This document shows, one piece after another, positions 1-64,000 of a DNA stretch of 64,000 nt (the first letter of the stretch is position 1; the number at the start of each line of letters is the position of its first letter). Source of the stretch: Mytilus edulis (lineage: Eukaryota); the NCBI RefSeq assembly GCF_963676685.1, contig NC_092351.1:44454001-44518000 (forward strand), written 5' to 3'. The position numbers and the translations under genes are program-made. The notes under the pieces are model-generated. The model was not told the DNA's origin. It saw only the letters and a program-made list of their open reading frames with translations, and made no database searches.

Positions 1-164
1 ACATTTTCAGTAAGATATATTTATCCACTTTCAAGTATTTTTTATCATCAAGCTATTACAAGTTTTATTAGAAAGTCCTATGATGTTGTCTGAACACTTT
101 GTGCATTTATTTGTTACACTAAAAATTTGATGATTTATATGAAATTCTTAATTTTATGTACTAG

Positions 165-302
165 AGTTGGAGTACTGGTACAAATTTAAAGAAGTTTATG
201 AATATCTACAATAACGGAAAATGTGCTCAGTGTGACGGTTAAGTGGTGATATGTAGACTTGGTGAAGATAATGATAGAATGACATACTTCTGTGGACAAT
301 GC
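165..302 (+). pseudogene. NEIL3: Decayed NEIL3 exon encoding the Fpg/Nei C4 zinc finger (second, broken copy)
   Basis: After acceptor ctag (161-164) the frame reads SWSTGTNLKKFMNIYNNGKCAQCDG*VVICRLGEDNDRMTYFCGQC. This matches the NEIL3 segment CRKAGLALSKHYKVYKRPNCGQCHCRITVCRFGDNNRMTYFCPHCQ (human, recalled). In-frame TAA at 240-242; homology ends at a SINE at about 303. Confidence 0.85.
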
Positions 303-545
303 CTTGACACCATTTGCGAGTATGGTCTGTAGGAAACGATGATAGTCCATCGGAAAGGGACGATAAATGGCTGACCCGTGTTAAGAAAGAGCCATATCTT
401 TTGCACGTTAAAGACACCTTTGTAGATTTCGAAAAAGAGCAGGCTAATGCCACTACAAGGCAGCACTCCCACCAGCAAAGTGGAAAGGGATTAATATAAG
501 TTGCAAAACTTGTTTCCCAATCCACTATAAAGAAATATGTTTAAA
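303..545 (+). mobile_element. 5'-truncated SINE with Nin/Deu-type core
   Basis: gtccatcggaaagggacgataaa...gcacgttaaagacacc...ttcgaaaaagagcagg resembles the Deu/Nin SINE core (TTCGGATGAGACGTAAAA...TTAAAGATCCC...AAGAGTAGG), recalled from memory. No tRNA-like head is present. Confidence 0.55.
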
Positions 546-859
546 TTAATTCCAAGATAACAACCTCAAACAAAAACAAACAAGGTAAAGTCAACACTTT
601 ATTTTCCAAAAATCAACAACAACTTTACAGAATAAACGTTATTACAGAATCAGACCTGCCAATTTTCATGGATTTCATAATTACCCAGGAACCACTAATT
701 CCAATATACAATGAATTACAAATTTTCTATACGAATGTATGTAAACTTTAAACAAAAACTTGAAATCAAATATCCACGAAAGTTTTTCTCAAGCCAGGAA
801 AATTTAAAAACACTGAAATAAATGATTCCACAGAATCCAATGTTTGTAAAACCTCTCTA

Positions 860-1150
860 TTTTCATGTCTCAACCTGAATCCATATATTGGCATCGTAAA
901 ACAGGTAAAAATACTGATTTTCACAGAATCTACATCATCAAACTGCTTTTTACCTATTTTGATTTTCACTTCTAGCGTGTATAGGACTTCACCAACTTGG
1001 AGCACCTTTCAATACCAAGAAGGATAACTCCAAATTTATCCATAATCATATTACTGATACACTAACTCAAAATATGTTTCCTCCTTCTGACGTTAGGACA
1101 TTTAGGTTAGGTCTTTTGAGTCATGGTACAAAGGTAAGAAGATTTTTTAT
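860..1150. repeat. Diverged interspersed repeat; inverted partner at about 5350-5613
   Basis: tttgagtcatggtacaaaggtaagaa pairs with ttcttatcttggtaccatgactcaaaag; ttcatgtctcaacctgaat pairs with attctgtttgagacatgaa. Confidence 0.65.
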
Positions 1151-1925
1151 GGGAGGGGGGTTTTCATTTTGTATTCTTATTTTTTTATTGAGTTATTATG
1201 CCAATTAATAAGTACAAGTATATGCAAAAACAAGACTTCTTTTAAAAAAAATAAGCTGTGGTATGGTTGCAAATGAGACAACTCTCAACAAGAGACAAAA
1301 TTTCACAGAAATTTACAACTATATATCACTGTAGGGCCTTCAACAATTAGCAACGCCCATACCGCATAGTCAGCTATAAAAGGCCCTGAGATGACAAATG
1401 TAAAATAACTCAAATGAGAAATAATGGTCTAATTTAAGTACAAAAAATGAACGAAAAATAAAAATGTAACACATCAACAAACAACAACCACTGAATACAG
1501 TCTCCTATCAGACTTTGTACAGGCACATAAATACAGAATGTGGCAGGGTTAAACATGCTAGCTCATCAGTAAAATCAGAAAGTAAAGAGTAAATATATGA
1601 CTCTTTTAAACAAAAAAGCAGTGATCGCAGTAAAGCCGCAAAATCAAAACTGTTAAGATTTTTGGCTACATATCTCTATTCAAAATTGTTTAACAAATGT
1701 TTTCTAATTTTTTAGAACTTTATCTAAATTGAATTTAGGAAATCTATTCTCTCTCTATTTACATCTCAAAATATTCATTACAGACAAATTCAATACTTTT
1801 ATTGCCATATTCACATATAATAATTAGTTTGTGACAAAAATAATAAGCAAAAAACAACAGAATAATCCAAGAAATTAACAAAATAGTTGTTTCGGAAATC
1901 ATATTTGTAGTTAATTATAATAGAT

Positions 1926-2009
1926 TGTACCACTTTGTTATCGAAAACTAATGTGTACCACTTTCTTATCGAAAACTAATGTGTACCACTTTGTTATCGA
2001 AAACTAATG
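1926..2009. repeat. 28-bp tandem repeat, 3 copies
   Basis: tgtaccactttgttatcgaaaactaatg at 1926, 1954 and 1982, with one mismatch. Confidence 0.95.
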
Positions 2010-2246
2010 TAAAAGAATAGTTACATGTACATCATTGTATTGTTACATCTAGAAGAAAACAAGCTTGTTAAATTACTAGCTTAAAGTTCCTATAAACATA
2101 TCATTGGTATACCTGCCAACTGTCATTCCCAATTAGTATTTGAAAAGCAATGTTGTCTACAATTTAGAACAAAACAATCAACTTTACCACGGGTATAGGA
2201 TTGTAAAAAAAGAAAAAGCAAATAAACAACATTATAAACTGTTATT

Positions 2247-3274
2247 ACAGAGGTATGTGTCGCTTTTTGCTAATTTCGATAATGCAAATGCTGAAATTAA
2301 AATAGCAACTCTTTAACATGCAAGTTTGGCAAATATTGAAAGTCAATACACCATGACTGAAGTTACATGACGAAGCAATCTCCATGGAAATACAACTGCA
2401 TACCAAATACCTTTGACTTTTTATAAGTAGTTCCCTTCAAACAAACCTAAACACAACTTTATACCTATAAACTAAGCAAAATTTCAAAGTCAATTAACAA
2501 TAACTGAGGGTCCGTGGTATAAAATCTCCATGGAAATGTGATGTACTAAAGCTAATTCAACTGCAAACCAAATATCATTGATCTACCACTAGTGGTTCCC
2601 CATAAACTTACCTAATAGCAAACTAATACATGAAAACTAAGCAAAGGTTTCAAAGTCAAAAGACCATGACTGAGGGGGCGGGGCAAAATAATATCCATGA
2701 AAATGAGATATGCAAATACTTATACAACTGCATACCAATTACCATTAACTTACCACTAGTGTTTGCCAATAAACTGACCTAATCACAAACCATACGTGAA
2801 AATTTAGCAAATATTTCAGTCTATAGACAATGAAGGCGGGGCAAAATAATCTCCATGGAAATGAGATATGCGAATGCTATATACACCTGCATACCAGCAA
2901 ATATCATGATCTAATTACTTACCACCAGTTGTTCCCAAAAACTGACCTTATCACAAACTTAGTGAAAACCAAGCAAAAAAGTCAATAGACCATGTCTGAG
3001 GGGGACGGTACATAGAAATCTACATTGAAATGAGATATGCGAATGCTTATACAACTGCATACCAATTACTTAGTACCATTAACTTACCACTAGTGTTCCC
3101 CATATACTCACCTTATCACAAACTAATATATGAAAACCAAGCAAACGTTTTGAAGTCAACAGACCATAACTGACGGGCCGGGGCCCAAAAATCTTCATGG
3201 TGATGAGATGTGCAAATTCTTATACAACAGCATACCTATGTCTTGCTTTTTGACTGCGTCAAGCGAGACAAAAA
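2247..3274 (+). mobile_element. Helentron-associated (HINE/pearl-like) element with about 6 tandem ~160-bp satellite units
   Basis: Repeating gtcaatagaccatgactgagggg...ctccatggaaatgagat...caactgcatacca units. Terminal hairpin tgtcttgctttttgactgcgtcaagcgagaca followed by an A-run. Confidence 0.7.
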
Positions 3275-6200
3275 TGAATTTGAAACCTCCTTTAAGGGTT
3301 TTGAATGAATTTGAGAGCCATCTTGCACGTTAAAACCTATGGGCATTTTGAATGTTGACAGGTATGCATTTGCATAATCAGAGGTTAATACATATTTATT
3401 TATAATAACGCAAAGGAACAATTGATTACAATGCCTATGATGTACAATCATTATTTTACCTTAATAAGAAAGGAAGTTACTAGAAATGATATATGATCCC
3501 AATTAGTGGCTGACATCCAATGTTTTATGACCCTGAATAAATTATCACCTTTTGATGAAGAACAAAGCAGATGATGACCTTCATTCAGAGTATGTCACAT
3601 GTTGTACTGTACACAGGTTGTAATGTCTAAAGGTATAGTGAAAATGCATTGATTTTTTTATTATTATTAATAACACAAGTTTTTATTTCAAAATTTCGAC
3701 TTATTTTATGAATGTCATTGTAAAAGAAGACCTTTTCAATTTTGGTATAGGAATATTTGATTTTGTCTTAATAGAATACAGGAATTTAGGTAAGCTATTT
3801 TTTTTTATATTTCACTTCGATTCAACTGTTTTCTATAATTTTAGCTCGGAATTGAATTAATGAATTTCATTTAACTATGTATCTGTCCTATTACAATTTT
3901 ACATATAAAGAAAAGCAAACATTTCGGACTTTAAAGTACATTGTATTTCAAAAAATGTAATCAATTTTCATCAATTTGTCTATGTTGCAAATTTCTTAAA
4001 TGGAAGCTGTATTCCATTTTGTTTAAATTTCATTTCAATAGTACCGGTTAGCAACAATATATTTTCTAATTTGTTTTAAAAACAAAATAACTGATCATGA
4101 ATGAAGACTTGATACGAACCTTTAAAAAATTCCACTGTTTTGATCTTGGAAGACTGCAACTAAAAAAAACCATCTGAGATAGTTATCTCCCTTTTTGCGT
4201 ACTTCTGTCATATAGCATTTCTGTTTTTGCCCAGGACAAGGGGAATCTTACTGATAAGAACATCTAGTTTTGCATTATTTTTGACATCTTTGTCTATTTT
4301 AAGTCTTTTAAGGTACTTGAGGTTTTCTTTTTTGATAATTTGCAGTTAAGTTTATAAGATTGTCTTTTGTTCCATTCGTCAAATTAGCGACAGCTTTACC
4401 TGGCATAAAAGTAAAATTAAATGAATATATAGGATCATTTACAAAAAAGGGGATTAGGTTCATGTATGCTTCAAAGGTTTTATCAGTAAAAAAAATCCTT
4501 TTTCATCTGTTCATATTAAACTTATTCACTAAAAAAAAACATGAATAAAAGTCAATATACATATGCTTGAAGGAACATACTTTAGTCTATAATTACACTA
4601 CTGACACTAATTTTCCTTCTGTTGATACACATAACATATTTATGGGGAACATGAGATTGGAAAATATATGGTTAGATAAGGGTCAGCAGTCATAAGTTTG
4701 AAATCAGGCAGGCTTTAGTACTTTTAGTACTGTATGAACAATGACTTTAAAAAAAAAAAATTCTAAATCTATGTATGTTCGTCTCCCCTGATACACTAAT
4801 TTTCTGCCTTTTTTCTTCACATCTTGGGTAGGATTACTTTCCCTTTTAGTCATACAAGAATCACACGTGACTGCTATTGCTTTATTTACAAGGGTACAAA
4901 CCGAGCATGCCCAGTCAACTCCTTCCTGTGCTTTTATCTATGCCTTTTGACATGAAACTGTCATTTTAAATTAACATGACAAAACAAAAATATTCATAAG
5001 CCCAGCTTTAGATTTTTCTACTGAAAATTTTCAAAAGAAAAAAATCTGATTTTTTGAAAATCCATTTTAAAATTCTTGCTGCAAACTTTCTAACTTTTGA
5101 AAATTCTCATGGGGGTTTAGGTATGCAACAAGATTTTAAAGGGTTTTGATTTTTACAGCGATTCTGTGAGCCTTGTTTTTTACTCTAGAAATAGAGTAAT
5201 ACGAAGTATACTGATGCTAAGCTAAGAAGTCTTGTTTTCTTTTATTTGCATCATTCTTGATAATGTATTAATTAAATTGGCATAATAACTCAAGAATAGA
5301 CAAAAATGGCCTAAAAAATAAAGGATACAAAATGAAGACCCCTCTCTCCCTTAAAAGACCTTCTTATCTTGGTACCATGACTCAAAAGACTTAAACCTAA
5401 ATGTTATATAGTTTGACGGATGGAAACAGATCTTGAGTTCGTGTTTCAGTAATAACAAAATGATAAAATTCTAGTTATCTTTCTTTGTGTTATAATTAGG
5501 TGCTCAAAATTGACGAAAAATAGGTTACCAGCAGTTTATAAGAAAGATGCTGCTAAAATCAGGAAGTTAACCTGTTTACAATGCTGATATATGTATTCTG
5601 TTTGAGACATGAAGATCAGCATGATAATATAAAATTAAGATACTGTGAATTTATTTATTTCTGTGGGTACCAATTTTTCGTGGTTAAAGAAAACTTTTCA
5701 TTAACATTTAATTTCATATTTTTTCAAAGTTTAAATATCTTTTTATAATTCGTTGTACATTGGACTTTGTGGTTCCTAAGTAACAATGAAAACCATGAAA
5801 ATTGTATCCAATGAAAACAATGAACCCACAGTAGTTAACAGATTTGATGAAGTGTTGAATTCACCTTGGTTTTTTTTGTTTGAGGTTGTTATCCTGACAT
5901 TGTCCACAGAAGTGTGTCGTTCTATCATTTTCTTCACCAAGTCTACATATCAACACTTTACCGTCACACTGAGTACATTTTCCTTTATTGTAGATGTTCA
6001 TAAACTTCTTTAATGTTGTACCAGTACTCCTACGCTAGTATATGGAAATAGAAATTTCATAAAATCATCAAATTGTAAGTGTAATATCTAAATGCAGAGT
6101 TCTGACAATATCATTTGACTTTCTAATAAATCTTTGAAAAAGCTTGATGATCATAAATACATAAAAGTGGATGAATTTACATCTTACTGAAAAGTGTTAC

Positions 6201-6304
6201 AGATATAGCTGTTTTGCACTGTTAGCCATTAGACAGATGCCTCAGACTAGTAAAACTCATTTTAGACTAGTAAGTTGAGGCAAAATGTGTTACATTTGTA
6301 AGTA

Positions 6305-6730
6305 CTGATAGGTTAGTTGCAATTATTATCCATTGGGAAAGGAGACGTAGACGATCTGTCGTGCAAAATGCAAGACAGTTTTAATCGGTAGATGAGAAAA
6401 TAAGAGTTTTAATGACTAATTATCTACACGACGTAGCTTCTGCCTCGGTTTTTTTTTTTTTTTTTTATCTTGATTCAAATAACTCGATTGCGAGGTAAGC
6501 AATTTAATTACCAGTAAGATTTGATCTTATATGGATCATTATGTAAAGAAAAAAAAGAAACAGAACAGAAGGAAAGAAAGAAAGGAGTGTCATAACGTAA
6601 TAGCTAATAGAGCATAGTTTATCATAAAATGCTTTTTCAAACAAGAGGGATATTCTCTGTCTTGCATTTTGCACCACAGATCGCATTCTTCTCCTTTCAC
6701 AATAGATAATAATGGCAACTAACCTATCAA
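6305..6730. mobile_element. MITE with ~75-bp imperfect TIRs and TA flanks
   Basis: tgataggttagttgcaattattatc...gtgcaaaatgcaagacag pairs with ctgtcttgcattttgcac...gataataatggcaactaacctatca. Confidence 0.75.
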
Positions 6731-8284
6731 TACACTTTCACAAATAACAAATAAGATCATAATGTCTCTATAACTACTTGGAATCAGGTAAAACACTCCA
6801 TTAAAGTAGTATGTTGGGGTCTACATTAAAATCCATAGATCTTTTTAAAAACTTGTGTCAAAATGTAGTTTAAAAAGGCATCAGTAGTATACCGCTGTTC
6901 AATAGTCTTAAATCGATTTAACTAAAACATATACAGGTCAAAAATTAAAACCGAAGAAACACATCAATTATAAGAGGAAAACAACGGAACAGCATAAACA
7001 GTGAACTGCTACAAAAACAAACGCCAACATACATGGAAACGGACCATGATAGTATGGATCACCGGGCTTTTTTTCACGATAAAGGTTGTGCAAAATTGTC
7101 AGATTTTGTATAGATTATGCATGGAACCCCCAATTGTGTGTGATAAAAAGAAAACTACACCATATAATTGTGATAAAATATGAAAAGATATCTCTAATAA
7201 TATGCTTTCAGATAAGAAAAGGAAAAAATTAGGTCAGCGGACTCATTTTCTCGCTCTATAATAAAATAGGTAAATTCACAACACATTCTATTATAAAAGT
7301 TACTTTATCTGGGTTATATCCCCTTATGTGGCAAAGTTGAAAAAGAATGAACCTAAAATATATTTCCTGTTTTTTGTAAAATATGATAAAACACATAATT
7401 TCTATATTAATATGAAAACTCTTACACATGAATTACATACTGCTCTCGAAATTAGCACATTTCGATAAAGATTTAGACCGATAGTTATCTGCTATTTCAA
7501 AATCTTAATGACGATTCTCAGTATTGTACTTGTACTTGTTAATTTTATGAGAGTTAATGATTTGACATTTTTAAGTTTGATGGTGATTTATGTTTTTTGT
7601 CCAGTTAAAAAAAACTATAAAAATCGCAGTCTTAAAATTTCATTATTCCAATATATATACAAAGAGATGCTGTACGATTCCCGATGAGACAACTACCAAA
7701 GTGTGTATAATTTCGCATTTTTAACTTTCTAATACCCACACTTTAACAAGCCTGATGTACAATGTTCGAGAAACACGTTTCTTTAATTAAAACATATGAT
7801 GTTAAATTTATGATATTTAAATCAAAAACAAATATGTTATGTAACATACCAAATGAAAACATTTCAGCAACTGTTTCAAATATACATATTGGATAAAAGA
7901 AATTTAAAGACTGCGAATTTTGTTTTTTTTTTGTTTTTTTTTTTATTGTTTTTTTTTTTGGTGGGGATGATACAATGCTGAGACAGAGCATAAATTGCAA
8001 ATGGCTGTGATATTGTTATACCTCTCACTATTTTTATCTGAGAAACTTTTAACAAAGATGCAACTTCATAGAACACGGGATTTCCATTCTATATTGAATG
8101 TGAAAATATGTAATCTGTGCTTACGTTCTAAATTTTGATCGAAACAATTATCACGTGCAACATTCGATACAAAAACATGCAATTTACATTTACCAAGGAC
8201 GAGTATATGATACTGATGTCGTGATTTTATACGAACACATAATATCCCTTTACAGCATTAGCAACATAATACATTTATAGTGAA

Positions 8285-8970
8285 ACGGGGAATACTTGTG
8301 TAAAGTGCAGAAAAGTCAATTTTTTAAATACTATTGCAAGATAGAAACTTAGATTGTATGTACTCTAAAAGATCTTTTGATTTTTTTAGTATCCACATCT
8401 GATTCACGCCACCTCTAGAATAGGTGGTTTCACAATAACTTTGAAGCCCGTCTTTGATTGTTGATAAAATTGATGTTAATAATTTAGAAAGAGGTTTCGT
8501 GGAGCACTCGCAAGACCCAGAAATATACCCTTGGTTGTTAGTTTAAGTATCCAATACAGCGATAGAAGATCTAGTTCTATATCTTTGGTCGAAATTGCAA
8601 AGGAACATGGAAAAGAACCCATGATTATCAGTATATTTTCTTTAGTAAGTCTCGTGTGTGTATATCTTGAGTTTCCTAGTAAATTGTCAATATCTAATTC
8701 GTTTATCAAGCAGTTTATATAATGTTATTTGCACATAAAACGATGTTGTTTAGGGCTTTATCTGCGGGGACAACACCATATTTGTCATGGAGGAAGAACA
8801 CGCGTTTTGCAACATTTGGGTCTTTAAACATTGATTTAGCATGGGTATTAATAGACCCATTGAGTTTCCTTATTTTGATTTGTATTAACAATCTCGCAGC
8901 CTTAATCCGTTCGGAAAGAGTATCTACGTCTTCTTTCTCGCGTTTAGCCCATTGCCTGCCATAATCCTTG
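8285..8970 (-). mobile_element. Penelope-like retroelement reverse-transcriptase relic
   Basis: Minus-strand fragments DLLSLYWILKL, KDGLQSYCETTYSRGGVNQMWILKK and DFSALYTSIP (PLE RT motif DF.xLYTxIP), broken by stops and frameshifts. Confidence 0.8.
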
Positions 8971-11305
8971 ACAGAAAAACGTTAGGAACATAGCCGATAT
9001 CATTAGTGAAACGGTTATTCCATAACGGTCAACCAACTCCTGATGGCGTTCGTAAAATTTACGAAGGAATGATTAGATTTAGGCGCTACTTTGGAGTTCT
9101 CTGTAAACTAAATGCACATCTGGAGTATTAAATTTGAGTATAGTTTCTTTGATGAGTTCTGATAACACGAAGAAGATATCGAACCAAACATCAGCATCAA
9201 ATAAGCAATATTAATGAAATGATAGAAAAGATGTGATAGTTTTTTTTTTCTCTTTTTATGTAACTTGAAAAATACAAGCATACATTTTGTAACATGTAGA
9301 AAATTACAAATAATACCGATAATTAGCAAACAGAGATTTCAATAACTATTTAACTCTAATTTTGTTCTTGTGGCATTTGTCTGTAATTGAATAAAAGTGA
9401 CATTACATAAACGAACACGAGATTTGGATGGGTCATATCACTTTGTAAAAATTGATACAAAATATTTCTGTTTAAAACAGAAACAATGAACTTTAAAATT
9501 TAAATCTATGTTATTCGATGCGATCATATACTTTTTTTCGTGATCATAAATGAAGTATTATCAAAACGGCTCCTAATTCGGTCATTTACAATTTGCTGAC
9601 GTAATCCTTTATGTTTATACTCTGCAAACAGAGTTTGCATTTGAATCAAAAGAGAAATTGCAGGTCATGCATGCTTTAAATACAGTAATCATAATATGCA
9701 TTTGGTTTAAGTTATTAATACAACTCCTTTTTTAATGTAAATGGTAAAAATGAATACCAAACGTACCATTATTTTTCTTCAAAACTCTTCAAACGGAGAT
9801 CAATCTGTTTGTATCTTTCTACAAAATTTTCATTTGTCATAGTTATGTTCCGGACCATATGCGTGATTGGACCATACGCGTATGGTCATGACCATATACG
9901 TGTACTCATATGGTCCGACCATACGCGTATATTTGGACAATATAGGTATATTTTTTTTTTAATAATATGCATTAGAAAACCTTATAAACAATATAATGAT
10001 GGCTACATGCAAATTTATTAGTTACAATTCAAAGGCTACATAAACATTATATTGAGGTCAAAGTTAGTTTTCAAAGCTAATTGCATTCTTGCATGTATGC
10101 ATAGGGTGACAATGACTTCCACACGGTATCATAGCTTTTATTGGGTCCAGGGTTATTCCCATGTACCTACGGTGTTTTTAAAAAGCTCTAGATTTCCAAT
10201 TTTGTAACATGACTGAATTACATCATATTACCAGACAACTTTAAAAATAAACTATTGTCCTTGTCGGTGACATAATTCATTTTTTTTTAAAACAAAACCA
10301 CGTATGAGTAACAAAATTCTGAATATTGCACTGCTAATTGTATAAAGTTTCAAAAGTAAGCAAATTATTAGACTCTTTATCCTGTCGACTTTAATGTCAG
10401 TTTATAGTATAAACAATAAAATATGTTTACTATAGTTTTGACTAGTGATGACATTAACTGTGTGAAACTGCTTTTTTTTTAGTTTTAATCTTGTTATTAT
10501 TAATTTATAATAGATATATCATAAAATGACCTTTGATAGTGTCTTTTTAATGACATAACAACTAGAAGGGCTATATGAAGTGTTTAATATTAAAAGTAAA
10601 CATGTTAATTAAATAATCTTATTGGAATGATAGAAGAGTATAGAGTGAAAAGCCAATTTTACTTACCCCTTAACATAATACTAGCAGAATATAAGATACA
10701 CGTCCGATACGTAAATATTAAATTAAAATCAAAAGCAGACAAAAGTACCACAAAACTCATTGACAAACCGAATGTTCGGAACTCGAAAGTTATTAGTTTA
10801 TAAAACTTTATGAACTTTGCATTCGATGGAAAAACATATATTCGCTAGAGATTACAAGAAAACCATATGGCTGTATAAAATCCAAGCCGCCAAAAACTAA
10901 GAATAATACATGACGTATGATCCCAAAACAGATACATAGAAGATTCTTCATAAATAGTATATCAATACATGTATGCAGTACAAAATTCATTATAACATTT
11001 CCGAAAGCAAATAACATGCAACACTATCATATTCAAAACTAGCAGATATGATTGATATCACAATAAATTTGAAAGAAGGGATTGCTTTTTCTGAACGTTT
11101 TGATACAAGCTCGATTGTAAACTGAACGTGCGTTTGACGAAGTAAACTTATAAGCCTGGTATCAAACAAAATGAAAATGAAACAACACCTTTGGAGGGGC
11201 ACGTTTTACACCCACGTTTTCTATCATATCTTTTTATTTTTCTTCTTTAATGAGTTCAACATCCTTTGAAACGGAAATGTTGTTAATTTCAGATAATTTT
11301 AAGCA

Positions 11306-11911
11306 TTTTTACCTCACCTGACCTGAAAGGCCAAAATCATCATTCGGGTATCTAGTTTTAAAATTTTGTCCGGTGACCCGGTCAGCAACCAAGATGACCG
11401 CCATGGCTAAAAATAGAACATATGGGTAAAATGCAGTTTTTGGCTTATAACTCAAAAATCTGACGGGGTTAAATTGTTTATCATGTCAAGATCTATCTGC
11501 CCTAAAATTGTTAGATGAATCGGACAACCCGTTGTTAGGTTGATGCCCCTGAATTGGTAATTTTAAGGAAATTTGGCTGTTTTTGGTTGTTATCTTGAAT
11601 ATTATATTTTATAGAGATAAACTGTGAACAGCAATAATGTTCAGCAAAGTAAGATCCACAAATAAGTCAACGAAACCAAAAAGGTCAGTTGATCCCTTAA
11701 GAGGAGTTATTGCCTTTTATAGTCAATTTTTAATAATTTTGTAAATTTTGTAAATTTTTGTAATAAAATATTTTCCTCTGTAACTAATGGGCCAAGTTCA
11801 TTATAAATTGAGGAAAAAAGATCATTGTAAGAGGCAAGAATGTTCAGTAAAGTAAGATCTACAAACACATCACCATCACCAAAACACAATTTTGTCTCTT
11901 AAGAGCCTCTA
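11306..11911. mobile_element. Short, older copy of the HINE-like family seen at 57219-59117
   Basis: Shares ctcacctg...aaggcc start, ggctaaaaatagaacata, gcccctgaattggtaattttaaggaa and the aagagcctct end with the 57-59 kb element. Confidence 0.75.
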
Positions 11912-14900
11912 GTTTACACATGCAAGAGCCCTAAAATTTGGACCTCAGTAATCACAATGGAAATGTCACATTTTACATACCTGTAATTTTCTATTTCCCG
12001 TTCCCACATAATTCCCTGGAATTGACACCTGCACATCATTACACGTAAGTCGATATACAATAATTGTGTACATTGTTGGTTGGTTGATATATGTAGTCTA
12101 GCACCACCTTTAACACTTTAAATTGCCTATATGAAGGTTTGGGCCCTTTATAGCTTTTGCTATTCGTTGTGAGCCAAGACTCCATATGGAAGGCCGTACT
12201 TTTACCTATAATTGTAAACTTTTTATACATTGTGAATTTGATGGAGAGTTGTCTCATTCGCAATTATACCGTATCTTCTTATTTTATTTGCAATTGTTTT
12301 GTTGGAAGAACCTAGAGTACATAGAGACAACCAGCAACTTTTGAGTACCTTGCATCTACCAAGGGGAGGATTTAAACTCACAAACTTGTTTGACAGGCAA
12401 GACTTATTGATCATTGCAGATGGAGCACTTAGATGACTAGGCAACTGAGGTCATCTATATACGTTGATAAACATGATTGTGTAATATGTGGTAGCTGCAA
12501 GATGTACTTGAATAAGATACAGTTATACATGTATCATACCTGCTAAGCTTTTTGAGATACAAAATGGTCAAAGGACCCTTTTCTTTTTAAAGTCTCGGAG
12601 GTTGGGGATTTCCTTTGAAATGAATGTCAGGGGTGAGCCACTTCAATATGTAACTATTGTCGTTAGCAACATAATATATGCTAATGTTGAGAAATTAAGA
12701 TTTAAACTATATCTCAGAAGCTATAATGGTCTATGTTTTGTCAAACATTACTACCACAAAAGAATCGAAGTGCCAAAACCTTATGAGTATTTAACATTTG
12801 AGCACACCGATATTTAATTTAATCATTTACTGGATATATGGAATCAACAATTATTAAGACCGTCATTCGTGATGGCATTGGATAGCTTTTTACAATGTAA
12901 ATAAGGATTGTACAGTACAAATCATTGAATAAATAATATAAAATCAACTCTAATGATGAAAGGGAGTAACGATAGGATGATAGTTGTACAAAAGAGAAGA
13001 TTTTGATTTCCATCGCAGTAAGTCTTTACTGGTACTGATCAACAGAAGTTGATGTCGTTCATTTCAACATTATGTATCTCACTCTAAATGGAGCTCACTG
13101 GCTTATACTTTTCTGCAAACCTGTTTAAGTGAAGTTACCTTTTCATGAATATTGTGTATCATACAATATGTGTATAAATATATACAACATTTTTAAATCT
13201 ACTTTTATTCATGCTTTTGCATATTTGTGGTTGAATCCCATTTATATCATTTTGTGTTGGTGCTTTCACTTTGCAGTATGTATGCAACATTTATGATGTC
13301 AGAGTAGTAATCATAAAAATTGAAAGTACAAAACGTTAAAACCAAAATTGTATGTTATATTAATGTATTACATGAAATTGCTTATACCTAAATGTAACAT
13401 TTTAATTGCTGGTCCCTCAATAGCTACAATTTGATTTATTTAGTTCTAAGATCTTTCATTTAATGCTATGTCATTCGTTTAAACATGTATGTCTATACAT
13501 CTAACTATATAAAACATTAATGCTTGCTCTTTTCTATTCGAATAATATGTCAGTATGTCATCGTCTAATATGCGAAGTCTACTGATGATACACATCGCAA
13601 ACGATCCCATTTCAACAAGTGTAAACGTAAAAATAAATATCCTTTTAAGGTAGCACAATACAAAGATTTGTTTACTTCCAATCACGAACCTTCAAAATGT
13701 TGTAACTTTCTGTAAATGAATGCAATATTTTTATTGTGCAATTATTATGTAATCACTTATTATGTAATAAGTAACAAAATCTCGGTCAGTTCACTTGAAT
13801 GAATTTAGCTCTATCATATCTTTAACTATATAGAAAATTTTAACGTAATCTTAATCAACACGTCATGGGTTCCAAAAGGGTGTCTCAACTTGTCCCTATG
13901 GTATTTCATTCTCTCATGAATCTCTAATTAGTGTAAATATCTTAACCGCATGAAAGATGTAGGTGTAAAACTTGTTCTATACATTCTATCTGAAATCTGA
14001 GACACCCTTTTGTAGATAATGGCTATAGGAACAACATATAATAAAATCAGCCCTCTATGAATATGCAGAAGCTAATTTACTAGTGGAAATTTGGTGAAAA
14101 ATATTTTAGACACAATTAACATTATAATTATTTACATAATTGTTGCATAATACTAACATTGAATTAATTTGAAGGAGTAATCTTTTAGCTATCCATAACT
14201 ACCACTGTTATAAATTTTCAATCATTATTAAGAAAGTTACAGAATTTAAAAACTAGGAGTTGGAGTTATGAAATCTTTGTATTGTGCTACCTTTAATGCT
14301 GACTACATGCTTAGAACAATATACATTAAAGGCTTTATCGTGTCATGGAAGGATTTCAAATTTATTATTTGCCAAAAGTATATTACAAAAACTGAACTAA
14401 ATAGTTAAGGTTAAAAATATACAAAGACAAATAAAACACGTAATAAAGATGACACTTAAACAACGTATCTTCCGATGAACTTTTTTAAAAGGAGAAAATA
14501 GGGAAATTTATAATTTCGATTGCGGAACTGAGATGACCGCTTATGTCAAATGTGAGGTATAAGTCTAAAAATGAGGTGGAAGAAGTAGTGTCTGTTTTTT
14601 CTTTCATTTCTAATTCCATAGTTATAAAGGACAAGGCACAATAAGGCCCGTTTTTGGTTCCCCTATTTTCTCATTTTTCAAATTTTGTTTTGGAAAGCTA
14701 CTTATCATGTTTAAACATGCTCTTAGGTTTGAAGTTTGTTTGGATGAACTTCCAAACCATTAATTTCAGAAGATGGGTGCGGTAAGGGGGTAAAAGGGCA
14801 CAAAAACGCCAAAAAAAGGAAACATCACGATTTTTGGTCATTGTTTCTTAAAACTTTATAAGGTGCGCTTACGTGACCCGGAGAAAAGTACGGTAATTTA

Positions 14901-15023
14901 GATAGCAAAAACAGTGCTTATGACATTGGAATAAAAAAAAATCCTGGGTCACGTTGGCGCAGGCACTTAAAAACTAAAAAGTCGTTGTACGAAACACCTG
15001 AAAAGGGAATAATAATTACAATA

Positions 15024-15232
15024 CTGTGGATTCATTATTATTCGTTGGATACCAATTTTCGTGGTTTTCGTAGGTACAGATAAACCACGAATTCAAATGT
15101 TCCACGAATATCATATTTCCAATAGGCTTTGTATACAGAGATTGGCAAAACCACGAAATCAAATATCCACGAATATGCAAGTTTTCAGCAATCCACGAAA
15201 ATTGATACCCACGAATATAAATGAATCCACAG
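15024..15232. mobile_element. ~210-bp MITE with TA target duplication (Tc1/mariner-type ends), multicopy
   Basis: ta-CTGTGGATTCATT...AATGAATCCACAG-ta. Related copies at about 5641-5833, 44596-44804, 47064-47278 and 62555-63450 (the last split by a nested element). Confidence 0.85.
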
Positions 15233-15359
15233 TATTTGAAAAATAACAGAAAGTTTTCCCCTCACCTCACACAGTTGCTAAAATTAGTGGTTTTGAAGTT
15301 CATCCAACAAACTTCAAGCATCAGGGAATATTTTAACATAATAAGTAGCTTTCAAAAAC

Positions 15360-15895
15360 AGAATGAGAGACCTGATTGTTTTGACCCATTCTGACAAAGT
15401 GTCCAGTTCAACTTCTTCTCGTTTAGCCCATGCTCTTGTGTAGTCCTCAATGAAATCCATAATTATTTTTAGTTATGGTTGATGTGTTGGGGTTCCCTGA
15501 ACTTAATCACATGGCAGAGGGTTTCATAAGTATTCTCTAAAATCAAGGTCTTGCAATGCTTGTTTATAGTTAAATACTTTTGGTGCAATGGTTTTTGGTG
15601 TTACTGTAGGATACAATAGGAACAGACTTATTCGAAAACTGACTGGCAGGAATTTCCTCTTTTCATCATGTAATAGTTCCGATCTTACTGGTTTAAAAAG
15701 ACGGAAAACAGCCACATCATAAATTTTACTGACCAGTCTGTTTATTGCAGAAAATGTATTTATGCATCCCTTGTCAAGTGCACAATCAGTCAAACATTTT
15801 AGAAAATCAATAGGCTGTGAAAAAAGAGTAGTTATTATGTAGCGGATAATGAAGATGTGAAAGAAGGTCATTAAAGCTCCCAGAGGGTGACCATT
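15360..15895 (-). mobile_element. Penelope-like element ORF relic (region N-terminal to RT)
   Basis: TIAPKVFNYKQALQDLDF and MDFIEDYTRAWAKREEVELDTLSEWVK. The latter matches YGRQWAKREKEDVDTLSERIK at about 8900-8965, which leads into RT motifs there. Confidence 0.7.
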
Positions 15896-17964
15896 ATAAT
15901 GTTGTTTTATCCTTATAAAACAAATTCAGGTACTAACAGCGTGGTATTTATTGAACATTGCATTTCTAAATTATTATCATTACACTTTTGTGTAAAAAAA
16001 TGACAAACGAAACTAATTAATTTTAATATTGATTTGAATGCATTCTACTGAAGAGAAAATAGTGATAGTTAAACCCATTTCTAATTACTTAAATGTAACT
16101 AGAACACACCCGCGACATTGCGGTTCCGTGACTAAATTGAAATACGTACGCATTATTTTTAGCCTTATTCGTATTGTCATCTGATAAAGTTATGCTGATT
16201 ATAGGGTGCACTGTTTTCGCTGCTTTCAAAATATTTCTGTTTGAACTTGTCCTGGTTTTCTTACTTGATTTTTTGCATACCACTGGCCGATGAAAGCTGA
16301 CGTAAAAAAAATCCTTCAACATCTTTGAAATTGCTTTGTCAAATTGGTTTCAATAATAAATTTTATTTATCCTTACATCGTATATTTCATGTTTTGAATC
16401 TCATAAACATGTTTAACCCCGCCGCATTTTTGCGCCTGTCACAAGTCTGGAGCCTCTGGCCTTTGTTATTCTTGCATTATTTTTATTTTAGTTTCTTGTG
16501 TACAATTTGGAGTTTAGTGTGGCGTTCATTATCACTGAATTAGTATATATTTGTTTAGGGGCCATCTGAAAGGACGCCTCCGGGTGCGGGAATTTCTCGC
16601 TACATTGAAGACCTGTTGGCGACCTTCTGCTGTTGTCTTTTCTATGGTCGGGTTGTTCTCCATTTCCATTCACAATTTTATTTGGATTATATATTTTGTT
16701 GAGGAAAGTTTCTGCAGATATTTTCAAGTTTGATTGAGACATGGGATCCATTAGTAGTTTCTATGAGGGAAACTATCAGACCAATCTATTTGATGTCTGA
16801 GGGTTTTAGCTGTTCCCCTAATAAATAGGTAGTTTTGTTCTGAGATTTTTTATCGTAGGATTTTCGACTTTACTCTACCAGGAATATAGCTGGACCGCTT
16901 AGCGGTATCGGTTTAGAATCCGAGTATGTCCTTACCGGTTTCCCGTTTGTTGCCATGGCATTTGTGCGGCATCCGGGTTGACCTTATTTCTATTTTTCGT
17001 ATATAATTGTGTTTATATTTTGCATTTTTTTTTATATTTTGAGAATGAACGAATCATATGAGTGTGTACGTATGTTTTATTGCATTGTACTTATTGTTTT
17101 AAGGGAAAGTTAACTTTCTTGTAGTAAAACCCGTCACGGCCAGCCTGGAAAACTTGTTAGGCAAATGCTAATATAAATCTGTACCGATGCCGTGTGTTAA
17201 ATTTCCTCCTTTACGCAATAACTCGTGGTGGTGCTCCTATTAAGGGATTAAGATACAGAAAATACATACATACTACATACGGAAACTTCATGTGACATAT
17301 ACTCATACTGGTATCGGTTCGACCCGGACATTAATTATTGGTGATATTATTACGTGGAAACTAAAAGGGCCTGGAATGGTGTATTTTTTATCAACATCAT
17401 TGACCTATATTAGTTATATATAAAGTTGAATTCTTTGATTCGACGTTTTTGAGTGATGCTCGCTCACAAATTGAACCTTGTCATTTAAGTAGTATAGATA
17501 ATTGATTTGCAAAACGATAACCTTCAAATAAATGCAATCAACCAGTATGTATATGTTGAAAACATATCACGACATACCAATGTCAGTTAAAACATAGGTT
17601 ATATGTATATGAAGAGAAGAATATGCGGGGTAAACAGAAATAATACAGCAACCAAACGACACAAATAATCAAATGCCAGCAAATTAAATACATGTCGGAA
17701 AGTCTAACGTTTACTCCACAAACAAATTATAAAAGTCTTATGGTTTGTGCAACGATATATTGTCAAGATAAAAATCTACAAACACGATGAAATGATATCG
17801 TATTGAAATATATTTCTGCACAACTAAAGGACTTCATCCGTGTTAGTCTCATTCCAAAATGTGATAAAACAATGATTTTTTTTTTTTTTGCATTGTTAGA
17901 GTAACTCTTTCATAAAGATAGTCTTGCACTTTATAAAATTAAAAAATTTTAGTTGGCGTAGTTG

Positions 17965-18282
17965 CGTTTGTGTTCATCCTTGTTCTTAAATAGACGTATA
18001 CGGGTATCTTTAACATTGCCACACTGTAGAAGACGTGTACGGGTATCTTTCGCATTTCCATACTAAAGAGACTTATACTGTTCGATTTCTTTAACCCCTC
18101 CCTACATATATAATATGCCGTATGTGTTCATCCTTATATTCTTAAATAGACCTATACGGGTATCTTTTACATTTTCATACTGTAGAAGACGTGTACGGGT
18201 ATCTTTCGCATTTCCATACTAAAGAAACTAATACTGTTTTTACAGTTCGATTTCTTTAACCCCTCCCTACATATATAATATG
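17965..18282. repeat. Direct tandem duplication, ~160 bp, 2 copies
   Basis: tgtgttcatcctt...cttaaatagac...ctgtagaagacgtgtacgggtatctttcgcatttccatactaaag...aacccctccctacatatataatatg occurs twice. Confidence 0.85.
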
Positions 18283-18356
18283 ACAAAAGAGCGTGAAGAT
18301 ACCAAGGGGCCAATTCAAAATCCACTGGTCAAAAAGAAGAAAATACTACTAGTATA

Positions 18357-19606
18357 AGGCCGTGTTCACATTGACCTAAACTCGGTGTTGTGTTAGTGTA
18401 ACTCACACATAAACTAAACATAATTACGTTCCAATAGATAAAATTCAATGTTTACATGTAGTTAAATCATGTTTTGTCTACATGCAGTCGTTAGTCGACG
18501 TAGGCCTTGTGTAGGTTAAGTGTTTACAAAACTAGGCATTCAGAACTTAAATTTCCCCATTTATATTTAAAAATGAAACGATTTTTATATAAAATTGATA
18601 CTTATAACACTTATTAATAAAGTTCTTTACAGAAATATTTGTCTAAACTTGATATATTTATTTGTTATAAAAACACTTTATGTAGCCTTATTTACCCCTT
18701 AGAAAGACTCGTCCATCATTATTGCCAAACACATAATTCATTCAATTCCCGAATCGACTGTACGTACATGTACACACTGACAGAAATATTTGCCACTGGT
18801 CTTTACTCAAACAACGATTCACTCATAAATGCATAACTGAAAAAGAGTGAGGTTAATTGTTTGTTTGTGTAGTATCTCAGATCCGTTTAAATACCATTAG
18901 AAAAGAAAAAATACAATTAGAAAAGAAAGAAAAAAACATTACCCCCTCCCTTTGCCAAGTACTCCTTGGAGAAAAAATACCATTTGAAACAAACAGAAAA
19001 GATAGAAATGTAGTGATCCTTAATATCGCAATTCTTTTTCTTCGCCTGTAAGCACGCTGATGCCGAGCCTACGATTTTAATGCATCATCGAGACATCCTT
19101 AAACTACTGCAAATCATCCAAAATGACTTTCTTAAGGGAGCAACCACTTTACTTCAAAAAAATAGGCGGGGTGGGGGGGGGGGGGGTGTTTAGTCAAATA
19201 ATTTTCTCGCGCGAAAGTTTATATTAAGGTTTTTTTTCGATGGTACCAATTCAATATTTAACACTATAATGTATGGGGAAACTTTGGATTCGGAATATTT
19301 GTTTATTCTAATCATCTGTAAGACCCGATTTTTGTTTTAATCAAATGGTGGGAAAATCCATCCCCCTTTTTTTAAAGTCAAATGGTCGTTCCCCAACTGC
19401 TAGAAAAGTTGTTCGAAAATTTGAATTCGGTTCTACGTAATGAACATTTAAATGACATATAGTTTACCGGTGTGAACAAATCTTATGTACAGGTAGCTAA
19501 ACAAGGTGTATAGATGTGAACAAATTTAATGTGAAACTAGTGTACATTACATTAAACCAAATGTAAACATGTTTATTGTACACAGCGTTTGGTGTGAACA
19601 CGGCCT
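18357..19606. mobile_element. Non-autonomous TIR DNA transposon (Harbinger-like ends) with nested fragments
   Basis: ta-AGGCCGTGTTCACA...TGTGAACACGGCCT-ta: 14-bp perfect TIR. Confidence 0.75.
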
Positions 19607-19733
19607 TATTCTATGTTTGATACAAAAATATTTCCACTTTAAAAACTAGAATAAATTGCAAGAACTAAAGAATTCAGTAACATCATGTGCGCGGGTGAAT
19701 CTGTGATCAAACGAAACGAATTAGATGCATTGG

Positions 19734-20855
19734 TTTTTGTCGAGCCTGCAACTTTTGTTGCAGAAAGCTCGACATAGGGATAGTGATCCGGCGGCGGCGG
19801 CGGCGGCGGCGGCGTTAGCTAACTTTTTTAAAGGTTTATATTTTAGAAGGTGAAAGACCTGGATGCTTCATATTTTGTATATAGATGCCTCATGTTACGA
19901 AGTTTTCGTCAGTCACATGTACAATGTCCTTGGCCTCATTTTCATGGTTCAGTGACCTATGGAAAAAAAAGTTCAGAATTTTTGTTATGTTGAATTCTCT
20001 CTTATTATAAGTAATAGGATAACTATATTTGGTATGTGCGTACCTTGCAAGGTTCCATGCCCGTCAGACAGTCTTCACTTGACCTCGACCTCATTTCATG
20101 GATCAGTGAACAAGGTTAAGTTTTGGTGGTCAAGTCCATATCTCAGATAATATAAGCAATAGGGCTAGTATATTTGGTGTATGGAAGAACTGTAAGGTGT
20201 ACATGTCCAACTGGCAGGTGTCATCTGACCTTGATCTCATTTTCATGGTTCAGTGGTTATAGTTAAGTTTTTGTGTGTTGGTCTGTTTTTCTCATACTGT
20301 ATGAAATAGGTCTACTATATTTGTTGTATAGAATGATTGTACGGTGTACATGTCTAGCGAGCAGATGTCATCTGACCTTGACTTCATTTTCATGGTTCAG
20401 TGGTCAAAGTTAAGTTTTTAAGTTTTGGTCTTTTTATCTACTATTATATGCCAAAGGTCAACTATATTTGGTGTATGGAAATATGTTATGATCTATGTGT
20501 CAGTCCCGCAGGTTTTATTTGACCATGACCTCAATTTCATGGTTCATTGCACAGTGTTAAGTTTTGTGTTTTGGTCTATTTTTCTTAAACTATAAGTAAT
20601 AGGTCAACTATATTTGCTGTATGGAAGCATTGTTAGCTGTACATGTCTGCCTGGCATGGTTCATTTGACCTTGACCTCAGTTTCATGATTCATCTGACCT
20701 TGACCTCATTTTCATGGTTCATTGGTCTTTGTTTAGCTATCTTGGTTAATGTTAAGTTTATGTGACAGTTGTAATAAAGCTTTATACTTAGGACTATCGA
20801 CATAATATCAATGATTAGTAAAGAAGGCGAGACATTTCAGTGTGTGCAATCTTGT
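19734..20855. mobile_element. HINE/pearl-like element: hairpin, (GGC)n microsatellite, ~157-bp tandem units
   Basis: T-run then hairpin gtcgagc...gctcgac, (ggc)n at about 19789-19813, repeated tgaccttgacctcattttcatggttca units, end cttgt. Absent from the paralogous flank of UGT2. Confidence 0.8.
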
Positions 20856-21143
20856 TTATATATATATATATATCATTGTGGTGATTGATCTCTACCCGTT
20901 CACGCTTGTTTTCATCGCTGTCATCTCTAGTGCAATAGTAAGAAGTGAATTTTCCATTATTATTTTTAACGTTTATACTTTATAGTTAATTTATCAAATT
21001 AATATTTTAATCCTGTCGATATCCATGTATCAGTATTAGTGTTCTAATATCATACATTATGAAAGAAACTAAGTGAAAATTATCTTTTTGTAACATATTT
21101 AGATTTGCTGTGTAAAAATTCAATTTGCATAACACGCGTAGGT

Positions 21144-22688
21144 TCATTGCAGTTTTTGTTTTGTATTCTTTTTCCAACAGCATATTTTAATACAATACTT
21201 AAGAAATAACTTAACAGAATATACGGCCAAAACTAGTCCGACAAGGTAAACTAGATAAACGTCTACCATAAAATATGAATACCACGGCATATCTAGCGAT
21301 GCTGGTCTGAAATGCTCTGACCCATACTTAGTCACCAAGTCTATCCAATAAGCTGCTCTTTGTCTTGGAGTTTGTGGACGACTGTGGAATATCTCAGATG
21401 CATTTTTAATGCTGAACATGAAAGTGCTGTTATGCACTACTTTATTGATGTTGTCAACTAATTCGTTCACAGAAAAATCTAAAATATCCATTGAAATTCC
21501 ATATCCTTTGTCTTTTATAACAGCTGCATTTGAGTTTTGATCAAGAGCAATTGGAAATGTAATCATTGGTACGCCATGGTATAGAGCTTCAAAGACGCCG
21601 CTCTTCCCACAATGAGTGATGAATAGTTTCGTTTTTACATGCCCAAGCAGATCATTCTGTGGTAACCATGGCAATAGTAATATGTTTCCATTTTCTTTTA
21701 CATAATCTCCACTACGAAATATAAAATTTAAATCCTTCATCTTTTGAAAGGCTGAAATTAATTTATTAATTATTTTTTCAGGGCATGTCTTAATTATGCT
21801 ACCAAAGGAAACAATTACTAAGCCATCTTTAGACTTCTCAACAAATGACTCTATCCTAGACATCAAAGTTTTAGAGGGTCCGGCTGCCAATCCACCACAT
21901 AAAATGGCATTCGAGGCAATGGAAATTGGATAATCCATTAAAATATCCCCGTTAATTATGTGTAGCAAAAATCTAGTTTTTAATTCGCTGTTTGACATAA
22001 AAGGCTTTTCTGGAACATATTTAGAGACAAGATATCCAAACGAAGGCATTGTGGGTTTGATAAGTTGATAAGTATACAATACGGTATTCATCATTCGTTC
22101 CCAGAAGGTCATTTTGTCTGTAAATCCTGACAAGAATGCCGGCATATAGGCAGGATTAAATGGCGTTCGGTGGAGATTTTGATCATAGATTGCAGAAACA
22201 AAAATGAAGGGTAATGAAAGTTTGTATGCTAAAATTTCGTAGCAAAGAAAAGGGCCATAATCAACGATGGCATAGTCAAACTTTGCAGCTTCTATGATTC
22301 CGAAGAGTTCATCATCGGTCGAAAACGAATGACAGTGATCATATGCATTTCTAAATAATTGAAGGAAGGGAAAATTCATAGAACCATTCATTGTCATTTC
22401 CAATATAGCTTGTACGTCGTCAAAAAAAGACGCTTTATCAAGACTGTTTGCTACTACAGACTTAATCGATAATCCCTTGGATCGTATTTCTTTGTCCATC
22501 GATGTTGAAAGCACAAATGTTGCTGAGTGATTGTACTTTTCTAATTCTTTTGTAATGGCCATAACAGGAGAGATATGACTTCTAAATTGGGCTACGAAAA
22601 CAATACATCTTTTACAGTCCACATTATACAGGTGTGTCGAAAATCCCATGGTCAGGGCTATAAAGGATGTTTTCCATCCATACGTCAT
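21144..22688 (-). CDS. UGT: UDP-glycosyltransferase (GT1/UDPGT family), copy 1, single coding exon, 514 aa
   Basis: Signal peptide; catalytic His in RSHISP; Asp in FDYAIVD; VSFGS; signature WLPQNDLLGH...THCG...EALYHGVP...DQ; C-terminal TM helix and KxKxx ER-retrieval end (KQKLQ). Splice acceptor ttttcttcag lies one base upstream of the ATG. Confidence 0.97.
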   Translation of the reverse strand: MTYGWKTSFIALTMGFSTHLYNVDCKRCIVFVAQFRSHISPVMAITKELEKYNHSATFVLSTSMDKEIRSKGLSIKSVVANSLDKASFFDDVQAILEMTMNGSMNFPFLQLFRNAYDHCHSFSTDDELFGIIEAAKFDYAIVDYGPFLCYEILAYKLSLPFIFVSAIYDQNLHRTPFNPAYMPAFLSGFTDKMTFWERMMNTVLYTYQLIKPTMPSFGYLVSKYVPEKPFMSNSELKTRFLLHIINGDILMDYPISIASNAILCGGLAAGPSKTLMSRIESFVEKSKDGLVIVSFGSIIKTCPEKIINKLISAFQKMKDLNFIFRSGDYVKENGNILLLPWLPQNDLLGHVKTKLFITHCGKSGVFEALYHGVPMITFPIALDQNSNAAVIKDKGYGISMDILDFSVNELVDNINKVVHNSTFMFSIKNASEIFHSRPQTPRQRAAYWIDLVTKYGSEHFRPASLDMPWYSYFMVDVYLVYLVGLVLAVYSVKLFLKYCIKICCWKKNTKQKLQ

Positions 22689-23157
22689 TCTGAAGAAAAT
22701 GAAATCACAAATTCAGTAAATAATAAATACAGTTAGACTAAATTTAACTAACAATTTTACAAGGGTGTTAAATCGAAATACAGAACTCACTTGATATCGG
22801 TACTATGTAAATCAAAAATATATCACAAAAAAAAAACTGTTGACCTATACCTTTCGCAGAATTTAAATGATAAGCTTAGTATTTTGGTGAGTTTTTTTAA
22901 TTGCTCTTGGATTAGCAAAATTCATGAATATTTCTATACTATGAATTTTCAGGTGACTTTTGTTTTAAAAGTACAGAAAAACTAAACACACGTATGAAAA
23001 TGTCCAAATGTTAAACTCAAGTTTCCAGGTTCAATTGGATATTTGTTCAAAAAAAACTAAAGTTATTTAAAATTAAAGTTGAGAGAACAATTGAAGGTCT
23101 TTCCAAAAAAAAAACAAGTATCTTGATATGAAAATAGTAAAATTTTGGTTTAAAATG

Positions 23158-24618
23158 TCAAGAACAGATTCAAATAAGAGCTAATAGTATGCTGATTTTA
23201 AAAAAATCATGGTTTCTATGCAATATTTTTAAAATAAGGTTGATAATTAAATACTTCTGGTTGAAAAATGTTACTTCCGGTATCATTTTACTGTTTAATT
23301 TACACTGTTTTCAAAATTATATTGTTCTATATACTTTTCCATTCTAAAAGTACAAAAATATAGCTACTTCCAGTTTCAATGGGGTTCCTTTATTCAAGGT
23401 CAAATGGCTTCCAACTGAATGCAAAAAGTCCCATGGCTTTATCATGTATACATATGAGGTAAAAGCAAAGGTCAAAATCTAAAACGTCAATTTAACCTCA
23501 ATTTCAAGGTCATCAACCAAGGACCTCAAATCAAAAGACCCTAGATCTAAATTATATTTGTTCATGAGTTATATCTCCATATGCATATTTTTAAATAATG
23601 AGGGATAAAACTCTAATTTGATGTAAGCGCACCCTTTAAGCCAATATGTATGTGTTACAACTTGTCGCAACTAACATTTAATAAAAATATGTTGTCGATA
23701 TCGTATATTGTGTTTGAAAAGTGGTGAAAATAGGCCAAAATACAAATTTAAAAATGACCTTGACCTTTGACCTTGTCCCTATTTTCTTCATGGGATTTTC
23801 GACACACCTGTATAATATGGACTGTAAAAGATGTATTGTTTTCGTAGCCCAATTTAGAAGTAGCTATTTTTTTGTTCTTTTTTAATGGAAATTTATATAG
23901 AACAATATAATTTTGGAAACTGTGTAAATTAAACAGTTAAATGATACTGGAAGTAACATTTTTCAACCAGAAGTATTTAATTATCAACCTTATTTTAAAA
24001 ATATTGCATAGAAACCATGAATTTTTGAAATCAGCATACTATTTTTCTTTTTTTTTTTTGGAACAAAGATCTCTACTCAAAAGACCCTAGGTCTTTATCA
24101 CTTATGGTTTACCAATTACAACTACATATTTCTTATTAAAAAATACAAAAGGGGAAGTAACTCCCATATGAAGTCTCCAAACCGCTTCGGTCAAAATTAT
24201 TTTGAAGATCATGAGTATATAACGAGCAAATTGGTGAAATAATTTTTTGGTAATCTTGAATGGTTGCGAAGGAGATTTGAACACAAGAAAAACAGTTTTT
24301 GGGGAGATAACTCTTACAATAAAAAGTGTTCAGCTTAACAGGGTGAGTTTCAAAATTGTATTAACTGTTCGATATCTTACACAAAAAATTTGAGCGACAT
24401 CTTGCGTAACTAAAAAGCACCGTCAGAAAAATGTGGTGGAAGAAGAAAAAAAAATAATCAGAAGAAAAAAACCAAAAAGTCTTTCCACAGAAAAGTGGAA
24501 AAACCTAATAATAATCAGAAGAAAACCAAGAGGTCTTCCACAGAAAAGTGGAAAAACCTAAATAATAATCAGAAGAAAACCAAGAGGTCTTTCCACAGAA
24601 AAGTGGAAAAACCTAATT
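23158..24618 (+). mobile_element. HINE-like element in the UGT1 upstream intron, with an internal rearrangement and triplicated terminal hairpin unit
   Basis: gaccttgacctttgacc-type body. The unit aataatcagaagaaaaccaagaggtctttccacagaaaagtggaaaaacctaa occurs three times (about 24453-24617). Inverted arms at 23185-23370 and 23857-24042. Confidence 0.65.
23789..23861 (+). repeat. Inverted 73-bp copy of UGT1 coding sequence (22578-22650)
   Basis: 72/73 identity to the reverse complement of 22578-22650. Confidence 0.95.
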
Positions 24619-25336
24619 ATTGGAACTTATACAATATAAATAAAAAGATGTTGTATGAGTGTCAATGAGACAACTTTCCACCTAGGTCACAATGTATAAA
24701 AAGTTAAAAATTATAGGTCTAAGTACGGCCTTCAACACGGAGCCTTGGTTAATATTGAACAGCAAGCCATAAAGGGCCCCAAAATGATTAGTGTAAAACA
24801 ATTCAAACAGGAAAATCAATGGTGTAATCTATATAAAAAACGAGAAACGAGAAACACCTATGAACCACACCAGCAAACGACAACCACTGAACAACAGGCT
24901 CCTGACTTAGGACAGCATATAAATGCAGCGTGTTTAAACGTTTTAACATGCGCCAACCTTCACTCTTACCTGAGACAGTAGTCTAACATTACAAAATTCC
25001 ATTATAAAAGACACACTATAAAATATCAATTGAAATGGCTTAACTCGATTAAAAAGACATTTAAACAAAAACAAGAAAACATACACTGAACGAATAAGTT
25101 TGATCTACGACACAATATAAATACAATATGAAAACGTAGATCTCTATGTAACATAGACGTTACAGTACGGAAGTAAAAAAAAATTACAAAATAAATTTGT
25201 TGTTCAGAGTAAGATTACATAATTGAAAATTTTTCGTCATACTGAATAACTGTCAAAGGTGGTACATACTAAAAATAGTGAGACGAGATAGAACACAAAA
25301 TAAGTAAAATCTGAATTAAAGAAACGCATTACAAAT

Positions 25337-25561
25337 GAGGGCCCTCATGGGGTTTTTGATTATGTGATTACTTGGCCGTTTTTTTAATGATTATTTGATT
25401 ATTAAGCCAAATATTTCATGATTATTTGATTACCTAGGACTGTATTTTTAGTTTATGATTATTTGATTACTAAAGATAAGCAAATATTTAATGATTATGT
25501 GATTATATTGGCAAAAAAATGGTGATTATGTGATTACTAGGACCCCCCCATGAGGGGCCTC
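25337..25561. mobile_element. 225-bp MITE, GAGG...CCTC ends, 6-bp TSD
   Basis: TSD acaaat at 25331-25336 and 25562-25567. TIR GAGGGCCCTCATGGGG / CCCCATGAGGGGCCTC. Interior built from tgatta repeats. Confidence 0.9.
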
Positions 25562-26571
25562 ACAAATGGTGTTAACAAGTCAAATTAACACGAAAGTACA
25601 ATTTTTCAGGTTGTACTGAAAAATGCTTCTAAAAATTGGTTTTCAAAGGTTAGAAAAATTACCACCAGTAATGCAAGTCTTAGATATCAATTCATATTGT
25701 TCAGCATTTTTTAGACGTTTCTATCTACAATTGTCTATCCTGTTACTGTAACCATTGTAACAGGTAAGACATACCAGGATAGACAAATGTCTTCATTTTT
25801 GATTGCTGTTGTGAAATAACTACTCCGTTTGGTGAAGTGATAATGTTTTTCTGTTGTGATTTTGGTTTCCAATACGTGATTGCAGTGTTTACAAGTATAC
25901 TTTTGGTGTAATTAATCAAAATGTTGGTAACAGCATAGACAGGGAAAAAAGTACCCTCTATGTTTCTTCACCAAATGTCTTGAAACACTAGCGATCAAAA
26001 AAGGACTAAATGAAATGTTAAGGTTACTTTGCACTTTTGAAATCAACGCTGACTAATTTAATATTCATAGAAATAATAAATTAACGGCTGATTTAAGTAG
26101 CAGCAACAGGATGGACATGAACCTCATGTACGCTGATTGAATTTAGTTTGTAGACAAAATACATATAATAATGAAGAAGCTTCAATTTTTCGTTAGAGTT
26201 ATTATAAACGTTCTTAAAGAGTCCAATTTGCAGATATCTAGGCGATCAGAAAATCGAAAAAAAAATCGTTTGAAATTTGTTACTCTGACACTGTACGCAC
26301 ACAAATAACCAAAAAATCGTACTGAAATACATTTTAATCTTATCAAAATATATGTAAATCGTGTTTATTATTAATGTTCTGAATCATAAATCCTACTAGC
26401 TTTCATTTAACCAATTACAACTGAAATTTCCATTAGAAATTTAAAAAAAATTAGCATTGGTGTACTTATAATTCGACATTTTTTAAAAATGACCCATCTA
26501 TGTCGATCTAAATTCATGCGTTATTGTTATTATTCAGTTTGGCCTTTTTTTTTAAACTTTTTTGGATTCGA

Positions 26572-26615
26572 GCGTCACTGATGAGATTTTTGTAGACGAA
26601 ACGCGCGTCTGGCGT
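26572..26615 (+). ncRNA. Minimal type I hammerhead ribozyme motif (stem II damaged) in a PLE-associated short repeat
   Basis: GCGUCA-CUGAUGA-gauuuuuguagac-GAAA-CGCGCG-UC-UGGCGU; stem I pairs with wobbles and stem III is palindromic. Confidence 0.65.
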
Positions 26616-26750
26616 ATATATATAAATTTAGTCCTGGTATCTATGATGAGTTTATATTCAATATTTACAAAAATATATAATGAATACTTATGAATTATTA
26701 TTCAAGTAAATTAAAAACAATAAAATATTTGTTTGGCTGATTATTAGGAA

Positions 26751-26808
26751 GAAACTTACATAAATGATGTTGACCGAGGATTTCTGTTTGAAAACCTACT
26801 CTTAAGTA
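26751..26808 (-). promoter_or_regulatory. Putative non-coding first exon (3' part) and splice donor of UGT1
   Basis: Minus-strand donor GTAAGTTTC (26759-26751) is conserved at the homologous position upstream of UGT2 (42001-41993). Flanking homology includes tctatgtcgatctaaat and gaaaacctac.cttaagt. Confidence 0.6.
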
Positions 26809-28005
26809 CTCCAGTATCAGTCAGCTTACATACACCAGGGAAGAGACTTTATACTAACCTCGGTAGCCGTACTAATGCGCACGCAATATAATTAGATAAA
26901 AATAGATTTTTGAGGGGATTTCTTATGATCACTTCCGGAATCCAAGCTTTCGCGCTGTTTACGAATACAAGAAAATCTTAAGACTTCTTAAAACAATCAA
27001 AATGATTACTTAATCTTTTAATATTTACCCTAGTAAAATCAGTAAAAAATATCCTTTTCAAATATGCTATGAGTTGATCAAGCTTGATCATGATGTTCTA
27101 TTATATTCGTATTTACCTACAAGGGTTTAAAATAATGAATTAGTTACTTCACGATTAAAGGCCTATAAATCCTGCATTTTAAAAATACACTTAATAAAAA
27201 ATATACTGGTAACCTAATAAATGAAACAAAATCATGCTAAATAAAATATTAGGTATCTAGGTCGGTTGAGTAGGAGTTGACGAAGGTACGAATTGTCGTT
27301 TATCTTCAGTTTATCATTGATGGAAGAAGCTGGATTTGTAGATAGAAGTTTTTGTGTTCTGTTCAATTGTTCCTTTTAAAATTGTATACGATGATGACTG
27401 ATGTACCCATATTTTGACTATTTTATTTATTGTGTCTGTTTAGTTAACGCATCAATGTAAATATAACGGAATTTGATGAGACGGTCATCAAAGTGAGAGG
27501 ATTAGCGCTATAAAACCAGGTTTAATCCACCATTTTCTACATTTGAAAATGCCTGTACCAAGTCAGGAATATGACAGTTCTTGTCCATTCGTTTTTGATG
27601 CGTTTTGTTATTTGATTTTGCCAAGTGATTATGGACTTTCCGAATTGATTTTCCTCTAAGTTCAGTATTTTTGTGATTTTACTTTTTGCTTTAGTAAAAA
27701 GTGAATATCATAGTCAGTTGAGATTGGATTCCAACTCACTTGCCATGAATGAGCCCCTAGAAACACAAGACTAGGAGTGAGACTTGCATAAAGTCTATGC
27801 ATTTTAATTGATTATTGTGCTATTCAGCTACTGGCCCCCGTAAAAAGACCACTTTCAAATTCATGCACTTTCTGGTAAATTTCGTGTTCATTTTATTAAG
27901 TTACAGTAAGGACTGATTGTAAGACGATATGGTTAATACCGATTGACCTTGGGTCAGCCGATGTAAATTAACTCATCAGAGATACCAGGACTTAATTTTG
28001 TATAT

Positions 28006-28049
28006 ACGCCAGACGCACGTTTCGTCTACAATAGACTCATCAGTGAAAA
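28006..28049 (-). ncRNA. Minimal type I hammerhead ribozyme motif (core and stem II intact, stem I weakened)
   Basis: Minus strand: UCA-CUGAUGA-GUCUA-uug-UAGAC-GAAA-CGUGCG-UC-UGGCGU. Confidence 0.7.
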
Positions 28050-28971
28050 TCGAATCCAATAAAGGCAAAAGAAAGCACGAAGCCGAACTCATTCATTAAG
28101 GCAATGATTTATCTTGGAATTTACTTAAATTTGTCATACATTATTGCTTTTTACAAAGGTGAGAAAGACACAAATTCAATAATATTTTGAGATCCAAAGG
28201 CACTTAGTATCTTGTTTTCTGGCTTAAATTTATTTTTTGAAGCCAAGAAGGTACTCTTGCTAGCCCAGTATTATATGTAAACAAAAGAACTTGAGTCACT
28301 CTAGTAGTCAGCTAGGCTATCTATAAGAAAACAATCTTGAATCATCGTAATCATTCTAAAGTCAGTTAGCACTTCCAAAAATCAATTAAATTTGATTCAC
28401 AGGTAGTACATGAAGATAAACATAGAAAACTAGTTCACCATACAATATTCAGACCAAAAATATTTACTCTAAATTCAGGAAATGAATAACATAATTTACT
28501 GTTTATATTAAGGATAAAAGTGGATAAGTCTGTTTACAAGTTACTTAAATAATCCATGTCTTATTTTTATCAAAAGATACTGATACAGATCATGTCAAAA
28601 ACCAACTAGTATTAAGTTGTGCAGTTAACAAAAGAATGTTTTCAGATATATGTATTAACATGATTTATGTATGATTCATTGCTGTTGCTGTTTTATCCAT
28701 GAGCAGCCTTTGTTGGGGCAAAGAACATGAGACACATGATAGAAAAAGGAACATAAATGCTTCCTGCTATGAATTAGACTAAGATAATGAGCCATTCTAA
28801 TTAACAGGTTGACAGTTATACAGGAAGACAGGTCACTCTACAGATATGTATTGCAATTCTTAAAAAAGGGGTACAGGGTAATCACATTAGAGCACAACAT
28901 AAAAAAAAGCCATCAACTAGGTTTTAATTCAGCATGTGTTGATATTTATTGGCCTGTTTTGTAGATATTAG

Positions 28972-29115
28972 GAAAAACAGCACAAAATTCAGTGGAAGGA
29001 TTATGAAAATGATGGACTTCTGCCAGACAATCCATACATTGTTTTATCAGTAGAACGATATAAGTGTCATTATGGACCTGATAGAAATAAGGCAAAAAAG
29101 AACAAACCTGAATCT
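28972..29115 (+). CDS. CaRF-like (MULE DNA-binding) exon A, transposon-borne
   Basis: EKQHKIQWKDYENDGLLPDNPYIVLSVERYKCHYGPDRNKAKKNKPES then GTAATT. Resembles CaRF LMWK...DGIPFV...CQYGPRR (recalled). The acceptor may instead be at 28965, which would imply a frameshift. Confidence 0.6.
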
Positions 29116-30139
29116 GTAATTTAATATTTTCATCGGTTTAGAAAAAGCAATATAACTATATTTTCAAAAAAACAACATTATTTATTTATACAAGCTTGAT
29201 AAACAGATGCATGTCTTGGCAGACTTTCCAAACCATAACTTATAATGAGTTCAAATTTATGTTAAATATAGATTCTTACATCGTCTGAAGTATTATTTGA
29301 TAATAAAAAGTTAGTGTATGTTATGTACTTAAAAACTTCATATAGTAATTGCTTTAACTAGTGTAGCTTTTTAAATTAAACTCCAAATAAAGTTCTATAA
29401 CTGGTTCCTTGCCGTCTACGTTTTGTAAGCAGGCGGAAATGGTTTTGTATTTAATTTTGTGACAACTCAGCCCACGGCCATCTCGCACCTTTCAAACACT
29501 CTCACTAATTATAACAACTTGCATCGTTTTATCAAACTCGCATCACTCAAAATAAGAAGAAATATAACAAACTCGAAGAAATATGTTTGATCATTATATT
29601 GTTTTCTTCTTCTCTTAGTAAATTCCTCCTTTCTCGGAACACTGACAGAAGAACTGACAAACTAATCAAATCCATCAACATAATGCATAAGTGCATTAAA
29701 ACAGTGTGAAAAACACGAACCCAAGCTGTGTATCACCATAAACATTTCAAGTTATCCTTCAAGCTACGCTCGTGTGGGTTTTTTCTAGTATGCTGTAAAT
29801 ACACGTATTGCGACTTATAAAACCATTGTAGTTTTTAATGTATATTGTCAAATTTAACATTATTAAACTTTTGTTCTATAAGTAGCTTCTGATTTGTTTT
29901 ACTTAAGGCAAAATACTGATTAAAATTTTTAGAAGATATTTGCTAAAATTTTCTTTTGAAAACGTGAAGAATAAGTATGAGTTGGTTAACTAATGTACTG
30001 TTTATATGTTGGGAATGTAACATATAAGATGGTTCTCTATCCAAATTTAACACACATACTCGAACATTTTAAATGTTATATGTGTTAATTTTATAACTAC
30101 AATGCAGTTTAAAAAGTAAACACTTTTTTTCCAATTTAG

Positions 30140-30250
30140 GTTCATGACCATGTTTATGGGAAAATTTTGTTTTTAATTCAGCCAACCAAGAAAATGAATT
30201 GTCCTGCTACAATTATTGCCCAAGAAGTTATTTTTGTCACAGACTATATG
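30140..30250 (+). CDS. CaRF-like exon B, transposon-borne
   Basis: ttttttccaatttag then VHDHVYGKILFLIQPTKKMNCPATIIAQEVIFVTDYM then GTATAA, phase 0-0. Matches the CaRF-type KxxCPAxI...FPxY motif. Confidence 0.7.
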
Positions 30251-31656
30251 GTATAAACCATTCAAAGTTCTGTCGGAAACATTGATATCAGTCTTGATCA
30301 GACATTGAGTTAACTTAAATCACACTTTTTGATATATTTATTTATATATATATACTGATAGAATATAAAAAGACGAACAGCTATGGTGTAATCACACATA
30401 AGTTTAACCAACAAATTCATATAACAAAGACAAACACAAAACAAGATTAACCTGTCTGTAGTGGCATTCCGGATGGCATCACCTACACAATAAAGTGAGC
30501 TAATAGTATCCCATACTAAAAGTGTATCAATTTCAACTGTTAACTTTATATGATATTTTTATTTCCTTTCTGATCAATGTAAGCTTAAAAGTTAATCCTT
30601 ATAAATTATATATTGCTTTAAATGAAAACTGATGAGAACTTGAGATCCTACATTCTGTTGATATTATTTACTTATATTTTGGCATAGCGCATGATCATGC
30701 ATTTATAAGTCTTCACAATTAATTCATTGAATGTGTATTGATCGGTACTTAAGTCTGGGAGATTTTGATTTATTAATTAGTTGTAAACGGCTTTGAACTA
30801 GCTGTCTGTATCTACTGATATTTTTGTGCTTTGTGTCTATTGTGTTTATTTCAGTTGTTTTTATGCCTTATACCAATCTTTTGAGTTAAGTCAATTGCTA
30901 CTGATTTTTACAGTTTGTTCTTATTATGTGATGCAACATGACTGTCCAAGGTTAGGAGAGGGTTGAGCACTCAAGAACATGTTTAACTGTACCCCACCAC
31001 AAACGTTATGTGCTTGTCCCAAGTCAGATGCCTGTAGTTACGTGATTGGTTTTGTTATGAATCAGGCGATTAGTTTTCTCAATTGAATTGTTTCACATTT
31101 TTGTATGTCGAACCTGTTATAGTGTATATACAGTATGTGTTTTTCTCATTGTTGAAGGCCATATGGTTACCTACTACAGCTAACATTCACTTCAATTGAA
31201 CTTTAGTGGATAGTTGTCAAATAGGCAATCATACCACATATCATCATTTTTATATTCATTAGTGAACTTTTATCTAACCTTACAAAAATATCGGGTGACA
31301 GAGGATTTGATTTTTGATAATCAAAATGTGATGCATTTCATCCATTCTTTCTTCAGGGAAAGTGGGGAGGGAATGATTATCTTTGCATAGATTTTGATTG
31401 GTCTAACTTTGGCTGTATGATGTTTTTGAATACATCTTACTGTTTACGACGTTCATTAAAATTCAATTCACATTTCAATGATTAAATGTTTGTGTGACCA
31501 CAAGGTCAGCTCCAAAATTATTGAATGTCGTAGCCTTAGATCAACAGAAATTTTGACTATTTAAAAAGGGAAAATACTATCCAGAAATAAAGACTGGAAA
31601 ACTGAGGGTGTAAGAAATTGTTAACTAAAATAACATAAACAGTACCAAATGTTGCT

Positions 31657-31700
31657 GCACCAGATGCACATTTCGACAATCAATGTCTCTTCAGTGATGC
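31657..31700 (-). ncRNA. Minimal type I hammerhead ribozyme, apparently intact
   Basis: Minus strand: GCAUCA-CUGAAGA-GACA-uugau-UGUC-GAAA-UGUGCA-UC-UGGUGC. Stems I and II fully paired; AUC cleavage triplet. Confidence 0.75.
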
Positions 31701-31903
31701 TCGAGACCAAAATATTTGAAAATTCAAAGCCTATTAAAAGGATAAAGAGCTATAAACCAAAAAGGACAAAATAAAAAAGCCAACAGCCGGGCAAATAATC
31801 AAAGCTTTGCATGAGGGAGATTATATTCCTTGGTTTAAAACAATAAAGTTGTATTGCAAACTATGGGAGAACAGGTATAAATATTTATCATCTTTTATTT
31901 CAG

Positions 31904-32053
31904 AAATCTGTTTCAAAGTGGCAGCGTGAAAACATTTCAAAAGACATTGAAACTGGCATGACGGACGAGAAAAAGCTTAATCTGAATATGGACAAAAGAT
32001 TGGTGATCAAACTGCCAAAAAAAGAAGAACATAAATTCCATTTACAAGGAGAG
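31904..32053 (+). CDS. CaRF-like exon C, transposon-borne
   Basis: tcttttatttcag then KSVSKWQRENISKDIETGMTDEKKLNLNMDKRLVIKLPKKEEHKFHLQGE then GTCAGA, phase 0-0. LPxxxxHxxH as in CaRF LPTQQAHQYH (recalled). Confidence 0.7.
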
Positions 32054-33957
32054 GTCAGAGTTATTTCATCCAAATTAATTATTATATATTTTTCAATATT
32101 CACTAGAATGTGATATTCATCAGTTTTACTTCAAAAAACCTGCGATATAATAACTTTAACATTCAACATAATAAGTTTTGGATGAATGTTTTGTATAGTA
32201 AGGCAATTCAAAAGATTAAAAAGCTTTACACTGTATTTACAATTCATATATTTTCATTGCCTTTGAATTGTTGTCAAACATAGAAGTTACAAAAACAAAT
32301 GAACTTTAGTTCTTTTGTATTGAGGAAATCTATGTATAAGCAAAAATTGTCGTTCCTGTAATTGAACACACTATTGCTTTTGACGTAAAAGACGAAAGAC
32401 AAATGAATTTGTGACATGCTATAACCATTTACAATAACAGTATTAGGTTAGGAAGAAATCATTATGAAAATGTAATTATTGTGTGTGTTTTGTTTGAAAA
32501 AGGAATTATTTTCATCACATTAAAATGGCAACTATATTTCTATAAATTTCATCTGTATAGTAAATTGATCACTCAACATATTTAATTTTAAAATTTTACT
32601 TTTATTTTAAAAAAAACATGACTTTCAACAAATTGGAGTCAACATTTTTTCATATGTTACTGAAAATGCAGGCTATCCAATGTAACATCTTGGAAAACAA
32701 TTCAAGATAAAAAAGATCAATTAACTAGTAAGTAAAATTGCAATACAAACAGTTAGTAACCACCAAAAATATGTTTACAGTGACAGTATTCCCAACCCCC
32801 CTACCACACACCCACTACAAATTAAACCCATCAAATCACTGATAAATCAGACTGTATAATTCAAATTTAATTTCAATAAATTATATATGTATTATCGACA
32901 ATAAATACTACTAGTTGATGCTACAAACCTCTTCTAATCAAATACGGTTTGATCTGAAATTGGAACCTATCCGTATAAAAATTGTTTTACATTTTCGGGA
33001 ATATCCCAGATATAAATAGATTTATATATAGCGCGCTACCGAGGTTAGTAAAAGTCTCTTCCATACACCAGGGTACCCGTAAACGGTACTATTCATTCTT
33101 CCATAGGCGACAATAGTAACATTTTCTAAATTTACCACTTTTTAAGATAAAAACCTGGATAAAACAGTTATATGTTGTGTTAGTACTTTATTATTCTGTT
33201 TTAAAAATTAAAGCCAAATAGTATCATGACCAACTTCCAACGGAGCTTGTTTATGTTATCCATGCCCACGGTCATTTTGCACTAAATTAATGAAATTTTG
33301 GAAGTCTTTTCGAATAATTCTCTAGAAAATATTTCAAAAGGTTTCAAAATTTATATTGTAAATATACACACTGCAGTTATTCATAGATAAATCAAAAATA
33401 TATTGTACCCTTACATCCAATCACAGCGCTCCTAATTTGACTTCCTTCACCTGCCTTGGGTACACAAAAGCCAACCTAATGCTGGGAAAGTTTAATACTA
33501 CCGTTTTCCCTAAAACTGTCGTCTATATCACAACATCGTTAATTAGGTTTAATTGTGTCAAATTTCCAGACCTTTTTACGACTTGCTACAGAGGATAAGG
33601 TAAACATACCAGACAGCATCAGACAAATTTAACACATAACTTTATTTTATGTCTTTGAAAGCATATTTTAAACTCTCAGTCACGTTTTGAATCTTGGAAG
33701 CTAATTACCTGCTTTATGGTATATCTAATAAACAAAAAAAAGTTTTGTAAGAACTTGAGAGAATAAATATGTATTACTGTCAATACAGACGCCTTGAAAT
33801 CTGCATAGGTTTAGAAGGACACAACGTTGTATAAGTTTAAAAACAAAATAAGTGGACGTTATTAATGTTATTACAAGAGGCTCTTCCCTCTGTCCTACTG
33901 TAACAATGGACAAATTCACTTTTACATCATTCGTTTGTCGGTTTTGGACAATAAAAT

Positions 33958-34141
33958 ATGTTTAAACTATCATTCGATCATTTGAAAAGCAAGCTGGAAA
34001 AGTGCGATGCTTGTTGTAATGGTGACTATATATCATTTCGTTGTCCACTGTGTCCGCTGTCGAAATACGAACCAAGAGGAAAGGCAAAGCTACAGCTACA
34101 TCTTGCAGTTCACTGGAATACAAGAATCCAAGGAAACAACG
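33958..34141 (+). CDS. First exon of a Zisupton-like transposon protein (CxxCC plus CxxC-x14-HxxxH); later exons missing
   Basis: MFKLSFDHLKSKLEKCDACCNGDYISFRCPLCPLSKYEPRGKAKLQLHLAVHWNTRIQGNN followed by donor G/GTAATT. Pattern resembles recalled N-termini of fish Zisupton-type proteins (CxxCC..CPFC..F.P.....HL..H). Confidence 0.6.
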
Positions 34142-35134
34142 GTAATTTAGTTTTCTGAATAAATCACGGAATTTAAAAAAATAATAATATCGTCTTATGA
34201 ACATCGCTTTATAAAAGACAATCTCATTTTTTAAAGCGATATTTAAAGAATTTACTATGATCAATTAAGTAATAGTTAACAATTTTGTATACATCTATAT
34301 GTATATTTGGATTCCTGCACCAGGTAAAATTTGAATACGCCAGAAGTGCGTTTTGTCCACACAAGACTAACCAGTGACGCTCAGATGCCAAAAACAAATA
34401 CAAAGTTGAAAGGCACTGAGGAACAAAATTTCAAAAAAAGTTGTGACCAGAGTTTTCTGCTTGGGATAAGAACATCCTTATTATATAGAATAATTTATAC
34501 TTTTGCAAAAAGTTAATTTTATAAAATGACTATATAATGGATATACATGATGAAACCGAAGTATTAACTGACTACAGAATAAAAACGAATACATTACATA
34601 AACCAACATAACCCAGCACAAAAAAATATCCAAGTTAGCCAAAGCCTCAACGCATAAAGTGACGCCACATTTGAAATTATAAAAAAGCACATGAAGATCA
34701 GTGCTACATAAAGATATTACTTTTGTGTAAAACTATTTCTAGTTCACTTTAGATAATGATTTCCGGTACAGTGGTGTCTTTCTGGTATACTATTGGACGG
34801 GTATGCTGATGCCTGTACGCTGACTGATGCCTCTTCTTAAGTATCATGTAGTGTATGGGGTATAAATGGGGTTTACATAGCGCATTATTAATAATAAACA
34901 TAAAAGTTAAAGAATAGAAAAATATAATAGCCAGTAAAAAAAAACAATTTACAAACTAAACCCCCAACCCTCCTGTCCGTATTTTATTAATCACAATTCT
35001 TATAGTTTATGTAAACTAAAATCTTTACAATTGATATTAAACCTGTAAGGATTTTGAATAAACTGTATTTATTTTCTAAATGCGCAGTGACAAATAAATA
35101 TTGCATGCATATTCAGGACGAGTAAATATGTATA

Positions 35135-36148
35135 CACCGTTTATCATCAGTACAGCGGATATAGGTATTAACTAAGCGGGCGTGAGCGATTTTGGCCTTA
35201 CACGGTAACGAAAATCTTCGTTTTGTTCACATAACATGCATAATATCAATGTGTACTTCAATCTAAACATAATTGTTGTTTTACGAAATGATTTGGTAGT
35301 AGGTTGATGATTAGAGATTTCTCATTATTTTCCAAAACAAGAACGATTACTAAAAGAGGGACGAAAGATACCAAAGGGACAGTCAAACTAATAAATCTAA
35401 AATAAACTGACAACGCCATGGCTAAAAATGAAAAAGAAAAACAGATAAAACAATAGTACACATGACACAACATAGAAAACTAAAGAATAAACAACACGAA
35501 CCCCATGTGCAAATACTTGTCAAAGAAGTTGCCACTCGTCTCATTCGATATAATTCTATTTTCATTGCAACTCTTTTTCTGTGTGTAATAAGTATAGCTG
35601 TTTCAATAAGTCGCATTGAAATTTTTCATACATATGTTAATTTTAGATTTTTTTTATTCCGAAAAGAAGTGCTGTGTGCGGTGTTTAGCTGATAAAATAA
35701 ATCCTTCTGTACGGTGCATAGTTAAGATGCTGTACACCGTACACAAAAAAAAACATTTTCATACTCGTTTTTTACCCAAAATGTTTCAAGGAATGAGTAA
35801 TCATAGGTAGGTTTATGATTCGTAACTATTTCTATTGCCCTGTATTGACTTTCTTTCAGATAAAACATGTAAATGTATCGACAACTGTATCGAAATTGAA
35901 AGTTGGTGTTGACATTCACAACTGTTTGCGCATGTACAAGTTAATTGTTCTTATTAGAATATCAAAGTTGTTTTATAAATAGGAAAAAATCAATGCGAAA
36001 ATTATTTGGGAGCAGGAATTTCAAATATTTAGAAATGTACACTGAATATTGGTAAGGCAAAACAAAGATTTCCGTTACCTTGTAAGGCCAAAATTGCTCA
36101 CGCCCGCTTGGTTAGTACCTATATCCACTGTACTGATGATACACGGTG
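35135..36148. mobile_element. ~1-kb non-autonomous TIR element, ~95-bp TIRs, TA flanks
   Basis: ta-CACCGTTTATCATCAGTACAGCGGATATAGGTA...GGCCTTACA pairs with TGTAAGGCC...TACCTATATCCACTGTACTGATGATACACGGTG-ta. Confidence 0.85.
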
Positions 36149-37329
36149 TATACTTATTTCAGTAATATAGTGCGGTGACGGAATAGGAAAAAAGTCGATT
36201 ATCAAAAGAGTTTAATTTCGCTTCATATTACACATCTTAAAACTTGCACAGTCTTTGAAAATTATTTTTTCTTCAATTTAAGATTAGTCGTCAAAAATTC
36301 GTATGGTGTAGTTTTTTATATAAATAGCCGGTAATGTACCGTTGTTTGTACGAAATTTTGTGTGAAGTTTAGGTATTCAATTCAAACAAGGCAAGTCCTC
36401 TGATTTTTGTTCAATGTAATGTTCATTGAAGCCATGAAGGACTTATGATTAACCAACATCTCATCCTTGTGAAGTGATATGTTTTTATGTGAGACTACCT
36501 GAGTGCTTATTTCTTACCAATTCTTTTACAAGACACTCGTAGTAGTACGATGTACATACAAAGACAATATTATTTGAAGCTTTGTCCGCAGGAACAACAA
36601 CATACTTATCGTGAAGATATGATAGACATTTTACTGCCTCTTTGTCTCTGAATACGGACTTTGGTCGATATTACCGTATAATTTAGGATGTAAAATACCG
36701 TTTGAATAAGTTTTCTACATGTACATCCAAATTAACTAATTAAATCTTTGTACTTAGTAACGTTTTAAGTAAATCATGGTAACGAAATCCCGGACTTGAT
36801 AATTTAGCAGTGATACAATGCTTACGTTCGTTAAAATCTACGACACTACTACATACACAGGCATAACGAACAAGTTGGGATATATGAACACTGTATGATA
36901 GAGTCAACAGACCATCGAAGTCTTAACAAGAACTATCTTTAAAAAAGATATCCAACGTATTTAAATTTGAGTATATGTTTAAAACTATCATTTCGATAAC
37001 CTTCAGAAGCACAAAGATACCATTTAAATAACGTTTTCTCTGTTTGTGTTCAGTATTCTCGGTCCTCGTATCTTTCTGTTTACATTCCCCTAAACCCCGC
37101 GGAAATCTCACATGCGTAGGTGCGTTCTAAAAGTCATGTACGTTCGTACAACAAGTTTACATTAAAAATTATATAATTGTCCCGAATAAACAGCTGTCAC
37201 GGATGCAAAGAGCTATTGGACAATTGTTTTAATAAAAATATAAATCTTTGTAAGATCTAGTTCAAATATTTATAGTTTTTCACTTGCTTTCCATCACGAT
37301 ATAATTAACGAGACGTTTCTTCAAACACA

Positions 37330-37830
37330 ACCAAATCACCCACCATGACAGCATTTTGTCCAATCTCAGAAAGGATTTTCGAGCATGCGTATTCTGTTGC
37401 CATAGTTAAGCGTCCTTAAGTTCAAAGAGCACAAACCGAAACTAATACCGACTACGTCGGAAAAAAAGGAAAAATTAATAATAAGGAATGTAAAACCGTC
37501 TGTTTTGTCGACAATTTTAGTATGGAAATGTTTAGATTTAGAAATTGACATCTACTGCTGTTTATGCTGGTAGTATTTAAAATAAGTTCCTTTGCGTAAA
37601 TTTCGGTAGTATATTTAGAAAAATCTGGATTATCAAACAAAAATATATCATAGAGATAACTGTAAGGTATTGTTGAACGTATCAACCAAATGTAACAATG
37701 ACATGTTTTACTGAGTCGGTCATTAACTGAGACTCATAGCAATACAGGAATAAATCTGGTATTAAAAGGGTGCAATTAGTGTCAATATGAATACCTACAA
37801 CCTGTCAATATACTGCTGAAACGTACAAAT
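37330..37830 (-). mobile_element. Penelope-like RT relic (C-terminal RT motifs)
   Basis: TNCTLLIPDLFLYCYESQLM, YSYLYDIF (decayed YLDD region), EIYAKELILN, FHTKIVDKTDGFTFLIINFSF. Confidence 0.75.
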
Positions 37831-38769
37831 ATGTTGCCTAGGAGAATATGTAAAGCTTCAATCAAATCTTAACATTTCCATACATGTATATGAATAAAAT
37901 AAAATGTAGAGTACCCGTAAATAAGACGGCAACAAAACGACGTAATAAATCAAATGCCAGCAAATTTGATACATAATGGACAGTTTTTCGTTTACAGCAC
38001 AGACAAAAGAATGGTTTTTGCAACGATATGTTGTCAAGAAAAGAATCTACGAACACGATGAAATGAGACTGTATTGATATATATTTCTGCACAACAAAAA
38101 GACTTCATCCGTGTTCGTCTCATTCCAAATTGTGATAAATCAAGCTGTTTCTTGTGTTAAAAGATCTACATCTTTCATACAGGTCTTGCACTTGATCAAA
38201 TTTAACATGCCATTCTAAGTAGGCGCAGTTGCGTATGATTTCATCATTATTCTTATTTAGACGGGTTACTTTGACATTCCATTCTAAAGTAGACATAAAC
38301 GCGTATATTTCGCATTTTCATCCATAAGAGATGTTTACTTAGTTATACAGTGCACTTTGTTATACAAAAAGGACTCTGTTAAAAAAAAAAGGATTTCCAT
38401 GATAAAGAGTCCTAAACTGATATAAATTGTCGGATCTCCAAAATTCGGCAAATTCATGTCCGTGGGTGAGCAGTTTTGATTTACGTGAGATAATCAGATG
38501 CTTTATGTCGGGGTGAATGAACTCTGCACGTTTCCGCTTGTTTTCATAGCTGTCACCTCTGGTGCAATTATCAGAAGCAATTTTTCAATTATTATTTTGA
38601 GTTTTTACACTTTAAAGTTACTTGTTCAAATTCATATTTAAACAACGTTGATATAAATGTATCAGTATAACTATTCTAATATCATACATTTTGAAACAAA
38701 CCTTAGTGAAAATGGTCTTTGGTAACATTTTCAGACATTAGTTTGTAAAAATTCATAATACGCGTAGCT

Positions 38770-40317
38770 TTATTGCAGTTTTTCTTTTGCATTCTTTTTT
38801 CCACAACATAGTTTAATACAAAACTTCAGAAATAACTTAAAAGAATACACGACAAAAACTAGTCCCACAGCGTAGACCAGATAAACATCTACCATGAAAT
38901 ATGAATACCACGGCATATCTAGTGAGGCTGGTCTCAAATGTTCTGATCCATACTTAGTCACCAAGTCTATCCAATAAGCTGCTCTTTGTGTTGGGGTTTG
39001 TGGACGACTGTGGAATATCTCAGATGCATTTTTAATGCTGAACATGAAAGTGCTGTTATGCACTACTTTATTGATGTTTTCAACTAATTCGTTCACAGAA
39101 AAATCTAAAATATCCATTGAAATTCCATAAGCCTTGTCTTTTATAACAGCGGCATTTGTTTTCTGATCAAGAGCAATTGGAAATGCAATCATTGGTACGC
39201 CATGGTATAGAGCTTCAAAGACGCTGCTCTTTCCACAATGAGTGATGAATAGTTTTGTCTTTACATGCCCAAGCAGATCATTTTGTGGTAACCATGGCAA
39301 TTGTAATATGTTTCCATATTCTTTTTCATAATCTCCATTACGAAATATAAAATTAAAATGCTTCATCTTTTGAAAGGCTGAAATTAATTTATTCATTATT
39401 ATTTCAGGGCATGACTTAATTATACTACCAAATGAAACAATTACCAAACCATTTTCAGACTTCTCAACAAATGACTCAATCATAGATGTCAACGATTTAG
39501 CAGGTCCGGCTGCTAATCCACCACATAAAATCGCATTTGATGCAATTGGAATTGGATAATCCATTAAAATATCCCCGTCAACTATGTGTATCAAAAAACT
39601 ATTTGTTAGTTCGCTGTTTGACATTAAAGGCTTTTCTGGAACATATTTAGCGACAAGATTTCCAAACGAAGGCATTGTCGGTTTGATAAGTTGAATAGTA
39701 TACAATGCAGTATTAATCATACGCTCCAAGAACGTCATTTTGTCTGTAAATCCTGACCAGAATGCTGGCATATAGGAAGGATTAAATGGCGTTCGGTGGA
39801 GGTTTTGATCGTAGTGGGCAGAACTTAAAATGAAAGGTAATGAAAGTTTATATGCTAAAATTTCGTAGCAAAGAAAAGGGGCATAATCAACGATGGCATA
39901 GTCAAACTTTGTAGCTGCTAAGATTTCGATGAGTGTATCGTCGGTCAAAAACGAATGACAGTGATCATATGCATTTCGAAGTAATTGAAGTAAGGGGAAA
40001 GACCTGGAACCATTCATATTTATTTCCAATATAACTTGTACAAAATCATGTACAATTGACGCTTTATCAAGACTTTTTGCTACTACAGAATTAATTGATA
40101 TTCCCTGATATCGTAGTTCTTTGTCCATTGATGTTGAAAGCACAAATGTTGCTGAGTGATTGTACTTTTCTAATTCTCTTGCAATGGCCATAATAGGAGA
40201 GATGTGACTTCTCGATTGAGCTACGAAAACAACATAACTTTTACAGTCCACATTATACAGGTGTATCAAAAATCCTAGAGTCAGGACAATAAAGAATGTT
40301 TTCCACCCATACATCAT
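38770..40317 (-). CDS. UGT: UDP-glycosyltransferase (GT1/UDPGT family), copy 2, single coding exon, 515 aa
   Basis: Close paralog of copy 1 with all the same motifs: RSHISP, FDYAIVD, UGT signature, TM helix, KEKLQ end. Identical acceptor context upstream of the ATG. Confidence 0.97.
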   Translation of the reverse strand: MMYGWKTFFIVLTLGFLIHLYNVDCKSYVVFVAQSRSHISPIMAIARELEKYNHSATFVLSTSMDKELRYQGISINSVVAKSLDKASIVHDFVQVILEINMNGSRSFPLLQLLRNAYDHCHSFLTDDTLIEILAATKFDYAIVDYAPFLCYEILAYKLSLPFILSSAHYDQNLHRTPFNPSYMPAFWSGFTDKMTFLERMINTALYTIQLIKPTMPSFGNLVAKYVPEKPLMSNSELTNSFLIHIVDGDILMDYPIPIASNAILCGGLAAGPAKSLTSMIESFVEKSENGLVIVSFGSIIKSCPEIIMNKLISAFQKMKHFNFIFRNGDYEKEYGNILQLPWLPQNDLLGHVKTKLFITHCGKSSVFEALYHGVPMIAFPIALDQKTNAAVIKDKAYGISMDILDFSVNELVENINKVVHNSTFMFSIKNASEIFHSRPQTPTQRAAYWIDLVTKYGSEHLRPASLDMPWYSYFMVDVYLVYAVGLVFVVYSFKLFLKFCIKLCCGKKNAKEKLQ

Positions 40318-40489
40318 TCTGAAGAAAATGAAATCACAAATTCAGTTAATAAAAATATATAGTCAGAACAAGAACTATGTAACAAAAACTAGTGACCTAT
40401 ACCTTTAACAGTATTTAAATATTAGTTCCTTCTAATTTTGTCTACTGCCTTTGGATTAACAATATGTTATTGCGTATATATGAAATTTT

Positions 40490-40812
40490 GATCCTGGTAT
40501 CTATGATGATTTTATTTACAACCACTGGGTCGATGCCACTACTAGTGGAGATTTATTTCCCCGAGGGTTTCACCAGCCCAGTAGTCGTCACTTCTGTGTT
40601 GACTTCAGTTATCATTGATATGTTCATAATTGTAAATTAACTGTTAACAAAATTTGGAATTTTTGAAATACTAGGGCTTTTCTACCTCAATAGATTACCT
40701 TAGCTGCATTTGGCAAAACTTTTAGGAATTTTTGTTACTCAATGCTCTTCAACTTTGTACTTTATTTGGCCTTTTTAAAAAATTTTATTCGAGCGACACT
40801 GATGAGTCTTTT
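40490..40812 (+). mobile_element. PLE-associated short repeat with truncated hammerhead core
   Basis: cctggtatctatgatga...ttcgagcgacactgatgagtcttt; same family as 26535-26655. Confidence 0.6.
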
Positions 40813-41992
40813 AGTAACCCCCCCCCCCCCCCCCCCCCCCACCATATTTTCATCAGCGGGACTGATAGTTACCTAACAAATGTTAGAAATCGCTGTGTCC
40901 CATAAAAAAGTTCACAAGATAATATTTTTAAATAAGAACAAATTCGTTGCACCCTGTTTCGACCCTCAGAAAATAGTTAATGGCATCAGTTAGTTCTAAG
41001 CATGATCCCTTTGTTGATCATTTAATGCGGGGTTTTTTTACAGTTCCCAAATACTGTTGTTTGAGTAATATTTTTTCTAAAGATGTTAATCAACTTCTTG
41101 ATGAGATTATTACCTGTTTACATAATTAGTACATGTAATAAATGAGCTATTAATAACGGTTTAAATTCCTTGGATTATTATCCAGTCCTAGGTAATAATG
41201 TTGAGGGTTTTAGGATCATAAGGCAACCAACACATGCAACAACAATGCATAAAATAGGTATAATTTTGCGTTTCCATTTTGTAAATGTAAATCAAACGCG
41301 TAATCGAATAGTAAATCTTCAACGAGTTGTTATCCTTAATATTTATATAAGATTGTCGAAATTATTTGTGTCTCTCAATTATAAAAAATATATATTGTCA
41401 TAAATTGCATTGCCCAAAATGAATCTTTTAATGGAAATAAAAATATCGTATCTTATAAGATACAACGAAACATGAAAAATTCACAACTAGATTCAAAATA
41501 ATGAATATGTAAATGGTTAAACAGAATATGTTTGTAAATAAAAACATGCATATACAGATGGTTATACTGATTGGAATTTATAAATAAAACTAGATGTAAT
41601 CAACCATGCATAATATTGACTTCCTTCTGTATACTATAAAAATATATCAAAACTATTTGATGACTGCGAATTTTGTGCAATATTTAATTGAATAGGCTTA
41701 AGTGTTGGCAATTTAAAACACGATATCTTTATAAATATAAATGTACTCAAATTAAACTGCGTTTCAGGTAGGGCATAACTTGGTATCCTTTACTTTTTCC
41801 CTTTCTTCGATAAATATACCCTCTTGTGATCCTCGTTATATCAGTGTTTATATCCGTTATCTATGTCGATCTAAATCTGTGCACCGTTGTTATTAATCAG
41901 TTTAGTATTCAAACAACAATTTAATGGAAACTTAGGTTATCATTGAAGTAGATTCAAAACAGTAAGAACTTTGCCTGATTGGTTATAACTTA

Positions 41993-42113
41993 GAAACTTA
42001 CCGCAATTTGAGGTTGACATCTATAGGCTTGCTGCTAGAAAAACCTACACTTAAGTTTCGTTTAGTGTATGAGGGTATCTATGGGGTTTGCAGAATATTA
42101 TCAATAATTTATA
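41993..42113 (-). promoter_or_regulatory. Putative non-coding first exon and core promoter of UGT2 (uninterrupted version)
   Basis: Donor GCG/GTAAGTTTC at 42001 and minus-strand TATAAA at 42113-42108. Aligns to 26751-26808 joined to 34844-34895. Confidence 0.55.
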
Positions 42114-43033
42114 CCTAAAGATTCAAGAAAATAGCCAATAAAAAAATAAGGGGATTTCCCCAAAATCAAAAATTCTGTCCGTACTTCATTAATCGATAAA
42201 TTAATAAATTAATTTATGTAAATTGAAACTAAAATCTTGATAATTCCGATATATTTCTAAATGCCTAGTGACAAACATTGCATGCATATATATTCAGGAC
42301 AAGAAAAATGTCATATTCCAACAGTATACAACTACAGACTTTGTATAAATGACTTGTATCTAAATATGTCACACATTCGCCCAATAATATTAAGTTTACC
42401 GAAAAATGTGCCGAGGTTAGGGAAAATTCTTTTGCAAATAAAACTGATCTTTTTAAGGACTGACTGTAATACTTTTCTGTCAATGAAGAAAATCAAATAA
42501 CATAAAAATTGCGGTGCACACTGAATAACCTGCGTAGGCATTCCTTATAATTTAATTCTACATTCCATTTCAAACCGGGTAAATCATCGAAAATCGTTGG
42601 TTACGTCACGGTCACATGACAAAATTATGTCTTTGAGCTGATAGACAAGACACTATCAGCCAATTGAAAGACGCATAACATCCAAATTTAAATTATAACA
42701 TTATATCATAAGAATTATATTAATTTCTAAAATAACAATTATATTTATATTTTCTTAGAGAAAAAATAAGATTTAACTTGAATTGATTATTGTTTCGGAG
42801 TGTGCAAAAAGAACAATCGTTATTTTCATTTTATGATGAACTGTGGGTCTAGCTATTAATATGATTTTTTTAAATAAACCATGCAGTTAAAAAAAAACAT
42901 AGAGCCACATAGAGCTTTTCAACTTTTTTCTTTTTTGTTTCTCCTTTGCCGACGCTTAACATATATAGCAAAAAAATGAGTTTAGATATAAGTTTTATAT
43001 AAAAAGGATATATTTAGATGTTTCTTGGATATA

Positions 43034-43377
43034 TATAAAAAAGAAGATGTGGTATGATTGCCAATGAGACAACTGTCCACAAGAGACCAAAATGACACAG
43101 ACATTAACAATTATAGGTCACCGTACGGCCTTCAACAATGAGCAAAGCCCATACCGCATAGTCAGCTATAAAAGGCCCCGATATGACAATGTAAAACAAT
43201 TCAAACGAGAAAAATAACGACCTTATTTATATTAAAAATGAACGAAAAACAAATATGCAACACATAAACAAACGAAAACCACTGAATTACAGGCTCCTGA
43301 CTTGGGACAGGCACATACATAAATAATGTGGCGGGGTTAACCATGTTAGCGGGATCCCAACCCTCCCCCTAACCTGG
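43034..43377 (+). repeat. Abundant ~340-bp interspersed repeat (best copy)
   Basis: aagaagatgtggtatgattgccaatgagacaac...ggccttcaac...ggctcctgacttgggacaggc. Related copies at about 1245-1562, 24636-24980 and 55075-55262, and inverted at about 12130-12287 and 30940-31255. Confidence 0.85.
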
Positions 43378-43724
43378 CAAATTTTGAATTGGATCTATGG
43401 AGTTCTAATAGTTAAATTGAAATGAAAACCGATAACGGAATAATAGATAACGCCTAAATCAACCACTTTTCGTTCAATGTATAAGCGAAATTGATTGTCA
43501 AGTTTATGAAATTAGAATTGTCTTCGACAATATACAATGTACACAAAATATCTCAAAGAACAAACATAAATAAGCATGTGGAGTATACGTCAATGAGACA
43601 GCAACACAGCAATACAACTGCCATTAACATACAACTATACAAATTCAAAAGCAAATTTTAAGATATGACAAACGACAACTATACTTAAGATTTACGTGAC
43701 TGCGGATGTGACGGGTTTACTGTG

Positions 43725-44424
43725 ATCGATTGATTGTTGGTGTTTAAAAGTAACTTTTGAGAGCAACTTTTGGGCTATTTCGTAAGATAGCCAGTTATTA
43801 TTAATGGACATGGCGGAAGAAGATGGTGTGCGCCGAGAAAACCATCGAAATCCAATAGGAAAAATAAATGCAACAGTAGTATACCGCTGTTCAAAACTCG
43901 TAAATCTATGGACAAAAAAACAAAATCGGGGTAAAAAAACAAAACTGAGCGAAACGCATTAAATATAAGAGGAGAACAACGACACAACATAAAAATGTAA
44001 CACACACAGAAACGGACTAAGCATTAGACAAAATCCGATGAGAATAACAAATATAACATCAAAACCAAATACATGAATTTAGGATAGAAAAGTACCGTGA
44101 CACGTCTCATAGTAATGTGAATTTACACTAAAATATAAGAGAAAACCAACGACACAACGTAAAAATGTTACACACACAGAAACGAACTATGATATAACAA
44201 TGGCCATTTTCCTGACTTGGTACAGGACAATTTTAAAGAAAAAAATAGTGGGTTGAATCTGGTTTTGTGGCATGCCAAACAGGAAAACTGACAATTATAG
44301 TCCATTAAGATTAGAGTCAAGTGCAACTCGCACGGGTTGGGCTTGTCCTAACAACCTAAGTAATGACTGGCTATAGTGATTACAATAGAAGAACTACTTA
44401 GACCACTTGGCCACTGAGGCCCCT
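43725..44424 (-). mobile_element. tRNA-head SINE interrupted by another repeat (about 43861-44280)
   Basis: Minus strand begins ggggcctcagtggccaagtggtctaag (A-box-like). A similar decayed head lies at about 12370-12452. The nested repeat recurs at about 6875-7040 and 47935-48160. Confidence 0.55.
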
Positions 44425-47400
44425 GGATTAACTATGAAAATTTGACGGGGTATACTGTTTTTGTTTTAAATATACCACAATCCGTCTTTATTTTAGAGGA
44501 TTTCAACGGATGGATATCGTTTCAACAATGAATATAACAAATTGCTTCATTTATTTTCCTGTAAAGTTTGTCTTTGTAGTTTCACGTGAACATATACTGC
44601 GAATTCATTATTATTCGTTGGATATCAATTTTCGTGGTTTTCGTGGTATAGGTGAACCAGGAACCTGTATGTACGACGAACTACATATTATCTTGTAGGT
44701 TGTATGCAGACTTTGGCAACACCACGAAATCATATATCCACGAAAATGCGATTTTTCTGCAATCCACGAAAATTGGTACCCACGAAATAAATGAATCCAC
44801 AGTACTACTGTATTGTGTATGTGGTTAATATGACTTTTGTCTGTGAAGTACATCAACTGATAACCAGTTCAGTATGGTGTGAATTATTATTAGCGTAGTA
44901 AGCAATTTTATTTTGCTTTCCGCGGATACGATTTGTTTATACAGAGTACTTTTTTATGTTTTGTTACTTATATGGTCAATTTAGTCATATGATACTTCGA
45001 ATTTAAAACACAAAGTTAATTAGTTTTATATACATGTGTGTACATTGACTTTCATTAAAGAAAATCCTATATCAATACCAAATCCTCCGATTGGATTATT
45101 GTCTTCCATTACTCTGATTGGTCGACATCTTTTCTGTATGCAGTGATCTTAACCATGATACCTCTCTTTCGAACTTAAGCAAATGCACAGCTCAGATGTG
45201 AGCGAAATACCAGAACAAAAAGTTAATCACACATGGAATGTAAATTGTGATTCTATATGACAAAGTAATACACCGAATCATTTACGAAAAAATTGAATTT
45301 GCAAATGAGACAATATCGGAAAAATGCCTTTTTTTTTTTGGCAATAGGATTTTTTTTTTTTAAATGTCTTTAGAACCTGTATTTTAATAGAACAACTCAA
45401 AGAACAAACATTGAGATTCAGGAACTGTTGTTTGTAAATAAAACAATTGTTAAATGTGGTATCAAAAATTTCAGTTCTTTCCTGCTACCAAAGTTAATCA
45501 ATTTGAAAACATTTCTTATGTGAATAAAGAATAAGTTAAAGATAGTAAACCAGATAACAAAGTATTTGGTCCTTTGTATTGCTGTGTTGCTGTCTCATTG
45601 ACGTTTACTCCACATGTTTTTTAATATTTGTTCTTTGAGATACTTTGTTATCTGGTTTACTAGTATATTCCTACAATATTTTATCAAATGCCAATTATTA
45701 AGATTTGCATTTACAATACGAAAGATTAAGAAATATACTAAATTATAGTCTGATATGCCATTAACATGAAAGAATCTTGAGTAACAGGACAGAGTTGGTA
45801 ACAGGAACGAATTATTTTTTCAAAACAATTCCTTTGTTTCATAGTTTCAAATACATCATTAAAAATTGATCACAATTGAAAGATAACAGCAATCAATGGC
45901 ATTTATCATTTAAAACTTTATTTGCAAGATGAAAAATCTGCCTAGGTAATTAAAAGTTCAAAAATAAATTCCTTTCTTTTACCATCTACTATACTAGAAT
46001 TGCACAATGATCTCTGCTGTTATCAAAAGTTAAAACTTGTCTTTTAATTCCATTATTGTATATCATGTCTTTTATGATAATTTGATTTAATATAATGTTA
46101 ATAATAAATTATTTTATATGCAATGGATTGCATATAGTAGAAAAACTTTGTGTTTCATCAGTGAAATTGTCCTTCAACATCCTTCATGTTACTGATTATG
46201 ACTTTGCTTAGGTTTTTTTATCAGGTATTAGAAATGAATTACACAGAACTGTTTGTCCTTTTATTTGAATTGTGTAAAAGTTTACTTCCATCTACATATC
46301 AATTTGATAAAATACTATAAAAACACATTTAATGTTATAGTGATGACAATCAAATATTCTCAGAAGGTACACATAAGAGCTACTCTAAGAGAAAACAACA
46401 AAATAATTGTTCACTAAATTCGTTTCTTTGGTGAGCTCTGATTTTTTCAAACTGACTGCCAATCACCTATACATATGGAGTCATACATTCAGGAAATGAT
46501 GCTCTTCTCATTGCATTGTAGGATATCAAATATTGGTCTTTCAATTGTTTCCACAGGTGAATAATCCCAGTTGTTAAAGGAGGGAAATTAACTATTGGGG
46601 AAAAAAAATGTTTTTCTTAATTTGCTAAATTTTGCTTCAAATATATAAACAGACGAGTACGTAACAAGTTTCTTATATAATCTAACATATTTGTGAAAAT
46701 CGAAGTCTTTTAAATTAATTTGGATATTCTTTGAATGATTTTGTTGTCAGATATAAAAAGGTGTGTTTAATTGGCAATAGTAGGTGCAATATATACTCTA
46801 GTTAAGACTAAAACTTAAAATTTTCCAAAAAAAGGTTGAATAAAAAGATAATTGCCGTTGAAAGATGGAACTTGAAAATTAGAATTTTTCAGAACGCTTA
46901 GAAATATTTCAAAAAACTATATATCTATCATCTGACTTATTTTCTAGGTGCTCCATGATGATGTTTTAATTGATGATCAAGGTCAAGATAAAAAAAAACA
47001 ATCGGAAGTTACATAGCAGTTACATTTTTCGATCAACAATCCCGAAATATTTTTTTTTCAATTACTGTGGATTCATTAATATTCGTTCAATACTAATTTT
47101 TGTGGATTTCGTAGGTACACAAATTTAAATGATCAGCGTATCATTAATTTTCAAAAGGAATATATACAGACTTTGCCAAAATCACGACATTAAATATCAA
47201 ATATCAACAAGTACAATGTATGTAAGCTTTCTCAATCCATGAAAAATGGTACCCGCTAAAATATTTGAATCCACAGTATACGTAATGTCCGGATGTGTAA
47301 CAGGTGTTTTTTTAAACGTGAATTGCAAACTGAATTGAGTTCTTTCCTTGACATTATAATGACAAGAACTTGTATGACTTTAAGAGCTTCAAGGTGCTTT

Positions 47401-48367
47401 TTCTGTACAATTCTTTTAAATGAATTTGTGTTATGTATATTTATTTAATTTACTGTTGGTAGAAATAAAGGCCGTTATTTAGAATTCTATCAGGCCAAGG
47501 AGGTATATGCTTAGAAGAAATCAAAAAATTGTTTCCAACTTAAGTTATAGGTCGCTAGACAATTTTTTTTGTATTGTTCATGTGTATTCCATTTAACTAC
47601 AAACCCAGTTGGTAAGTCTAATTCGAGGGAATGAGGATGGAAATAGAGTTTCGCCAATCTGTGATTGCATCCGAACTATTGATTCGAAAAGAGCTTCTTT
47701 GTAAGCAGCAAACGTCTATCAAGACAATCACGATAGGAATTGCAAGCTAGGCAATATCACATGATTAAATAAGGGATTCATTATACTACATGTGCAGGCG
47801 CTGTTTGAATGTTGCTACATAGTCTATACTGTGTATAAAATGTCACTGACGCTGACGAGGTTACCATTATATGTAAACAAATCGGTCCTAAAAATTACAT
47901 AATTCGAAACATTAAGGTTTCAAACGGCAGGTTTGGTTAGCCATAAAACCAGGTTCAAACTACCATTTTTCCTTTTCTGTACCAAGTCAGGAATATGGCA
48001 TTTGTTATCAAATGTAAGTTGGCGTTTGTTTTTGTTGCACTTCTTTGTTCCTGTTGTTCCTTTGTTGTCCTTTTATTGTTGATGTGTACCCCTTGGTTTT
48101 AGTTTGTAACCCGGATGTTATGTCTTTGGAATACCAGTATACTGCTGTTGCCTTAATTTATACACAGCTGATTTGGAATTATTGCTTTCTGATCTCTTCA
48201 TTTTTTTCTATTCAATTTGGCTTTCAAACTATTGATTATGGTTACACTGATGAGTCTTGTGTAAATGAAATATTCGTCTGGTGTAATAAAATAACGTATG
48301 TATTTTAACTCAATTGTAAATGTATCTAACAAAACAGCCCAAAAATTTGGAAAATTGGCTTTAAATT

Positions 48368-50086
48368 TTAGTCCTGTTTTCGTTTGACATTCCTTTTTCT
48401 ATGGCATATTAGGGAACAAAGGTTTAAGAAAAGTTTAAAACAGGAAAATCCCAAGACTAGTCCAACTGCGATAAACAGATAAATATCGATCATATAATAA
48501 GAGTACCACAGCATATCTAGTGATGTTGGTCTGAAATGTTGTTTTCCATATCTTATTACCAAGTCTATCCAATAAGCTGCTCTTTGTGACGGTGTTTGTG
48601 GACGACTGTGAAATATTTCAGACGCCACTTTGATTTTGCGTAGGAACGTTTTATTAAACGCTACATTTTCAATTGTTTTAACTAGTTCGTCTATAGAAAA
48701 ATTTAAAATATCCATTGATATTCCATATCCTTTGTCCTCCATAATTGCAGCGTTTGCACCTTGATCGTGAACTATCGGAAACCCTATCATTGGTATGCCA
48801 TGGTAGAGAGCTTCAAAGACGCTGCTCTTTCCACAGTGAGTGATAAATAATTTCGTTTTGACATGCCCAAGTATATCATTCTGTGGTAGCCATGGCAACA
48901 GTAAAATATAACCTTTTTCTTTTTTATCATCTCCATACTGAAATATAAAATTCAAACGTTTTGTCTTTTGAAAGGCTAAAAGAAATGTATTCAACATGTG
49001 TTCAGAGCATGACTTAATTATACTTCCGAATGAAACGATAGCAATGCCTTCTATAAACTTTTTAACAAATGTCTCTATCAAAGAGGTCAAAGGTTGAGCT
49101 GGTTTTGTTCCTAAACCTCCGCACATAATAACATTTGGTGAAGTTAAAAGTGGATAATCAATTAAAAAATCGCCATCAATTATCTGTAGAATAAAGCTAT
49201 TTTTTAGTTCGCTGTTTGATATTAAAGGCTTTTCCGGAACATACTTGCTGACAAGATTTTCAAAAGAAGGCATTGTTGGTTTGATCAGCTGAATAATATA
49301 GGACAGGGAGTTTAAGACACGTTGTGCAAACGTCATTTTGTCTGTAAATCCTGACCATAATGCCGGTGTGGTAACGGGATTAATATACGATTCAGTAAAG
49401 AGTCATAATGTGCACCAATGAAAACAAACGGCAATGAAAGTTTGTAAGCAAGGATTTCATAACATAGAATACCAGGAGCATTGGCAACGATAGCATAGGC
49501 AAACTGTTCAGAAGATAAACGTTGGAAAAGCTCACCATCTGTCATAAAGTTATGACAATGTTTAGATGCTCGTTCCAATATTTGATAAAATGGAAAAGAC
49601 TTTGACCGATTCAATTTCTCAGCTACAACTTGTGTTACTATATCCATTGATATATTATCAAAACTGTTTGCTATCACAGATATTCCACCCATTCGTATCT
49701 TCTTGTCCATAGCGGTTGACAAAACAAATGTTGCTGAGTGGTTGTACGTCTCTAATTCTTTTAAAACGTTTAATACTGGCAAGATGTTACTCCATAATGC
49801 TGGAATTATAAAAACGATTTTTTTTTACCCTCTACATCATAGAGGGGGAATAGGAGGGTCTTGATCCCGAAATCCCGGACTTAAAAAAACGAAATCCCGA
49901 GGTCCCGTATTTAAATAAAGCAAATCCCGACATCCCGAAATCCGAAAAAAAGGATTCCCGGATCCCGAAAGGGTCAATCCCTAAATCCCGAGAGTCCCGA
50001 TAAAGGTCCTATCCCCCCTCATCATAGACGTACAACAAACATATGAGGGTCATTGTTTTAATTAATCTTTGACAATCAAACTTCAT
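48368..50086 (-). pseudogene. UGT: UDP-glycosyltransferase copy 3, disrupted
   Basis: ATG at 50086 behind a cag acceptor (MKFDCQRLIKTMTLICLLYVYD). MITE at 49842-50020 introduces a TAG. A9 run at 49818-49826 is out of frame by one base. Apparent 4-bp deletion near 49383 (CGT ATA TT AAT CCC versus R-T-P-F-N-P). The C-terminal 322 codons remain open with signature, TM helix and KRKQD end. Confidence 0.92.
49842..50020. mobile_element. 179-bp MITE, GAGG...CCTC ends, 6-bp TSD, inserted in the UGT3 signal-peptide region
   Basis: TSD atcata at 49836-49841 and 50021-50026. TIR GAGGGGGAATAGGA / TCCTATCCCCCCTC. Interior of (aa)tcccga repeats. Confidence 0.92.
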
Positions 50087-50397
50087 TCTGGAATACATGT
50101 ATCAAATACAGAGACATTATTTAGAAATGAAACATCGTTATCTTTATATACAGTGTTTTATTTGTCTAAAACATATATAGTCGTAGACGCCTTACGTCTG
50201 CATTTCTTAACAGTTATTTGAAAATAAAAAGACTTCAATTAAGGAAACAGGTCCGGACACACGATGGCAGTTGTAAGCTTTAACTGTTTCACTTGACATG
50301 ATACTTGCCTCAATTAATCTGGCTGGTTATATTCTGCCTATGAATGAACAATTTATAAACAATTCAATGTCTTCATTATAATAATAATAATTATTAT

Positions 50398-50459
<62 letters not shown>
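50398..50459. repeat. (TAG)20 microsatellite
   Basis: Perfect trinucleotide run preceded by short TAA/TTA runs. Confidence 0.97.
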
Positions 50460-50474
50460 CTTAGTATTAATTGT

Positions 50475-51786
50475 TAGGGGACGACCATTTGATATTCTGG
50501 GGGGAGGGGCAGGAGGATTTTGAAAATAAATAACTCAGCCTTGATAATCACAAAAATAAATGGTTTGTAGTTTGAAAATAAATTACCTGACTTGCAATGT
50601 ATTGAAAATAAATAACTCAGCAGGTCTAATCGAAAGTATGAGATGGCACCAGTTTCTCCATAAATCCATCTTTTTTCCCAAATAAAATCGGGAAACACTT
50701 CCCTATTTTTTTAATAATAAAGGTATAAATATTATTCAAATATACTTGAAATGTCTGAAAATTGGTTTCATTTAACTTGAGGTATATTGTTTCATGAAAC
50801 CTTACCTCACTTTTATTTTAACAGGACCGTAACTACATTGAGGCAAATGCCTCATGTAGGAAATTTCAACACCAAACGCTTGTCTCTATATCAAATTGTG
50901 TTCACGGCAATTACCTTGCAAGAAGCAAGTTCTGTTTTCCCTCAGACGTAGCCCTGATTTATCGGGATCAATGTTTCTTATTTATTTGTCTTTTGTTCAT
51001 TGATTTCATTGATTGCCCTTCTGTATTCTGTTAATAGCATGGTTAGTGTTGCATTCCTTTTGTAATCTAGTAATTTTGTTATGAACTTGATCATGAGTTT
51101 AAAAAAACAGCAGCCACAGACTTAACTATGTGAATATTCCATTTTTGCTTTATCTTGTACATTCTGGTCTATTGTTGCCCCTAGAAACTTAAGTCTTACA
51201 CTGAATTTATACATTTTGCTTTGAGACCAAAATATTGTCAAAAAAATTATTAAAACAAAACTTGCAATTTCAGATTATGAAAGGGTCTTCGGAACACCCA
51301 GAAAGCATGATTTTGGATCATTTGTTTTATAGCTTCTTGGGCCTTCAATGGCTCCAAAACCCTTCAAAAACATTTTGCCTCGCTCCGCTCGTCTAAATAT
51401 GTTTCCCAATACTCTTCATAGTGGCTAGTTACACCCAAACTACTTTAATACTATGCATCTATGCAATACATGTATATGCAGTTGGGAATATAAAAGATTC
51501 ATTTCTGTAGAGGAGGAGGATTAATTCTGATTAAATTGTACATAATGACTTGACTATACATGTATTATTTATAATAAACAAATCATTTAAAAATTGTATG
51601 TTTTCAAATATCATAAACATAGTTGTGAAAAATGAATAATCAGTCCCTTGCTTTAATGAAAATGAAAAATCTTGCTTCAATAGTGCAGAAAATTAATAAT
51701 CTGTCCTCTTAGTTACAAAAATGACATGAATAAATAACCGATCAAAAAATCCTCCTGCCCACCCCCCCCCCCCCCCCCCCCAGAAT
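50475..51786. mobile_element. TIR element with G/C-run ends and nested material
   Basis: attctggggggaggggcaggaggatttt at the left end pairs with aaaatcctcctgccc...ccccagaat at the right; internal gaaaataaataactcagc repeats. Confidence 0.55.
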
Positions 51787-53250
51787 AAAGTAGAATTGAT
51801 TTGTTTAGGCTTGAGATTTAAAAGTTCAAAATACGACGGGTAGTACATCTGTGTTAATGACCTAAAACTAGTTAAAGTCAAATGTCTTTTTATATACATG
51901 GGTAAGTTAGAAATTGCGCGACTGAATCGTTCTGTTCAGAAAGTATTAACATTGAAACAACGAGGGTTTAAAATAAACAGAAATAAGTTAAAAGTCGGTC
52001 ATAACTTTTTTATTTACACTGGTTCTTTTTTTTTAACTCATATTTCCCTTTTTGCATCTGTATGTATCTGTATCTTTATATTTTCTGCCAATATAGGCAC
52101 ACCTTCAGTATAAAGTCAATAAAAGTTAACTAGTTATATACCCGACTGTCATGTATCGTGCAGTTGTACCTCATAACTCATGTAACTAGAGCAGCTGACT
52201 TGGGGAAGGCATTTACAGAATGTGGCGTGGTGAAACATGTATTTGAGCGCACATTCCCCCTTTTTTCAAACTGCTGCTGGAATAGTCATCTGACAGCACA
52301 AATTAAGATCAAACTGAAAAAAAAATATTTTGGAAATATGTATATGCTTTTCGTTATGTAGGTTTTTGTCTATACAATGTGTCGGACACCGAAGTGTTTT
52401 TCTTCTGCGCTGGCGCAGTTTCTAATTCTAATCATGATAGTCAAATATTTGAAAGTATTTGATTGTAATTGACTTGATTTGTGCAAAGTAGCCTACAGCA
52501 TAGTGCATTTCATATGCACAACTGCATAGTCCTGACATAGTTTGTTTTCGTTTTGTTTTTTTGTTTTTTTGTTGTTGCTGTTTTGTTTTGTTTTTGTGTT
52601 AACGAAATATAAGTTCATAAAATTCTATTTTATCATAAAGCTTATAAATACTTCAAACTTTGCCATGAAAAACATGCAAGATAAGATAGGATGCATTTAA
52701 AAATAAAAGGGATATTCAACTTCACATTTCGATTTTGAACGAATTTCTACAAACTTAAAGTTCTCGAACTTAGGATACTATGATAATCATGGGATGGTGG
52801 ATTTTTTTTAACTTTAAATGGCAAAAAAAATGGTTTACGTTTAAATTTTTTGGAATTATTATTCCTTTAACTTTGTAAACCAATGATTTGTATTGTAAAA
52901 CTATAAAATCCTTGTGTAAACGTACTAAAATTAATTAATATCATATTACATTTGAGGTTATACCCGGTTTATCATCATGGTAAATTTCTAATTTTTTAAA
53001 ACACTATAGATAATACAAAAATATCCCTGTTCTTAACTATACTTTTGACAATAGTTAGACAAAAATCACAGGTGAAAATGTATCCAAAAATGAAATGAAA
53101 AATAACTGTCCTGAATTTTATTTGTCTAGCGAAAGTTCGGGACCAAACTACCAAGTCTTAGAACTACCCTAAAGGGAGACTACTGTCGATACAAGTTAGC
53201 GGGAAACATAAAAACATTACTTACATAACTCAAGACTTTTTACTCTCGCA

Positions 53251-53349
53251 ATGGTTGAAGGACCTGGCTGTAAGATAAAAGGAGAAAAAATAAAAGGAAA
53301 ACTAAAGGGAAAGATAGTAAAATCAGTTCACGGAAATGCAGTAGATAAG
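53251..53349 (+). CDS. NEIL3: Endonuclease VIII-like 3 DNA glycosylase, coding exon 1
   Basis: MVEGPGCKIKGEKIKGKLKGKIVKSVHGNAVDK: diagnostic NEIL3 N-terminus MVEGPGC...GEKI. Phase-0 GT donor at 53350 (alternative at 53341). Confidence 0.9.
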
Positions 53350-55934
53350 GTTCTCTAAGTTTTGTTGAGATTTTCGAAACTATAAGTTGTTGAAACCTGT
53401 AAACAAACAGACCAATTCTACTCATCTTCACCTTACCATTAAATTATAAGTCACATAAACTAAGTATTAATATACATATAGTAACAAAAATATCCTTATG
53501 TTGCAACGACAGTTTATCAACAAATGGAAGTCCCTATACAGCCCTTACACGGTCGGTAAAAAGTTTATCTTGCGCTTTTTCTCTCTTTTATATGAAGCCG
53601 GTACATGTAGTAATGCACCATATTGCTAATTTGATTTCTGTCAAGCTTGACCTGAGAATCTATCCCACTTGATCTTTTGACGTCGTACAACAATCACTTT
53701 CCCATTGTGGCGTATGATATTTTCTGTTATGACGTCCAATTTTAACAGGAACTTTCGTGATTAACAGTAAATTAATGGCAGACAAATAGCGATTAAGCGT
53801 TTGCCCTTTACCGTCAGGTGTAAAATTGTCATTTTCGGCTACTATTAGCGTCAAAATGGTAAAATTTTACTGTGATTTGTCGAGACATTTATCAGAGGTC
53901 TCAAATGATTATTATATCTCTAACATCCTTTTTGGAAAAAATTAATGTGATTTGTCAAAATCAGTCGATTTTTGTATTGTGTAAAAGAAAGAGTATATTT
54001 TATCATCATGCACCAAAAATAAGGGTTAACTTAATTTGATGATAAATTTTACAGTTATTCGTCATAAAGGTACCCCAGGAACAACCCTCTAATACCACTT
54101 CTTTTTGCGCTTCAAGACCTGATACAAATATGGAAATATATTTTCCATGTAGGGCACATAAATGCTGACATTTAAGAAATAATTACAAGGGTGATTAGGC
54201 TCCAGTACATTTATTAACTAGGGCACCATATGTGAATCATAAGGGCTTACTTATCAAACAAAGAAATTTAATAAAATATCAACTGTTTTAATTTGTCCCA
54301 GATTTTAGTTGTCTTTTGGACCAATGAGACATCTCCATCCAAGTCACGATTTGTAAAAGTAAACTATTATACATTTTTGTACTAGCAGTCAGAGCTCAGA
54401 CATAAATAAGTCTGAATTTGCTTTTGACTCATAGAGGTCTAAATTTGTAAGTTTTAGGATTTGTCTCCCTTTAATGCAAGACAAAATACAACTTTAATAA
54501 GTCAAATATTGTTAAGCAAGAAATAATTGACCAGAATCAAATAGTTGCAAATATCGACTCCTACAAGTCGATAAGTTATCAAAATTGGTTAACTTCAAGA
54601 CCTACGCATATTTATAAAAAGGTCACGCATCTAAATCAAATAATGACAACATTGAAAAACAATGCTTTGTCTTTTAAAGAAAAATATGAATGAGAGTCTA
54701 AAAAATCAAGATAATGTTAAATTAACCTTACAATGCAACCACCTGGAGCCTCACTTAATGAGGTAAAACATCTGTGTTTAGTAATAATGTTCAATTAAAT
54801 AATTAAATATAGATACATGTAGCTCAAGTCCTTGTGAACTCTCAGACAGGTTTTTGCTGTCATAGGTGGTGTACTTTGGCCACCAAGTCAAATTCAGTTT
54901 TTTAATCAACATAAATAGACCTTAACAAGTCTGTCATTTTCTGACTTAGATAAGTCTCAAATTGAAAACACATTCTTATAATAAATACATGTTTTGACTT
55001 AAGCTTCTGTAAGTCAAAAACAAAAATCGACTTGTTTATGTCTGAGCTCTGACTGACTAGAAGGTCAAAGTAAAAATGTGTGGTCTTCAACACAAAGCCT
55101 GGGCCTACACTGAACAGCAAGCTATATAGGGCCCCAAAGATGAACAGTGTAAAACAATTCCAACCTTCTAATCAATCTTCTCTACATGCAAAAATGACAT
55201 GTATATAAAAAAAAAACAGGTAAAACAATACTGAACCACACCAACAAACTATAACCACTGACTAAACTGATGCGGGACGTCACGTCCATACTGCCATGAC
55301 ATCCATTGAATGTATCGGCCACAGGGGTGGATCCAGCCATTTCAAAAAGGGAGGGCTCCAACTAATGTAAACTGTCCTCATTCAAATGCATTGATCGTCC
55401 AAAAAAAAGGGGGTTCCAACCCCTGGAAGAGATGTATTGGCCATAGGACAACATCCTACATGCTTGATACGTTTATTAGATTTGTAAAACAAACTAATGC
55501 ATATCAGATGATTTATCATGTTTATAGAATACAAAATGTATTAATTTTTAATGAAAATTCAGATTAAAAAGTCTTCATTGTTTGTAGTACATGTTATTCT
55601 TCAGTATTTGGAATATTGATTTATATCCCCGCTTTAAAAATGTAAGAGGTATACTGTTTTACTTGTCTGTCTGTCCATCAGTTCATCCATTCATCCAATA
55701 AATATTTTTCGTAATTCACCTTTACCTTGTGATGCAATTTCAGATTTATCACTCAACAACTTCCTGTTTACCGTAGATTTTTAGCGGGCAAGGGTACCAT
55801 TCGTGAGCTACTCACTTGTTACATCATGCATGAAAAATTAGCCTATTTACACATTTGAAAGGGGGTCTAGTTAGGCTAAAAAAAAAAATGTTGTGTTTCC
55901 GATCACCCCCTTGAAATTTTGAAAGGACGGTAGG

Positions 55935-55975
<41 letters not shown>

Positions 55976-56533
55976 ATTATGAAATAAGCTCAAGTTATAT
56001 AAAACTCAATTTCCAGTTACCAGACAAAAGTTTGGGATTTAATAGAAAGAGATTGATTACCCACTTCAAAAATCTCCCTGAGATAACTTTTAGTTTACCC
56101 CTTTTAAAATCCCCCTGAAATAACTTTTAGTTTACCCCCCTTTTTTTTTATAATATTATGAAATAAGCACAAGTTATATAAAACTCAATTTCCAGTTACC
56201 AGACAAAAGTTTGGGATTTAATAGAAAGAGATTGATTACCCACTTTAAAAATCTCCCTGAGATAACTTTTAGTTTACCCCTTTTAAAATCCCCCTGAAAT
56301 AACTTTTAGTTTTATACCCCCTTTTAAAATACCCCTGAAAAAAAACTAAGTCCAAACCTAAAAAAAAATTGGGCAACACTTCCCCTAGGAAATAAGCTTT
56401 TTAAACCCAACTCCCCTATTTCAGGACCAAAAGTTTGGAATTGTTAGAGAAAGAAATTGAGAAGATGTGGGGCAGATTCATTTATAGGAACATGAACCAA
56501 ACATCATCCCAAACCTACAGATAGACAAATATA

Positions 56534-56950
56534 TTATATACACTGTTCCCTGGCAGGACACCTTCTTTTGGCAAAGCATACATGTACGTGGCTTTTCATC
56601 AGAATGTCTAAAGCGTTGATTGGCTGACCAGTTTCAGATGGATTAATATCAGGTTCATTTTGAAGAAGGGTCTGGCATGAAAATTTGAGAAATTTAATTC
56701 CAAAAGATTGCATTGTTCCAACAGTTGTGTTATTGTCATCAATCTCTGTCCAGTCATTTTTGCCGGTGGCCGAGCACAAAATTTGTGTTGTGTATTTTTT
56801 TTCATCGATGTTAGACATTGGATGAATTTCATTGCTAATGTCAAAAAAGGTGTTACTTTCTGTAAAATTTAGAAATATTTTTTTCTCCGCGAAATGGTCA
56901 CACTTTCCGCGTTGAACATTGAATAGGACGCGTTGTGTTGCCATGTTCAA
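56534..56950 (-). pseudogene. Probable truncated N-terminus of the transposon's protein
   Basis: 138-aa ORF with protein-like composition, lying inside the TIR element and ending shortly after INALDILMKS. No catalytic domain follows. Confidence 0.45.
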
Positions 56951-57218
56951 ACACTGACAAACGAAAATAACTACTGCGCATGCTCCTGCATATATAATTA
57001 GCCAAGAAGATTCATTCTAAAAATAAGCCTAGAGTTTAAAATTAGCGTTGTTTTCTTTTGGGGCGATAAAAAGATCGAGGGACTTAGAATTTTTTATTTT
57101 CTTTCAGAAAAAACGGTCGGTAGGTATACAAATTATTTTTTTTCCCACATCAGCTTTAAAAACTTTTGAGTCGGGGGGTCTGAAGGACGGTCGGTCGGGT
57201 GACCGGAAACACAACATT

Positions 57219-59117
57219 TTAAGCTCACCTGTGCCGAAGGGACAAGTGAGCTTATGCCATCACTTGGCGTCCGTCGGCGTCCGTCGGCGTCCGTCGTCTG
57301 TCGTCCGTCGTCTGTCGTGGTAAACTATTTCAAGAATCTTCTCCTCTGAAACTACTGGGCCAAATACTTTCAAACTTTAACTGAATGTTCCTTAGGGTAT
57401 CTAATTTATAAATTGGATCTGAAGTTTTGATCTATCAACAAACATGGTCGCCATTGCTAAAAATAGAACATAGGGGTCAAATGCAGTTTTTGGCTTATAA
57501 CTCAAAAACCAAAGCATTTAGAGCAAATCTGACCGGGGTAATATTGTTTATCAGGTCAAGATCTATTTGCCCTGAAATTTTCAGATGAATCAGACAACCC
57601 GTTGTTGGGTTGCTGCCCCTGAATTGGTAATTTTAAGGAAATTTTGCTGTTTTTGTTTATTATCTTGAATATTATTATAGATAGAGATAAACTGTAAACA
57701 GGAATAATGTTCAGCAAAGTAAGATTTACAAATAAGTCAACATGATGGAAATGGTCAGTTGACCCCTTTAGGAGTTATTGCCCTTTATAGTCAATTTTTA
57801 ACCATTTTTCGTAAATCTTAGTAATCTTTTACAAAAATCTTCTCCTCTGAAACTACTGGGCCAAATACTTCCAAACTTAAATTGAATGTTCCTTAGGGTA
57901 TCTAGTTTGTAAATTGTATCCGAAGTTTTGATCTATCAACAAACATGGTCGCCATTGCTAAAAATAGAACATAGGGGTCAAATGCAGTTTTTGGCTTATA
58001 ACTCAAAAACCAAAGCATTTAGAGCAAATCTGATATGGGGTAATATTGTTTATCAGGTCAAGATCTATCTGCCCTGAAATTTTCAGATGAATCAGACAAC
58101 CTGTTGTTGGGTTGCTGCCCCTGAATTGGTAATTTTAAGGAAATTTTACTGTTTTTGGTTATTATCTTGAATATTATTATAGATAGAGATAAACTGTAAA
58201 CAGGAATAATGTTCAGCAAAGTAAGATTTACAAACAAGTCAACATGACGGAAATGGTCAGTTGACCCCTTTAGGAGTTATTGCCCTTTATAGTCAATTTT
58301 TAACCATTTTTCGTAAATCTTAGTAATCTTTTACAAAAATCTTCTCCTCTAAAACTACTGGGCCAAATACTTCCAAACTTTAACTGAATGTTCCTTAGGG
58401 TATCTAGTTTGTAAATTGTATCCGAAGTTATGATCTATCAACAAACATGGTCGCCATTGCTAAAAATAGAACATAGGGGTCAAATGCAGTTTTTGGCTTA
58501 TAATTCAAAAACCAAAGCATTTAAAGCAAATCTGACGTTGGGTAATATTGTTTATCAGGTCAATTTCTATCTGCCCTGAAATTTTCAGATGAATCAGACA
58601 ACCTGTTGTTGGGTTGCTGCCCCTGAATTGATAATTTTAAGGAAATTTTGCTGTTTTTGTTTATTATCTTGAATATAATTATAGATAGAAATAAACTGTA
58701 AACAGCAATTATGTTCAGCAAAGTAAGATCTTCAATTAAGTCAATTTGACCAAAATTGTCAATTGACCCCTTAAGGAGTTATTGCCCTTTAAAGACTTTT
58801 TTCACAATTTGTTCATCATGTTGACTTACTTTAAAAAATCTTCTCCTTTGAAACTGCTGTATCAATTTCAGCCAAACTTGGGCTAAATGAGTTTCAGAGT
58901 ATCTAGTATAAATTTTATATTTTATTTCCTTGTCAAGAAACATAGCTCCTATGGCTAAAATAGAACATAGGAGAAAATGATTATTTTTTTTGGCTTTTGA
59001 AGAAAATAGGACGATCCAAAAAACATTTAAATAAATTGAAAAGCCAAAATAATCATTGATGAGAGATTTAACCAAAAGAATTAAGGTGAGCGATTCAGGC
59101 TCTTGAGAGCCTCTTGT
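57219..59117. mobile_element. Young HINE-like element with ~502-bp tandem units (three full plus one partial)
   Basis: Hairpin aagctcac...gtgagctt, cgtc-type microsatellite, unit start aatcttctcct recurring at about 57334, 57836, 58337 and 58837, end gagcctcttgt. Inserted in the T-run of the host TIR. Confidence 0.85.
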
Positions 59118-59173
59118 TTTTTTTAGGCCTTACAAAGAAACTAAATATACTAAATTTATCATCCTCATTACAG

Positions 59174-59295
59174 GAGATTAAACCGACTAAAGGTATAACA
59201 ACATCACAGTTCCATCAGCTGATTGGTCGGAGGTTAGATGAAGTACAAACAGTAGGAAAAGAGCTGTTCATGTACTTTGGAGAAATATGTCTAAG
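59174..59295 (+). CDS. NEIL3: NEIL3 coding exon 2
   Basis: ttacag then EIKPTKGITTSQFHQLIGRRLDEVQTVGKELFMYFGEICL(R) then GT. Contains GKELFMYFG with the conserved Lys; phase 0 to 2. Confidence 0.93.
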
Positions 59296-60013
59296 GTTTG
59301 ATTCATTATATTGGAGAAGTTCTTTTAAAGTTTAGGCCAATAAAAAGTAATCTGTGTTTAGGGTTTTTATTTCTAATAAGTAATGGGTTGGTATAGGTTG
59401 TGATTTTTTTAAGTCTCAATCTATAATCATGATAATCTATAATCCATATATAAAATATAATGTTTTTCACCCAGTCCAGTTTTAGTATCAAAAATATGGA
59501 TAATGAAACTTCAACTACTTTTTATTTGTCATTAAACTATCAAGTTGATTTAACAGCAATTCTAGACAAAGGAAGATAACTCCAATTTTTAAAGATGAGG
59601 TTAACAATGACATAATTTTTATTTTTAGAACAGATATTAGATTCCTGCACCTTGCAAAAGTTAGGTAATGTTCTTGACAAGTGTAACATCATTTTGTGCC
59701 TTGAATATCTGAGCATATATTACATCGAAACATTTCTGGAAATGTTTATGGATAGTATGTATAGAATGTTATAGTCAATGCACTTTATAGATGTTTTGTG
59801 TATCAAAAAAGGTAGAGATCAGCTTTGGAACATATAGATAACAAGTCAGTCTAATAAGGTTTTGATTTCATTTCATGCAATCTTTACCTAAAAAGTGAGA
59901 CTTAGGCATGTTGTTTCTGTCATTATACTTTGGTGTATTGATAAGCATTAAAGTTTGTGATAAGATTATTGAGATAACTCAGACATTATCGGCTTAGCAT
60001 ACTTGTACCTCTG

Positions 60014-61045
60014 TTTTTATATGACCGCAAAAATTTTAATTTTTCGTAGTATATTGCTATCACGTTGTCGTCGTCGTCCGAATACTGTTAGTTTTCGCAC
60101 TCTAACTTTAGTATAAGTAAATAGAAATCAGTGAAATTTAAACACAAGGTTTATGACCACAAAAGGAAGGTTGGGATTGATTTTGGGAGTTGAGGTCCCA
60201 ACAGTTTAGGAATTAGGGGCCAAAAAGGGGCCCAAATAAGCATTATTCTTGGTTTTCGCACCATAACTTAAGTATAAGTAAATAGAAATCTATGAAATTT
60301 AAACACAAGGTTTATGACCATTAAAGGAAGGTTGGGTTTGATTTTGGGAGTTTTGGTCCCAACAGTTTAGGAATAAGGGGCCCAAAGGGTCCAAAATTGA
60401 ACTTTGTTTGATTTCATCAAAAATTGAATAATTGGGGTTCTTTGATATTCTTAATCTAACTGTGTATGTAGATTCTTAATTTTTGGTCCAGTTTTCAAAT
60501 TGGTCTACATTAAGGTCCAAAGGGTCCAAAATTAAACTTAGTTTGATTTTAACAAAAATTGAATCCTTGGGGTTCTTTAATATGTTGAATCTAAAAATGT
60601 ACTTAGATTTTTGTTTATGGGCCCAGTTTTCAAGTTGGTTCAAATCAGGATCCAAAATTATTATATTAAGTATTGTGCAATAGCAAGAAATTTTCAATTG
60701 CACAGTATTCAGCAATAGCTAGAAATCTTCAATTGCACAGTATTGTGCAATAGCAAGAAATTTTCAATTGCTCAGTATTGTGCAATAGCAAGAAATCTTC
60801 AATTGCACAGTATTGTGCAATAGCAAATATTTTCAATTGCACAGTATTGCGCAATAGCCAGAAATATCTAATTGTGCAATAGCAAGAAATTTTCAATTGA
60901 TTGGAGTTATCTTTCTTTGTCCAGAATAGTAGTTGAGTCAACTTTAATCATTGTTTTATACAATATACAATGTATATTCACTTTTACTACCAACTGATAA
61001 ATTAAAACAATCTTTACCATTCAGTGATAACAAGCACCTTATGTT
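60014..61045. mobile_element. HINE-like element with ~178-bp duplicated units and a ~35-bp palindromic mini-array, in NEIL3 intron 2
   Basis: T-run/hairpin start, (gtc)n, duplicated taagtaaatagaaatc...ccaacagtttaggaat units, and attgtgcaatagcaagaaattttcaattgcacagt repeated about 6 times at 60670-60900. Confidence 0.7.
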
Positions 61046-61055
61046 TTTTTTACAG

Positions 61056-61199
61056 AGTGCACTTCCTGATGGCAGGGTCATTTCTTGTGAACAACAAAAA
61101 GTTAGATCATGATCATGGAGGAACTGCAGAAACAGCTTCTCTAGAAATACAACTCTCTGAAGACAAATTAAGTTTCTATAAATCTGGTGTTATCATTAG
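61056..61199 (+). CDS. NEIL3: NEIL3 coding exon 3
   Basis: ttttttttacag then (R)VHFLMAGSFLVNNKKLDHDHGGTAETASLEIQLSEDKLSFYKSGVII(R) then GTAAAT. Aligns to RIHFGMKG...LEVQLTKDLICFFDSSVELR; phase 2-2. Confidence 0.92.
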
Positions 61200-62089
61200 G
61201 TAAATTATTAACCCTTGCTTTATTGTTGCAGAGTTACAATTATTTGAGGTAAAATAAGTTCATAAGATTTTAATTTTGCTATGTACAAGCAACAATTATA
61301 GACTCCTTGTAACAAATTTTAATTGAAACCAGGCTTTAGTACTGTATGAATAATGCCTTTCAAAATTGATTTTTTCTAAATATTTGTCTTTTTTCTCCCC
61401 TGATACACAAACTTACTACAAGCAAGAAGAAATATAGCCTTTATGTTATAAATAATGCTAATTGTATGACCCTTCTAGCTGATTTGTTTTTGTTCTCACA
61501 TGAAGCATAAATTATACAAAACAAGACCAGGAGAAAAAGACACTGATCAACCAATATCTTTCAATTACAATGTCAGAAATATTGATCAAAACAATTTGAC
61601 GAAGGAGTATCTCATAAAAACATCTCTAGGATTGTACAGCAATATGAATTGTGCATGGCAACATTTTATATATTTTTACTTGAAATTAATGCTGATTAGA
61701 CAACTAAAAGCAAACATCTACTGCAAACAGGATGACGATAGTTTTCAGATAGTCAACTTCCTTTTCTTGAGAATAAACTTACCCTTTGGCCCTGTTTATA
61801 TCTTTACAGTATTAATGGATGGATTTCCCTGAACAATTTAAGGAATGTCTCTGACCACCCATTTGCTTATTATAACCCCAAAAAAGAAATATTATTTGAA
61901 TTTTAAAAAGGTGTGCATGATCAATTTTGCAGAAACATCATGAACATGATGAATACCCATCCCCTCTTCAGAAAATATTTGAAAAAGAACAAATAAACAT
62001 TGTATATAATTATAAATGTTTTAAAATACATGTATTAAACAAATTTAATCTGAAACTAAATATATACATTTTTTCTAATTTGAATCAAG

Positions 62090-62267
62090 ATCTTCCCAAG
62101 TGTGTCAAGAAAGATATGAAAATTTTCATGACCTTGACATTTGTTCCCCAGTATTCAACCAGAAAAGAGCTGTTGCTATGGTGATGGAACAAACAAACAG
62201 AATGGTCTGTGATGTGTTACTGGATCAAGATATTTTACCTGGAGTTGGAAACATTATTAAAAATGAG
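62090..62267 (+). CDS. NEIL3: NEIL3 coding exon 4 (start of H2TH motif); gene continues beyond the window
   Basis: aag then (R)SSQVCQERYENFHDLDICSPVFNQKRAVAMVMEQTNRMVCDVLLDQDILPGVGNIIKNE then GTAAGA. Confidence 0.95.
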
Positions 62268-62744
62268 GTAAGAACATGAAGAACATATTTGAATTTGCTT
62301 GTGGCATTATAAACAAACTTGGCTTCCTAATTAGCAGAATACAGCTGGCCCCTAAACATAAATGTGTACTTATTCAGTGAAAATGGAAGTCATATTAAAC
62401 TCCAGAACATATAAATGCACTTAAATTAAAAAACACTCATAGCATAACATACCAATAATGAACAAAACACACACAAGTAATGTTTAATTTGTTCCAAAGC
62501 AATGCATAGTAGTTGGTCATGCAATTAGTTATTTGCCATTCAGGTCATGAATGTTACTGTGGTTTCATTATTATTTATGGGATACCAATTTTTGTGGATT
62601 TAGTGGATACCTGGCCTTGGAGTCATAAAACTTTAGAGTCAGTTTTTTGTACTCATTCTCCTAAATCAACCAATCAAAATGCTGGATTTCATGTTTCAAG
62701 CATGATTTTTGTGGTCCCAGCACTGAGAAAATTTATGACTTTAA

Positions 62745-63288
62745 GGGGGTTCGCGGGTCTAATTCATTTATATAGGACTTCTCTATATTTTTCTATAAAT
62801 GAACTTTATCTTATCGTTATTAGAAAAATAAAATAAAAAAATGGGGTCACCGTTCATTTGCGCTCACAATCTGCCTTCGAAAGAAGCATAAAAGTGGTGT
62901 TTTTCTGTTGAATTAATAGGAGAAATAAGGTTAAAATCGAAATAAAAAAAGAAATTTATTACAGAAATCGCTCAAATTTTACAATAATTTAGTTTAAGTA
63001 CAGCATATATCAAAATTATATTAAGAAATATAGGTCACCGATGAGTTAAAAGAGATATTTCAATTTTAAAGCCAAAAAATGGCATTTTTCCACCAAAGGG
63101 AGATAATTTGGAACTTTTTCAATGATGTTTACATTTTTAAAGTCATCTGTGGCCAACACGAATTTATTGTTTTGAATGTTTTTTTGTATCATATGATAAC
63201 GTAACAACTACAAAAGGTAATAAATAAAATTTGTAATGAAAAACAAATGTTTAATTTTTTTCTGAAATTTTTATACCCTCGAGCCTCC
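62745..63288. mobile_element. Kolobok-like non-autonomous element, TTAA TSD, nested in a TA-MITE
   Basis: ttaa-GGGGGTTCGCGGGTCTAA...TTATACCCTCGAGCCTCC-ttaa: imperfect TIR with purine start. Confidence 0.75.
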
Positions 63289-63830
63289 TTAAGGCATGGA
63301 AACCACAAATTCAAATGCCTAAAGGATTACAAATTTTGTATAGGAATTTAAGCAGACTTTTGAAAAATCACAAAATGAGATATTGTCCAAAACGTAGGTT
63401 TTCCTCAATACATGAAAATTGGTAACCTCGTTAAAAAAATAATCCACAGTATGCTTAAAATTTAGAGAAATTAAAGAAACTTTGTATAGTAATTGCTAGA
63501 TTTTAGTGAAAGAACAAACAATTTTGATGTTGAACTTTGTAAAATTCTGTCCCCTTATCTAAAATTATTAAAGTGCTATGAACCAAATTGATAACTTGAT
63601 GTTTCAATGCATGAACATTTCATTGGGTTAAATTGCTTCTTGACATCATTATTATTGATATGTCTAATTTTTGCAATAAATTATAATTTCTTCATACATT
63701 TCATGTGAATTTGAATTTAAGCAAAAAAAAAACTTTCATAGGAGAATTTGTTCTGACATCATATAAAGTATTAGATGTCTAAAAGTGATATTAACACAAA
63801 TTGATAATTATAACAAAGAAATATTCAATG

Positions 63831-64000
63831 TTTTTATGCCCCACCTACAATGTATGATAGTAGAGGGGCATAATGTTTTCTGGTCTGTTCGTCTGTCAGT
63901 CTGTCCATCCGTCCATCTGTCCTTCCATCCGTTCGTCCCGCTTCAGATTAAGGTTTTTAATTAACTTGAAACTCAGTAAACATGTGCCCTATGATATAAT
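63831..64000. mobile_element. End of another HINE-like element, cut by the window edge
   Basis: T-run, hairpin tatgcccc...ggggcata, then a gtcc/gtct microsatellite. Confidence 0.65.

Follow-up and report, generated by a model that had tools for sequence, protein, structure and literature searches.

Transposons are known to insert 5' of detoxification genes. The Accord insertion at Drosophila Cyp6g1 is said to be a case of a transposon rewiring a xenobiotic gene, and the transport gene OsPT1 of rice reportedly carries a transposon insertion in its 5' UTR. The Mytilus edulis locus described here resembles such insertions in that a detoxification-type gene (UGT1) has an element at its 5' end and is still expressed. 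It differs from them in that the original promoter of UGT1 has been displaced by 8 kb and in that the insertion is apparently common to two species in opposite orientation. The apparent flip and a nested promoter candidate are unusual. Mutator-like elements (MULEs) make 9-bp target duplications and have terminal inverted repeats starting with G. MULEs are reported across molluscs (PMC10294476), Zisupton makes 8-bp target duplications (PMC12730594), Zisupton/KDZ relatives are reported from mussels (PMC9297572), and large indels are abundant in the genomes of mussels (PMC7653742). A search by title and abstract opening, with subscription journals and supplements outside its scope, found no paper on this locus.

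The window, the whole analysed stretch of 64,000 nucleotides, includes three minus-strand UGT genes, namely UGT1, UGT2 and a frameshifted UGT3. The coding exons of UGT1 (21144-22689, minus strand, 514 aa, PF00201 E 3e-72) and UGT2 (38770-40318, minus strand, 515 aa, PF00201) are single open reading frames, and the PF00201 profile covers the whole protein in both. By this profile they belong to the UDP-glucuronosyl/glucosyltransferase family, and the detoxifying role is ascribed by family annotation. The UGT proteins of the window are 99% identical to named proteins of Mytilus galloprovincialis and M. edulis, and one UGT1 copy with an intact reading frame was found in the genome assembly. The coding sequence of both genes occupies one exon with an acceptor 1 nt 5' of the ATG, and exon 1 is therefore upstream and essentially non-coding. 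Intron 1 of UGT1 (22690-26759, minus strand) has its donor at 26759, which is used by the models P0031 and P0034 and matches an RNA joint to 26760. Exon 1 and the promoter of UGT2 (42001-42310, minus strand) served as the uninterrupted reference, with an exon of about 81 nt from its probable start; the donor at 42001 is the one used in gene model P0028, its sole support, the exon being outside the stretch to which contigs were aligned. Homologs of exon 1 near UGT3 or the upstream pseudogenes were not found, with none of six stretches scoring above shuffled sequences.

Non-coding exon 1 of UGT1 is split by a nested insert of about 8 kb. The UGT2 sequence at 41896-42056 aligned to 26646-26807 (70%, E 2e-9) and that at 42050-42252 to 34836-35037 (67%, E 3e-7), in agreement with the original prediction that the UGT2 upstream sequence is present at UGT1 in two halves, and an extra UGT2-like block was located at 35070-35131 (77%). 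The first half ends in a 49-nt 3' remnant of exon 1 (26760-26808, minus strand), which is still spliced to the coding exon, while the cut-off 5' part of the exon and the original promoter (34844-35131, minus strand) were delimited by alignment to UGT2. The halves are separated by 8,027 bp flanked by a perfect 8/8 target duplication, as CTTAAGTA occurs at both 26801 and 34836; the left copy (26801-26808) is inside the remnant and the right one (34836-34843) is its 8-bp repeat. At any one position such an 8-mer has a chance probability of 4e-5. The insertion point is 49 nt before the donor and the duplication spans 42-49 nt from it, which fits the predicted distance of about 45 nt. A 9-bp outer duplication, as the ninth base repeats too, and a TTAA target were considered and dropped once the ends of the outer family had been defined. 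The end sequences of the family and a 7/8 duplication of 8 bp around the C9 copy set the outer duplication at 8 bp. The target site has a palindromic core.

The insert consists of three layers, namely an outer element of KDZ/Zisupton-like type, a Mutator-like one flanked by a 9-bp duplication, and a MITE, and all three are coding-dead remnants. The inner Mutator-like element (26839-33062, plus strand, 6,224 bp) has terminal inverted repeats, contains other repeats and is flanked by a 9/9 duplication (chance 3e-6). These features, together with the C1 copy of the outer element, which represents the empty inner site, confirm the nesting that had been predicted from the sequence. Remnants of three exons of an ALS2CR8 + MULE-type transposase (28999-29118, 30131-30247 and 31883-32068, plus strand) were 76-90% identical to P0033, of which the element covers only the N-terminal 132 aa; the catalytic part of P0033 had no match in the insert. 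P0033 itself scored above the cut-off for ZSWIM1-3 RNaseH-like, while its MULE match, at 27.2 bits, fell just short of the cut-off (27.6). Of 60 short frames searched with Pfam, 31 came from the insert, which gave two ALS2CR8 matches below threshold, and 29 came from the C9 copy, which gave one reverse-transcriptase match, the rest being weak noise. The inner element is thus MULE-like in its 9-bp duplication, its G-starting repeats and its exons of an ALS2CR8 + ZSWIM/MULE protein, but its repeats are short (about 35 bp well matched) and catalytic exons were not found in it. The pattern of its left repeat had no second copy in the genome assembly, and no literature was found on ALS2CR8 together with transposases. 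The high-copy MITE (33081-33515, plus strand) has 26-bp terminal repeats, a trimmed left tip and, in several copies, TA flanks; it takes the place of some 120 bp of outer-element sequence and is 96-97% identical to at least 39 other copies among those listed. A Helentron origin for 33081-33515 was considered and dropped on account of the terminal repeats and TA flanks.

The outer element is divided into a left end (26809-26838, plus strand, consensus start CACCAGT), which holds the left 9-bp duplication of the inner element (26830-26838), and a remainder extending to the right end (33072-34835, plus strand, consensus GCCTCTC), as delimited by family copies. GCCTCTC terminates all six other right ends of the family and CACCAG or CACAAG opens its other left ends. 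The C9 copy is the only other one with two ends. The family is rare, with about 13 loci bearing an end in 1.37 Gb by our tally, and the interior of the element was found in the genome assembly at one other locus and an unplaced duplicate at 75% identity. By eye, no obvious common target sequence was seen in the flanks of the other copies. The first coding exon of a KDZ-associated protein (33906-34143, plus strand), with a short insert near its start, persists as a remnant in which 49-50 of 58 aa are identical to P0043 and P0044, which represent near-identical copies of this first exon in M. trossulus and in a further assembly of M. edulis. P0044 has a CxC4 domain above the cut-off, and CxC4 is associated with KDZ transposases. 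The top Atlas match was also CxC4 (0.89), which is a lead only. Like Zisupton/KDZ elements, the outer element has an 8-bp target duplication and CxC4 in a cluster mate of its remnant protein. It differs in being non-autonomous, with a length of 1.8 kb when the inner element is left out, in having inverted repeats that are subterminal (24/32 match from base 8) with unlike outermost 7 bases (CAC... and ...CTC), and in the lack of a KDZ catalytic domain linked to any copy examined. Protein pieces from KDZ loci did not match the outer part of the insert or the C9 copy, and none of the 30 matches to the KDZ transposase profile PF18758 in the genome assembly was at a known end of the outer family. 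The element is called KDZ/Zisupton-like here, as no more than a putative member of the group with the catalytic domain unlinked and the repeats subterminal.

Expression was followed in 24 listed runs, all as contigs and with run type guessed or unrecorded. Between 0.81 and 0.87 of UGT1 coding words were present in 14 of these runs (7 studies). Contigs of four runs from four studies were aligned to 26600-40780, runs X15-X20 with small shares being left out. This stretch lacks the UGT1 coding exon, and UGT1 contigs consequently align across on the UGT2 coding exon. A joint from 40318 to 26760 was present in all four runs and, as it falls at exact splice sites, represents spliced RNA. The contigs differed from UGT2 by 179-181, 56 and 53 letters where 180, 57 and 53 were computed for UGT1, and this agreement to within about one letter identifies them as UGT1-type. 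The animals behind these contigs therefore express the gene and splice it from the UGT1 donor at 26759, so that exon 1 is no longer putative, and the suggestion that UGT1 is silenced is unsupported for the gene in general, the carrier status of the animals apart. It is very improbable that UGT1 is silent in all carriers and that the RNA comes from a near-identical paralog, as the assembly has one UGT1 copy with an intact reading frame and the contig differences match UGT1, even though the old promoter has been severed and changed. Contig depth was 21-845 for UGT1-type and 3.6-30 for UGT2-type sequences, which allows no ranking of the genes as the runs were found with UGT1. The unique interior of the insert had near-zero contig cover, which proves nothing either way. 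A metagenome scan gave one match, to a 53% GC contig otherwise unlike the window and attributed to chance, and a viral scan gave none.

The explanation we favour, with about even confidence, is that an old KDZ/Zisupton-like insertion rewired UGT1 and that transcription now starts in or beside the gene-proximal end of the element. The transposon would have entered non-coding exon 1 before the species split, an age suggested by M. coruscus protein models, and would later have been flipped in place in one lineage. The UGT1 start would have moved to the gene-proximal end, with the 49-nt remnant still spliced to the coding exon from the donor at 26759, and the expressed alleles would carry the insert. 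A candidate core promoter is a TATA-like word in the left terminal repeat of the inner element (26847-26853, minus strand), which at 26853 is 30 nt before a possible start near 26823. With 3 such words per kb on the same strand of the insert, this one is a weak candidate and a lead, and the right terminal repeat has the same word short by one base. A promoter in the transposon end, as the original prediction allowed, is a plausible candidate. In UGT2 a TATA word lies at 42113 and a CCAAT word at 42139, and both are changed in the cut-off promoter of UGT1. A weak point in favour of rewiring is that no compared UGT1-type protein begins at the in-frame ATG that an empty site of this haplotype would have.

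The 5' ends of the contigs were compared with simulated contigs. Three contigs stopped within the 49-nt remnant, at 18, 34 and 47 letters, while the contig of run X2, the deepest (depth 844), carried 78 letters ahead of the acceptor, 55 aligned and 23 unplaced. Plain read-through aligned all 78 letters and a start at 26823 would give 64, both of which count against the rewiring proposed here. Contigs cannot mark starts. A flipped allele aligned 71 or 39 letters, UGT2 exon 1 aligned none at the UGT1 exon (default scoring), and an empty allele gave 49 letters plus 38 at 34835-34872. Only one of the six simulated 5' ends, an upstream exon ending at 37001, gave exactly 55 letters.

The X2 contig bears on two other explanations. 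A possible but less probable one is that the insert is polymorphic, the expressed alleles being empty or scarred and using the original promoter and the assembled allele being a weak or null one. The 78 letters are near the 73 predicted from the UGT2-homologous start by our count, a 6-nt scar with 23 flank letters reproduces 55+23 exactly by post hoc arithmetic, both duplications are perfect, and low coverage and hemizygosity characterize 36.78% of the reference of M. galloprovincialis (PMC7653742). Set against these, X2 depth was only 2.3 in the 34835-34872 bin where an empty allele should align, the empty-allele joint was absent from the best 15 of 241 joints, the flank promoter is without TATA and CCAAT, and M. 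coruscus would then call for a second insertion unless the polymorphism is trans-species. The second explanation, which we consider unlikely, is a fixed insert bypassed by a new upstream exon joined to the AG at the end of the element (26810-26809). The simulated exon ending at 37001 supports it by its exact 55 letters, but that site was chosen after the fact and has a weak donor (3/6), pyrimidines make up 47% of the acceptor tract as compared with 76% at real acceptors, of 595 stronger donor-like sites 30 yield a chance extension of 5-7 letters in one or more of three scoring schemes, and no such joint was among the best 15 of 241. Splicing around the insert, as originally suggested, is feasible only through such an exon and this weak AG, while clean intron-like removal fails as GT..AG ends occurred in none of ten equivalent cuts.

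For the rewiring of UGT1 by an old insertion, age and orientation were judged from M. coruscus gene models (CAC5399669-672), whose accession order fits this UGT cluster. Residues 1-66 of the predicted protein P0034 correspond to the interior of the outer element (87-90%) and are followed by its right end (10/12 aa, where the intact left end gives at best 5/12), the exon remnant and the UGT coding sequence. The neighbouring P0003, with identical coding sequence, likewise begins in the outer element. The element pieces of P0034 match the plus strand of the window and the gene its minus strand, a pattern indicating that the element is reversed relative to the UGT in M. coruscus. The junction is without five codons expected from a clean flip, and was either trimmed or has an intron placed there by the model. 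The opposite orientation costs the rewiring explanation an extra event, and P0034 is a predicted model. At least 10 base changes per 210 separate the element copies of the two species, which exceeds the M. galloprovincialis heterozygosity of 1.73% reported in the same source (PMC7653742) and makes the insertion look old. It likely preceded the split of M. coruscus and the M. edulis group, judging by these models, and the window copy, in which both tips are kept and the duplication is perfect, probably represents the original arrangement. PMC11241113 gave no date for the divergence of the two species that could be used. First-exon copies such as P0043 and P0044 occur elsewhere, and similarity alone is therefore no proof of common descent. 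A young private allele, the first reading and one then held somewhat above even, was lowered after gene-model comparisons including P0003 and P0034.

Two independent and opposite insertions of a target-preferring family at one site, with regulation differing per lineage, appear quite improbable. Such a history would be consistent with the palindromic core of the target, close subfamily members in three species and same-site repeat insertion described for Drosophila (PMC5932611), but the family is rare and its other copies, by eye, share no obvious target. Without target preference, the odds of two insertions within 20 bp are near 2e-7. With about 13 family loci known across 1.37 Gb, a single ancestral insertion followed by a flip would be the simpler history under these models. 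That sister species drive the same UGT from opposite ends of one flipped KDZ element, with the nested Mutator repeat giving the TATA here, is a more specific and doubtful proposal.

If the expressed alleles were empty, the insert would be one of many mussel insertion polymorphisms and the reference allele would misrepresent the UGT1 promoter. The flip at one site between species, if true, would document KDZ behaviour of a kind rarely recorded in animals. Were the start now inside the element, the locus would offer a dated two-species natural experiment in transposon promoter replacement at a detoxification gene of a farmed bivalve.

The third UGT gene of the window, UGT3 (48368-49824), carried a frameshift, and the 5' part of its coding sequence was shifted away to approximately 50021-50086; its relatives of full length in other mussels included the proteins P0008, P0036 and P0041. 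Two further broken UGT copies (loci L072 and L074) were located close outside the window start (G000:C8:44426151-44448268) and had the same acceptor as UGT1 and UGT2.

A long KDZ-associated protein belonging to the subfamily of the outer element, the KDZ/Zisupton-like transposon that interrupts exon 1 of UGT1, was annotated in Mytilus assemblies other than the M. edulis assembly G000 and in two Logan contigs (P0043-P0046). A search for this type of protein in G000 identified fragments only, and presence-absence variation is possible. The second two-ended copy of the outer family (L112:810-9022, contig C9 of G000) was 8.2 kb and similar in length to the window insert, while its interior was unlike that of the insert and included a reverse-transcriptase remnant. 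A left end of the family was also located within a duplication of approximately 30 kb (L113-L117, G000:C1:85.99-86.03 Mb), together with an ORF of 430 aa that resembles an opine dehydrogenase and may encode one. The MITE at 33081-33515 within the outer element was part of a tandem array of 1,668 bp with near-identical units at G000:C1:45.40 Mb (L015-L017) and on contig C162.

Within UGT1 intron 1, positions 23789-23861 were an inverted duplicate of the UGT1 coding start (22578-22650; 73 bp, 99% identity), enclosed by an element with long inverted arms (93%). This copy looks like a captured host fragment, and through it the UGT1 pre-mRNA could fold back.

Approximately 260 bp 5' of the old UGT1 start lay an element of 1 kb (35124-36159) whose inverted arms measured 102 bp; the promoter homology between UGT1 and UGT2 ended at this element. 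The severed part of exon 1 included an ATG (34844-34846) in the UGT1 frame, which in an empty, insert-free allele would give UGT1 18 extra residues.
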